A stretch of DNA of 63,719 nt, filler included, from Perkinsus chesapeaki ATCC PRA-425 (lineage: Eukaryota; Protista; Perkinsozoa), in the NCBI GenBank assembly GCA_013115145.1. It is 14 parts of 14 records of this genome, joined end to end, with 100 filler letters (N's around TTAATTAATTAA, not from the genome) between each part and the next. Parts side by side here need not be neighbours in the genome. Positions count along the whole stretch, not along the records: positions 15,297 to 27,420 come from JAAPAO010000825.1; 13 more parts are not named here. One strand, 5' to 3'. Positions 1 through 63,719 of the stretch are shown here, piece after piece (within the stretch, counting starts at the first letter, position 1; every line of letters begins with the position of its first letter). Below the pieces are notes generated by a model. It saw only the letters and a program-made list of their open reading frames with translations, was not told where the DNA came from and ran no database searches. The translations under genes and the position numbers were made by a program.

Positions 1-700
1 GGTACGTTTAAACTGCTCCTTCAAGTTTGTCTTCCTACTATAACATTCTTTTCATGGCGTTGGCTCGGTCGCATGTACGTTGTCCTATGATACAGTAGTT
101 CCTTCAACTCCCTCGTGGCTGCCAGGTATACCAAAAGGCAAGTCCTCTGCGTCGCCGGCGTTTTTGTGTTTTCCCTCCTTTTCTGTGTGGCCAAATCGCA
201 GCAGGAGACTGCGGAGGTGATGGCCACTTCAGCCGTCGGTCTCATTTATACCGGCGTTTTCGTCTTATCCTCCTGTAAGTGTAGTTATCTGAATCTTCCG
301 AAGCGTTGGTTCAGGTTCCGGAAGCATTCTCTCCGAGAAGTTGTTAAAAACAACCGGTGGCTCTCTTCCCGTTCAAGTCGTTCATATGAAAGTTTGCAGT
401 GTCTTGATTGGCTTCGTAGCCTTCACTGCCCACGGGCTTAACCATGGCATCGAGACAGGTTCCTGGGATCCTCTTGCCTACTGGGATCAGCGTACGCCAA
501 TGATTTCCTCGTTCTATTGAATGGTGCTTTCTGGTAGGTACATTGGTCGTAGTAGCCATCTACGTGGTCTCCGGGTGGCTGGTGGCTTACATCACCAAGC
601 GTCTATCATCGACCACAAAGAATGTGACTCAGGCGGGGTCGACGGCTCTCACGTATGCCTTGACGATGGTGCTGGGAAAGAACGTTTTCAAGTAAGCCCT
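1..700 (+). CDS. Nucleotide-sugar transporter (SLC35A/UDP-Gal-CMP-Sia type), internal/3' exons; 5' end missing, 3' end uncertain
   Basis: Manually spliced exons give TFKLLLQVCLPTITFFFMALA, SGSILSEKLLK and GWLVAYITKRLSSTTKNVTQAGSTALTYALTMVL. These match SLC35A motifs (TYQVLYQLKILTTALF, SGFAGVYFEKILK, GLVVSxVxKYADNIxK). Short GT-AG introns. Confidence 0.7.
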
Positions 701-1194
701 ACATTTGGCCGTCCCTTTGAGTTTTGGTGCATGAGCCATCTCGCATTCTACATAATTTTGGTATTATTTTTCCATAATAGCCCCTTCTTCAAGGTTAGGC
801 TTATACTAAGTCTAAAATAAGCCCTGTTTTCTGCCCTAAACTCTTCTTGGTTGCTGTTAACCAGAATAGTTGCATGGAAATTCCCTCGCAAATTCTTAGT
901 ATACCTAGCTCGAAGCTGGCCTGAGGAACACCTAATCAGGGAAAACCTAATATTATGATAATAACCTAATATTATGATATAAATAGACCTTGATAATATA
1001 TATTAGTAATTCTCATATCTAATGTTTATATATAAATATAACACCTAATTGCAGCCGAAAAGTACTATTGTATATGTGAGTATGATAAAACGGACTTGGC
1101 CAATATGAATGAAGACCATTCATCATGTTACTAATCATTTTCAGTCCACAAGCCCAACCGGGACCCTTCAGTTTATCGGCTACTTCTATGGCAG

Positions 1195-1294
1195 NNNNNN
1201 NNNNNNNNNNNNNNNNNNNNNNNNNNNNNNNNNNNNNNTTAATTAATTAANNNNNNNNNNNNNNNNNNNNNNNNNNNNNNNNNNNNNNNNNNNN
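1195..1294. other. Artificial assembly spacer (44 N + TTAATTAATTAA + 44 N); first of 13 identical spacers
   Basis: Identical 100-bp structure recurs 13 times. TTAATTAATTAA places stops in all six frames. Not biological. Confidence 0.97.
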
Positions 1295-3290
1295 CTTTAT
1301 TATTAATAGTAGATATAAATATTATTATATAATTATAGTTATATGCCATGATAATAGATAAATTATACTTTATTACATTATTTATAAATATAACATATAT
1401 AATATAGTATATAATAATATTGATCTTAATATATATAATTTATAAAGATAAGTATAATCAATAGTCTTATATATCATTAATATCTATAGTGTTATAATTA
1501 TATATAATATTAACAAGTTATAATAAATCTAATATAAAGCTTATATAATAATTATATTAATGTAATATATTAGTAATGATATATATGAATATAAATAGAT
1601 ATAAGCTGGGGTATATCTATATAATTATAAGTAATTTATATTAAATTATGACTATATTTACTGTGTTATATATATTATATTATATTATACCAGATATATA
1701 TTAGTAGTGTATAATTTATTAACATTATATTGTATTCCTATATGTATATTATAACCACTAATTATTATATTTAGATTAGCTGGCATTATATTTATTAATA
1801 ATTAATAATAATCTCATTACTATAGAATATAAAATATAGTATTAATCTATTATAACTAATCTTTATATATTATATCTCATAATTATATATAATTGTATAT
1901 CTAATAATCACTATAGATCAATATAATATAGATTATTAATAGTAGATTTATTATATATATGAGATCTTATTATAATATTATACTTATACATTTATATAGA
2001 TATCATATTAGTTATATCTTATTTATAGTTATCTATAATATATATACCCATTAATATCTATTATTAATTATTAGTAATAGCACTGGTTATTAATTATAAT
2101 TACTGGTAACCTACAAACTATATGTATAAATTAATATCCTATATTATTATAATAAATACACATTAGATATATAAATATATAATATTATATAATATAAGAT
2201 AAGACATTATTATAAATAAGGTAATATTAGCTATTTTATCTATTTCTATTAATAATAAATATATACACTATACTATTAATTTATACTATTATATTATATA
2301 TCCTTATAATTAGATTTATTAATAATTAAATATATATTAAATAATATAACTTATATCCATAATATTAATATCTATATTTATCTATCAATTATCATATTAT
2401 AAACTATAGCCTGTATAACTAATAAATATATATAAATTAATAATACATTATAGTGATATTTATAGTAAATAATATATAATATGTTAACTTCTTATCTTAT
2501 ATGTTATTCTATATAGATTTATATTAATATATCCATATTATAACTAGTAATATCAGTTCTTTATTAATATAATTAGTGGATATATAGCCAGTAGTTTATC
2601 TATCTTTAATATCATATATAATATATAATTAGGTATACTTTATGATAAATATCTATATTCATATATAAATATATTAGATTATCTACTGTATATATTATAT
2701 ATCCCTAAAGTATAGATTAATTATACATAATATAGCTAATAATAAATAATAGAGAATAATATATAAATTATTACTAATATTACAATATATTAAATACCTT
2801 TATAAATATATATATTAGATCTATATATAGAGATATGAATAGTTTATAGATAATAATATGTAATTTATATATATATTCATAATTAATAGAATAGATATAT
2901 TACTAATAGTATATGGTATTTATATATATATAAAATAGATTAATATTAAAGACTAGATATATATAATAAATGAATATAATCAATAATTAATAGATAATCT
3001 CTAGCCATTATATTATATTATAACGAGTTAATTAATAATTTATTATTATATAACGAGTGGCATTATCTTATATTAATAATATATATTAAAATATATAACT
3101 TTAGGTACTTTATCTAATATTATACTTGATATTATAAATATTATATGTTGGTACTAGATATATTAATAGACTAATAATTATAAATTTATATAATATTAAT
3201 AGTAGTAGATTTATTAAAGATATATAGATAATTAGTATAATTTAATATAATGTAGTAATATATATGAGTAAATAAAGGACTATAGAGATA
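1295..3290. other. Extremely AT-rich non-coding contig (about 13-20% GC in sampled lines)
   Basis: Dense TA/TAT/TAG content with frequent stops, no ORF in the track and no obvious tandem period. Confidence 0.8.
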
Positions 3291-3390
3291 NNNNNNNNNN
3301 NNNNNNNNNNNNNNNNNNNNNNNNNNNNNNNNNNTTAATTAATTAANNNNNNNNNNNNNNNNNNNNNNNNNNNNNNNNNNNNNNNNNNNN

Positions 3391-3459
3391 ATTCGAACCC
3401 TCGCGGGCAGAGCCCAACGGCTTAGCAGGCCGCCGCCTTAACCACTCGGCCAAAGTGTC
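3391..3459 (-). tRNA. tRNA-Ser(GCT), 3' end cut by gap
   Basis: Minus strand GACACTTTGGCCGAGTGGTTAAGGCG-GCGGC-CT-GCT-AA-GCCGT-TGGGCTCTGCCCGC-GAGGGTTCGAAT. Long variable arm and A/B boxes. Confidence 0.9.
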
Positions 3460-3576
3460 CAATGTCGTCCCCTTGCAGCGTGGCGGCGGCATAAAATTTG
3501 ACTGACAGTGACCATTTCTAGCGTTCCTAGCACAGATAGAAACAACAAGCGTTCCTCGTACAAATAGAGAGACTGA

Positions 3577-3657
3577 CGATACCTGGGGGATTCGAACCCT
3601 CGAAGCAGAGCCCAACGGCTTAGCAGGCCGCCGCCTTAACCACTCGGCCAAAGTGTC
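3577..3657 (-). tRNA. tRNA-Ser(GCT), second copy, slightly degenerate (possible pseudogene)
   Basis: 5' half identical to copy 1. Variable arm altered (CTGCTTC vs CTGCCCGC), with one mismatch each in the acceptor and T stems. Confidence 0.75.
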
Positions 3658-3671
3658 CAATGTTCACTCAG

Positions 3672-3752
3672 TATATCGCGGAGATTGGAGCCCTTTCGAC
3701 CAGGACCCAAGGGCTGGGCAGGCCGTCGACTCAATTAGTTGGCCGAAGTCTC
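3672..3752 (-). pseudogene. Highly degenerate third tRNA-Ser copy
   Basis: Ungapped manual alignment to copy 1 over 72 nt gives about 70% identity. The anticodon loop and A/B boxes are mutated. Confidence 0.6.
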
Positions 3753-3850
3753 CGAGTGCCCCCCCGGATGTGACAGCAAGACATTAATGAACGCAAGATG
3801 AATGAAAATATCGAAACTTGACGTTGGTGTAAGTTACGTGGTAAAACAGA

Positions 3851-6800
3851 TCACTGCTGACGTTTCTTCTTCTTCGGAGCTTTGGACTTGCCGCCCTTCC
3901 TTTTCTTGTTCAGTAATGCTAATGCATCCGCGAGGTCATCCACGCTACCTTCTCTCTCAGAGACCCTAAAACATGAAATGGTGCGACAATCATGCCCGCT
4001 TGGGATTCCGACTTGTCAGCAAGAGTATTTTGCTCATCTTCCTCCTTTTCTTCTTCCTCCTCTTTTTCATCTTCAGACCTATCTTCTTCGGAAGCTTTCC
4101 TCTTCCCTGTCTTCCTAGCACCAGCCTTGGAGGTATCCAAGTTCAGTATATCATCGAAAAGCTCTCGGGCTTGAGACTGTTTTTGCATCTTCTCCTCCCA
4201 TTCTTCATTAGCGACCTTGAACCTATACACCGGGAAGTTTCAGCATGAGAGCAAAACCCTGAATGCGTACTCGTGAAGGCCCAAACGCTTCCACAAAACC
4301 ATGTTTTTATCCTTGATGTCCTCTTCTATCTTTACCAAGCGCTCTGCCATTGACTTTCTGAGGGCGGCCTGAAAAGTGTAGCACTAACGGTACCATAGAG
4401 CAAAATGTGTAGCTATACGTCCGCGATTGAGTTTTCCCACATCTTGGCCAGCACCCAGGACCCTGCCGATGGCTGCGTGGCGAGCTTTTCAATGAGGCCT
4501 TCGTGCTTCACCAAGGCACGGATAAACTGCATTCTTTGGCCTTGTGGGATAGGGGAATTAGAATCATCGATGAGCTGAAATGCGAATGATAACGAAATTA
4601 GCGCAGATGCTAAAAATACTAAAAACGAGTGCCTGGCTCTAAGGCTCAGGAGAACGTGCATTCACCTACGCTTTCTATTAGCCGACCGCCGGCTCGATCT
4701 GTGCAGTAACTAATGACGGTAGATTCTCCCTCCGACTTCTTCGCGTCCGCCAGAATTTGAGGACCGAAACCGCTGACCAGTGGTTGGACTCTTCTAGCAG
4801 GGAATCTCAGAAGAAGAGTTGTGGCAAGGATACATGCTCCAGATGAAAGTGGTGCCGAAGGCAGAGTTGACTGTGATGATGAGAGCGATAGCACAACACC
4901 TAACAGCGTTATACTTCACGCGATCAAAACATGACGCTCTGTTTCTTACCCCACGCCCGTGGGAAAGCCTCGCTGCCTTTGATGCCAAGCGTGCCGAAGA
5001 AACGGTCAGCGAAAAGCTTGTAGTGCTCATTGACATGGGCGCAGGCCTCACAAAGCTTCTGTAGAGTAGCAAGATGCCTATCAGAGAGCACTGACAGGTG
5101 ATCAATCGAGAGGTTCTTACGGCGGTGAGGTGGCGGCTCTGGAGACGAGAGACTCAATGAGGCCCTCCTTGGTTAGCAACTCGTGGAGGTGAGGCGCCTC
5201 ACGGATGCTAGAGATAATCTGAAAGAAAGTGCCCCAAATGTATTAAGAGAATCCGACGAAGGGAAACGATCACAAATCGGTACACTTTAAAGAGACTGTA
5301 GCTACACCCGACACATTTGCTACCGCTTGGAGAACATAAAGCCCAAATCCTCCTGCATATAGCCCTTCCATTTCCTCTGTATTAAGGCTCTTGATGAATC
5401 CAATAACACCAGAATGGAACACAGTCGGTGCTTCAGTTGCGCACCGCGATATGAATACTTCCAGCGACCGAGATCCCGGCCCTGATTTCATCAACCTCCG
5501 TATGGATTCTGGTTCACCTGAAAATGCAAATGCAACAATGTCGCTAGTGTAGGATAGCAGCCCGAAAGCCATAAGTTCCCTTTTACCTAGGATAGATTTG
5601 AACACATCCTCGCTTGGAGAGGACACACTAATCAACAGCTGGACGGTAACTACACAGAGAGCCTCACTTCGACCTAGAATGAGAATTTAATATTACCAGA
5701 TGGGGACGGATTCTCGCATAGTTCAGCAAGCTGCTGTTTATGCTCGCTTTCAGCCTCTCCTCCTTCGTACACATCCAGACATCGACAAAGCTTGGTGAGA
5801 AGCTTAGTGCAATAAGAAGGAGCTGTCCATAAATCGCTACAGTATTACTGAACGGTTCAATCGTGATTATTACGACTCTTCTCAAGTTTGTGGGCAGGCA
5901 GCGTTAGCGCCGTGTCCCGCGCGACGGAAGGGTTCTGTTGATTCTTCTTCTTTTTCTTCTTGTTAGAGCTCGTCGAAGGCTGAATGTATCCCGCAAGAGT
6001 GAGAGTCAAGGAACGTATCTAAAATCATCAGACCAAGTAATACGAGCTCACCAAGGACATAGAACAGAGAGAACCAGGCTAGAATAGTACGTCAACAAAT
6101 AATGCACTGCGTCCTGTGTCTAGTACAGCGAGATTTGTAGCGTTTACGCCAAACGTACCAACTACTGGCGTAGGCTCAACCCAAAACAGCTACTTACAAC
6201 ATGCGTCGCACAGGCATCCCAAACCATATCCGAGAAATTCTCTATGATGTAGTTCACCAGCTCCTTCAGCATCGATTTCACCTAACAAGAACACGGGGGG
6301 TACGGTAGATGTCAGACGCGGTAATCGAACTTCTGCGGGATAAACACGAGACGTTTCACTACCTGATCGTTATCCAACTGAGTTACCAGACAGGCAACTG
6401 CCTCCTCAATCACATGACTGCCATATTGGTCATAGAACCTACACACACAAGTGGAATTCTCCAAGCCCCGAGCGAAATAGCGGTCTCTAGCAACCGGAAT
6501 GAGCGCCCCTTACATCTCATTCTTATCCACTAGTCTCGAACAGATATCAACCAGCTCTTCTCCTAGATTGTTATTCTTCAGGAATCGGACCTGCAATGAT
6601 GTCCATAGTAAAGCAACGTTAGAGACTACACACGAACAACCCGCAACATTTTCAGAGCCCGTAGGAAGTACTAGCATACGGTAGACCGCAAAGGGCAACA
6701 AGCGCGAGGTACACAAAAGCATTGAGTCTCATGGGAAAGAAATCTCAGAACAACTCCTGATGACGGCCTCCAGGCAGCTGATGTGGTCAAGTTACCTCAC

Positions 6801-7266
6801 CACAAGCAACACCGTTATGAGTTATCCACTCCAAACTAGCACCACTATACTACCAATCTTTGTAAGTGTTTGCTGCCTGTCTGATCCTGCAAGAGCAGCG
6901 CCTCCTGTCCCTTCAGCTCCTCTACTACGGCAGATATCATCGGAAGATTAGCCGTCACGTCCGGTGTTGGTTCCCCGGAGCTTGCTTCTCCAAGCTTGAG
7001 GACTTCTCCAACAGAACGCAAGTAACTGACACAAGTGATGCCGGTTAGATCCAATGGGGCAGATATTCTCAAATTCAAGAGATTGGCTCACCGCACTACC
7101 TAGTCAAATCTTTAGCCTTCTCTTTGGCTGCAGAACTTCGCGGAGGTGGACCAGCTTCGCTCCGCCGAACTGTACTGTCGTATTGCTCTCCGCCTTCTTC
7201 AGTAGCCTCATCATCTCGAGGTTGGTAGCCTCCAGTTTTCCGTCTGTTGCGTCCGCCACGAGCCAT
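3851..7266 (-). CDS. NOP9: Nucleolar protein 9 (Pumilio/PUF-repeat rRNA processing factor), multi-exon
   Basis: Start MARGGRNRRK at 7266. Exons VVEELKGQEALLLQDQTGSKHLQRLVV, YCTDRAGGRLIES and EKLATQPSAGSWVLAKMWE resemble Nop9 PUF repeats. Acidic stretch, then a basic C-terminus KKRKGGKSKAPKKKKRQQ* ending at 3851. Confidence 0.75.
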
Positions 7267-7374
7267 CGAAACGAAATGAGGGTTGTACTGAAATTGTCAG
7301 TTAGGGCTCACCCCAAGTTAACCATGTCAGTTGGGAACTGAGCGCAAGCCGCTCTAGCCAGAAACAGGAAATCA

Positions 7375-8920
7375 TCACAACTCCGAAACGCCCCTCCTTC
7401 GGGTGTGCAAAGCAATAACTGCAGTGCCTATCACTGCAACTGCAAAAACAAGGGTAGGTATGAAGCTTCCCCATTCATGGCTAGAGGTGTCAGAATAACT
7501 ACGTCCAAACAGCGGTTGTGTTGCCCGATGATCAACGTGTCTTAGGGGCTCCGGCTTCGGTGGTAAAGAAGGATAGGATGCGCATAAATGAGGTTTGCGC
7601 TTTTTGCGATCGGCCGGTCTGTGCCTGACATAAACTGGCTTGGTGGACAACACAGTTCCAGTCCCCCCAAGGAATCCAAGAAGATCGCACTTTTATCCGT
7701 TCAAGTGGACCGATCTCCAAGTTAGAGTTCCACTGGGGAGCCGTTATTACGGTTTGCCAAAGGTCTGCAGGTTAAAGGCGCGAACAACAACTTCAAGGCC
7801 TTCTAAAAGTCGATATTCTTCTGTAGTGTAACCGAGCTCCGACATCAACAAAGCTGCTGCTTCCACAGTACAAACCCTAACAGCTCATCAGCGAGCAGAT
7901 GCCTAAATTTTACAAGGCTACCTGTCCGCTCGGGACTGTGTACGACACATGAAACGTGACAGTGTCGTCGGCATTAAACGAACTCGAGGAACAGAACGAT
8001 CCACCCGTTCTGACGAAAAAACATAGCCCCACATAGTAGATCGGGAGCACTACTCTGTAGTCGCTTCGCCTGTTTCCAAGTCCCATCCACAAGAATTATA
8101 AGCAATCGCTGCCCCTCCTCACAATCAGACTGGCAAGGTCGGGTGATTACGCCTTCTGACCGAAGCTCTTCTACTGTCCTTGAATCCTCAGAAGGGAACA
8201 ATACGCAGCACCTGCCCAATTACTAGTAGCCCGAACAACCCTCCACAGCTTACCCTACCGATTTCGATGAGCATCAATATCCTCTTGAAGAGCCTGCATA
8301 TCCTCGTCAACCGAATCAAGGTAACTATCAGTCCCTGCGACCCCGCCGTTTTCCCCCCTTAAAGTACATTTTAGCATCATAAAGTTTTTCCAGGACTTTC
8401 CCAGTATTGGAGGCTCTATAACGTTCCTTTGCATGCATATAGACAGCTACGTCGAAGTCCAACATCTCCCTCTGCTGCTCAGATGGCCGTAACGACCGGA
8501 GCTCATCACATACACAGAGATTCTTCTTCATAGCGCAGCTTGTGCATCTATGGTAAAACAGCTGATTGATTCAATGTCAACAGATAGCTACCTATGACTA
8601 TGTTCAATCATGAGTTTGCTGCTAGCGTTTGTAATTGCCACGCCAACTTTCTCTCTCTCCGCCGGTGGAAGACTTCCAAGCTGACATGCCCGATTTTCAC
8701 ACTTTCCCACACCGTCTAGTACATGTTCAATTCTGGCTGCATTTATCGGCTTCTTCGTCTCCTTCCACTCCTTTTTATTCCAAGCATGATTGGTAACCAG
8801 CTTTCCTCCTTCAGTAGCCTCCTCTATCACCGCCGAAGCTTCCGCCTCTGCCGCCCGGTCATTCTCCCAGCCTGGAAGCCGAGCCACGAGATGGTCAATC
8901 GAAGAAGAACGATCGGCCAT
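7375..8920 (-). CDS. DTWD2: DTW-domain tRNA-uridine aminocarboxypropyltransferase (DTWD2/TapT-like), multi-exon
   Basis: CVCDEL, YMHAKERYRASNTGK, CCVLFPSEDS, LVDGTWKQAKRL (DTW motif) and CTVEAAALLMSELG. Confidence 0.85.
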
Positions 8921-9305
8921 GTGAACCGAAACTGCTGTCGGAGATTAATGGAGAGAATCAAGGCACCAATAGAAGAGAAATGAATACCTATATTTCTCAG
9001 TGGTTGAGCGCGGGTAAACTGTGGAGGATTCCAAGACTAGTTAACTGCGGATATCCTTTCTACAGTGCATCGTGAGATACATATAACACCACTGCCAGAT
9101 CCAGCTATGATTTCTAGACAACCCGGGGGCGCTTACCAACACAAATGGCAGCGGACTTATATTTCAATGTGGGCAGTTGTAAAACCATCACATGCCCATC
9201 GAGTACGTTTCAACTTGAACACAATATCATACTTCCATACACCTTGTCATTACATGAAATACGTCAAGTTCGATAAATATGATTGAAAGTCTCGGTAAAA
9301 GGGTT

Positions 9306-10271
9306 TTAAGGCGATTGACGGGCACTAAAGCGTTTCTTTAACGGCCGTCTAATCTCCAATTCATTTTCAGCTCTCCTCTTCCTAGAGCCTGTTTCGAGCG
9401 GTCCCTCATCTTGTCGATTTGCGTGCTCGAGACGGTCTGGAGTCTCCAATGATTGACCTGCAGCGGGACTATCACGGTAACTAGTTTTCATTGAAGGGTC
9501 AAGAGGTTCATCAGAAGGTTCTTCATCGGGTGAACGGGCGAAGGAATGGTCCTCCATAACGAGCCTTTGCTCGGATCCCTTTGTAGCCCTAGTCCTTTCT
9601 AGAGACTCCCCAGCAGCGGGCAGACCACTTGACTGCTGCCTAGCTGATGACATAGCGTATCTCTGACTCTTTTTATCGAGTACGAGTGCTTCAACATATC
9701 GCGCGACATTGCCCTTCTGGCCACTACGGAACATAGCTGCCGTATAATCCCCATCTTCATCACGGCTATCCCGTTCTACACATATCTGCGGCCTGCTACC
9801 GACAAACGCTAAAAGGATTGTATCATACATTTCGTCACTAGTCTGCTGCTTTCCCCTTACCAACTGGTAGCAGTTACGCAAATGATAGTCATTTAAACCT
9901 ATCTCAGCGAATGACCCTCTTTTTAATTTCAGTCCTTGTAGAGTAGTTTCATCATTGCCAATATTGACATGACAGTCAGCACATACACCGTTTTCTCCCG
10001 AACAGGGCTTAGCCTGGAGCCAAGTGAGCGTGAGATCAGGCCTGCGAGCACCATGATAACGATAGACTCCGAATGACGGGAGCGGTGGCGCTGAGACATC
10101 ATCTCGGTCCACAAAAGATTCACTCATTGTAGTGGCACTCGACGAAGTCAAGATGAGGAAAAGAAGGACGACCACTTGTAGTTGGTTGACCGCGATCTTC
10201 GAACCAGATTTGACATTCAAGGCTAGTTTATGCATCAAGCCGAGAGTAACGGTAAATGAGTTAGACGCCAA
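9306..10271 (-). CDS. Lineage-specific predicted secreted protein with basic C-terminal NLS-like tail
   Basis: Intronless 321-aa ORF. Hydrophobic VVVLLFLILTSSSA, then PLPSFGVY; C-terminal RKRR-x11-KKR. Confidence 0.65.
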   Translation of the reverse strand: MASNSFTVTLGLMHKLALNVKSGSKIAVNQLQVVVLLFLILTSSSATTMSESFVDRDDVSAPPLPSFGVYRYHGARRPDLTLTWLQAKPCSGENGVCADCHVNIGNDETTLQGLKLKRGSFAEIGLNDYHLRNCYQLVRGKQQTSDEMYDTILLAFVGSRPQICVERDSRDEDGDYTAAMFRSGQKGNVARYVEALVLDKKSQRYAMSSARQQSSGLPAAGESLERTRATKGSEQRLVMEDHSFARSPDEEPSDEPLDPSMKTSYRDSPAAGQSLETPDRLEHANRQDEGPLETGSRKRRAENELEIRRPLKKRFSARQSP

Positions 10272-13200
10272 CTGGAGACAGCCTGATGCATATTAGTGGC
10301 GAGACGATCTATTAGGCCGGGCGAGCCAATTGAGTCCCGGTGTTGTACTAGCAAGTGCCGTGACACAAAAGTTGTCCCCCTGTCCCGATTTTCGGTTCTA
10401 ACACAACTCTGNNNNNNNNNNNNNNNNNNNNNNNNNNNNNNNNNNNNNNNNNNNNTTAATTAATTAANNNNNNNNNNNNNNNNNNNNNNNNNNNNNNNNN
10501 NNNNNNNNNNNGGAGACAATAATCGTGTGCGTTGTGTTATTGGGACACAGGAATGGCTGGGAACACTCCCTTCGTCTATGTCATTTCACCTACACTCGCA
10601 GAGGTCTGCTACGTTAACACAGAATTGTGTCAGCTATGGACAATAGCTTGTGTCAACGCCCCTCAGTGAGGAGCTTCTTTAGATGATCAGCAGTGGGCTC
10701 GTCTATCAATAATCATCAGTCTTTGTCTCTTCATGTGTCTGCGTGCTCAAGCGCACGCGTGCTGGGCTCGGGCCGACCTATGGCCGTCGTTCGTCAGCAT
10801 AAGTGTTAGGGCCGTAGGCAGGCCCTCGTCGATAGGTTAAGGTGATTTGGTTATGGGATAACCTATTGATACTTATTTTAAGGACAGTCTTTAAAATAAG
10901 TGAGTTTAAGTCACTTAAAGTCCTTTTCCCTTTTGAGACATTAATGGCTCAGAGCTCAGTCCAGCGTGGCAATGGCATTGCCGCAATGCAACAACAGATT
11001 AGATTTGAATCGAGCTTGTTTCAGACGGTGCTGAGCTAGAGCTCGCGTAGTCGGGTTGTACACACGGCTCGCTGTCGAGCTGAACATACAAAGCTCGAAG
11101 GAAGGCCGAAGGTAATCGTTTTATGATGCCCGATTAGCAGATCGTGATTCGAGTAGCGATCGCCTGCGTATGATGTGTCATTGGTGGCATTAGTCAGTAA
11201 CAAATGGCCAGCGAGTACATGGTAACTTCGGCAGTGCAGAGCATATAGCCTTTATCTTCGATACCGTCACAGTATCAGTGTAAGTCCGCGAGAATCCCAC
11301 ATGACTCGGCCAAAAATGCGAAGAATAACTCACTAGCTAGTAGCTCATTCGACTACAACTCATTGAGCGACCATTTCAATGAACACGTGAGATGCGGCAG
11401 GTGGGCGGCAGTCCAACTCGCCCGCCCGACCTCATCGCACTCGAAAGAATCTACGTCACTAAACTCGGCAGTCACCCCGCGTAAACTTGGTCAACTACGT
11501 TAACCCTTACCCTTGCTGATCTCGTGTTTTGAGTGTGACGAAGGAATGATGCAAGAGTTGCAGTTGGGAAGTAGATTCACTTTATTGGAGCCTTCTAGGA
11601 GCAAGCAGAGGTGTCTACTTTGTAGCTCATTCGGCTATCTGCTCCGTTACGTACGGCAAAATGATAACGATAACCGCATTACCATTCGATAAGATAGGCT
11701 CGCTACCAGTCACGAGACTACCAGTCTGTAGGGTAACAAAGCCGTTCCCGGCGTTGGACTATAAACTCACGCACGGTGCGTGACGCACCAGTCACCTGTC
11801 TCCTCTCGGGACAGGTAAACCGAGCAGGAAAAGATCTACTCACATCCGCAACATGTAAGCAAAGAATTAAACTACTGTAAGGAGCAGAATGTGGCAATTT
11901 TCTCGGCATTAACTCACACAATCGCTACTCTGCTCTGAAGTAAGCTGGGGTTAAAGCGGGTAACACACCCAACTTATACCGACTTGCGACTTACCTATCG
12001 CGATGACCTGGTAAAGTCTTGTTCAGAAACAGCAATATGCTATCCTCACAGTAGGCTTACCTACTCCACACAGAATTATTGCTTTGAGCCATCTCATCTG
12101 ATAAGACCTATCACTGGAGATCACCAGGAATGAGGGTAAATCTCATTGTGAGGCTCTAATGGTAAGTCTAGCTAACTTAGTCATAATCTGTCTACATGTT
12201 GATTACCGATTGGACAACAGTGAATGCCACGTGTTAGCAAGACGTTCTGAGAAGCTGACCGGGTCCGCCGGACGCATGACTGCATGGCGAGTCTGCCAAA
12301 TACGGCTACCGCCTGCAATGCTTGAACATTGACATGCTATTTTTCAGTCCCCGAACTGTCACCGCCATCTCAGCAAATGCCGAAGCCTTTCTTTTTCCCT
12401 TTCCCGTAAGACCGGGATTATAATATTGTAGAGACTGGAATTCTCAGGCACGACCCGGCCCATATGACCCGATTCCCGCCCTCGGCAATTCAAGAATCTT
12501 GAATCAAGATTGCGTAAGAGCGCTTTGTGGGTTGAATAAAGGGATGATTTCTCTTCCTCAGGAATTGCGTGTGAAGCGTCTTGAGAAACTAGCGGCCAGA
12601 CTTACACGGAAGGAGAACTTATTCGATGGCCTTCGGACCGTGGCTAAGAGTAAGGCTCGGCCGAAGGGCTGGAGGAACCACGTAAGGCTCATCTTCGACT
12701 GGCCGCTACAGTTCTGTTCGAATCACGTATTCAGCACTCGGTTGGGTGATTCCCTAGCAGTTTCCCTAGCAGGAGCCCATCAAAGCAGAGCTTGCTGCCC
12801 GCGTGTAAGAGCTCGTTCAGCCTCCGAATGCGGATATCCCAGCGGTAAAAGAGAGTCTGGCAACTCACCAGTGGTAAGCATGTCGTCACCTTTTTCCAGG
12901 GGGAGCAGCGCCTTCAAGCGCTCGAAGACATGGCAACAAGGCACCGCTATGCTGTCACAGCACAGCACGCAGCGAATCTGTGTGGGCATGCTATCGGTCT
13001 ACTGGGAAGGGCTGTGAACATGGAAGACATGCCGGCAGGAGGCTGATCAGCACGGCCGACCCAATGTGTTCAAAATGTTTGTCGTGTTCGCAGTAGGTGG
13101 TTTGGGGTTACCCTCGACTTGAGCGAAATCGATCTTCCTAAGTGTGAACTTGAATATTCCACTGCTGCGAAATTGAAAGTACCATGAGGGACTGGCGAAT

Positions 13201-13570
13201 ATTGAAAGTCCGAACGCGAAATCGAAGATCATAACGGCGAAATTGAATCAATCTAATTGATTGTCCTAGTCGAGCGAACTTGACTGTACAAACTTATCTT
13301 CTCGAACTTGAGAATCCTATGGCGAAATTGAAAATCCTAACGGCGAAGTGGATCTTCCCGTTTCAGATTCGTGCGCTCAAATTCGCCCGTCGAGACGAAA
13401 TTGATGTTCCTAANNNNNNNNNNNNNNNNNNNNNNNNNNNNNNNNNNNNNNNNNNNNTTAATTAATTAANNNNNNNNNNNNNNNNNNNNNNNNNNNNNNN
13501 NNNNNNNNNNNNNACCTAGTGTGTTAAAGTTCTATAAAGGTCTTTATCGCAGGTTGTTGTTTTCTCATTA

Positions 13571-14716
13571 ATGTCCGAATCCGAACAAGAGTTTGAGTCC
13601 AATACTGAGCCGGCAGACTCCGTAGCGAGTAATGAGGAGAGTGAGGTCGATGCTAATGACCAGGAATGGTTCAACCGCATAGCTGATCCTAAAACTCCCG
13701 CTCCTAAAGCACCAGCTAGCCGTCTAGGAAGAAGTGAATTGGTTGAGGATGATCTCCCTCCAACAGCGGTTGTAGGTGCCAAGAGTAGTGGAGCCCCCAA
13801 AGCAAAGTCAGTTGCTAGGCCTCCTCCACCTCCTAAACATGGGAGATCTCCCCCGGCTACAAGCAGGACCTCTAGGACCAAGATAGAAGAAGCAGCAAGT
13901 CGAAGAAAAAGTTCTTCCAAGGCAGTCAGTTCATCGTCACCATTAGCGGATGTTAGTTCGAGAAGGTCCGCAGCCCCAACAGTATTAGTGTCTCCTCCCA
14001 TGCCTTTTCGAATGGGAAAGAGTTTCGAAGATCCTAAGACGATGCCAGAAGATCTTGACAGATTTCAATCATGGGCAAAGTCCCAAAGTATCGGCTTTGT
14101 GCAAGCAAAGGAACATTGTGAAAGTCTTTTACCTACGACTGTGGAGAGAGTTCTGAGATGGAGCCCGGGAGCAAAGAGTGCGTCATCATGGGATACTTGG
14201 ATACCCTCGGTATTAGAGGCAACTCAACAGGTGTTGGGAGGACCTCAATTGGCGGTGCAATTCCACCACATGTCCATGGGTGATAAAGACCTGAGAGAGT
14301 TTTATCAGGACGTGTATAATATCGGGAGAATCTTGTACCCCCATTACGACGACGAAATGCTCAACGCAGTGATTCGACCGGTGTTCGTCGATGGACTCAC
14401 CCCACAAAGAGTCAGAGATAAAATGCATTCTAAATTGTTCAAGAGACCATCAATGTCATCGACCAAGATGCTCTCAGCGGCACAAGAGCTCATGTATGAA
14501 CAACGACAAGATCAGAAAGCGTTGGCTAGAGGATTGAAGAGGGATAGGGACACCCGTGATGGCGACAGTAAACGTCACCGCGTGGATGCTCTAGTAGCAT
14601 CAGAGTATACCGTTGGAGAAATCGACACTCAGGCAGAAGAGTCACCGGCGAAAACGGAGGATCATAAGCAGTCCAACAAAAGGTCTAAAAAGGGGAAGAA
14701 ACAGGATTTTCATTAG
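13571..14716 (+). mobile_element. LTR-retrotransposon gag-like ORF (381 aa)
   Basis: Intronless. Disordered N-terminus and helical capsid-like middle (IRPVFVDGLTP..VRDKM), immediately followed by an aspartic protease in the -1 frame. No CCHC knuckle seen. Confidence 0.65.
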
Positions 14717-15165
14717 GCGAGGGCTCTAAGGTGGAAAAGGGTAACCTCGCGAAAATCCAAAGGAGAGTTTCCAAACCTGCTGAAGATCCAAGTGTCTGGT
14801 CTGTAAATGGGATTCCTGTTTCAGCTACAATTGACTCGGGCGCCGCAGTATCGGTTATTGGGAACAAATTGGCTCTCGCACTGAAAGAAGCCGGGATTAA
14901 GTGTGAGCCTACAAAAGCTACATTAGCTCCACCTGGAAGTCCTGGAAAGAAGGCTCTAGGAGTAATGGAGTTCACTTTGAGAGAGTCTAATAGTGGTGCG
15001 TTATGGAGTGTAACAGCCTATGTTGGAGAGTGGAAGGAACCTTATGATGAACTACTACTGATCGGAAGAAAGGATTTGGTGAGTAATAGAGTAGTAGTTG
15101 ATTTTGGGACCAACCGATTCCGACTGAAGAGCCAATGGTTACCAATGCCCCAGACTCGTAACTAA
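14689..15165 (+). mobile_element. Retroviral-type aspartic protease ORF in -1 frame relative to gag
   Basis: VNGIPVSATIDSGAAVSVI (DSG catalytic motif) and the downstream LLIGRKDL flap-like motif. Frame open from 14689, with no ATG before the catalytic motif. Confidence 0.85.
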
Positions 15166-15296
15166 GTGATGTAGTTAGTTAATGAGTAGGTAAGCTNNNN
15201 NNNNNNNNNNNNNNNNNNNNNNNNNNNNNNNNNNNNNNNNTTAATTAATTAANNNNNNNNNNNNNNNNNNNNNNNNNNNNNNNNNNNNNNNNNNNN

Positions 15297-15457
15297 AATA
15301 AGACTGAATATATCTATTGAATAAGACTGAATATATCTATTTAATACGACTGAATATATCTATTTAATAAGACTGAATATATCTATTTAATAAGACTGAA
15401 TATATCTATTTAATAAGACTGAATATATCTATTTAATAAGACTGAATATATCTATCC
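15297..15457. repeat. Minisatellite, 23-bp unit AATAAGACTGAATATATCTATTT x7
   Basis: Direct reading. Abuts the gap and lies in a predicted intron. Confidence 0.95.
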
Positions 15458-15464
15458 CTTCTCT

Positions 15465-16200
15465 CACTCTTTTTCCTTTGCTATTCTTGCTCTTTCTTCC
15501 TCCCTTTCCGCCTTAAGCTTCATGGCTCTTTCCTTTATCTTATCATTTTGGCCATCCGTTGTCTCTCTGCGCTCCTCTAGTTCTTTCGCGTACATCTCCC
15601 TAAAACCAATAAACTCATTTCTACCCACCAAAGCCTCTACGATCCTACTGAAAGTGCTACACAATACCGGAGGCCCCGACCAAAAAGTACCGCACTGTAC
15701 GGATACGCAAGCGGAATCTTGCTACTCAAGGATGGACATATTATAGTCTATATTTATTTATTAATTCTATAGTAATACATAGATATATGGTTGTTTATAG
15801 TAGATCTAATACTATTATTTATCATAATATAATCTATTATTAATTTATACTATAATTATAATGATATCTGGTATAATGAGCAAAGACTCCTCTCCGAAAA
15901 CGGTATGAATTTCAGACTCGGTCTTTCCAATCGCCCTCCACGGAAAAGCTGACCAGAAATAAACACTTCCTCAACTTGTAACAGTCAGGGTTGCATTCGA
16001 TCTCAAATTTACACCTTCCTTGGGTTCCAGCTTACTCTTCTTTGTTCAATAGCTGTGAAAGCTTAGCTCGTCTGTGATCAAGAAAAAGCTGCCGGCGTTT
16101 GCGAAGATCAGCGATGCGCGCCTCGACCCTTTGCTGACGATGCACCTGATCACGGAGCCATTCAGCGCCACATAAGTGAGAATTGTCCTTAATGCGGAGA
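15465..16200 (-). CDS. CFAP53/CCDC11-like coiled-coil flagellar protein, partial (two exons)
   Basis: Exons join as ...RIADLRKRRQLFLDHRRAKLSQLLNKEE|EMYAKELEERRETTDGQNDKIKERAMKLKAEREEERARIAKEK, resembling the CFAP53 N-terminal region. Recalled similarity only; coiled coils are promiscuous. Confidence 0.4.
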
Positions 16201-17331
16201 AAATACAATTGAAATTTCTACCCGAGACCAAAAAAGAAAACTTGGATTTGGAGGAGTCGCAGCTCGAAGCTAGCTACTAAGACTCGGAACTCGGAGCGGT
16301 TGAGCACTTGAACGTGGCCCATTCAACGGGCCCTATGGGACCGCTTATCGGTAAATCGATAAACAATTGCTTCATAGCTTCATCGTTACGAAGCAGTACG
16401 CCGACAATAATCTATTAATTCCATTAACATCAGACACTGTCTTTGGTTTCCATAAAAACCTCCGCTGTAAGTCATGTGCGTTCAATCTGGTATGATTATG
16501 TACGTGTCACTGACACGGTGTCAGGAAGTTTGAAAGGCAGCACCGCTTTGCGGAAAGACTCCAAAACCGCTCCCTCAATGTGGCTGAAGAATTCAAAGGT
16601 GGTCGATCTCCGGCTTGAAGATGATCGATAGAGGTTTTCCCCGCAAAAATTCCAGTGCTAAATTCTGGAACCATCCTAATGAAGCATCATTCACCCATTC
16701 AGTCTCTATGAATTCACGTTTCTACCAGCTACCTGGTTACCTCGGTTAGTTCAAGCTTCACAAGAGACTGGCCGAGTTGGATCCGACAATCTCTAAGCTT
16801 TCCCATACTCACCTGCCCCCCTTTATTCTCCCACTCGGCCAACTTCTGTAACGATGAATTCTCAATTGCCGCGGATATTCGATCCTCGTATCTGTTTGAC
16901 AAGCATCCTCAGCGAGCGAGTGTTCGTACTGAATGGAGAGGAAGAGGCGCCTTGTCCTATTATGCACAGTGAAGGTTAATAAAAAATCACTCTTTCATTT
17001 TCTTCTTTCAGAAATACGAAATAAAGCTTGTAAAATGCAACACCGCGGAATCGAACTTGCGACTATCTCCAACATAACGCTGCGATCCAAGCTGCTTACA
17101 GTCTTTCCTGCTTCTGTCGCTGAAGGATGAGTCGATCCGGACGCATTCGCGGCATAGTTAAAAATAGTGAAATCCTTCAGAGCACAACTTCTGAGTTTCC
17201 ACTTTGCCACAACGCAGCGTCTGCTATGCAATCGAGACGTAGGGCTTTCCAATCGAACATGAGGCGAGCGATATTTCCAGTTAATTGCCGTCTCGATAAT
17301 ACATGTAATCAACGTCTCTTATTTGGTTATA

Positions 17332-18775
17332 ATGTTGTTATCATTCCTATTATGGTTATCTATTGGTGGACTGTATGATCTACCTTTAATATATTATGCT
17401 CTATCAAGTGCTAATGATCATGCCTATGCTCCTCGTTCCACTCAAGGCCAATACCCACCTGATACGGTGCCGAGCACACTACCCGTCGGTAAGTACAAGA
17501 GCTCAAAGACGGTATTCTGGTTGAATGTCGGCAAGGATAAGAAATGGGAACTCGGTATGACCTTAAAAACGGGTGAGCGGTCTATTGCGTTTCATCCGCT
17601 GATACAAGAAAAGGGCGAAGATTACATCTGCTACAAGCATAAAACCCAGGAGGACGAGCCTGGAATGCTTCGATTCTTGTCACATAACACCGGGGAGACA
17701 TATAAACTATCATCAATCGTTATATGCCATACGACAGATGGAAGGGTCTGGTTGAAGCCACCCGGGAGAGATGATATTACGCTTACTATGGAGGAAACGG
17801 TTACGCGGAGAATCCATCCTAAACCAAGCACGTTTCGTGGGGCCACTAGAGATCAGGCGTTGCAGCTCCTTAAAAGAAGGGGAAGCTCACAGAAGAATGC
17901 TGAGGCTACTAAAAGGCGTAAGAGTCCAAATGTGGCAAGTGGTAGTGGTGGACGTGAGAAAGAACTGCTACGCCATGCCATGCTGGAAGCGGATATAAAA
18001 CACAGCGAATCGCTCACACAGCCCGCAGTTCGTGGGCTATCAAAAGGGGGTGATAATGCAGGAAAAGGTATACCCAATCATGCTACAACCCCTCAGGAAG
18101 ATGATACTGCAGTAAGGAACGACGCTGTGACTGATGGTTTTTTTCCAAAGAATCAAGCTATAAGCGTGGGATGAAACTTCCGGAGACTTCCACTGGTCAT
18201 ATCCACACGGAAGAATATAGCTTCTCTGGCGTTTCTGATACATTCCCGCTTGGCATCTACGTACCGGCAGAGCTCGACTACAGTCTGTGGGTCCACAATG
18301 ATAACCGCTGCGATATAAGAAAACAGGCAGGTGGTCATTTGTACAATGTATCATTCATATTAGACGATTGGTGTACAAGGGCAGAAAATGGACATCACTC
18401 CTGCTCTGGGCCCGTCAAAAAGCGGTAACGCGGTGGAGACTACCCCTTCGCAAACATTAAGGAAGCAGGTGTCAGCTGTGGCACACGATAATCCAAAGGT
18501 GGAAGGATGTGGAAGGATGGGAAAAAGGGGGCATGCAAAAGGGAAACGATCTGCAGGTACCCGAAGTTTCCCATGATACCGCACCAACAAAGCCTGGAAC
18601 ATCAGATCTCGATGAACTACTTGAAGAACTGCTACAGGAGGATGATCTCCCCTCTGATCCACCTCATTTCGAACAGGCTTCGAATGAGGCAGGTAATCAC
18701 ATTTCTGAGGATGACGAATCACTATTGGGCGACGTGACCTTCGATGATTTATTAAAAGCATGGGAAGAGGAATAG
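17332..18775 (+). CDS. Predicted secreted protein with two PxGxY domains, bipartite NLS and acidic tail (introns 18112-18164 and 18425-18468 predicted)
   Basis: ATG 17332 MLLSFLLWLSIGG; LPVGKY; KRR-x10-KRRK. GT-AG introns restore frame into ORFs 18171 (FPLGIY) and 18509 (LDELLEELL...DDLLKAWEEE*). Confidence 0.65.
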
Positions 18776-19293
18776 CGGTTGTTCAAAGGGTTAGGAGGAT
18801 AATCAAGTAGTTGCTGTCACAACTTGGAAGCAACCTTTCAACCTAAGGATGTTAGCATGTGTAATACTACGGCATACTGATACTTTGTGTTGTGTATAGT
18901 TGAAGCATTACTAAGAAGGGCCCTTACTGAAGAGGAGGTGCATTAACGTTTCCTAATCATTATACCTATCACAGCTGTAGGGAAAAGCATGGTTCAACTG
19001 TGACAGCCGATGATCTGGATGGAGTGGGTGCACAGGTTTTGGAACAGTATGCCAAGGAAGGTCGGATTAGTCTGGATATGCTGGAACCATTCGGTGTCCA
19101 CTACGAACATTGCCAGGAGGCGGAGGAGTGCGAACTTCTACCACCTCCCCAAACCTCGATCCAGTTTGTCGCCAGAGCTCGTCTGCTATGCAATCGAGAC
19201 GTAGGGCTTTCCAATCGAACATGAGGCGAGCGATATTTCCAGTGAATTGCCGTCTCCATAATACATGTAATCAACGTCTCTTATTTGGTTATA

Positions 19294-20103
19294 ATGTTGT
19301 TATCATTCCTATTATGGTTATCTATTGGTGGACTGTATGATCTATCTTTAATATCTTATGCTCTATCAAGTACTAATGATAATAAGTTTACATATGCTAA
19401 ACCCCAACTACCCATTGGAGAATATGTGAACGATGAGCGGGGACTAGAACTAAGCATTAAACCAGGAAACCGATGCATACTCAGCGGGAGGCTTCAAGGT
19501 GGTTCGTTTCGTATGCCACTTGAACTTGTGCCATCAGAAAGAGCAAAATCGTATGTATGTTACAACGACCCGCGAAGGAGCTGGGCATCCTTGGACTCGA
19601 CCGTTCGACGACAGGGTTTCGGAATATTTACCCAACCGTCGCTTCTGAATGGAACAGTAACTCTGTGTCACTCGTTCGAAGGGAGCGTATGGATGAAGCT
19701 ACCACAAGGTTACGAGAATATCAACTTAACTAATAAAACTTCTAAGCGTAAAGAACACCCGGCACAAGGGGAATTAACCAAACCAGTGGAGCATTCTCCA
19801 GCATCAGCGAGGACTGGTGCAGAATTCCATCAACCCCTTCCAAGCCACAGCAAATCGAAGAAGCGTCGCAGTCAACCAGCAGAGCCAAAAAGTGCGCCCA
19901 GTGCTGCAAGAATACTTCATCAACATGACAAATCGGCCAAGCTATCATCGCCGATTGAAGGAGGAGCGGAACGACAAATGGATGGGAAAATGAGAGAAAC
20001 TTCTGACCTCGAGAATACACCCAAAACCGGGATAGATCTCCTACTGCTTGCCGCTGAAACATTGGATAGAGAAGACACGAAGAAGGTCGAGGGGAAGAAT
20101 TAG
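19294..20103 (+). CDS. Predicted secreted protein, paralogue of 17332 gene, with NLS and C-terminal amphipathic LLLLAAE motif
   Basis: Near-identical signal peptide; LPIGEY; SKSKKRR; IDLLLLAAETLDRED near the C-terminus. Intronless. Confidence 0.7.
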   Translation: MLLSFLLWLSIGGLYDLSLISYALSSTNDNKFTYAKPQLPIGEYVNDERGLELSIKPGNRCILSGRLQGGSFRMPLELVPSERAKSYVCYNDPRRSWASLDSTVRRQGFGIFTQPSLLNGTVTLCHSFEGSVWMKLPQGYENINLTNKTSKRKEHPAQGELTKPVEHSPASARTGAEFHQPLPSHSKSKKRRSQPAEPKSAPSAARILHQHDKSAKLSSPIEGGAERQMDGKMRETSDLENTPKTGIDLLLLAAETLDREDTKKVEGKN

Positions 20104-20149
20104 TTAGAATTGAGGGAAGAATTAGGAGAAGAATTATAATTGATGGAGA

Positions 20150-22883
20150 CTTATTCATTAGTATGTTGTCCGTGCATTGATCTGTATTGTGTATAGTTTA
20201 TTTATGGCAAGGAAAGACACGTTGATGTTGGCCGGAAAATAGTAACCGTCCCTTTCAAGGAAGCACTGGAATGGTAGAAATTACTCCTGCGAGATGTTCA
20301 CTCGGCAATATCGCCGTATTTCAATGGACTCAGTATCTCTATCAGAGTGGGGGTGGTAGAGTTAGGACTGAAGTTGTAGTATAATGTAGAGTTAGGACTG
20401 AAGTTGAGAAGATAATGAATAGACTGGATACCGGCAGAGAGGCGGAAGCCTTACCTTTACAAATAAACAACAGAAAAATGTATTCCATTCGACCAAGGGA
20501 AATCCTCGAGGGACTCTTTCACTTGAAGACTACACTTTAATATAACCGCATCGTGAACACGTGGCATGATGTGCGATTGGTGATGTAAATTAAGGAACAT
20601 CATCATCATTAGAGTCATAGTGAAGGGAGAAGGTCCTCTAGAGCCCTCCTTCACTCCTTTAAAGTGAAGGGAGAAGGTCCTCTAGAGCCCTCCTTCACTC
20701 CTTTAAAGTGAAGGGAGAAGGTCCTCTAGGGCCCTCCTTCACTCCTTTAAAGTGAAGGGAGAAGGTCCTCTAGAGCCCTCTCTCGCTCCACCACAGAGGG
20801 AATTCCTCCAGCCCTCGCTCCTCAAGAAAAACTCTTGCCTATTGGCTTGATGCATGCCCAACCCGATTCACTAAATTATAATGTTATAAAATTTCCTTCG
20901 AGAACATTTACGTCCCAAAAAAATTCCAGAAAAAATTCTCAACAAGCAAGAAGTGGAAGTGAATTACAACACAATCACCTTCTAAGGTTCGGAAACGGTT
21001 GATGATGATGATGCTGCTCTCACATATAGACAGACACTCTGTTATCCAGGGTGGGCTGGAGCTTGATAGAACTATCGTGAACTCTTGTCAGGTCGATGTC
21101 GAAATCACCTGGTGATACAAAAGGGAGCTCGAAAACGTCGTAAGTGACTTCAACCATTCAGAAATCACTGAATACCTCGTCTTTCGAAAAGAAATACTTC
21201 ACCTCGGTAAAGGTCAAGAGGACACCCGTGCCAAGAACTACCCGAATTTCGGGTCTCGAAATGGCTCACAATTTCGTGGCGCGTGACAAAAGATAAAAAT
21301 CCATTACTGAATGCGCACAATGAAGATACTATAGGATATTCCCGATGTTCGGAGTGGCCTCGCCGCGTCCCTGAATAAATTCGCCTACTACACCTCACAG
21401 TTCCAAAATCGACAAAATTCAGTAGAATTTCCCTCGCCAGAATGAATAGAAATATGAAGTTATATTAAATGTTCCTCCGTTTACCCTGAGAAGAGATAGC
21501 TTGGCCAAGTTTCATCATCACGGACGAATCTGGGTGCGGCCCATGGTAGACGATATAGGTCTCTACAGGGACCTTCCGAGCGATACATCTGATAAGGGAA
21601 AGTTACTCAGAAATGATAGTGTCGAAACCAGGAAATAATAATGGTCCTTTTCAGCATCACCAAAAAGGCGAGGCTCTCCCCCGTTGGTTTCTCGCACCCC
21701 ATGCGGCCAGAAATCTCCGAGATGCACACCATCCAACCTAGCCGGTATTGATATATACACGTGTGCGTATAAGACAGCTCAGAAATACAGGTCGAGATTT
21801 TTGCCACTATCTCCTCCTATAAATCTGTTCCCCGTGGCGGGTACGCTACATGCGTATCGATGGTACGCATCTCATCTGCCCCCAACCGATTCATAGTAAT
21901 ATTCTTACTGAGTGATAATTTCCGCAATGGGACCATCAATCGCCTCTCCCAACGGTAAAGCTGGATACTCACTCTTCGCACTACCAAGATTATACCTGAA
22001 GAAAATACCTCTGCCGAGGATGGAACCCGAGACCACCCTGGAACTCACACTATACCGTCGACTCCTCTCGTGCTGCTAACCTCTCTCGTAGTGGCAACCA
22101 CAACTTCCTTTGGCTTAAGCTTCTCCCACATTATTCGATTCACGCTGCTGCTAGAGCATCTATTCGGTATAGTCAACACAGCAGCACTCGAAGATGAGGG
22201 CACATAATCAACCCTCAGTGAATCCACGGGGCCTGACAACGATGACAACCAAGCTATCAAGGGACGAATTATGGGTATGAGAGAAATGCAGTCCGAATTT
22301 TTGCTGTAGGAAAATACATCTTAACGCCTGTAAAAGTGTACCATATCTCCGCCTCTGATAACTCTACTTCTCATGAGCCTCCGTGAAGTGAGAATGCGTA
22401 GATGACCACACAAGTCGAATGAGGAAACCCAATGCAAGACAATATCGCTGTCCTCGGCAAACCACGTGGGCGGCGTCATATTGATATTACGACATTAAAA
22501 ATTTGATCATTTATCATGTCCCAACAAGCAGAGAATTGAACTGAGAACGTTAGTTCAAATGTAAGAAGGCTTCTTCTTCCTGCTGCTGCCTTACCTCCCA
22601 CTTCGAGGCCACTAACTCCGCAACGTACCGCTGCTGCTGAGCCGCTACACACCAGTAACCTCTCAACTGGCTTCAATGCATCACCACCGAACATATGCAA
22701 TGATACCGACTTCTCAACCTGATAAGATACGCTCCAGAGCTCAGCCGTAAAGATACAAATCACCTCAAGTTCCTCACCATCGCTGCTTTCACTATCGCTC
22801 ACTATCGGCTCCAAAGTTTCCAGGAAATCGTTTATCATGATTTCAAAGAAAACTAGCAAAGGCTCTCTTGGGTTGGTAACCAA
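20150..22883 (-). CDS. Hypothetical multi-exon protein; boundaries uncertain
   Basis: Series of minus-strand exon-like ORF pieces (22476-22883, 22045-22260, 21563-21760, 21165-21398) separated by short GT-AG-like spacers. No motif recognised. Confidence 0.35.
20619..20780. repeat. Minisatellite, 44-bp unit x3.6, each unit self-complementary
   Basis: Unit AGTGAAGGGAGAAGGTCCTCTAGAGCCCTCCTTCACTCCTTTAA; AGTGAAGG(G)AG pairs with CTCCTTCACT. Confidence 0.95.
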
Positions 22884-23101
22884 CGTCGGAATATATCGCT
22901 TTTATAAAATTCCGTTCCGAAAATTTCCACACCAAACTTTTTCCGAATATTTATCGGAGTCTCCCTGTCTACCACAAGGTGCTACTATTCGGCTCTAAAT
23001 ACGACTGGATCATCCGACATATGTCTGAAATCTGATCTTCATTTTTATTAAGAATTGAACAAGTCCGAGAACCCCCCGGACCCTACACTAGAGACCCTAA
23101 T

Positions 23102-23186
23102 CAAAATTTCTGGGAAATTTCAACAAAATTTCTGGAAATTTCAACAAAATTTCTGGGAAATTTCAACAAAATTTCTGGGAAAATTC
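23102..23186. repeat. Minisatellite, ~22-bp unit CAAAATTTCTGGGAAATTTCAA x4
   Basis: Direct reading. Confidence 0.9.
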
Positions 23187-23387
23187 CAGCTTCTTCGCAG
23201 GCGTTCCTCCAAAAACTCCAAATGAAGAGTGAATTTATCATTCAGCAAATGCAAGGCGAAAAACTGCATCTTCAAACCAACACTAAATCAGCCAATCCCG
23301 CAACAGCCTTTCATGAATTCAACAAACCCTTCCACAGTAGAAACAAATATAAACTGCATCAGTTCGCAATATGACAGGAACGTGAAC

Positions 23388-26300
23388 TTATTTATTTCGT
23401 CGCTTTCCTTTTTTATTTTTCCCACCAACTTCCTTTACTGTGGCATGTCCCATCTCCTTGATATGAGCAAACAGTTTAGTTCGGCTGGTGAAACTGACAG
23501 CAGGACACTGCTAAATTTAATTATTATATAATGCTTTGATTTCTTATTCACAGCATCAGTGGGAAATCGAATCTAATTATTAGCACTATATCTATTATGC
23601 AAATGAATACTTATCAATAATAATCAATAATAATCAATAATAATCAATAATAAACAATAATAATCAATAATAATCGATAATAATCGATTATTATTCATTA
23701 TTATTGATTAATAGTACGACTAATGGTTACTTCGGCAACGGTAAGCATACAGTGCATCAAAACCTTACACAATACCATAAATAATCAGTACCATAAACTA
23801 TATTATTTTATCAAAATTTCTAATACTATCTATCAGCGCAGAAATATGAAAACCGCCTAATTCAACCCGCGAGCGATCATTGCTCTTTTGTAAGGCGCTA
23901 TATCACCCTGAATTCACAATCTCAGACCACACCCCATTATCCTCCCTACAATAACAACTTCTTACCATTCTCCACACACATCACAGCGTTGGTCCCCTGT
24001 CCCTTGACTCTGAGAAACTGCCTTCGCTGCCTTATCTTTCCGTCTGCGCCTGTGACTCTTAGGCCCACTAGCTTCTTCTGCTGTTTCCTCTTCCGCTGGT
24101 TCGGGTGGTACCGCAGACTTCTGAAACAGGTAAGAATAATTTGTCATGTTAGTGAATCAAATACACCTAAAAATGCCAACGGGACAGCGATTAAATAAAC
24201 TACCAAAATTCATACCTCCATTACAACTCTACAGTAGTGCGCCAGATCCAATTGCTGATTCCTAGTAAGTATAATTATTATCTAGGTAACTCCATGAACC
24301 CATAATAACATCTTACAAAGTGTCTACATCCTACACTGTCAAACGTAACGGTTTTGTAGTAGCTGTTGAAAAGATGACATCCCTCCTATCAGTGATGGGC
24401 TATGTCTCAGTATATGTGATAGGCTATCACACTAAGTATCGTATCGACAATACTTTATGAAATATATAATTAACATTATCAATCAACAATTAGCCATCGG
24501 CCTACCTCTTCCTCCAGGCCCTCATTCTCCAAATCCTCCTCACTCCTCACAAAAACACCAAAGGCAATCTCGTCATCAGAGGACTCCGAATCCGATGAAG
24601 CCTCCCCATGCTCGATCTTCTCCCACGAGGACGAATCATTCTCGCTTCTCTTCGCATCAACAAACCCTTCGATCAACTCGCTATTATCTTCCACTTCTAT
24701 CGACACCTCGCTGGCAACCTCCAAAATATCAGAACATGCATCGCTTCGCTCCGCCTTCTCTTCTTCCTCTTCATCAACAGATTTCTCCAACACAGGCGAA
24801 CTCTCTTCGCTTGAGCCGGCCAGACTTTCCAAAAAGGCGTCGTCTTCCATCAGTGTCCTCCTCAGCTTTTCGACCGCCTCCTAAATAGATACTCCTAGAT
24901 GACTTGACAATATTTTATATGAACTAAATGAGTCATATTAATAAAAATGGTAACAATTTTCAACATCGGCCAAAAACGTTGCTCGTTGGCATCGAACGGT
25001 CCATCTGAGCTTGCGAGTGGTAGCTCTATCAGATCTTCTGTGGACATTTTTTTCACCGGACTGTATCACAGTCTCAATTGATATGTTCCTTTTCCAAACG
25101 TAAATGACGTTCTCATGCGTCATCCTTTTATTTCTATTTCTTATAAACACTATACTCGCCTCACTCGTGAAAGCGCATTAGTATAACCAGTACAGAAGAG
25201 AAGATATTCCTAACCCCCGCGAACATCAGTCAATGCAGCAGGCCATCCCCTCACTTTATGTTTTTTAGATTTTTCATGGTTCGCATATGCCTTGTGGCTC
25301 TTAAACACCTTCTTGCACGCTGCACACTCGTAAACATCTTGAACCTAATTAATATTATTAAAATAACACCCGTGGGATTCGAACTCACGACCTCCTCTTC
25401 CTCCTCTTGCTCTTCGTCCTTCCCCGATCCGCCATATTTCCTCGCCATCGCCGCGACTTCTGCTTCATTCTCTGCCCATCGCTTCTCTTGTACCTCCCTA
25501 AACATTCAACCTCCTTATACTTCATTGTCATCCCTCATCTTCATCAAGTCAGAACACAACTACGGAATTGCTACTGTAATAGATGCAGTAAGCTGCTTCC
25601 ACAGCAGTAGATTCCTACATCCATGCCCAGGCCAGAAGCATATACGATACTAAAAGGTTCAATTGTCAACTGAATACTTCATTTCTAACAGGATGATTTA
25701 GGTGCTTTAAACAAGCTAATTCATCCACCTAGTTCCCAATCCTTATCGGTTCATTCGCTTATGTCTCCCGACTATTTCCCACTCACTAGTATTGGGGGGC
25801 CACTGCCCACAGCCACCCCAGAATCGAATCGAACAGTACGGCCTTCCACCAATCTTAGATGTGCCAAACTTATAAGATAATCATTTCACAGCATATCATC
25901 TCCTCCTGCACTCTTTATCATTTCTATTTCACCATTTAAAAACCCATCGCCACACCCCTATCACCTCGCTCTTGCCCTCCTCTCCTTCTTCAACTCCTCT
26001 TTCCTTTTCCTGTCTTCCAATCGCTGCTGGGCCCTGATAATAATAATAACCCACAACAAATAGACCATAATAATATTATCAAACATATCCCGCCGTTCTG
26101 AGCCATGCTACCACACAGAGCCTGGGAGCTTCACAAAGAACATAGTAATACTATATCAATGCATCTCAAAGTGGTGAGGAGATACCCAAGCATTGCGACA
26201 GGGAATATTGTGTCGAGGAGCAGCAGTCAGCCCTTAGTACACTTTTTCCGCCTCTTCCTCATCGATCTTTCTCTGCTTCGCTACTCTAGGGTCCCTATTA

Positions 26301-27270
26301 CGGACGTATTCCACCAAGTGACGTACCTACCATCCGACAAATTCGACACAAACTTTGTCCCCTTCGAAAAATATTTACTCTCAAATGATGTATTTAATCA
26401 TTCTATATGCGTCACCTATTATGCGATGATACACCATTAAAGAGTGAGGCACAAAGAGCAAGCGACAATTGATAAATGCACGCTTGAACTGTTGCCGTAC
26501 TCTTCCCTATCACTTTATCATTATAATCCTTCTTTTTACTCTTCCTTTCCCTACTATTTTCCTGCTCCATAGCCCTCCTCATCCTCCTACCCTCCGCTTG
26601 ACGGACATCCCATTTATCATACCATCCAAATGACAAACCAGACGAGAACGCGGACCAGAAACTGCCGATCAAAAAATGATAAATGACCATTAGAAAATTG
26701 ACTGATGAAAAGCAGTAATGCGGTAAGCTTAAATAATTACGGCAATCAATGAGAGTTTGTGTAATAACCTATAATTCTCTAAAAGCCTCCTTTGCTATAT
26801 ATTATATAGTATATAATACATCCTTAGTATTACCCCCATCATTTAAAATACTCCCCCCTTTGCTATATAATACATCCTTAGTATTACCCCCATCATTTAA
26901 AATACTCCCCCCTTTGCTATATAATACATCCTTAGTATNNNNNNNNNNNNNNNNNNNNNNNNNNNNNNNNNNNNNNNNNNNNNNNNNNNNNNNNNNNNNN
27001 NNNNNNNNNNNNNNNNNNNNNNNNNNNNNNNNNNGTATTACCCCCATCATTTAAAATACTCCCCCCTTTGCTATATAATACAGCATTAGTATTACCCCCA
27101 TCATTTAAAATACTCCCCCCTTTATATTACCTATAAAACTGCTTAACAGTGGGGTCCCAAGGTGAATCAGAGTAACCAAATGTTGGGAAATCCTCCAAAT
27201 CAAAGCGAGTGTCAAAACCTTCACATTCCCGATGTGCTATATCAGAGAATACTGACCGATACCTGAGAAA
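23388..27270 (-). CDS. DNAJC21: DnaJ subfamily C member 21 / Jjj1 (60S maturation co-chaperone); N-terminal J domain lost at gap
   Basis: Exons FPTFGYSDSPWDPTVKQFY, GWYDKWDVRQAEGRRMRRAMEQEN, VRNRDPRV, zinc finger YECAACKKVFKSHKAYANHEKSKKHK, and a second finger CDVCGEW|FTSRTKLFAHIKEMGH ending ...KRRNK* at 23388. Confidence 0.88.
23613..23690. repeat. 10-bp tandem repeat ATCAATAATA in last DNAJC21 intron
   Basis: Direct reading. Confidence 0.9.
26810..27125. repeat. Intronic minisatellite, 54-bp unit, spanning the plain N gap
   Basis: GTATTACCCCCATCATTTAAAATACTCCCCCCTTTGCTATATAATACATCCTTA starts at 26827, 26881, 26935, 27035 and 27089. Confidence 0.95.
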
Positions 27271-27297
27271 CCAAGACCTTTACCAACAACTATTTAA

Positions 27298-27420
27298 TTG
27301 TTAAATACAATACTTTCGCCTATAAACTATCCCTATCTTATTGTTAAATACAATACTTTCGCCTATTAACTATCCCTATCTTATTGTTAAATATAATACT
27401 TTCGCCTATTAACTATCCCT
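27298..27420. repeat. Minisatellite, ~43-bp unit x3 at contig end
   Basis: TTGTTAAATACAATACTTTCGCCTATTAACTATCCCTATCTTA repeated with minor variants. Confidence 0.9.
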
Positions 27421-28469
27421 NNNNNNNNNNNNNNNNNNNNNNNNNNNNNNNNNNNNNNNNNNNNTTAATTAATTAANNNNNNNNNNNNNNNNNNNNNNNN
27501 NNNNNNNNNNNNNNNNNNNNTCGGGCCGTTTCTCCTAGAGGGGCGGAGCGATGTAAAATATACAGTGACATTATCTTCATATGCCCTACAGTCATTGTCG
27601 CCCTTTTTTCACGCGCGCCAATACTTGACCGTCTTCCCCCTTGCTCGTCTCTATACTAACCAACGACAGTGCCCGGATCCTATTCGGGGTTGAGCATGTC
27701 AAGAGAAACTTACATTTGTCTGCGGTTGAGTCCGGTTGTCGGTCTCCCCAGGTTTCACCTATGACTCAGGGTACTCGACCGTGTGCAGCATGAGTCGGCG
27801 GGCTTAGAGGTGTCAGACTGGAGTGGGAACGGAGTTCGCTGGTATAGAGACGAGCTAACGGGATTGCCCGGATCCTATTCGGGGTTGAGCATGTCAAGAG
27901 AAACTTCATGACACGGCGGTAGAGGAACACGGCTGAATTCCAGCGTGAGATGTCGAGGTTGAGCAGTCTTGCTGACTGCTTGTCAATACAATAACATTTC
28001 TGCCCGATATAACTTATCCCACGTATCACCATTAGATCTTCGGTGCGAAGGGGCGGAGCTCGATTGTGTTGTATATTGATAGTCTAAAGAACACTGTTTC
28101 ATACGCAGAACCGCCTTGAAAATGTTATATATAGTCGAGGGTTTCGGGCTTCGAGTTCGCTATATCTTTAGTGAGGTCGCATATACATGTGAAGGAAAAC
28201 GATATATTACTCGTGGTGGAAGACACTGTGGTTGAGCCGAAATTTCTGCTCACGGATGGACGGACACGAACGACCGCGCACTGCAGTATAAGCTCCGCTC
28301 GCTTCGCAAATTAGCCACTCAGTTGATGAGCTGCCGCTTGGCCTATCAGCTCATCAACTCTCATTGCTTTTACTACTAGTGTGCACAAGCGGATCTTCCG
28401 AGAAACGAATATGATAGTAAATGTTGTCATTCTCTACGGCAAGTAGGCAATGTTTGTTACACAGTCAAT

Positions 28470-28803
28470 TAAGCAGTCTTCAGAACACTCTTGGTAGTGG
28501 CTCGGCGATAAAACCACTGAAGTGTTAATAGGGCCACGGAGATGCACGCCGCTATTGCAAAAGTACAATCGAACCGAAGCTGCAACGCGGCGAAGTCCAC
28601 CTGAAAAGAAGGGGACCAAGTAACAACGGTACTAAGCAGAAATGGGCCAGAACGATACGTGTACCGACGTCGAATAAACTTACTCTATCGCCGAAGAAGC
28701 GCTCAAGCTCTATCCTGGCTCTGCTATTCAATGGTAAGGCTCCCCGCATCATCAACGTGCACGCACAAAAATATAAAAGCATCACCTGAAAGAATTTAGC
28801 CAT
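28470..28803 (-). CDS. Small hypothetical membrane protein (signal-like N-terminus plus one TM)
   Basis: MAKFFQVMLLYFCACTLMMRGALP..., then a short intron, then DFAALQLRFDCTFAIAACISVALLTLQWFYRRATTK. Confidence 0.35.
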
Positions 28804-29149
28804 GTTAAGAATTAATTTTGTCGATATGCAGCGGTAGGAAAGGTTGCCGGTCGTATGATAAGAAATATATAATAATAATGGCTTGCAATGACTTCTTCGC
28901 AAAAGCCTCAGCGCGTGCTCTCTGCGGGACTCATTTTCTGATGAAGGAGTTCTCCACTAATCACCTCAGCCATGACGATCGCTATTGCCGCGTTGCTCTT
29001 CCTCGCAGAGTTCATATCAGCATGTCTGAAAGGACTCATCGTTAAGGACCAAGACTAATCCCTACGGTTGGAGCACTCTGAATAGAGAGAGCAATTGAGA
29101 GATGCAGTTCCTCGTATTGGTGAGCGCCAAGTATCCCAGAAAGATCACT

Positions 29150-31450
29150 GTTAGAAGGTGCAACCAATACTGGATGTCAATTTGTAACTGAAATAAAAAC
29201 AAGACTCGTGTCTCCCAAGTGGCGCTGCGGCCACACCAGAGCTACGGAGCGGTCCCGGAGGAAACCAGCATTTGATGAACGTTTCGGTCAAACAATCAGG
29301 GGTGGTCAGATCTCTCACTGCCGTCGAATGAATCCTCACCGGTGTGTAAGTAATTGCCACTCTCAAGAGCCGTTCGATCAGACTTCTCTCAGCTACTTTG
29401 CCGTTTATGAAGTTGAGTGTTGACGTCACAATTTTGTACCCACAAACAGCAGACATTATCCAACCTGAAGAAGACGGATACAAATGAGAGCCGCTACGGG
29501 ATCTGCCAATGCTTGTATGCCATGCCAAATCCACTCGTGGATTTTCAGATTCTCCACTTAGACTTACCCCAGATGTTTTTGAATCTTCCCATGCACGTAG
29601 TTGAGTAAACGACTCGTTCACGCTCCTCTGTCAGTTGCTCAAGATCGCCAAACATTTCGGTACCTAGGAGCGATAATAATAAAGACTGAGTTTCTGGGTA
29701 AGCTGCTGGATAGCTGACATACATTAGGCTGCGCTTTTTCAGATCTTCGTGATCGAATCGGCTATTTGAATGTAGGTCGGATAATTTAACGATTTCCCGA
29801 ATATGAGTCGGAAGCACGCCCGAGAAATGCTGTAGTGGTAACTAAATTCCCTAATAAATTCGTAATAAATTTTATTAATTTTATTAGGAATTAATAATTC
29901 CTAATAAACTAATAAATTCGAGTATCACATGTGCTGTGAAAACTACTAGTGTAAAACACTTACCACATAACGCCTCGCAAAACGTGTGTCTTTTAACGTA
30001 CAAACGCGAAAAACGCCCATGTGTTTTACACAAAGCGAAAAGACTTACTCGGACTACTAAGGTTACAAGTGATACTTAATACAGTGAACTTGCAGATGAT
30101 AACCGTTATTCAACAACCAACTATCTAGCTCGACGGAAGAACTAACATTAGGAGTTCTAACTATGAGGTAATGAGCGCTACCTGGCCCACTGGGCGCAGT
30201 GTCTCCAACTTGTAAAAACTCCAACTCGCTAAGAGGGATACGGCCCTCTCACGCCATAGTAGAAACGGCCACCGTCCATGTTTGGGGCCACTATGGCGGG
30301 CATAGCGAGTAGCAAGCAAGTTCACCGTCGAACTGGTAACTCAACCACTCACCGGAGTAATTCACGTAAAACTTGCATGACTTTAATTCAATTTTTGCAG
30401 AGATTGAGCTATGAGATCGACTTACTCATCGACTCCAATGCTGCTATCTCGTTCATCAACTCTTTCTCCGATGCCCCTTCAGATGAGTTACCAAATATCC
30501 AACCGAGAATGGTTGAGAAATGTCCTGCGACATTAATATTGCATTCCACATATTCCGACCGTTCACCTTTTCCTTGGCCGCCGGCATGGTTCTCGGTCGT
30601 ACGTTTTGCTCGTTGTACCAAAACTGCTCTCTTACGCTCACCAATCAGTTGCAATGTATGCACTAATCTTTGCTGTTGTTCCCATAAATCTCGAGCAGTT
30701 ACCTATCAGAAGGCGAATATGATTCCCGTAAAGTTATAAGATGCGTTGGACTTCTCAACTACCATAAAATCAAAACTCCCACAGACCCACTCGACAACTT
30801 CCTGCGGGGGGAACTACCATCTAAATGTTTCATCATTGTCCCAAGAACTAGATAATTTCTGACAGAACTGTCGAATAAATCTTCACAGCGGGTGATACTG
30901 TGCGTAATGAACCTTATACTCTACATAATAGAGAAAGGCTCAGCAGGGCGGACGAAAGAAATTATCAGCTACCGATTAGGCTCGATTTTCCTTCTATTGT
31001 TCGTGGTTCTCAGGACCTATTAGCACCCGAAATTGACGATCCCGAGTCGTTTGGTTCATACTATGAACTTCATAGCCTTTCCTGCGCGACACTAACATTT
31101 CCCGCATTCGATACACCTATGGAACCATTAGCGGTGCCACTTCAACTGGTTCCTAAGATCTCCCGCACAATCACACCTCGCCTTACCGGGCTCATCAAGC
31201 GTGATATGTTTGAATACGGGAACTTTACGGCTCCGTAACCCGATATGACAGCCACGATCACCACCCCTGCCGAGCCCGTTGTCGATAATAGAAATCCATT
31301 ACCTGAAGTGAAGATGAGAGCTGCCGAATGACACGGTAATTTGGAAAATTTCAAAACGTGCTCCTGTTAGGATTCGACCTGATTACCGCCTACTACTACT
31401 CAAATACTGCTGCTGGAGTACTGCGACATTCCGAACCATGCGAAAGTGCT
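29150..31450 (-). pseudogene. Possible decayed retroelement (RT/RNase H-like remnant)
   Basis: Long intron-less stretch with broken ORFs. VAERSLIERLLRVAITYTPVRIHST loosely resembles the RNase H E..D region. No intact YxDD found. Confidence 0.25.
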
Positions 31451-33081
31451 CTCTGGGAAAACATCGTCAACAAGCAATTGCAGGAGTGATTTCAGTCAGC
31501 CACAAATCACATAAATACGTTCGATCCTCAATTTTTAACGCATGGACTCACCTACGAACCGGTTAGGTAGGTTCCTGATCTCGTTCCAAGGCACACCCAG
31601 TTCTAATTTGTATACCACAATCATTTCAATGTCGCCTTCCATGCGGAGACTACTTACTTTGTCGAATCGTCCAAATGACCATGTAGGCTGCCAGAAGTGC
31701 ACAACATGTCACTTGTAGCCAGCGATGCGATCGACCGGCGAGGCCATCTGAGTTTATGTCTCAGAAAGATATTGATGGATCTATTACTTGGTGAACGGGG
31801 AAGTATTATCAGTATGAATGAGATGGGTAGGAGGATATACACCATTATAAGAATGCCGTATAAACATGTACCTACCGCGAATTGAACCAGGGTGAAAAGC
31901 ATGAAGAACAACAACACTAACCACTATGCCAGATGTCCTACTCCAGGCTTCCTTCCTTGTATGACCATCTACTATCGGGACCAATTGCAGCCCCAAAAGT
32001 AGAATTAACAATCCGCTTAGTGATAGCGATATAGAAAACAATCCTGCTGCCAGACGTATTGTTGAGGAAGAGCTCAGTCTCACCTCCCGGAATAAAACAC
32101 GACGAGAGAACCACCTGCAAACTTGAACAGTGGTATGAAGAATTTGTAGATGCATGACGTTTGTATATCTGTGATACTTCGCTTCGCTCATGCGAGCGCG
32201 GTTTCATTTCCGTTTNNNNNNNNNNNNNNNNNNNNNNNNNNNNNNNNNNNNNNNNNNNNTTAATTAATTAANNNNNNNNNNNNNNNNNNNNNNNNNNNNN
32301 NNNNNNNNNNNNNNNTATGCGAGCCTCCTTTGCTTCCATCGCCAACGTAGTGAGTGCAACGCACTGCGTTGTACAGCAAAGCTGAGGGATCAAGCCGTGG
32401 TCTAGGATATCAGAGGTGGATATGAAATATATTCCGAGCTCGAACTTCGAACTTCGAAGCAGAATTTTCAATTAAAGAAAATTCTTCACAAGAACTCAGG
32501 TATGTAAGCAAACAGTTGGTTTACTTGCAACGAAGTTTGAAGCTCCGCAGAGGGAGCGGTATGAGACGTTACACGCGCGCGCCTCATACGAAAGCGTCCG
32601 GCTCCGCAGCTAAGCTGCAGCAGCTTTGAGGTTCATACTACTATAGTGACCATTGGACGTTGACAGCCAAGGAGAGGTGTTTCCATCGAGCCACCGGAAG
32701 GGTTAGCTCATTAACGGCAAGTCGTGATAATCGACCTCTGGAATTCACATCCAATCGTACTCATGGAACGCAAATCACGCAGCAATGCCACACACTGTGT
32801 GGCACACAACCGAACGCTGAAAATAGTGACTGAGCATTAACCATGAGTGCGGCACTAGCCCCGAGGTAGTAAAGTGTCCAACTGCTATCTGCCGTACCGT
32901 CCACACTCTGAACTTTCAATACCGATACTAATACCGGCTAGTTATAAGAACAATATATTTGCGAGGTGTGTGCGCACACCGAAGGACTAGTGTTCAGGAC
33001 GCGCCCGCCCTGGCCGGTGAAACGGCGTACCCGAGCCTGTGGCCCCGCTCATGCTGTCGCACCACAATTGGTTTTTTTTAC

Positions 33082-34287
33082 TATGCCAGCCCCCGGTTTC
33101 AACGCCGCTGGATCCAGCGACAGCTCTCAGGCCGAGAGCACTCCGGATACCTTCATCATCACCCACACCTCATCCGCCACCGAGGTGAACCAAGCCCTAA
33201 AAACCTGCCTTTCCTCGGGGACGTATCCGTGGATACCGAGTTCAAGGACGTCGATGGCAGCATGCTGCTACAGTTCACGGACATCGCAGACATCAAGGAA
33301 CTGATGCCAAAGATCGAAGCCAGAACCGCGGTCCTACTGGTCGCCAAGATCAAAGCCTGGCGCTACAAGCCGACCCAACCCACTCCGACAAACCCTAGAC
33401 CTACCCCAACCAGAAGCAGGAGCAGAAGCAGGTCGCCTAGGAGAACTCTACCGCCAACTAGAGACGACCGCGATGCCCTCCAGACCTTTTTTGATGACCT
33501 ACTCGAGGGAAAGGGCAAGATCGATGACCAAACACTCGAGCGCAAAATCCTGGACAAGCTCAAGGAGAACAAGGATACCTTCGGCACCCCCGGCGGCGAA
33601 CTCCTACCACCGAAGCAGGTTTTGGATGAGCTCTTCAAAGCTAAAGACGCAGGCAAGAATGGAAGGAACGGTCCCACCTTTCCCTACATCACCCTGGAAA
33701 AATTTTCCCCTCCGTCACTGGGGCCCCCTCAAACCCAATGATGGGACCCCGTGCGCAGTGATCCAACGTTGCCTCTGTATGACGACCGCCTACACGATTG
33801 CGGGAATATGGTCCCCCGCCGACGGCCTCAACTACCTAAACAATGCGCTCCTGAAGGTAGCCATGCAAGCTGGATGACCAAATTGGCCAGGCCAATGGTT
33901 ACCAAGTACGATGCGGTGGTGCGAGCTACATGGGAGTCTCGTTCCCTAGCAGACCCCGATTTCAACCTCACCAAACAAGTGGCACGCCTTGACGTGGAAA
34001 CCCTTCTGACTATGAGGAACGAGGCGGAGAACCCCTCAAAAGGAAATCAAAACTGTTTCGCGTTCGAGCGAGGGGGACCATCGGCATGCAGAAATCAGAA
34101 CTGCCCCTATAAGCACAGATGCGCTATATGTCGTTCGGGATCTCATGGCACCCGACAACACGAGAATGGCTACACAAACTCAACCAACACCAGGCCCAAC
34201 AACGCGGAGTCCCGCAACACGAACAACACCACCAATGTCAACAAGGGCCAAGCTACTAACAACGGCCTGTCCGGCGCCAAGCACTGA
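33082..34287 (+). CDS. YR-retrotransposon gag (3 frameshifts) with C-terminal zinc finger
   Basis: Start MPAPGFNAAG; KYDAVVRATWESRSLADPDF; CFAFERGGPSACRNQNCPYKHRCAICRSGSH (CCCH plus CxxC..H arrangement typical of DIRS-group gags). Frame switches near 33226, 33722 and 33878. Confidence 0.7.
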
Positions 34288-36369
34288 CGGTTAAGCGGAG
34301 GCCCCGCTATCAACCACAAAGCACCTACTAAGCTTGAGGAGAAACTGCCCCCTGACAAGCACATTGACGCCGCTAAGGCAAAGGGCCACCCCTTCGACTT
34401 CCACCGGCGCAGCGACATTTCCCAAGTCGTAGAGCGAGCCCTGAATCAGGCCCCAAATGCTAACAGATGGAGAATCGAGGTGCTAAAGTTCTGTCAGACA
34501 CGGTCAAGGAGTCCACACTTACGGCAAACTACTCAGGAGCTCGTGGACTCTGACGATGATACTGTCAAACCTCTAATCAAGCACCTGAATTTGGGCCTGC
34601 TACAGGGAGATGCTTGACCACATCGACCACCCAGACCACAGCCTAGTCACCGACTTGGTCTCTGGCATGAGAGTCACCGGCACTATTGGCACCAACCACC
34701 TCTTTCCGACGACGGTGGATAAACACCCCACCGACAAAGCGACCTTCCTGTCCAACGCCTCGGCAACTCGTCAAGCTCTACAAGACTTGCACTACGACTA
34801 CGAGGAGGACACGGTTGCACAGTTGTGGCGCCAGGCCGTCGACGACGCGGGACGCGGTAGGCTCCTCGGACCATTTACCGAGGGCTGCATGCACCACAGA
34901 CACCCGCAAGGCTGGGTTTACTCCCCGAGATCCCTAAAGTGGAACCTGACAAGACCAGAGAGATAGATGACATGACCATTTCGGGGGTCAACTCACTCGT
35001 GTCAGTACCCGAAAAAGTCACCCTCGACCACATCGACGACCTCGTCGAAGCCCTGTTCCACTTCCGGAGGGGGGAGCAAGCCCGCGGTCTACAACGACGA
35101 TACTTGGTGTATAAAGGCGACCACGCGCATGCATACCGACAAGTCTGTACATCCCCGCTCGACAGGGACGTTCTGGCTGTCCGTCTACGGAACCCTGAGG
35201 ACGGCAAGTACTACTACTTTGAGCACGCCTGTCTGGCTTTCGGACACCGAGCATCGTTACTACGGTACTCGAGAGTCGCCCGTGCCATCGTGAACATCCT
35301 GAGGCATATCTTCGATATGGTGGCTTTCGTATACGTGGACGATTTCTTCGTGGTGTGCGCAGAAGACGAAGCGACACTGTGCTACAACATCTTCCAACAG
35401 CTGAATCAATGGCTGGGTTTTGCTACCAAAGACACCAAGGCCATGAAGCCAACTGACTCCCTGAAATTGCTCGGCCTGCAGGTAGAGGTGCAAAATGATA
35501 AGGTGACCCTCGACATCGACCAGCAACGAAGGGTCTCACTAAGGCAAACCTTAACTGATACACTATGCAAGGCTCGGCTGACTCCATCACAGGCATCTAA
35601 GCTCGCGGGGAAGCTAGGCTTCGTGTCAACTGTATTCAACGGCAAGAATGGTCGGGCATACCTCCGGGCCCTCTATAACCGGGTATCCACCCAACCACGC
35701 GATCTCCAAGGCAAAAGGATGGCAAACTTTAGTGCCAACAGTGACGTGGCTGTGGCACTCGATTGGTTCCTCTGGGCACTGGAGCACTGCCCACGCCGAC
35801 AAATCAGCCTCCACAACCAAAACCCCCACGTCATCATGTATACTGACGCTGAATTCTCGAAGAGGGAGACTCCCTCCAGGATGCAGAAGCACGCCTGCAT
35901 AGGCAGCGTCATAGCGATCCCAGATCACCAGAGAGTTTTCTACTTCTCCTGGGAACCTCCGGCGGATATCTTCGACCTACTGGAGCCGAGGGGGAACGAC
36001 ATACACCCCCTTGAAGCCCTTGCCGTCCCGGTTGCACTACACCACTGGCTCAACACCAACGTCCCTTTTGGTCTCCTGAACCGCCGGACGGGGGCCTGCA
36101 ACGTCACCCTGTACATCGACTCTACCGTAGCCGAAGGCACCATAAGGAAGGGCAGTAGCCCGTGCCCAGACCTGAACGCCATTGCCAAGCACACTTGGAA
36201 GATCGCGGCCGCCCATTCTGTAGGCCTGTGGACAACTACAGTCGCTTCGGCTTCCAACCCTGCGGACCTCCCCAGCAGAGGTCGGTACGAGGAAATGACC
36301 CATCTGTGCTGGACCAAGAGCGAAGCAGAGCCGGACCCGCCATGGCGATCCTGGTTGGCAAGGAGATAG
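34288..36369 (+). CDS. YR-retrotransposon reverse transcriptase-RNase H (frameshifts near 34606 and 34928)
   Basis: KTREIDDMT, KGDHAHAYRQV, CLAFGHRAS, YVDD (35332-35343), LKLLG; RNase H MYTDAE, PLEALAV, YIDST, NPADLPSR. Confidence 0.92.
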
Positions 36370-36591
36370 CGCCATCAAAGCGGCATATCAAAACCCACAG
36401 TTTCTAACCGCACAGTCACGGCTTGAGCTACACGTGGTCTACTTAAACACGGTGGTAACCACCGGCTTGGCGTATACGGCGGCAACCGCCCAATACATCC
36501 CCACACGGCCCGGGACCACCAGTCCCCCAGAGGCGCGTTTTCCTTTCTTGGTTTTTTAGGATCCACAGTCTGATTCTTAGGTTTATCGCAG

Positions 36592-37675
36592 AACGATGTA
36601 CCCAATGCCCTCGATCTACGGCGCAGACTGCTCATACTGGCCAGCATTCGAGCAAGTACTCTTCGGACCTACGTCCAAGGCATGAAGCACTACACCCGCT
36701 TCTGCAAACTCATGGGCAAGAGCCCTATACCCATTGACAAAGTAACCTTGGCACTATGGCTAACCCTGTTCCGCAGGTCATCCACCATGGACAACTACCT
36801 CACCGGAGTCAAGTTCTTCACCCGCTTGTTAACCCCGCTCTCTACGATCTCCATGGCTCCCTTCTCTGAAGACGTAGTGCGCACAACGGCAAGGACCATC
36901 CAGCAGATGTCTCCGGCGCCAGAGCAGAAACGAGGCATCAGAATTGACGTACTCCAGTCCATTCTCAGACACGCCGACGCTACTTGGACGGCCGCCTTTG
37001 ACAGTCCGGTCCCCCCCCAGTCAACTCAGAGACGCCCTAGAACAAGCCCGCCTTGCCGTGGCCTGTCTGACCGCCTATACTTGCGCACTACGAGTCCAAG
37101 ATGAGTTACTACCTCTTACCGAGAACGACATTACCTTCGGACGGAACGACTTTACGGTACATCTCATTTCTCGGAAAAACCAGAAGGGCCCTTCCTCGAT
37201 CACCCGCCCGTGCGTTTGCACGGCCGACCCCTTGATATGTGCCTACCACCGACTCAAATATCTGCGCCGAATCCTTTCCGGCCGGGACGAACATGGGCGC
37301 GGGACCGGCCGCAGTTTCGACCGCTGGTTTCCAATGTACTTGTCTACCTTTAATAGCCAGCTACGAGTACTTCTCACCCACATCGGCATCCCACCGACTG
37401 AAGTCTCGGCTTATGCCTCTCATAGCTTCCGGCGCGGCTCTACCCAGGACATCACCACTGGCGGCGGCGGGGCCACCCTGACCCAAGTCCTACGCCACCA
37501 ACAAGTGAGCAGCGCCTCCTACAAGCACTACATGATCATCCACGAAGCAGAACGCCTTGAGTTCGCCGAGCTGATGGAAAGGGTGTGCAACGGTGCGACC
37601 ACTACATCTACGATGGCCCTACGCACTCCGTCGACCGTAGGAGGTTCCCCGAGGGGAGCTAGCGGTATGCTATGA
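36592..37675 (+). CDS. Tyrosine recombinase (frameshift in C-run at ~37012-37018)
   Basis: SAM-like N-domain STLRTYVQGMKHY. Catalytic set ALR, RKNQ, HSFRRG and LRHQQVSSASYKHY (R-K-H-R-H-Y). Confidence 0.9.
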
Positions 37676-38114
37676 TGTGGTGCACATGGGCCCCCCGAGT
37701 GTCCTGCGTGGAGCCCTTTAATCCCCGCAGCCCGCTCGGTTTCTGGCACCCCATCATGTACACCACTAGTTCCCATGTATGTCTTATGTAGTTGCGTTAG
37801 TCCAAGAACACTAGTCACTGATATATTGCTGCTGATATTGACTCGAGCAGATCGCTCTCTTTGAACGTTTGCCCGTATTATACTAACATCTAGGATGTAT
37901 AAGTCGATATTGATTCAGCGGCCGGTAAGTTCATCGCTTAACGAATGCAGGTTGGTACTGCTATCGCCCAACAAGGCTGAACACTCCGAGATTAATTAAC
38001 CAGCCTCTGGTTGACGTACAGCTATGCGCTGTAGATATAAACGTTGTCGATGCGGAGAGCTCATCACCTCTTCGTAGAAGAGACTGTCTGACTGATGCGA
38101 TACACCTATAAGTA

Positions 38115-38188
38115 TACCCGATGCAGGATTCGAACCTACGACCATCTGCTCCGTAGGCAGACATTCTATCCAGCTGAACTAATCGGGC
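38115..38188 (-). tRNA. tRNA-Arg(ACG)
   Basis: GCCCGAT-TA-GTTC-AGCTGGATA-GAAT-G-TCTGC-CT-ACG-GA-GCAGA-TGGTC-GTAGG-TTCGAAT-CCTGC-ATCGGGT-A; full 74-nt cloverleaf. Confidence 0.92.
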
Positions 38189-39011
38189 GGCAACCAATCC
38201 ACAACCTTGGAATCGCTGCTCCTTGCGTGCCGCGGGACTGGATGAGCATTCGGCCAAGCCGATCCGGGGCTCCCTGTGGTAGNNNNNNNNNNNNNNNNNN
38301 NNNNNNNNNNNNNNNNNNNNNNNNNNTTAATTAATTAANNNNNNNNNNNNNNNNNNNNNNNNNNNNNNNNNNNNNNNNNNNNTAGAACAATTGTGGCTCC
38401 TTAGAACATTTGTGGCCACGGAGAGAAATTTTGTGGCCCGCGCAAAGATTTTTCCAGTGGGTCAACATCCACGATGTGCCCGACGGGGACCAAACCATTG
38501 AAGCTCAGAATGAGCGAAATTGTGCGGAACCCCTCCTCGGAGACATTGAATTTGTTGCCCCACCGGGCATGGTGATTCTTGATTTGGGAGCGGACTTTCA
38601 TCTCGGTCCTAGTCATTGTTGATGCATCTGGGGCTAAATTAAGGCAATTTGCATGTCGTTGAATTTTTGTTATTTCTATATATACAATGTATATTATACA
38701 TTTTTATAATACTTCAATTCCTCGCGAAAAATTCTGAAATTTTTTTGTTTTTTCCCCATTAAATGTGCCTCGTCGTCTCTCGTCTCCAAAGAAGAGGACT
38801 CGGCAGCTACTAGCAGCATTCATGTAACATCTTGTTCACATTGTGTTGAGTTAGAAGTGGCGTAAACGACTTGCGGTGAACCCAGTGGTCTCCCTGTGAG
38901 GCTGCTCCATTGACGTGGCATCGACACAGTGTGCTTTACATTTGTGGGAGGATTTACGCCAAATATTTTTTGATCGGGTATTTCGAATTTAAGTATTCCT
39001 CCAGTTTATCA

Positions 39012-41690
39012 ATGATTACATTCACTCGCACTCTCCACCGGACGCCTCCATTACTGCTCTGCCCAATTAGCAATTTCTGCACCCACACTGCGGAACCGTC
39101 AAGATATAAAATCGCGCTGCTCTCCGACGACACCGTCGAGCCCCTACGTAGCGGCCTTGCTTCCATTCTCGATGACAGCAGAATCCGCACGAAGTTTCCA
39201 AAGTACCTCGGATTCATCGACACCCCAGAGAAGGCGAAGGCCGCTCTTCCGTCGATGTTGGCAACTGATGCGCTCGGGGTTGACTGCGAGGGCGTCGGCC
39301 TCTCCCGCTGGGGTCGCCTATGCGTCATGCAAATTTCCGCAGGGGACACAGTCTTCGTTTGCGATGCATTGCGGTCGGGCGTGGTCGAAGCCCTGAGACC
39401 GATTCTGGAGGCGCAGCACATACGTAAAGTCTTCCACGATTGCCGAGAGGATTCTGCGGCGCTTTGGGAGCAGTTTTCGGTCAAGCTGGATGGAGTCTAC
39501 GACACACAAGCCGCTCACATGGTGATACGGGGAGCGTGTTTTTGTAGGGTGGGGTGGCGTAAATTTCATTGAATAATTGACTGTGCTTGGACACTCACCT
39601 TCGTAAGATAATTAGACGGGAAAAATCTATCCACTTTTTTGCGTCTCTACTTAGGAAATTTAGTAAAGTATGTTTTTGCGAAACTTCCGTTATTATTTAT
39701 GACTCAAATGATATCTATAAACGACAGTTCCGTAGTCATTGGAAGGAGCTCCCTTCGCTTCACTCCGACGAGGTTTTCTCGGGGCTTCTTTCCGGGTTGT
39801 CCGATATGTGTTTTACCAGGCGCTTCTACGGCAACAATCACAACAACCATATCATATCTCTCTCGACGACCTCGCTGTTAAGATCTGCGGGACTCGTTTG
39901 GGCATGATTAAGGAAGGTTCCACTGACCAAGTTGTCGCGAAAATGAATCAAGATCCAAACGTCTGGTTCTACCGTCCACTTCAACCGGATATGATATCTT
40001 ACGCCGCTCGAGATGTGATGTGTCTACCACTACTCAGAGAGCTCATGAGCTTTCGTATCGGCCTGGGCTCCGAGGGAGGTAAACAATTCATGCGTCATGC
40101 GTGGGAAAATGGAAGGTTAGTGACTTCCACAATTCCGCCATCTCCCCTCTGCGATTTTTTGCTTTGTTTTTGTCTTGCTGATTTTCACTATAGTGTGGAG
40201 TCTGCGGAAGGTTACCCCAACGAGTTTGACATTCCCCAAGTGAACAGGCATACGTTTCGCTAGGGAACTTTCTTTGATCATCTGGAATAGCTATTACGTG
40301 CCTGCACGTGGCCGTTGCTTCATGCTTGCCGCGTAACTCTCTGTTTCCGAATATTACTACTTTATTTATACTTTTCGGGGATACAATTGATGTTCCTTTC
40401 TGGTCTGGTTGTTAGATATTTCCTATCATCTCTCTTCCGTAGGAACAATTTCTGCGGAGATAGCTCGCTCTCGAGAAGCAAAAGGAATACTAGTAACGTA
40501 AATCTTTGATTGAGTCAACTTGCGCTGGATGACAACTGCTCACGCGTTGATTGCGAGCACGGGTCTCTCGGCCGTTTTTGCGAGGGTAAATAAATCCTTG
40601 CTTTTCGCATGTAATGTGTGAAATACTCCGTATTTTATAACATTTACACCGTCACTGTTCAGTTCGAAGGTGATGTTTCACTGTTGCAGTTTCATATACA
40701 CTCACGCGCGGTACATTACTGCCTCTCTCGACGAACTCCGACCTCCTCAGATCTCGGAAAATTCTGCCAAATTTTTGAGCAATATTGAGTCCGTATCGAG
40801 TCGGTGAGTGAATTCTAGAACTCAACGGAGGGAGGCATTCCAAAGATATTCGAAGCTCGTCCGCCCTTCCTAGGCTGTGCCCCTCTGGTCGAAGAGGCAG
40901 AAGTATTGCACCGTAGCGAGGAGCATGTTGCGTACTGCCTCCTGAACGGACATATCCGACGCCCACGAGAGCTCGAGAAACGAGGCCGGCGTTTGGACGC
41001 TCTTTTGACTGCCGTCAACTCCAGCGGAATGTACTGTTGAGTTCGCCCGAACAACTCTCGTACGAACAAGTTAGGTATTTTAAATTGAACTGCGGCAGAC
41101 AGGGTGTTGTTTGCCGTCCGGAAAGCATGGCAAAGATGCACGATGTTCAGGTATGTGTTGGTAGAATGAGCGCTTGCGCTCGCCTACTAGGTAGATCTGG
41201 TAGATTTGGGCATCTCTGAGCATAAGGGGTGTATCCCCTCGGTGAGAAATTTCTAGTTATCGACTGGGATTACCGTACATTAACATAAGATTTCCCAGTT
41301 GGGGAAGGTTGGCCGATATTTCCATGGAGCGCAGGAGGGTTTATGGGAATGTAAACTTTCTATTATATCTCTTACTCCGTATCACTAGTAACATATTTCC
41401 TATCAAACTCCTTTCTATTATATCTCCTCCTCCGTATCACTAGTAACATATCTCCTATTATAATCTGCTCAGGTTGGTGAAGTCGTCTCCTGTTACGTTT
41501 CTAGTTGGAACCCTTCCGGCAGCATCATCTTCCTAGAACGCTACGAACAAGGGACTCGCGAGGCCGCCATTATCGACACCACCCATGAGGTTCGCATTGC
41601 CGACGGGGAGAGCCCTGGAGGCATGTACGGTCGAAGCTCTTCACCTTTGCTGCAGAAACTCGATGAGAGGCATGGTTTCCGGCATCGATG
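39012..41690 (+). CDS. DEDDy 3'-5' exonuclease domain protein (EXD1/Egalitarian-like), multi-exon; 3' end approximate
   Basis: ExoI LGVDCEG, GRLCVMQI, ExoII KVFHDCREDS, VYDTQ, WFYRPLQPDMISYAARDV (ExoIII). Confidence 0.85.
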
Positions 41691-41873
41691 AAAATGCATG
41701 TTTCCGAGTCGCATGTGTTGTGTGGTAGTTTTGGAATTTGTCACCGAAGCGCGGTTATGAAAGTGGCAGTTTTTTGGTAGTGGCAAGCTATTAATGTGTG
41801 TTATGTTTTATTGCACCATTATTAATCATGATAACCTTGATCAAGTTGATCATAGTTATTATTACTGTCGGTA

Positions 41874-41955
41874 ATCACTATTATTACTATTATTACTATT
41901 ATCACTATTATTACTATTATCACTATTATCACTATTATTACTATTATTACTATTA
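41874..41955. repeat. 9-bp microsatellite (ATYACTATT)n
   Basis: Direct reading. Confidence 0.9.
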
Positions 41956-42204
41956 GTTTTACGTCATCAACCAACTCTCTCTCACGAAGGCGGATGGGGC
42001 AGCGCAGTGCACCCAAGCGAGCGNNNNNNNNNNNNNNNNNNNNNNNNNNNNNNNNNNNNNNNNNNNNTTAATTAATTAANNNNNNNNNNNNNNNNNNNNN
42101 NNNNNNNNNNNNNNNNNNNNNNNAACCCTTATTCCCTATCTTAATAGTATCCAACAACCCCTAGTAGAGTAGCCTAGTCATCACTTAACCCTTATTATCA
42201 TTCA

Positions 42205-44173
42205 GGTGAACATCACGTGACATCAGTTAGGCGTTTCCCGGCCTCCGGCACCTTGCAAGAAAGAGATATCCTCCGCTTGGCTGCTGGCGTTGAATCCTTG
42301 AGTCCCCATCCCCTAGCCAGCTCGGTGGTGAACTACTATACTGGTAACTTGTCGCTAATCCCATCACGTGGATTCAATCCACTGGATTGGTCAATCTATC
42401 CAGGTTGCGCGGCCTCCTATGTCGAAAGCCCGTCCACTCTGCCAGCAGTTGAGAATTTCAGAACTGTCGGGGACAATCTCGGGGTTGCCGGAACGGTCGA
42501 AGGAAAGGTACGCCGGCGAGGTCCCTTCGCCTCTCTATCGACTAGCAGGAAGTCATGATCGGCGGCCCGGCTATGCTGCGGTATCTCGGACTCGGCCTGG
42601 AGAAAATCACCGAGGGCTCGGCTTCCGTGCTGTTCGTGGTGATCGACGGGAAGGTAGGGCGCAATAGCGGCAATGACAGGTAGCCTCTGGTCAGGTGGCC
42701 CTGAGCTTGGAGCTGGAGGATCGCATTCGACCCGGTGCGCAGGAGGCCTTGAAAAGTCTGAAGAAACCAACTATGATGTTGACGGGAGACCGACCATCGG
42801 TGGCGCGAGATGTAGGTTGGATATTATTCTGTACGCTTTGAACAACGGGGAGAGAGAAACCAAATATATCATAGCGCAAGTCGCCATCTTCTTGGCTCAC
42901 CGCGTGATTGCGAGCGCTTTCTGTGGGCATGCGACTCCCGATTCTGAGAGTGTTCTGTAATCCTATTCTGTGATTCTGTATTCTGATTCTGCTACGCATG
43001 GAGGCAGAAGTGATCACTTTCGTATTGGTTTGATTCGTTTTACTGCACATTGATGGAATCGTTATCAATTCAACGGCGTCTGTTTCATCACTCTTGGGGG
43101 TCATCTTTCTATACAGAAATGTGGTTACTACGCGGACTCCGCGTCGCGGAGGTTGCTAGAAAATATGTTTCCATGCCAGAAAGACACGTGGAGCTCATTT
43201 CTGGAAGAAATGCTCCCAGGAGGAAATCACTTTCGGGAGACGACTCCCTACTATCCCTATCTCTTTTGGGAGCATCTGTTGCTCCTCTACGACTCCCTAT
43301 TATCTCTATCAGGTTGCTGCAGAGATAGGTATTGACGACTACAAGGCCGATCTCCGCCCTGGTGACAAGCTTGACTTCATCCGAGACTATCAAGCCTCTG
43401 ATCCCAAAACTCTCCCGCTCACCCATGCCAGAATGGGGTCCTCCATTCAGCACCCGGTTATGATGGTTGGCGATGGTCTGAATGACGGTCCGGCTCTGGC
43501 CTTGGCCGCTGTTGGCGTCTCATTCGCGAGCCCTTGCCGAGCTGTTTCAGAGAAGGCTGCCGATATAGTCATCACCGACCCCAATCGGGGACTGTTTCTG
43601 CTCAGCCATCTCATCGTCCTGGGCTCGCGGGTCCGCAACATCATTCGTGAAAATCTTGCTCTGGCACTATGTACCAAGGCGATTGTCGTTGCTGTTGGTG
43701 CAGCGGGTTACATCCCTCTTTGGGCGTCAGTGCTCTCGGACGGGCTATGTTTGCTGCTGGTGATGGTGAACGGTGCGCGACCATTGGACTGGAAGCCCAG
43801 CAACGCCGCAGTGATGGACAAGTTTGTCAACGAGGCGACCCAGGTTCGATCATCGGCGGTGCCCGTACCGGTTAAAGAACCGTCTTCGACAAAGTGCAAG
43901 AGCTCTTGCTGTCAAAAGGGAGCTGGAAACACCTGCTGCGGAAGCAAATCGGACAAAGCCTGTGGTGGTGCCAGTGAAAGCTTGCCGAATCGTGGCCTGG
44001 CACCCCCGACGAACGAGGTCCGATCCTGCCGTGCATCAAAATGTTGTAGTGTGCCTAATGTGGAAGGACGTCAACAACAGGCCAGCAAATGCTGTGATGA
44101 TGCGCAAGAAGCTGCGGCAGTTGGGTCTGCTAGCTGTCGCTCTAAGCAGTGCTGCAAGGCTGGTCCTAATTGA
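42205..44173 (+). CDS. P1B-2 heavy-metal (Zn/Cd/Pb) P-type ATPase, 3' half, with Cys-rich C-terminal tail
   Basis: ESLSPHPLA (N-domain), MMLTGD, MVGDGLNDGPALA, TM K (CTKAIV) and DG (LSDGL) P1B-2 signature. The tail has five CC pairs. Confidence 0.9.
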
Positions 44174-46025
44174 ATCCTTACTATTCGCCTTCACCCTTCG
44201 ATAGAGCTGCGGATTCTGGCTTGCAAATTTATTGTTCAGATTTCTCTTTTCTAATTGCTTTAATTGTTGTGTTGTTATCTGGCACTTGGGTGGAACGCCG
44301 CTCGTTGAAATGCATGCTCACAAGATGCATCGATGCGATCGTGAACGAACGACATAGTGTGCTGAACTTTACAATGACACCGCAACACGAAGACCCGGAG
44401 GAGACACACCCATCTCTACCGATGAGAAATATATCGATTCACTCGGCATCAACAAGAGAGGCAAAACCAAAGGGGAAACAATACGGATGGTCTTTGACAG
44501 ATAAACCGACCGACTTGCGTAAAGAAGTCGCGTAGCGTCTCACAGTTCGCGAACGATAGGAAAACGCCGGAGTGGAACTACCGCCATGGGGTTGTTTTTT
44601 CATGGCAAAATGATCTGTTAAACTCAAACCTCCGAAGCTACTTTGATCGGTACTTGCCAACCTGCCATTTGGTGTCTCATTAGCTCGTATACTAGGTGGC
44701 GAGATGCGCCAGATAACAGCGGACAATCTCATCAACCGATGTTCCTGAAACCTTCATGGACTTTATCGCTACCGCCGTCGGCTGATGACAAACCTCTCGA
44801 GAAGCTTCCTTCGGCGATCATACCGAGACCTGATGTGGACTTCGAGAGAATGGCTTCAAGAAACCCTGCAGGACCGGTGAGTCGAAAAGCGTCTTATCAA
44901 GGAAGTTCATTCTACAGTGTGGTTTCATGGTGCCGCTGACCAAGACGGAAAGACTTCGCCATAAACAGAGGAGTGAGCCACAACTGCATAAACCCGAGTG
45001 GCACAAGTGAGAGTTGAGAGACGTTGTGTATGTTATTATTATTCGCGTTCAGGCAACATCATATTTGCTTCTGCAAAGACAATCATCTTTACCATAAGAA
45101 CTATCGAGAATATTTTGATGTTCCTAAGAAGCTGTTGTGGTAAAGAAGAGGACTCATGTTCAACTGTTATATCTCGATACCACGGTGTTCAAAAGCTTTC
45201 CGGTTTTGTGTTCGGAAGGAGTTCGAACAGAGGGAAGAGTGGAATGTAGCTGAGTAGATCTGTCAGATTGGCGTGCCTGGCGTCAAAGCCATCGGGTGGC
45301 TGGTGTTTGTTCGTCCCTTCCTTCGCAGCATCGGGAAATCATTGTTGCTGCTGGTCGGTTTCACAACCAGCCCAACACTGTCTTCTCGAAAATTATTATA
45401 TTCAACCAATTATCGTACCCGCTTCTGTTTAACGATTGGAAGGGCAAGCAAACAAGCTCAGTCTGCGCGTCCGGATTTTGATCAGAGCGTCCTAGTTCCC
45501 AACTATCCCACAGCGAAAGGTCAATCAGAAGAATTGTAACGGTCCCTGTTCCCGGACTTAGAACTGAATCAAGTGTATACGATATGTGTTGCGGTTAAAC
45601 GAGGAGGTAAGGGGGAAGCCCATATGGCTACACCAGTGGTCTTGAACCACTACTGAACACGACCCTTGGCCGTCGTCGCATGGACACTCGCTCGCCCGTA
45701 ATATATACATAGTTGTGCCACACACCTCTGGTGTGCAACAGACATGTTCTCCCTGCGGTACGCGTATTTACTCTACACACAACAAGTTGTGCTCCGCAAA
45801 CAACAGGGACTGTTGATAAGTTGAACCAATATTAACTTGAACTCAAAAAGCCACTATGGCAGAAGCGCGTGCAAATATTACTTCGTCGATGCAGCCAATA
45901 ACAGTAATAACAGTTTTAAATTAATATACCATGAAAAGTGAGAAATGAATGATAGTTAACAGCAGAGGGTAGTGGAGGGAGCAACAACATATTCACGATT
46001 CGGCAATGCTACAACAGTAAGAGAT

Positions 46026-49000
46026 CTATGGCTTCGCATCGGACCAATTGGAGCCGACCGCGATATCGACATCGAGTTTGATCATCATTCTGTATTCGGG
46101 TTTCAACTCGGCGAATGGATGCTCCATCAATTCTCTTACTATCGGGACCGCTTCAGAGGCCAATTCGCTTGGTCCTTCCAGGATCACTTCATCATGGACC
46201 TGAGGACACGGATACCGTAAACCGAGATGCACGAGAATATGACCAACACGGTTGAAAATAGCAGAGCCACCCGTGGTGGAATTATTTCGCGTCAAAACCT
46301 CACTTGCATGACAATGCGGAATCCCATCTGCCGGAGCCTCTCGTCAGCGTCAACTCGGAGCATGGCCATCATGGCGATGTCAGCCGCAGATCCCTGGATA
46401 ACAAAATTCACTGCAGCCCGTTCCGACCTTCCCGAGTATCTGATTAATTGCTAGCAGGTTGTTCCAACGGTGAAGTCACTCACTTTCGAAGCCTATGTTT
46501 GATATGTGGAAATCTGCGATGTCGCCCAAGGATTGAGGTAGCGTACTGAGTATCTCGAGCTTGCTGTATGATCTGATAACAGTCGTGAATCACAGAGATC
46601 GGCAAAGCTCACCTCCGATTTCCAACGCTCCACACCTTTTTTAGAATTGTTCCACCGCCTGAACATGTCCCGCACTTCATACACCGGCAAGTCCATTTCC
46701 TCAGCGAGCGTTCTCTCGCCCTTGCCATAAGCAATCGAGAAGTTCATCACCTGCAAAACCGATATAGGGCCTTTCGCCTCCCACCCTACCTTTGCTCGCT
46801 GGCGATGCTTTGGGAACTTGCTCTTAACGCTGGGAATACCCGGATGGGCCTCCGAGTCATCCACGACCACCTGTAGAGGGAAGACAAACTGCTTTGAGAG
46901 ATATGCGCATGCCTGCCCACGTCAAGGATCTTTTCGATAAAATTCCGCGACATTCCTGAGTTCTCTAACCCCTAAGACGTTACTTGGGCTTGCGAAAGCG
47001 AGTAGATATTTCAACACTTACCAGCCCTCGAGCAACAGCCTCTCCAACCTCGGGGAAAATATCCACTGCGCACTGGGAGTGTATATCTCCACCTTCGTTC
47101 AATTGCCGTATCATAGGCTCGCAACGCGACATGTGCGCCAGAATCCGCAGCTCTAGCTGGGAGTAATCACCGACAATTAGGGTGTTCCCCGGACGCGCAC
47201 AAAACGCTTTCCGAATTGAATAGAGATCGTTGTGAGCGCTCGGCGGGTTTTGCAGGTTCGGTTTCCGACAGCAGAGGCGTCCTGAAAGCCGCACGATGCT
47301 GCTACGGTGGACGCCTTCAGCAGAGCTCACCTGTGGTGGTATCGAGGGCCAAGCTGGGATGGATGCGCCCGAAGCCATCTGCGTCATCCTTTATTCTTTC
47401 AATGAGGGGCGATAGGACTGATGTGATCGCCGCTGATATTCTGATGCTCCGCTGAAGGTGCCATAGTAGCCGACATACCTAACAGGTTTGGCACAAAAAC
47501 CCTGCACGCATGCGCATACGTTTGCCGCGTGTTCATGGCCTCTGGTAGGCTCCAATTGATGATAGGCAATGCCATAATCACCGTTATAAGGATCCCCAGC
47601 AAAGGCTCTTAAAATGGCCGATTCAACCTGTAATAAATCTCAACTTCACGTTGCCGGCGGAGATATTCCACCTTCGGCCACCCGCTGGGGGCGTAGTTAC
47701 TCAGTCTTTCTGTACCATACACATATGCGAGAGGTTCAAGCCCCAAGCCGCGGATCAGGAATCGCTGCTTGGATGAAGGGGCGATAGGGAACTCCATGAA
47801 CGGCGGCACCCACTGGGCCTCTTCGCCCGCCTTCACTCGCCGGGCCACCCACTTTAGGCGATCTGCCTCGTCGGGTTTACCAAATAAAAGTTGCCGAATT
47901 TGCCGACTGGATCTCGGATTGATAAACTCGGCCTGAGGGTTCAGCGGCCGTCCTCGAGAATCTGAGCAACAGGAACCTCACTGTGGCAGCGCACTCATCT
48001 GGTGTTACCTTTCAAAAGCTGAGCCATCGATCGAAACGATTCCTTATGCTGCTCGAGATCCTCACCGGCCTCGGCAAGTTGGTGTGTCAAATACTCTCTA
48101 TTGGCTCCGAATCCTCTGCGTTCAATATCAACCAAAAGCTCGGTGAATGGACGATAGAATCCCAGGGCAAAGTCCGACATAGACAAACCAGAGTACCTGA
48201 GAATCAGCGGACATTCCGATGAAGACTTCGACCAAACTAAAGCTTACATCTCGGGATTGCTAAGTCCATTCAGCTTGGCTGCCATCCCTCTACGCAACTT
48301 CGAGTGCATCGGCTCCCAGTGTAGCTCCGTGCACCATTCCTGCCCGCGTAGCGTTTGTGTTAGTCTCTGACATCACATCACTACGCGGCCGCCTATCTCC
48401 CCTCACCTTGTAGAGCATGTACGTAAAGTAAGCGTCATCGGCTGCGTATTTGAGCCATTCGCCGAATTTACCCTCGCTGCAGTGGGCCTCCAACCCGCCT
48501 ATCCCAAGCCTCCCTCCAAATCTGACACATTGTTCTGGCGAAGGACGAAAATTATGGTGAACTTTGACAGAATTCCGGTCGTCGACTTTTTGCATATCAA
48601 AGCGTCAAATCATTTAAACCAGCGAATGACGAAAGTTTAGGGCCGACTGAGACCATAGAGAAACGATACTTGTTCCCAGTGGGACTGAGTCCGATGTTTA
48701 TTCTTTTACTAGGAGCCTATTACTATCATATCTCCACACCACGAACGCTGCTCAATCTTCGGGAGCTCAATCTCGTAAGGCGGAATGGCCCGTGGCTCCA
48801 GTGAGGACCAAACTACTATTCGATCATAAAAACGGTATTATTAGTTCAAGCAGCTAGGTTTTTCCTCAACCATGATGACATTTTTGGAGATCCTTCACCG
48901 AATTTCGGCAGATTTTCCTTTCTCACTTTTCCTTATACGTCGGAGGTTCATGCGGTGCAATTCCAAAAAGCCCCACAAGCCTCTTGAGCTGATATCCCTT

Positions 49001-51319
49001 GCCAGGTCCAGAATGCAGGTCGCAGTCTGACGAAAATAATGTTCGCGCAGTAAAGCCAGAACACCAACTCACCAACCGAAAGTGGCTGTAAAGGCCCGCT
49101 CTCTCCATCCAGAGCCGTCGCTGCAAGATCCTCATCATCTTCGTCTGTCTTACGAGCCGATGGGTTCTTCACCTTCGGTGCCTTGTCCGGTTTGACCTAA
49201 AGATACTCCTGGAATGTCGTCAAGACATGCACAATTGAGGGACACAAGACGTAACTGCAGGCAATACATTTGGTGCTTATTTCCGCCTTAGGAAAATTTC
49301 AAAAAATTTTCTAGCACCTTAGGAGCACTTTTTGCGCCTCCACGACCACATTTACTACGACCTAGATGAGTCCGTGACGGAGCATTATCAACTTGGGATG
49401 GGTGGATCGACTGAGACCATTGATATATGGGTAGGAGACAAACGTTACGAAACGCTCATTAATAAGACCGTTATTAGTCGAATCAAACAATACAATAATT
49501 TTCAGGAGTATGATGAACTCTTGTTGTGCGTAAATTAATACCAAGTTTCCGTCAAATCATACGGTCTATAATGGCGGATCAATTCCCATTATATTAAAGC
49601 CCACCTGATCTTCCCAGCTGCTAAGGCTGGAATCGAAGAGCCGAGCTAGATATCTAGTATCGGCTTCAAGCCCTCGGACAGTAATACCATGAGCATGCAT
49701 TATATGAGCATCGGTGGCAAAATTATGAAATACCTTCTTCCTAAAACAACACCCAGCGGGGATCGAACCAACGACCAAAAGCATGACAGCCATGATAAAT
49801 ACCACTGGACCATATCACCGGACAGCACTCACTTGTTTGGATCTTCGAAGTACTCCTTGAACAAGTCCAATACGTGCCTGCTCGGACCCTTGCAGTCCAC
49901 AAACAGCAGCGGGCCGCTGCCGAAATCAATGCCACCACCAGCGTACGCCGTCAAGCACAGTAACTACATCGTAGAAACCATCAGTAAATCGGTTAGTTAA
50001 ACCGCTCTCACCGAATAGTCGGTAAACACACTTTTCACCGAAGAATTCCTCGAAGTCTCGCACTGTAAATTTTTCACAGTGCGAAGATACTCCAAGTTTC
50101 TAGCCACCAACCGAAGATACTACCTCTCCTGAAGCATGCGCTGGCGTATTACGAGCTAGTTCGACATTCCAGAACTCTGTGTCCCAAGCAACTGCACCTT
50201 GATGAGATTCTAACACTTTTATCTGATCAATGCATGTCATGATGGAAACACCGTCTAATATCGCCAGTGCGCAGATCTAATGGGATGCTCCCCATGGAGA
50301 AAGTCCCCTAGTGCTGCTCCCGTATCTCTTCCCATATTACCGCTCGCAATGCCTGCTCCTCAGTAGTAACCAAAGTAACACCTTTTGGTGCCGTAAAGTG
50401 CATACGGAAGTCAGTTTCCTGATCGATCTGACGAAAAATTTCGTAACTTCCGAGCCACACTTCTACCTTAGCAAGCCTTTTCGCAAAAGTATCTTTCCTC
50501 GCACGCTTGGGCTTCTCCTCGCTAACCGCGACGCTAGTAGGCACGCCGTTGGCTTCAGTCAATATTGACGTAGACGAGCCCTGAAGAACGACTCAGCAAC
50601 AGCTTCTGAACTCTCATGAAAATGTACTTTCCAGAGAGCACATGAATTTGACAGGAAAAGACTTCGCCATGCACTATTGATGACTGTACCATCCAACTTA
50701 CAAGCGTATTACACAATTCCTGTTTTATTTTAGAGTTGTCGGTGAGAAAGGAGACTTGCACTTGAAGCAGGCTACCAATGATCACTATCCCCACTATGTG
50801 CGCAAATGTCTACCTTGCTGACCTAAAATATGCGTGGTCATTCGGGCGCCTCCCTACCCAACTCGCGCTGAGAACGAAATAAAAAGGGACAGTTACCCTC
50901 CCGCGAAAAATAATAGTTTAACAGAGCGAATAATAGTATAACGTCTGCCCGATTACACATCACTTGAAGCGGAATCTCCTCTCAATGGCTATTCCAAAAA
51001 CTACAAGTGCTATCCAACACTGGTGCTGGTAACTTCGCCTTGGACCCACCATCGAGCCGCAGGAGAAAGATAGAATTTGGAGGGTGCAATCCCAAGACCG
51101 GTATTGGGTAAATCCATCGACGCCCAGTATTACTTTCTCCTCTTTATTATTAATCAATGCTACTATAGGCAAATTCCCCCTAGTATCCTCCTTCCTCATA
51201 ACCATCGCCGCCGAGCTGGAGCTTAGCCACCGTCTCGTAGAGCTTTGAAAGGGGACCAAACAGCGGCGCACTACCGGTACTGCATATTGCAGCCGGTAAA
51301 GGGTGCAGGTGGCCGCCAT
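46026..51319 (-). CDS. Family A organellar DNA polymerase, POP type (3'-5' exo + polymerase), multi-exon, N-terminal transit-peptide-like sequence
   Basis: Motif A GDYSQLELRILAH; motif B RQRAK..NFSIAYG; NFVIQGSAADI; motif C QVHDEV. Exo segments CLTAYAGGGIDFGSGPLLFVD, KKVFHNF, DTRYLARLFDSS and SGWPKV resemble plant/protist POP. The link to the start at 51319 is inferred. Confidence 0.85.
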
Positions 51320-51773
51320 TATGCGAGATAACGCTGGGGATGGCCCAGACACCCACATTACTAAAAGCATGCATACTTGATTTATAGCTCAACAACAATG
51401 TGAAAGGAAAGGTGGAATATATTGTCATTGCACTACGAGGCGGAATCGAAGGCCGGACCGAAGACCCTACTAGGGGAAACCGTCCTCCAGTATCGATTCA
51501 GATTCCATAACACCCAAGTTGCTTTTAAATAGGTAATAATACTGTTATCATTTTTTGCGTTATTCGGCGTTGCCGTGTGTGACGTACTTCCTGAGGTTGC
51601 TCTGCTCTATGCTTTGTATATGCGTTCGATCAATATTTCTGTGCGAGCGCTTCAGTATGCATAGCTATTACTACACCTTTTCAACGCCTATTTCGACAAT
51701 AGTAACTTCTATTTCGACAGCCGAGCGAAATTTACGTTAAGATTCTCGTTTAGTAATTTCAATTTCATCACGT

Positions 51774-51846
51774 AGGTGCTTTAGTAACTTCAATATACCC
51801 TGGGAGGTGCTTTAGTAACTTCAATATACCCTGGGAGGTGCTTTAG
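51774..51846. repeat. 31-bp tandem repeat AGGTGCTTTAGTAACTTCAATATACCCTGGG at contig end
   Basis: Direct reading. Confidence 0.9.
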
Positions 51847-51946
51847 NNNNNNNNNNNNNNNNNNNNNNNNNNNNNNNNNNNNNNNNNNNNTTAATTAATT
51901 AANNNNNNNNNNNNNNNNNNNNNNNNNNNNNNNNNNNNNNNNNNNN

Positions 51947-52619
51947 TAATGCGATGGTATACGAGGCCAGTTTGCATTATTGCGCAAAAGCAGTGAATAT
52001 TGGGGCCCTTACTGGAACCCTCTTTCACTACTGCCCTCGATCCTCTCACCGAACGGGCAACCCCTCTTTTTATGAAGAGGTTCACATTGGTTTCATCAAA
52101 GAATACCAAGTCCTCCGAGGGAATGACTGACACCGTTTGAACGTACTCCTTTCGCTTGTGACGGTTCTGAGGGTTGTTGACGGCCTCCCCTTCCATATGG
52201 GGACGCTTCACGGTATACGCCAAAGAGTCAAGATGGTTCTTCACAGTTTGTTGAGAAACGGAAATACCATGCTGTCTATGTATCTCGTCAGCCATCATCT
52301 TCAGTGTAGCTTGGGGATTTTGTTCAACATAGGCCACCGCACTTTCGACACACTCTCGCGTCATCTTACACCGCTTTTGCCGAATCCCACCGCGACTTTT
52401 GCGAGGCTGAGACCCACCTACCTTTGCATAGGTGGCGGCTGTGGTCGGTTTTATACCATTTGCAGCTGCAATTGCGTACCCGTCTTCCCCGTCGCGAAAC
52501 GCTTGGGCAACTCTGGCTCTCGCGCTACTTCGGATCTTTTTGTAAGAACCCCGCTTCACACCTGGGGTAGGACCTCGGCGCCGTGGAGGGGGAGTTTGAG
52601 GAGCCTCTTGGTTTTCCAT
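51947..52619 (-). mobile_element. IS630/Tc1-mariner superfamily transposase, 3' truncated by gap
   Basis: Uninterrupted ORF with HTH regions (AIAAANGIKPTTA; NPQATLKMMADEI..VSQQTVKNHL) and first catalytic Asp in LVFFDETN, then ARSVRGSRA and KGPNIHCFCAI. Confidence 0.88.
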
Positions 52620-52928
52620 ATAAAGGGAATTGGTAAGAGAAAATTGCTGCGACGTAAACGCCAATGAGTATCGGCACGAGTACTACGGAAGCCCGCAGAA
52701 CCTCTTTTGAGGGGGCCTCGCTACCTATGCGTCGCTACCTGGACTGTCCGCTCAGACTGGACAGAAATTCTGTCACAGAATGTCCAGTGCAGAGGCTGGA
52801 CGCGCATCTTCTGGCAGTTTCTCTCTTGGGTGGGCGCGCGGAAGTTCGCCGACTGTGTACTGTACTATGCCGCGAAGTCAATGGGTATTTCGGTTCCACT
52901 TGTTCAGCTCACGTCGTGACCCTCCCGA

Positions 52929-53060
52929 AATTGTTCTGGGTTTTTACTAATTTGTTTTGGGCTATATTAATTTGTTCTGGGTTTTTACTAATTTGTTTTG
53001 GGCTATATTAATTTGTTCTGGGCTTTTACTAATTTGTTCTGGGCTATATTAATTTGGTCT
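52929..53060. repeat. 41-bp unit x3 built from two related 20/21-mers (AATTTGTTYTGGG core)
   Basis: Direct reading; about 310 bp upstream of the transposase ATG. Confidence 0.9.
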
Positions 53061-55261
53061 NNNNNNNNNNNNNNNNNNNNNNNNNNNNNNNNNNNNNNNN
53101 NNNNTTAATTAATTAANNNNNNNNNNNNNNNNNNNNNNNNNNNNNNNNNNNNNNNNNNNNGACCATGCTGTTAGCTTCTGTGTTGTATCATTCCCAAGAC
53201 TGTTGGGGTAACAGAGCAATACACTTCACCGAAGATCCATTTTGTATAACAGCCAGTACAACGACGTGCACAGCAGTATCATGTAAATGATACTGTGTCA
53301 TTCACTTTTGTTGTAGTCGAGTTCGATTCGTTGTCTATATGATTCGGCCGACAATGAACGTGCACGTAGTTCTTTAAGTATTGCCTAGGCCAGACGTGCG
53401 CGCTATAGGGCACAGAACGTCAGTACCAATAAGCTACATTAGTAAGCTCCAAGTAAGGTACTGTACCACTAAACTCACATTCACGTTTGGTTTTGGCATT
53501 TACTGCATGATACGTGGAGTTGGGTTTTTAGTAGTCTCTCAGTTATCCACCATCTTCTAGATAGAGTGCGCTATTAAGTTGATCAATCAGGTCACGGATA
53601 CGGTCAAACGATCAGATGCGGAATGTATGTGGAAGGCCGAAATCTAACCGGCCAGCATTCGCGGAATCGGAGTCTCGGGAGCCGTATGTGCGCACTCTGG
53701 GACACAGCCACAACAGGATGTTAGCGTGCGGCAGCTCTAACATTCAAAAAAGTAGAGCTTTCTGCTTACGAGCATACTTACGAGCTATAGTTGTCCAACT
53801 TAGACTCCAGGCAGCATATCAGTGGATCAATCTGCCAACTCAAGACCGTGGTTAACAACACAAACTGCAGTATTGATACCTATGAACTGCACCATTGACA
53901 ATCAAGAGAAGCATCATAGATACATTGGCACTCCAGCAGTGCACAACGTGAGGACATTTCTTGAGTCTCTGAAGGAATAAGCTTACCACTTAACAAGGAG
54001 ATGCTTACCAAGCAGCCCAGCAGGCACACATCATGGCGGCAGTTCGAATTTGAGTTACCATCATCATGTGGACCGGGCCAATGCAGCAGTACTTTCCGCA
54101 TACACAAGCGGCCTCGGGTCCCAAGGCTTGTGACAAGCCTTGGGTAAGCCTCACTGCTGGCGCTGGACGGGGAAAAAGAAAAAGGCTGTCGGCCTCTCCG
54201 AGCAGATATACGATATCAGGTATCGGATATCTTACTGGGTCTATGCAATACTATGATAGTATTACTATCAGGTACCATTCGACCGAGTTTACCCAGTGGA
54301 GCCACGGCAGACTCCACCAGGTTCGAGATAAGAACCTAATCTATGCCTAATAAGCTTGGAGAGCCCTGTGAGTAGATGGTTTGACTTACAATATTGGTCG
54401 TTACGCTTGATTCAAATAAATCTACCATATTGTAATCTATAAAACCGCTTCTTTTCCGAGGAGTGTGGGAGAAGATGAAACAAGTGGTGTAAGTCACCGG
54501 GTGACGCACCGCTTGCTCATCATGTGCCAGTGTGCTGCCAGTGTACATCACAAGTCACAGGACTATACAGGTGTGAATTTGCCATGGCAGGCGACACTGA
54601 CACCTCCCCGAAATCGAAGCAAAAAAAATCAAACGGATGGCGCCTGAAGATGGCTTACTATCTGTGCCATTTCTTAAGCCATCCGCAGAAGTCAAAGCCA
54701 ACGACATTGCAACTCAGCTTTGGAACACCCCATTCATGAACAATGGGTTGATATCTCGCAGCGCGTTAGGGCGAGCGAGATCCACCAAACGCGACAGTGA
54801 GCCTGTCCTAGCCCAGAACACAGTAGCATTCCTCGATTTGTAGTCGCTATTTTACGCTACAGACAATATATGTTGTGCTAGACACAAAACCAAAACACCA
54901 CCTGCTGATTACAAAAGTACAGTTCTCGTCAGAGAACATGTTCAAGCAAGTGTACGCCGAGGCCGGAGGAGTTCATCGTGTACTTGGCGCGCGCCCAATT
55001 TGTGTCTTGAGGAGCGTGCTTTAGGTGGTTCATTATCTCGAAAATCAGACGCCGCCCGTTTGGCTTCGTTGATGGGTTCCGAAATCGCGTCGGTTAAGGT
55101 TTGCGAGAGCGATTTCGGTACCATTAATCGTAGATTTTTTTATGTTTGGTCGGGAGACACNNNNNNNNNNNNNNNNNNNNNNNNNNNNNNNNNNNNNNNN
55201 NNNNTTAATTAATTAANNNNNNNNNNNNNNNNNNNNNNNNNNNNNNNNNNNNNNNNNNNNA

Positions 55262-56251
55262 CAAAAGGAGGAGGTCGGTGGATCCCGCCAACAAGACGGG
55301 AGAAAGACCGTCATCTGCAGAAACTACGCCTATCAGGGCACCTGCAATTATGGAGCTCGTTGTAGATTCTCCCACGCAGGAGATCGGAGAACTATACGAG
55401 AATCCGCAAGCGAGGCGGGTACCAAGAAGCCCAATGAGGCAGCCTTCATAAAAAAGGAGGAAAATGGTACTCCCCTGAAGGACGCTGACAACAAGCCCAA
55501 AGAGTGTCTGTTTAATAAAGTCGGGAAGTGTAAGTTCGGTGATAAATGCATCTTCAAACACAACCCGCAGGATAGCGAGGTCAGGCGTTCAGAGCGGTTA
55601 AATAAAGGAGTCTATATCGCGCAATCTGGAAACTCAGCAAATCCTGTAGATCCAGAATTAATCTGCGACGACGTCCGCCGCTTTGATGGTCTCGTAAATA
55701 ATAATGTCCAAGCTCACATTTTATGCGACACTGGTAGTCAACTAAATTTGGTGACCGGCAGTTTCGTGGACAAGGCGAACCTCTGCAAAGAGGCCATAAC
55801 TGCAATTGACTTCTCTGGTATATCTGGTGAATGTTGTTCTTTTAATGAAATTACTTCCTTTGTGGTGAAAGTAGGAGATTGTCAGACCAAGGTGAAAGCC
55901 GGTGTGGTATCATCTCTCCCCAAAGGAGCCGATATTCTACTCAATAACAAAGTTACAGAGAGTTTCGCGGTGTGTGCTGCATGTGTTGCAGAAGATCACA
56001 TTGATAATATTATCCGCAAGGAGCTCAACTTCGATTGGGTTCCTCTCCGCTCGGCACCAGGGTTTGCTATGAGGTGTAGAGAGCTGCGTATAGACGAAGC
56101 AAAGGATCATGAGAACCAGCGCTTTTGTTTTGAAATAAGCATTGATCCGAGTGGATTACCAGAAGGTACATGGCCGCGACAGTTCTCTGACTTCGGGAAG
56201 AAGATATGTGAGGTTTACGAAGTAGACAAGTTTAGTTGTGGTCGTCAATAA
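55262..56251 (+). mobile_element. LTR-retrotransposon-like gag C-terminus with two CCCH zinc fingers fused in frame to aspartic protease
   Basis: Open frame from the contig edge, missed upstream of 55748 by the ORF track: CRNYAYQGTCNYGARCRFSH, CLFNKVGKCKFGDKCIFKH, then HILCDTGSQLNLV (DTG) and ADILL. Intronless. Confidence 0.75.
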
Positions 56252-56378
56252 GCGGCACGCGTGCACGGACAGCACGTCNNNNNNNNNNNNNNNNNNNNNN
56301 NNNNNNNNNNNNNNNNNNNNNNTTAATTAATTAANNNNNNNNNNNNNNNNNNNNNNNNNNNNNNNNNNNNNNNNNNNN

Positions 56379-56540
56379 TACATTTATATATTATTTTTAT
56401 GCCTCCACTTCCTCATTACATTTATATATTATTTTTATGCCTCCACTTCCTGACTACATTTATATATTATTTTCATGCCTCCACTTCCTCATTACATTTA
56501 TATATACAATTTTTATGCCTCCACTTCCTCATTACATTCA
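56379..56540. repeat. Intronic minisatellite, 38-bp unit x~4.5
   Basis: TACATTTATATATTATTTTTATGCCTCCACTTCCTCAT starts at 56379, 56417, 56455 and 56493. Confidence 0.92.
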
Positions 56541-56552
56541 TGCTTCTTCAGA

Positions 56553-56926
56553 ACCCTCGAGGGAGAGTGTTCCTCAAATCGGGCGCCCCACGTATCTTTC
56601 GCACAGCTTCTCGGCGAAGGAGACATTCTCACGTATAAGCTTGCCGAGCGCGGCTATAAAGTGTAGCATCCCCCTTGGTTACCCTTCCTCTATCGGCTAC
56701 TATTTCAGGTACAAGTATGTGCCTTATGGCCGAGTATCAGAGGCTGTTCCTCACATTATACGTCGCATTCAGGAAAGCTCAATTGATAGAGGTATTTCTT
56801 CAGACCAGCTCAACCGGCCAGTGTGGCCTTTCAGACTATACGTCTCGAACCGTGAAAGCAATCCTGAATGAGTTGAAGGCGAGGTGGATACCATCGAAGA
56901 TTGTCGAGAGGATCAAGCATGACTAG
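56553..56926 (+). CDS. PRODH: Proline dehydrogenase, 3' exons
   Basis: FAQLLGEGDILTYKLAERGYK|YKYVPYGRVSEAVPHIIRRIQE matches the PRODH C-terminus (FGQLLGM..YKYVPYGP..YLxRR). Confidence 0.85.
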
Positions 56927-57176
56927 TCTTTACCAGTCGACATTGTCCCGTAGGAGTCGAACTGTTTCATGTGGCACTGCGTTTCTTTCCTTCATTTTGC
57001 TGTTGCATTACATTACTGATAGCGCGACAACCAGTAGTAGCGAGACTTTTGAGCCCAGTCGCTGTTTTTGAACACTTCGGTTCGAAAGTGTGGAGCACCT
57101 CGAGGTGGATTGCTGCCGAAACGAGATTTTATGGTATCTTCGTAACATGTGAATTTGCAGTCATGCCAATTGAACA

Positions 57177-58447
57177 ATGAATGAGCATTCGGCCGCTGGT
57201 CGGCATCTCGAATCGGATTCTGTGATCCATGACCGTGGACTCTTTGTTCTGATAGCCGCCTATCTTACATCTGAGGACATAACAAGGCTAACCTCAGCAT
57301 CGCGATCAACACGACAGATGTTATATACTTCCGCACAGCGAATGGTAATACCCCACATCGATACAGTAAACCGGCGCTTTGGTCGAGGGCAACTGGCGCT
57401 GCCTAAAGTGGCTTGGAATAGGGTATTGTCATGGTCACTTTATCTGAGGAAGCAGCACCAGGTTATGTTCATGTTGGAAGCTTTGAAAGAAGAAAGCTGT
57501 GAGCTCTCGAACTTGCGATTATTGAGGATCATTGGCAACTACTCGGACAGTGCAGATTTAAGGGAAACGCCAGTGCCGCTGTTACGGGCCATTTCTGGAC
57601 GGTGCCCTAAATTGGCCATATTAGAAGCGGATATATTCTGCAGACAAGACGTTATGAGTGAAGTGCGGTTGTTTATAGATGGATGCCATCATCTCAAACA
57701 ACTTGACGTGCTGTGTTATCATGATAGCGTTGGTCCATGTAAGGGACATCACGGTAATCGTTCGTACCTCCTGTTGTAGGTACTTTGGTGGATATATTAC
57801 CGAGAGAAGCGTCGCATTGCAAGCTAAGTAGGATTGGATTGGTTGGCTGTATGTCCCATATGATCGGTATCAATGCTGGTGACATTCTAACAAGAGCTAT
57901 GAACTATCCTAACACTCTCACGCACATCAACCTTCGTGGGTTAGTCCTAAAGGGCCGGCTTGACGAGATATGTGCTGTGGCCTCGCTGCCTCGAAGGCTT
58001 CCGAATTTGGTACACTGGGCCGTTAGAGTGAATATGTTATGTTTCCCGCTTAACCGTATTATTGAAGAACGAGAAGCTACCCCTATGATGCTGTGGAACG
58101 TCAGACTAGTGGGCTTCGAAAGTACCTGTATCGACTGTGAGGCTATTCGTCCCGATAAGGTTGGTGGTAAAGGGGTCCCGTGGCTCAACTTTCTGTCATA
58201 CACAAAGTTAGCCGACAAGGCCAGCAAGGATACTCTCTCAGCACTGGATGCATTCAGATCTGAATTCGGACAGTTTTTATCGGATATATCATTCACATCT
58301 CGAGACGAGAAACTTTGGGAGGATATTTGCAGAACTGTGAAGGATGCTTTGCTGGCGCAACTGAAGAAACGGTCGAAAGTTCGTCGAATGGCTGCGGTAA
58401 CGTTGATAGATGATGGTGGTGCTCCTTCTATTGGTTCGTTATTATAA
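57177..58447 (+). CDS. F-box-like / LRR-like hypothetical protein, one intron (57739-57779)
   Basis: LFVLIAAYLTSEDITRLTSASR is F-box-like, followed by LRR-like CPKLAIL, CHHLKQLDV and LPNLVHW. A GTAAGG...TAG intron joins the two ORFs in frame. Confidence 0.5.
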
Positions 58448-58799
58448 TATAATTGTGCATTGTGGCTTGATGTTGAGTTGTTACCAAACACTACACAAAC
58501 GTGATAGACGCAATTATTAACACGCAGAGCAATCGTAAATTATGAGGAACAACAAAGCAATACTCAATCAAGGTCATCACACGTTTGAGGGGTATCAGTG
58601 GCCTTTACGGCAACTGCACTGCTAGATGATGAATCAATTGGTGAAGGGGCGTCGGAAGGGGAGTCCAAGGGGTCGAGTTCTTCGATGGATGCCCTAAAGC
58701 AACGAAGTTGATAATTACCCAAACGGTTAAAGGGGTTGTATGATTATCCAAAGGTCGTGGGTTCGATCCCAAGGCACGGCGTAAAGGTACCCATTCTTA

Positions 58800-59828
58800 C
58801 TGCATTAGATCGTTGAGGTCCGTAGCCCATTTACTAACAGTCTTCAATGGTGACTCCGCAAAGAGCGGCGGTGGCGTGACACCCCTAAGCAGTCTATTAA
58901 CTATGTAAATCTCAAGCTGTTCTACCTCCACCACTGGAATGTCCGGACCACTGTAAAGAGTACAAGAGGCGCGTGAAAAATGAACGTGAGCTTGAAAAGG
59001 ATCAACGACTCTCCCACTGAAACAGGTGCAAATGATGCTAAGGCGGGCGAATCCACTAACCTGCGAAAGCAAATGCACGCGAGTTGACGTGAAGTATCCT
59101 GGTCGAGATGAACCCCCATGCTTTATTATCCCCCACTCTAGCGGCTGCCTTTTCCATCAAATTATACCTATACCACTGTTGCGTTTAGGAGCAAATAGTA
59201 TAGTACATTGACATAGAGCAGCGCTTGAAGAACGAGGGCGTTTCCCGGTGATAGGCTCGGCCACCATTTTGTTGTTCGTTCGTAGAGCCTCCTCCAGCAC
59301 TCTGACTATTTCGCCCATAATGTGAGTGATGCCCGTTTGCCCACTTCCGTGGCCCACGATTAACTCCACGCTGTATATTAATACGACTAGCCAGAGGCTC
59401 GTATCTGAGATGAGCCCGCGTAGCCATCCCAGACAAACTCGTGAACGCTATACCGAACGTCCTACTTTACTTGGCAGTTTCGATGGAATCATTCAACTTC
59501 CGTAATGACCCTTAGTACCTTTCATTTGCCCAAGAGAACATTCGCGTACGATGTTCGACAAATCGGCCACGCTGCCGCTCTCGCCATACGCCAGATCTAG
59601 CCACTAGTTCTGGGTAGAAATAGTGCCAAGTCCTGAAAGCTCTATCTGGCCCCAATCCCCCTATTCCCAGTAGTACCTTCGCAGTGGTTGATACCGCATA
59701 CAGATGCCAATCATGGTGAACCAAGTTATGTATTTGCCGGCTACAAAGCATCCGATAACCTTTGGTATATCCTCAGGTACGAGGCCCTGCTTTCCGAGAT
59801 ATACCGTCAACCTGTCCTTAATCCCCAT
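58800..59828 (-). CDS. Hypothetical multi-exon protein; 3' end uncertain
   Basis: MGIKDRLTVYLGKQGLVPEDIPKVIGCFVAGKYITWFTMIGICMRYQPLR|RTWHYFYPELVARSG..., with in-frame GT-AG introns. Confidence 0.5.
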
Positions 59829-60609
59829 AGTGGTGCTAAGGGGACCTCAGGCGTCTTGGGAAGGAATAAAAAATAAAGTCTACGACAGCGGCTAATAAAG
59901 CAACCATGAGCTTATTGAACACGTAAGAGATCCCCCCGAATCCATTGGTTGATCAACAATCTATTCACCAGCAGAAAACAACCTTTACCTTTCCTCTTCA
60001 TTTTACCCAAACGGTCGATAACATTGGATTCCCTATCTCATGTCAGCTCCCAATATAATAATCTCGGACTTTGGTTTACCGCGGTCGAGCAAAAATGAAA
60101 AATCTAGTGCTTATTCGGTTTTAAATGACATCTGCGGGATTCGAACCCGCGACCTTCGCGGCTCCCCGCTCTCATGGGTGGTCCACCGACGGGAACGGAC
60201 TTCACGAAAATATTCCCCATTCGTTGAAGCCTGCTGCTCAGTAAGTGATTTTTGGACGGGCGCTAAATTTAGTGACATCGTGACGTGGATTTAGTGACAA
60301 GGTCTGGGCAATCCGTTCACATGTTACATGGGCCATGTTTGCCGAATTTAAAATGTTATATCATGGCCTCAACTCTGGATGCTGTTACAGACGGCGGCGC
60401 TTTGCCATTGTAAGATAGACCTTGGCAATTATTATGGGAAATATGGGCTTTAACCCCACAGTAAGACTGGTTTTCGTATACACAGTTGCTAACACCGCAA
60501 CTGCAGCACTTACAAACTACCGTAGGAGGACCTTTAAGGGGTGTGTATACTGGCGGGGTAATTGTCCATTTTCTTTCATGTTGATCCCTTTTTAGTTAGT
60601 TGGATATTC

Positions 60610-63135
60610 ATGCTTCGAGTTATGGCGAAAGATTCATCCTTATTTCCTCCCAAGACCCCCACAGTCCCTTCATTTAACCTTTATGCGGCTTTCTTTGGTC
60701 TCATTAATATATCTATTGCACTGACTCCAACGATAGTTCTCGGATACTACCACAACCCTTACGCTTTCTGCGGTGTAAGTTCCCTCAAGCAGCGCTTGTC
60801 AAATAATCATCTTCAGGTCCTGGCATCCACCAATGCAATATTTGGTTCCGTATTCAGCTACAATTTCTACAAGGTCTTCTTCCGTACTTCCCTCATTGCA
60901 TTTTGGCTCGGTACAGGTGTAGGGTGCTTTGTTCATTTCATTGTTGAAGCCATGGGCGGTGGAGTCTATTATCCACTAGCAGGCATTGCTATGTGCATCC
61001 CCTTTGTCTTCCTTATATCACTAGGCTATCGTGGCCTGGGATGTAAGCTTACTCTCGCATGGGCTGTTGAGCCTTGCACAATACAGGTCTTCACAGCAGT
61101 TGCCTTCTACAATCATTATCCCTATATCGAAGCTACCTATATGGCCGCCCTCGCTACCATTACAACAACTGCGACTTTCGTTTTGGTCTGTATTCTACAC
61201 GAAGCTGGCCTCATTCCCACTACTGGCTTGAGTCCTGTAGAGAAGTTCACATTTGCTACCGCCGATCTATACAGTGCTGTGGTTGACAGTGCCACCTCTA
61301 AGGCGACTCAGAAGAGCCTTAGTGCCGCATCCACTCAGTTTGATATGGCATTCCACGCTCTTATAGCTTCTAACTTGCCTGTAGAGCTGCAAGGCTCAGC
61401 GTGGAAGATAGCCAGCCTGTTGTTATCGTTGAGGAGAACCCTCAACGAGAACCCTCTCACTGGGGCATCGGTTGCTTGCTGGTGGAATCCAATTGCTGGG
61501 CAAGTGAATCAACTTAGATGCTCCACTGTTGCGGCTCTGAGATCCGCATCACCAAATCCAAAGTGCAGAGAAATCGAGGATGATGCCAACATGGATGATT
61601 TGGAGATACTTGGTAAATCTCTGAGGAAAAGGGTATCGGAAATTGAACACAAATCTGCTGGTCGACAAGTGTCGAACGAGCTTGTTCGCTTCGAGTCTAT
61701 TATGGCAGCCCTTATTGATCTCGCCTACGAAGTCAGCGAGTTTTGCAAATCCAACAGAGAGTGCCAGAAAAATTCTCAGCGACGCAGCGACAAAAGTGTA
61801 AGTCACTTGCATCCGAAACTTTGTTATAGAATTTCGTTATGTTAGGTGTCGATTCCGAAGCGCATTCAGCAATGGTGCCGAGATGAGGTCGACTCATTTG
61901 TCCACTGGTGGAAAGCACCATTGTTTGCCGACATTAAAGAAGGTCTCTCTGTTCGAGATCGTCTCTTGTTTGTGCTACGTGTTAGCATATGTATTTCTAT
62001 TGCGGCTGTTGTGATGGTTATTATTTCTTGGTATTCCCCAATCGCCAAGACTTACTTCACCTACCTTTTGGCGCCACTATACATGTGTAATCTGCCTACT
62101 GCCGGTGCAACACTTTTGAAAGGAACTCGAAGGATTATCGGCACGTTCGCTGGTTGCGTACTCGTTGTGGCGTGTACTGCAGCGAATCCACATATTCTCC
62201 AGGCTTGGATCCTCGAACTGTGGATTATTTCCTATATCGGCATCCTGGTCAGTCTAAACCCTAAATTCGGCTATGCCGGTTTACTATTCATCTTGGCTTG
62301 GGTCTCTGTTGGCTTTAATAATGGTGTTTATACGAATGATCGTCCCGAAGAGATGTTCCTCACCGCTGCATGGCGAATGGGTTTAACACTTGGTGGTGTT
62401 ATCGCAGTCGATTTGGCGTCCTTGGTCATCTTCCCTCAATTCGCATCAGCTCAACTGAGGGACATATCCGCTAGGGCTATTAGAGAGGCTGCTAACAGTG
62501 TATCTTATGCTATAGCATTGGTAACTGACCCTGATGAAGATTCCCTGGATAAGGCTCTTCATGGTCGACAACAACTGGGGCCTAAAATCTTCAAGTACTC
62601 GTCAAAGAGGAACGCTCTGAGGGGAGACGCTTTGGCTGAGGTTGCAGTTTACGGCAAACTACATATGGTCCCGGTTAATTGTAAGAAGATTCTGGAGAAT
62701 CACTGGAAGATAACTCAGATGACTTCAACAGCAGTTGTGCTTTATGACGCTCTTGTTGCTGCTGCACAAACTGAGCATGCGGAAGTTCAAAATGTTCTTG
62801 TATCGGTTAGACCGGCCATGCTAAAGATGCTGGTAGCGTTGAATACCTCAGCGTCTCGTATTTATGACGACTTAGCTCACGACAAGGTCAAACAACCAGT
62901 CTCTATATCCCCCGATGAGGACGTGAATCTCGTTATGCAGCAATGCAGTGAAGTGTTCCATGACGCATGTGACAAACTTCTGGCCCATGAATCATCTTCA
63001 GACGAGATAGGCTACTGTTTGCGCGTTGAGATCATCCAAATGTTGTATGCTCTATCTCTTTTCGTGGAGGACTGGACAGCCTTGGAAGAGTCGCTTTTAG
63101 ATATTGCTCCTGTTACGGAGATGAACTCTTCTTAG
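60610..63135 (+). CDS. Aromatic acid exporter (ALMT/FUSC/ArAE) family transporter with two tandem modules, one phase-0 intron 61798-61845
   Basis: Second module: RVSICISIA..PTAGATLLKGTRRIIGTFAG..YAGLLFILAW..AWRMGLTLGG..IFPQFASAQLR (ALMT/FUSC). First module is similar. GTAAGT...TTAG of 48 nt fuses the two ORFs in frame. Confidence 0.8.
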
Positions 63136-63719
63136 TTCGGCTAGATATCAAGAGTGATCTGGGGGTCCCAGACTGGAACGTTCGAGTCAAATTGTCCGTA
63201 TACTCTTTGTACACTCTTAACCAACTGCGGACTTTCAGGAGTTACACGCTAGTGTTGTTAATCCAAAAGGAAATACGCGGTTATACCGACTGGCACTTGC
63301 CGACTTCATCGCAGAGTTCTAGACTGCCATGTATCGTTTTCGGCACTGCCGAATCGGCAGCTGTTCAAACGCCGGAGTTCTGATATCTGCGGGGCCACAT
63401 TATGTGGCCGGTCCACAGTGGCCCACATAGTCGCTAGGAGTAGCTGCCGCTCAGAGAGTGTCAGTCAGAGACTGACTGACACAGTCTGCCTCATGTTCAT
63501 CCCAGCTAAGGTGGGAGTTTGCGCGGTAACGCTGGCGCCTTTCCGAGACCTTGCGAGCGCAGACTCTACAATGTAGTACCCGCTTTCAATGCCCGTTTTC
63601 GATACGTAAATGATAGTACGGGCCATAAGCTTACTGGGCACCGGAAAAGATACTCCAACTAAGATACTCCAACGTGGCCACTCACTGTGATAATGCTTGA
63701 TAGGGCCATGAGTCAAAAG

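Follow-up and report, generated by a model that had tools for sequence, protein, structure and literature searches.

By sequence, gene B is part of a multigene family that is so far restricted to Perkinsus and is organized in tandem same-strand arrays. The gene occupies positions 19294..20103 on the + strand of the window, a stretch of 63,719 nucleotides (filler included) that joins 14 parts of the Perkinsus chesapeaki genome end to end. It is an intact-looking, short member of the family, which to judge from its sequence features the typical layout minus two helices and the acidic C-terminus, and it probably encodes a secreted protein, as suggested by its leader. The explanation that we favor, with moderate confidence, is that the gene product is a probably secreted, modular protein of this family, and that the match of its C-terminal helix to the Sin3-interaction domain (SID) of Mad is coincidental.

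The gene B reading frame and its leader

The reading frame is open from 19285/19294 to 20103 on the + strand and encodes 269 amino acids plus a stop from the ATG at 19294. The family profile HMM matches gene B with an E value of 1.5e-58 over profile positions 1-163 (hmmsearch). The first-pass annotation described this gene as a 269-residue ORF with a hydrophobic leader, LPIGEY, SKSKKRR, and IDLLLLAAETLDRED, and all of these elements are present in the sequence as described. A Pfam scan of the proteins of gene B and of its upstream neighbor, paralogue A, matched no family. Among the RNA runs listed, none contains the stretch, and two runs that bear the label of the same species yielded zero contigs on it; this result is neutral with regard to expression. 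The family profile returned only noise against PDB sequences, with no match among solved structures.

The leader comprises residues 1-26 (19294..19371, + strand), which read MLLSFLLWLSIGGLYDLSLISYALSS and include a hydrophobic core of 13 amino acids, LLSFLLWLSIGGL. It is the sole hydrophobic stretch of the protein and reaches a Kyte-Doolittle maximum of 2.4. Inspection of the sequence reveals S-Y-A or A-L-S as small-residue candidate cleavage sites. There is no basic residue ahead of the hydrophobic core and an Asp is located at position 16; the P. olseni leader has R5. Seventeen of the 26 residues are invariant in all seven copies from the window and P. chesapeaki, and the LSYALTS portion of the leader is kept in P. 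olseni. The resemblance to a signal peptide that was reported earlier agrees with the hydropathy and with the near-identity of the leader among the seven copies, and the segment is described here as a putative signal peptide.

The beta-barrel domain and the disordered tail

The leader is followed by a predicted beta-barrel domain, residues 39-150 (19408..19743, + strand), which starts at the LPIGEY sequence located at 19408-19425 and is defined by AlphaFold2 and by invariant columns of the family alignment. In the AlphaFold2 model, residues 39-150 form a beta domain of high confidence (pLDDT 88-92), and the barrel is obtained at a pLDDT of ~90 in two independent models. The conserved residues of the barrel include C89, Y90, H126, G130, and V132, and all of the invariant ones are intact in gene B. 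As modeled, the domain would be an eight-stranded up-and-down barrel of ~110 residues that resembles lipocalin/calycin-like barrels. The barrels matched include S. pneumoniae SP_0198 (3ge2), the C-terminal domains of PBP-like enzymes (1ei5, 2qmi), and Treponema Tp0751 (5jk2). The best structural match is 3ge2_A, with a Z score of 8.0 over 79 residues at 2.5 A, and many lipocalin-like entries are found at Z 5.5-7.4. The comparison with small lipocalin-like barrels gives Z scores of 6.5-8.0 (VIA-align), which is a range that VIA-align calls common for unrelated small barrels, and the superpositions at Z 6.7-8.0 have an rmsd of 2.5-3.5 A over 75-94 residues with a sequence identity of 5-14%. A functional inference from these model-based matches is impossible. 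Foldseek returned nothing from the PDB at E <= 1e-3, the Atlas shape search gave a TM by query of <=0.34, and the best score of the ESM Atlas feature search with the barrel was 0.89, which is lower than what this search regards as meaningful.

The remainder of the protein was proposed to be a disordered tail, and this is consistent with the AlphaFold2 model, in which residues 152-269 have pLDDT values <50.

The Perkinsus family and paralogue A

A word search for homologues of gene B returned P. chesapeaki FOL47_004164 and FOL47_004166 only. Among 1.84 billion representative proteins, a profile search retrieved only three proteins from P. chesapeaki, two from P. olseni, and one spurious bacterial repeat protein. 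The members in both species are all annotated as hypothetical proteins, and a literature search found no description of the family. The proteins FOL47_004161, FOL47_004164, and FOL47_004166, and FOZ63_026716/FOZ61_002493 are true homologues of gene B. They share with it the leader, the basic cluster, and the D-L-L-x-x-A-[AM] helix, as well as a barrel signature that reads LP-x-G-x-Y ... C-Y ... C-H-S-x-x-G-x-V-W. The homologues are longer than gene B (360-550 aa) and feature two extra helical motifs and an acidic C-terminus that ends in F-D-D-L-x-x-x-W, or, in P. olseni, a different tail.

A typical member consists of the leader, a small lipocalin-like barrel, and a disordered tail with a basic cluster and three helices; some P. 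olseni members have two barrels. The first tail helix has the motif D-[LIV]-L-A-x-A-[AM]-x-x-A-G, the second has the motif E-[LI]-E-D-L-[IL]-R-x-L-[ED]-E, and the third, located at the acidic C-terminus, has the motif F-D-D-L-x-x-x-W. The P. chesapeaki family helix sequence is GDGEDLLARAMREAGLNEE. In the model of a full-length P. chesapeaki member the predicted helices at residues 224-235, 343-355, and 388-397 coincide exactly with the three conserved motifs.

One P. chesapeaki contig carries five family copies on the same strand in a span of 25 kb, and each P. olseni locus contains at least four copies. An EF-hand gene adjoins the family cluster in both species. The remainder of the piece of the window that carries gene B was compared with these 25 kb of P. 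chesapeaki sequence, and no similarity was seen.

Paralogue A is located 2 kb upstream of gene B and was recognized by BLASTP and by the HMM. Its main ORF (17332..18174, + strand) encodes 280 aa with the same leader, an LPVGKY barrel, a KRRK cluster, and the motif KELLRHAMLEAD. The protein is 33% identical to gene B with an E value of 1e-24 (BLASTP) and matches the family profile HMM with an E value of 5.3e-68. An acidic C-terminal tail, which reads DLDELLEELL ... TFDDLLKAWEEE followed by a stop, is found at 18461..18772 (+ strand) by the tail profile HMM (E 1.8e-23). Three-frame translation places this tail in a different reading frame than the main ORF, and the sequence suggests that an intron or a break of the frame lies between the two; each of 23 GT-AG pairs would leave the frame open.

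The conserved 5' block

The 5' end of gene B features a block of 159 nt (19226..19384, + strand), which consists of the 68 nt upstream of the ATG and the first 30 codons. The same ultra-conserved block is found in paralogue A at 17264..17422 (+ strand). In an alignment of six copies (window and P. chesapeaki), column identity drops from 0.87-1.00 inside the block to 0.2-0.5 directly outside of it, and the DNA identity to the P. chesapeaki copies is 93-99% (blastn). The block is thus sharply bounded and 87-100% identical, even though the remaining sequence goes down to ~35% protein identity. Its 5' leader contains a start codon directly followed by a stop codon, ATGTAA (19264..19269, + strand), 25 nt before the main ATG. 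The ATGTAA is invariant in 4/4 aligned copies, and a function for it can only be inferred. Additionally, TTTCCAG at about 19236-19242 might be a splice-acceptor-like site.

The folding of the block is characterized by a modest z of -2.6. An Rfam search of the whole piece found nothing on the block and gave only sub-threshold microRNA-like matches, which are located on 44-nt hairpin repeats, and a tRNA scan found none. The idea of a genus-wide RNA element was dropped because the P. olseni paralogues contain neither a match to the P. chesapeaki-type block nor a comparably sharp block of their own. Cone-snail toxins and Hessian-fly salivary proteins are secreted families in which the signal sequence is conserved and the mature part is hypervariable, and the Perkinsus family is similar in that the leader is near-identical among copies and the mature parts have diverged. 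However, the Perkinsus block differs from those families by its razor-sharp edges and by the inclusion of 68 nt of untranslated leader. The block constitutes a separate puzzle, which bears on the co-regulation or the homogenization of the family.

The short C-terminus of gene B

Gene B lacks two of the three tail helices as well as the acidic C-terminus; on neither strand of the piece does the tail profile HMM find such a tail for it, and the family tail is undetectable in the 7 kb downstream of the gene. Since the acidic C-terminal part is found in the full-length P. chesapeaki members and in paralogue A, gene B could be a decaying copy and not a functional short version. According to this explanation, a premature stop or a rearrangement would have removed the C-terminal third of the protein and the SID-like string would be the functionless remnant of a drifted helix. 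The missing downstream tail is in agreement with such a history, as are the helix of gene B, which is the most divergent in the family, the repeat-rich surroundings, and the broken copies found elsewhere, namely a frameshifted copy at L001:12652 and the frame-split paralogue A. However, the 269 codons of gene B are open and include 119 tail codons that are free of stops, for which the chance is (61/64)^119 or ~0.003 by our own arithmetic. The intact invariant residues of the barrel also argue against decay, and the 5' block is 99% identical to that of one P. chesapeaki copy. We regard degeneration as unlikely.

The basic cluster

The basic cluster SKSKKRR is located in the disordered tail (19849..19869, + strand), where KKRR, residues 189-192, fits the classical monopartite nuclear localization signal (NLS) pattern K-K/R-X-K/R. 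The NLS-like character that was assigned to this cluster is supported by the sequence, and the position of the cluster is conserved across the family; nuclear import is a prediction. The relatives feature KRRK, KKRK, KKQK, RRNRR, and KKAK at the equivalent place, and several such clusters occur in P. olseni. SKSKKRR could equally be a dibasic processing site. If the cluster were a site of the Kex2/furin type and not an NLS, the barrel and the tail would separate after secretion and act extracellularly. This alternative is compatible with the favored explanation and differs from it solely in the role of KKRR. KR, RR, or KK pairs occur in all members at an equivalent point between barrel and tail, the protein has a secretory-type leader, and Perkinsus secretes subtilisin-like proteases. 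The long K/R runs of several members, for example RRKARKVARS and RRVKRAKKS in P. olseni, are however more like NLS or nucleic-acid-binding patches, and we consider the processing-site alternative doubtful.

The Sin3-interaction-like motif

The amphipathic helix motif IDLLLLAAETLDRED, residues 247-261, is found at exactly 20032-20076 (+ strand), eight codons ahead of the stop, and was identified both by its consensus fit and by the family core. The Mad SID corresponds to N8-IQMLLEAADYLE-20 and has the consensus phi-Z-Z-phi-phi-X-A-A-X-X-phi-n-X-X-n (PMC1557813). The gapless alignment to this domain reported in the first-pass annotation is reproduced, with 15/15 consensus positions matched. Based on typical amino-acid frequencies supplied by the analyst, the chance of such a fit is ~8e-7 per residue position and ~2e-4 per protein of the size of gene B, and the consensus was fitted in 1/200,000 shuffles of the gene B tail. 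The match is therefore rarer than chance for the gene B protein alone. Among the six-frame ORFs of the retrieved Perkinsus loci (87,859 residues), the consensus is matched nowhere else. The match was selected after the fact, and the same chance rate leads to an expectation of several chance matches per proteome. AlphaFold2 models a short helix at residues 249-254 inside the disordered tail with low confidence (pLDDT ~40). A second type of PAH2 motif, A[AV]X[VA][LV] (PMC1557813), is by inspection not fitted by gene B (AAETL) or its relatives.

In gene B, the family core D-[LIV]-L-x-x-A-[AM] takes the form of IDLLLLAAETLDRED. The pattern [DE][LIV][LV]..A[AM] matches every tail-bearing family copy, and it also matches one unrelated gene only in the 87,859 residues and 0.25% of shuffled gene B tails. 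The helix and its flanks were scored against the family motif profile for each of the three family helices, and the result is not significant in that 134-247 of 1000 shuffles score equally well, so that homology to the first family helix comes down to the seven-residue core. The multiple alignment set the gene B helix opposite the second family helix.

Conservation in paralogues and orthologues was the check proposed together with the original claim, and the SID does not pass it, as only the core [DE]-[LIV]-[LV]-x-x-A-[AM] is kept. The relatives' versions of the motif are EDLLARAMREAG, NDVLATAAASAG, LDILAIAALSTP, and KELLRHAMLEAD, in which only positions 2, 3, 4, 7, and 8 are conserved. The SID is defined by hydrophobic residues at the first, fifth, and eleventh positions and by an acidic residue at the twelfth; in the relatives, positions 1, 5, 11, and 12 read E/N/L/K, A/R, A/T, and G/P/D, respectively. 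The Mad consensus is fitted by 0 of ~14 relatives, and gene B is the sole family member that fits it. Because the four SID-defining positions are unconserved in the relatives, Sin3 binding is unlikely to be a property of the family.

These results weigh heavily on the proposal of host mimicry, in which a secreted protein would enter hemocyte nuclei by means of KKRR, and IDLLLLAAETLDRED would recruit Sin3-HDAC and silence host genes. The complete consensus fit and its rarity among shuffles favor this proposal, as do the modeled short helix in a disordered context and the NLS-like cluster at a conserved position. Three invariant residues of the core, L4, A7, and A/M8, align with L12, A15, and A16 of Mad, which we take to be contact residues in Mad1-PAH2 structures. 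A precedent is found in the Toxoplasma dense-granule effectors TgIST and TgNSM, which are secreted, disordered, and NLS-bearing, and which recruit host corepressors. On the other hand, none of the relatives fits the consensus and the defining positions vary freely, the hydrophobic register of the family is 3-4-7-8 as opposed to 1-4-5-8-11 in Mad, gene B is atypical for the family in that it is truncated, and chance matches are expected in a proteome. Additionally, a sequence search of the PDB with the gene B peptide retrieved neither Mad nor any other SID chain; the 30-residue C-terminal peptide gave no match even at E 10. Nor do we know of any machinery for export into host cells in Perkinsus. 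The likeness is real in the gene B copy but is not common to the relatives, which makes host-repressor mimicry unlikely, and we regard it as very improbable. The sequence observation of the first-pass annotation is confirmed and its interpretation is partly supported. It is hardly credible that the family-wide D-[LIV]-L-x-x-A-[AM] helix, of which gene B would have the most Mad-like form, is a PAH-domain ligand with which exported proteins would recruit Sin3-HDAC or another corepressor in hemocyte nuclei. The match to the Mad SID is most likely a coincidental trait of the family helix in one copy; given how rare a 15/15 match is among shuffles, 'coincidence' is a judgement and not a demonstration.

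Comparison with known systems and significance

Gene B resembles the Mad/Mxd SID in its gapless fit at every position of the degenerate consensus and in the occurrence of a short helix in a disordered context. However, the protein has no homology to Mad proteins, and the motif is found at the C-terminus of a leader-bearing protein, whereas Mad, a bHLH-Zip repressor, carries it at its N-terminus. The positions that define the SID in Mad are unconserved in the gene B family, and any binding by gene B would be hypothetical. Toxoplasma, likewise an alveolate and an intracellular parasite, has effectors that reach the host nucleus and combine a leader for secretion with an extended disordered region, an NLS, and short linear motifs, through which chromatin or corepressor complexes of the host are recruited. 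The reading of gene B as a host repressor follows the same concept as TgIST, TgNSM, GRA16, GRA24, and GRA28, with no sequence similarity to any of them. Unlike gene B, the dense-granule effectors contain no folded barrel. For their export they require the MYR translocon, of which we know no Perkinsus counterpart, and a literature search found no described host-targeted effector from Perkinsus.

According to the favored explanation of a modular family protein, the gene B product would enter the secretory pathway of the parasite. Its barrel may recognize a surface or a small ligand, and the helical islands of the tail, which are of the type that folds upon partner binding, would serve as docking sites for partner proteins where parasite and host meet; both this role and the host target are putative.

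In this family, a folded barrel is combined with a conserved NLS-like cluster and with three binding-type helices that are likewise conserved. Mimicry of a Sin3 ligand would be striking if true, and at present it rests on one atypical copy. If the PAH-ligand reading were true, these proteins would be the first nucleus-targeted effectors to be described outside of Apicomplexa among alveolate parasites. If the proteins are secreted and their motifs bind partners, the motifs would serve as well-defined baits for pull-down experiments with hemocyte extracts. Perkinsus species cause dermo and perkinsosis, which are major diseases of oysters and clams, and this lineage-specific, tandemly amplified, and probably secreted family offers concrete and cheaply testable candidates at the parasite-host interface.

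Gene B and its relatives

In the piece of the window that was examined (15297-27420), gene B is a plus-strand ORF that starts at 19285 (TTG) or 19294 (ATG), stops at 20101-20103, and encodes 269 amino acids from the ATG. The first-pass annotation had listed a leader, two short motifs, and a peptide resembling the Sin3-interaction domain (SID) of Mad, and all were located as described on the plus strand: the leader MLLSFLLWLSIGGLYDLSLISYALSS at the N-terminus, which is the sole hydrophobic stretch in the protein, LPIGEY (19408-19425), SKSKKRR (19849-19869), and the SID-like peptide IDLLLLAAETLDRED (20032-20076), eight codons before the stop. Perkinsus as the organism was also borne out, the DNA of a 5' block around the start codon being 93-99% identical to P. 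chesapeaki copies, which places the source in this species or a close relative; a counterpart to the remainder of the piece is absent from the fetched P. chesapeaki sequence. Paralogue A (17332-18174, plus strand) lies 2 kb upstream of gene B and encodes 280 amino acids with the same leader, LPVGKY, and a KRRK cluster. Across their first 168 residues the two proteins are 33% identical (E 1e-24), and no other conserved genes were recognised in the piece.

These genes belong to a family that is restricted to Perkinsus, occurs in tandem, and features a signal-peptide-like leader, a folded barrel, and a disordered tail in which a basic cluster and helical islands are conserved. No Pfam family was matched. 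A word-based search of 5.8 billion proteins returned two P. chesapeaki hypothetical proteins and nothing else, and a profile search against 1.84 billion cluster representatives yielded three from P. chesapeaki and two from P. olseni; homologues are all annotated as hypothetical or uncharacterized. One further match in the profile search, to a bacterial repeat protein, is regarded as spurious. On one P. chesapeaki contig, five copies occupy a single strand within 25 kb, and the P. olseni loci carry at least four copies each. The clusters of the two species are probably syntenic, because an EF-hand gene adjoins both. In FOL47_004164 and FOL47_004166, the annotated "introns" keep the frame and contain no stop, and their translation aligns with other members, so the P. 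chesapeaki genes are most simply read as single ORFs of ~390-500 amino acids.

The P. chesapeaki annotation seems imperfect around L001:7809-7868, L001:12652-13846, L002:6077-6139, and L002:11771-12958 (L001 and L002 are fetched loci of this species). One copy is apparently annotated from an internal start (228 amino acids vs 395), and an unannotated, frameshifted copy lies within the bounds of a PLD-domain gene that runs on the opposite strand. In the P. olseni loci L003 and L005, some members have two tandem barrel domains in one ORF (L003:10001-11659, L005:10001-11518), and small downstream ORFs such as L003:8793-9119 resemble detached C-terminal tails of neighbouring members.

Barrel and tail

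An AlphaFold2 model of gene B built on a six-sequence family alignment features a confident beta domain at residues 39-150 (pLDDT 88-92), followed by residues 152-269, modelled as disordered (pLDDT <50), in which a short helix at 249-254 falls on the SID-like motif. The top structural neighbours of the family barrel are small lipocalin-like barrels, with 3ge2_A the best (Z 8.0, 79 residues, 2.5 A), C-terminal domains of PBP-like enzymes at Z 7.2-7.4, and Tp0751 at Z 6.7; since Foldseek finds no significant match and Z values of 7-8 are common even between unrelated models in the comparison used, the predicted barrel is calycin-like by shape only.

The full-length member L002:6001-7194, modelled with an 11-sequence alignment, has a barrel with pLDDT ~90 and a disordered tail in which there are exactly three helical islands (residues 224-235, 343-355, and 388-397). 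Each coincides with a motif conserved among the tails: DLLARAMREAG, ELEDLIRELEE, and, at the C-terminus, LNELFNAWKE / TFDDLLxxW. The second island has the consensus E-[LI]-E-D-L-[IL]-R-x-L-E-E, and the third is a C-terminal [ST]-F-D-D-L-x-x-x-W in an acidic stretch, which may resemble acidic aromatic motifs of the Atg8-interacting or acidic-tryptophan kind.

The second and third islands also occur in the window at 18590-18772, in the tail of paralogue A (18461-18772), which matches the profile of family C-terminal tails with E 1.8e-23. The main ORF of paralogue A stops at 18174 and the tail is in another reading frame, so the gene may contain either an intron (roughly 310-500 nt) or a frame break, in which case it would be broken. 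An open frame between ORF and tail would be preserved by any of 23 GT-AG pairs; an intron would differ from the single-ORF P. chesapeaki copies.

The SID-like helix

The SID of Mad, a PAH2 ligand, is N8-IQMLLEAADYLE-20, and the Mad-family consensus is phi-Z-Z-phi-phi-X-A-A-X-X-phi-n-X-X-n (PMC1557813). The gene B peptide fits 15/15 positions. With author-supplied typical amino-acid frequencies, the pattern is expected at ~8e-7 per position (~8 per 10 million residues), or ~2e-4 for a protein of this length. It arose in 1 of 200,000 shuffles of gene B's own tail, and the 87,859 residues of six-frame ORFs translated from the fetched Perkinsus loci contain no other instance. Judged from these estimates the match is therefore not trivial, yet the pattern is degenerate and was spotted post hoc.

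All tail-bearing family copies contain the core [DE]-[LIV]-[LV]-x-x-A-[AM]: EDLLARAMREAG, EDLLHRAMREAG, and EDLVARAMREAG in P. chesapeaki, NDVLATAAASAG, LDILAIAALSTP, LDILATAAMLPP, and MDILAVAALSTE in P. olseni, KELLRHAMLEAD in paralogue A, and IDLLLLAAETLD in gene B. Because the core matched just one unrelated gene in the 87,859 residues and occurs in 0.25% of shuffled gene B tails, the gene B helix is very probably the family helix. Together with its flanks it scored below significance against a profile that includes flanks, and the multiple alignment set it against the second family helix.

The core is family-wide, but the positions that define a SID vary. Relatives have E, N, L or K at position 1, A or R at position 5, and A or T at position 11, where the consensus is phi, and G, P or D at position 12, where it is acidic. 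The hydrophobic register conserved in the family is 3-4-7-8, whereas that of the Mad SID is 1-4-5-8-11. Conservation in orthologues, on which the first-pass annotation had let the motif depend, does not extend to the SID pattern: no relative fits the consensus, and for the family as a whole the SID reading fails. What is left of it is a possible copy-specific gain in gene B, an atypical member.

The 5' block and its surroundings

The 5' block is a 159-nt plus-strand segment comprising 68 nt before the ATG and the first 30 codons, at 19226-19384 in gene B and 17264-17422 in paralogue A. Further copies lie at L001:7541-7700, 12581-12741, and 17516-17675 and at L002:11700-11859. Identity is 87-100% among these six copies (at least six exist) and falls to random level within ~10 nt on both sides; beyond the block the proteins share ~35% identity. 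An invariant start-stop mini-uORF, ATGTAA (19264-19269), lies 25 nt before the main ATG, and an invariant TTTCCAG upstream of it (19236-19242) is a candidate spliced-leader acceptor; both have the same offset in paralogue A. In this 5' conservation the family is like secreted protein families whose signal sequences are conserved.

Gene conversion, a mobile 5' cassette, or RNA-level constraint could each account for the block. Its RNA fold outdoes shuffles only modestly (z -2.6), and Rfam gave no match. Lineage-specific homogenisation or a spreading 5' cassette is favoured over an ancient RNA element, because the P. olseni paralogues have another leader sequence and no sharp block of this kind.

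About 500 nt past the gene B stop, 20619-20780 consists of 3.7 copies of a 44-nt unit with 98% identity. Each unit is a hairpin-forming internal palindrome, AGTGAAGGGAG...CTCCTTCACT, and its Rfam matches are microRNA-like and sub-threshold only. Short tandem repeats are abundant, at 15297-15455, 23102-23186, 23602-23685, 26810-26938, and 27290-27420 (periods 23, 22, 10, 54, and 43 nt), and GC skew is strongly negative from ~21800 on.

Interpretation

The reading to which we lean, with some reserve, is that the family protein would enter the parasite secretory pathway and that its tail helices would let it dock onto partner proteins where parasite and host meet. The K/R cluster found between the barrel and first helix of every member may as well be a dibasic processing site as a nuclear localisation signal. 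Gene B ends after a single tail helix, because the profile of family C-terminal tails matches nothing for it anywhere in the piece; its barrel retains all invariant family residues, its tail runs 119 codons without a stop, and the ORF is otherwise intact. That gene B is a non-functional, decaying copy is less likely, but a sizeable rival for this one gene. That it mimics a Sin3 ligand in host nuclei, as first proposed, is highly improbable.

Toxoplasma has secreted, disordered, motif-bearing nuclear effectors, to which the family bears a conceptual likeness without any homology. Paper searches on secreted proteins and effectors of Perkinsus turned up no description of the family. Support for Sin3 mimicry is weak; the family itself is a good experimental lead.
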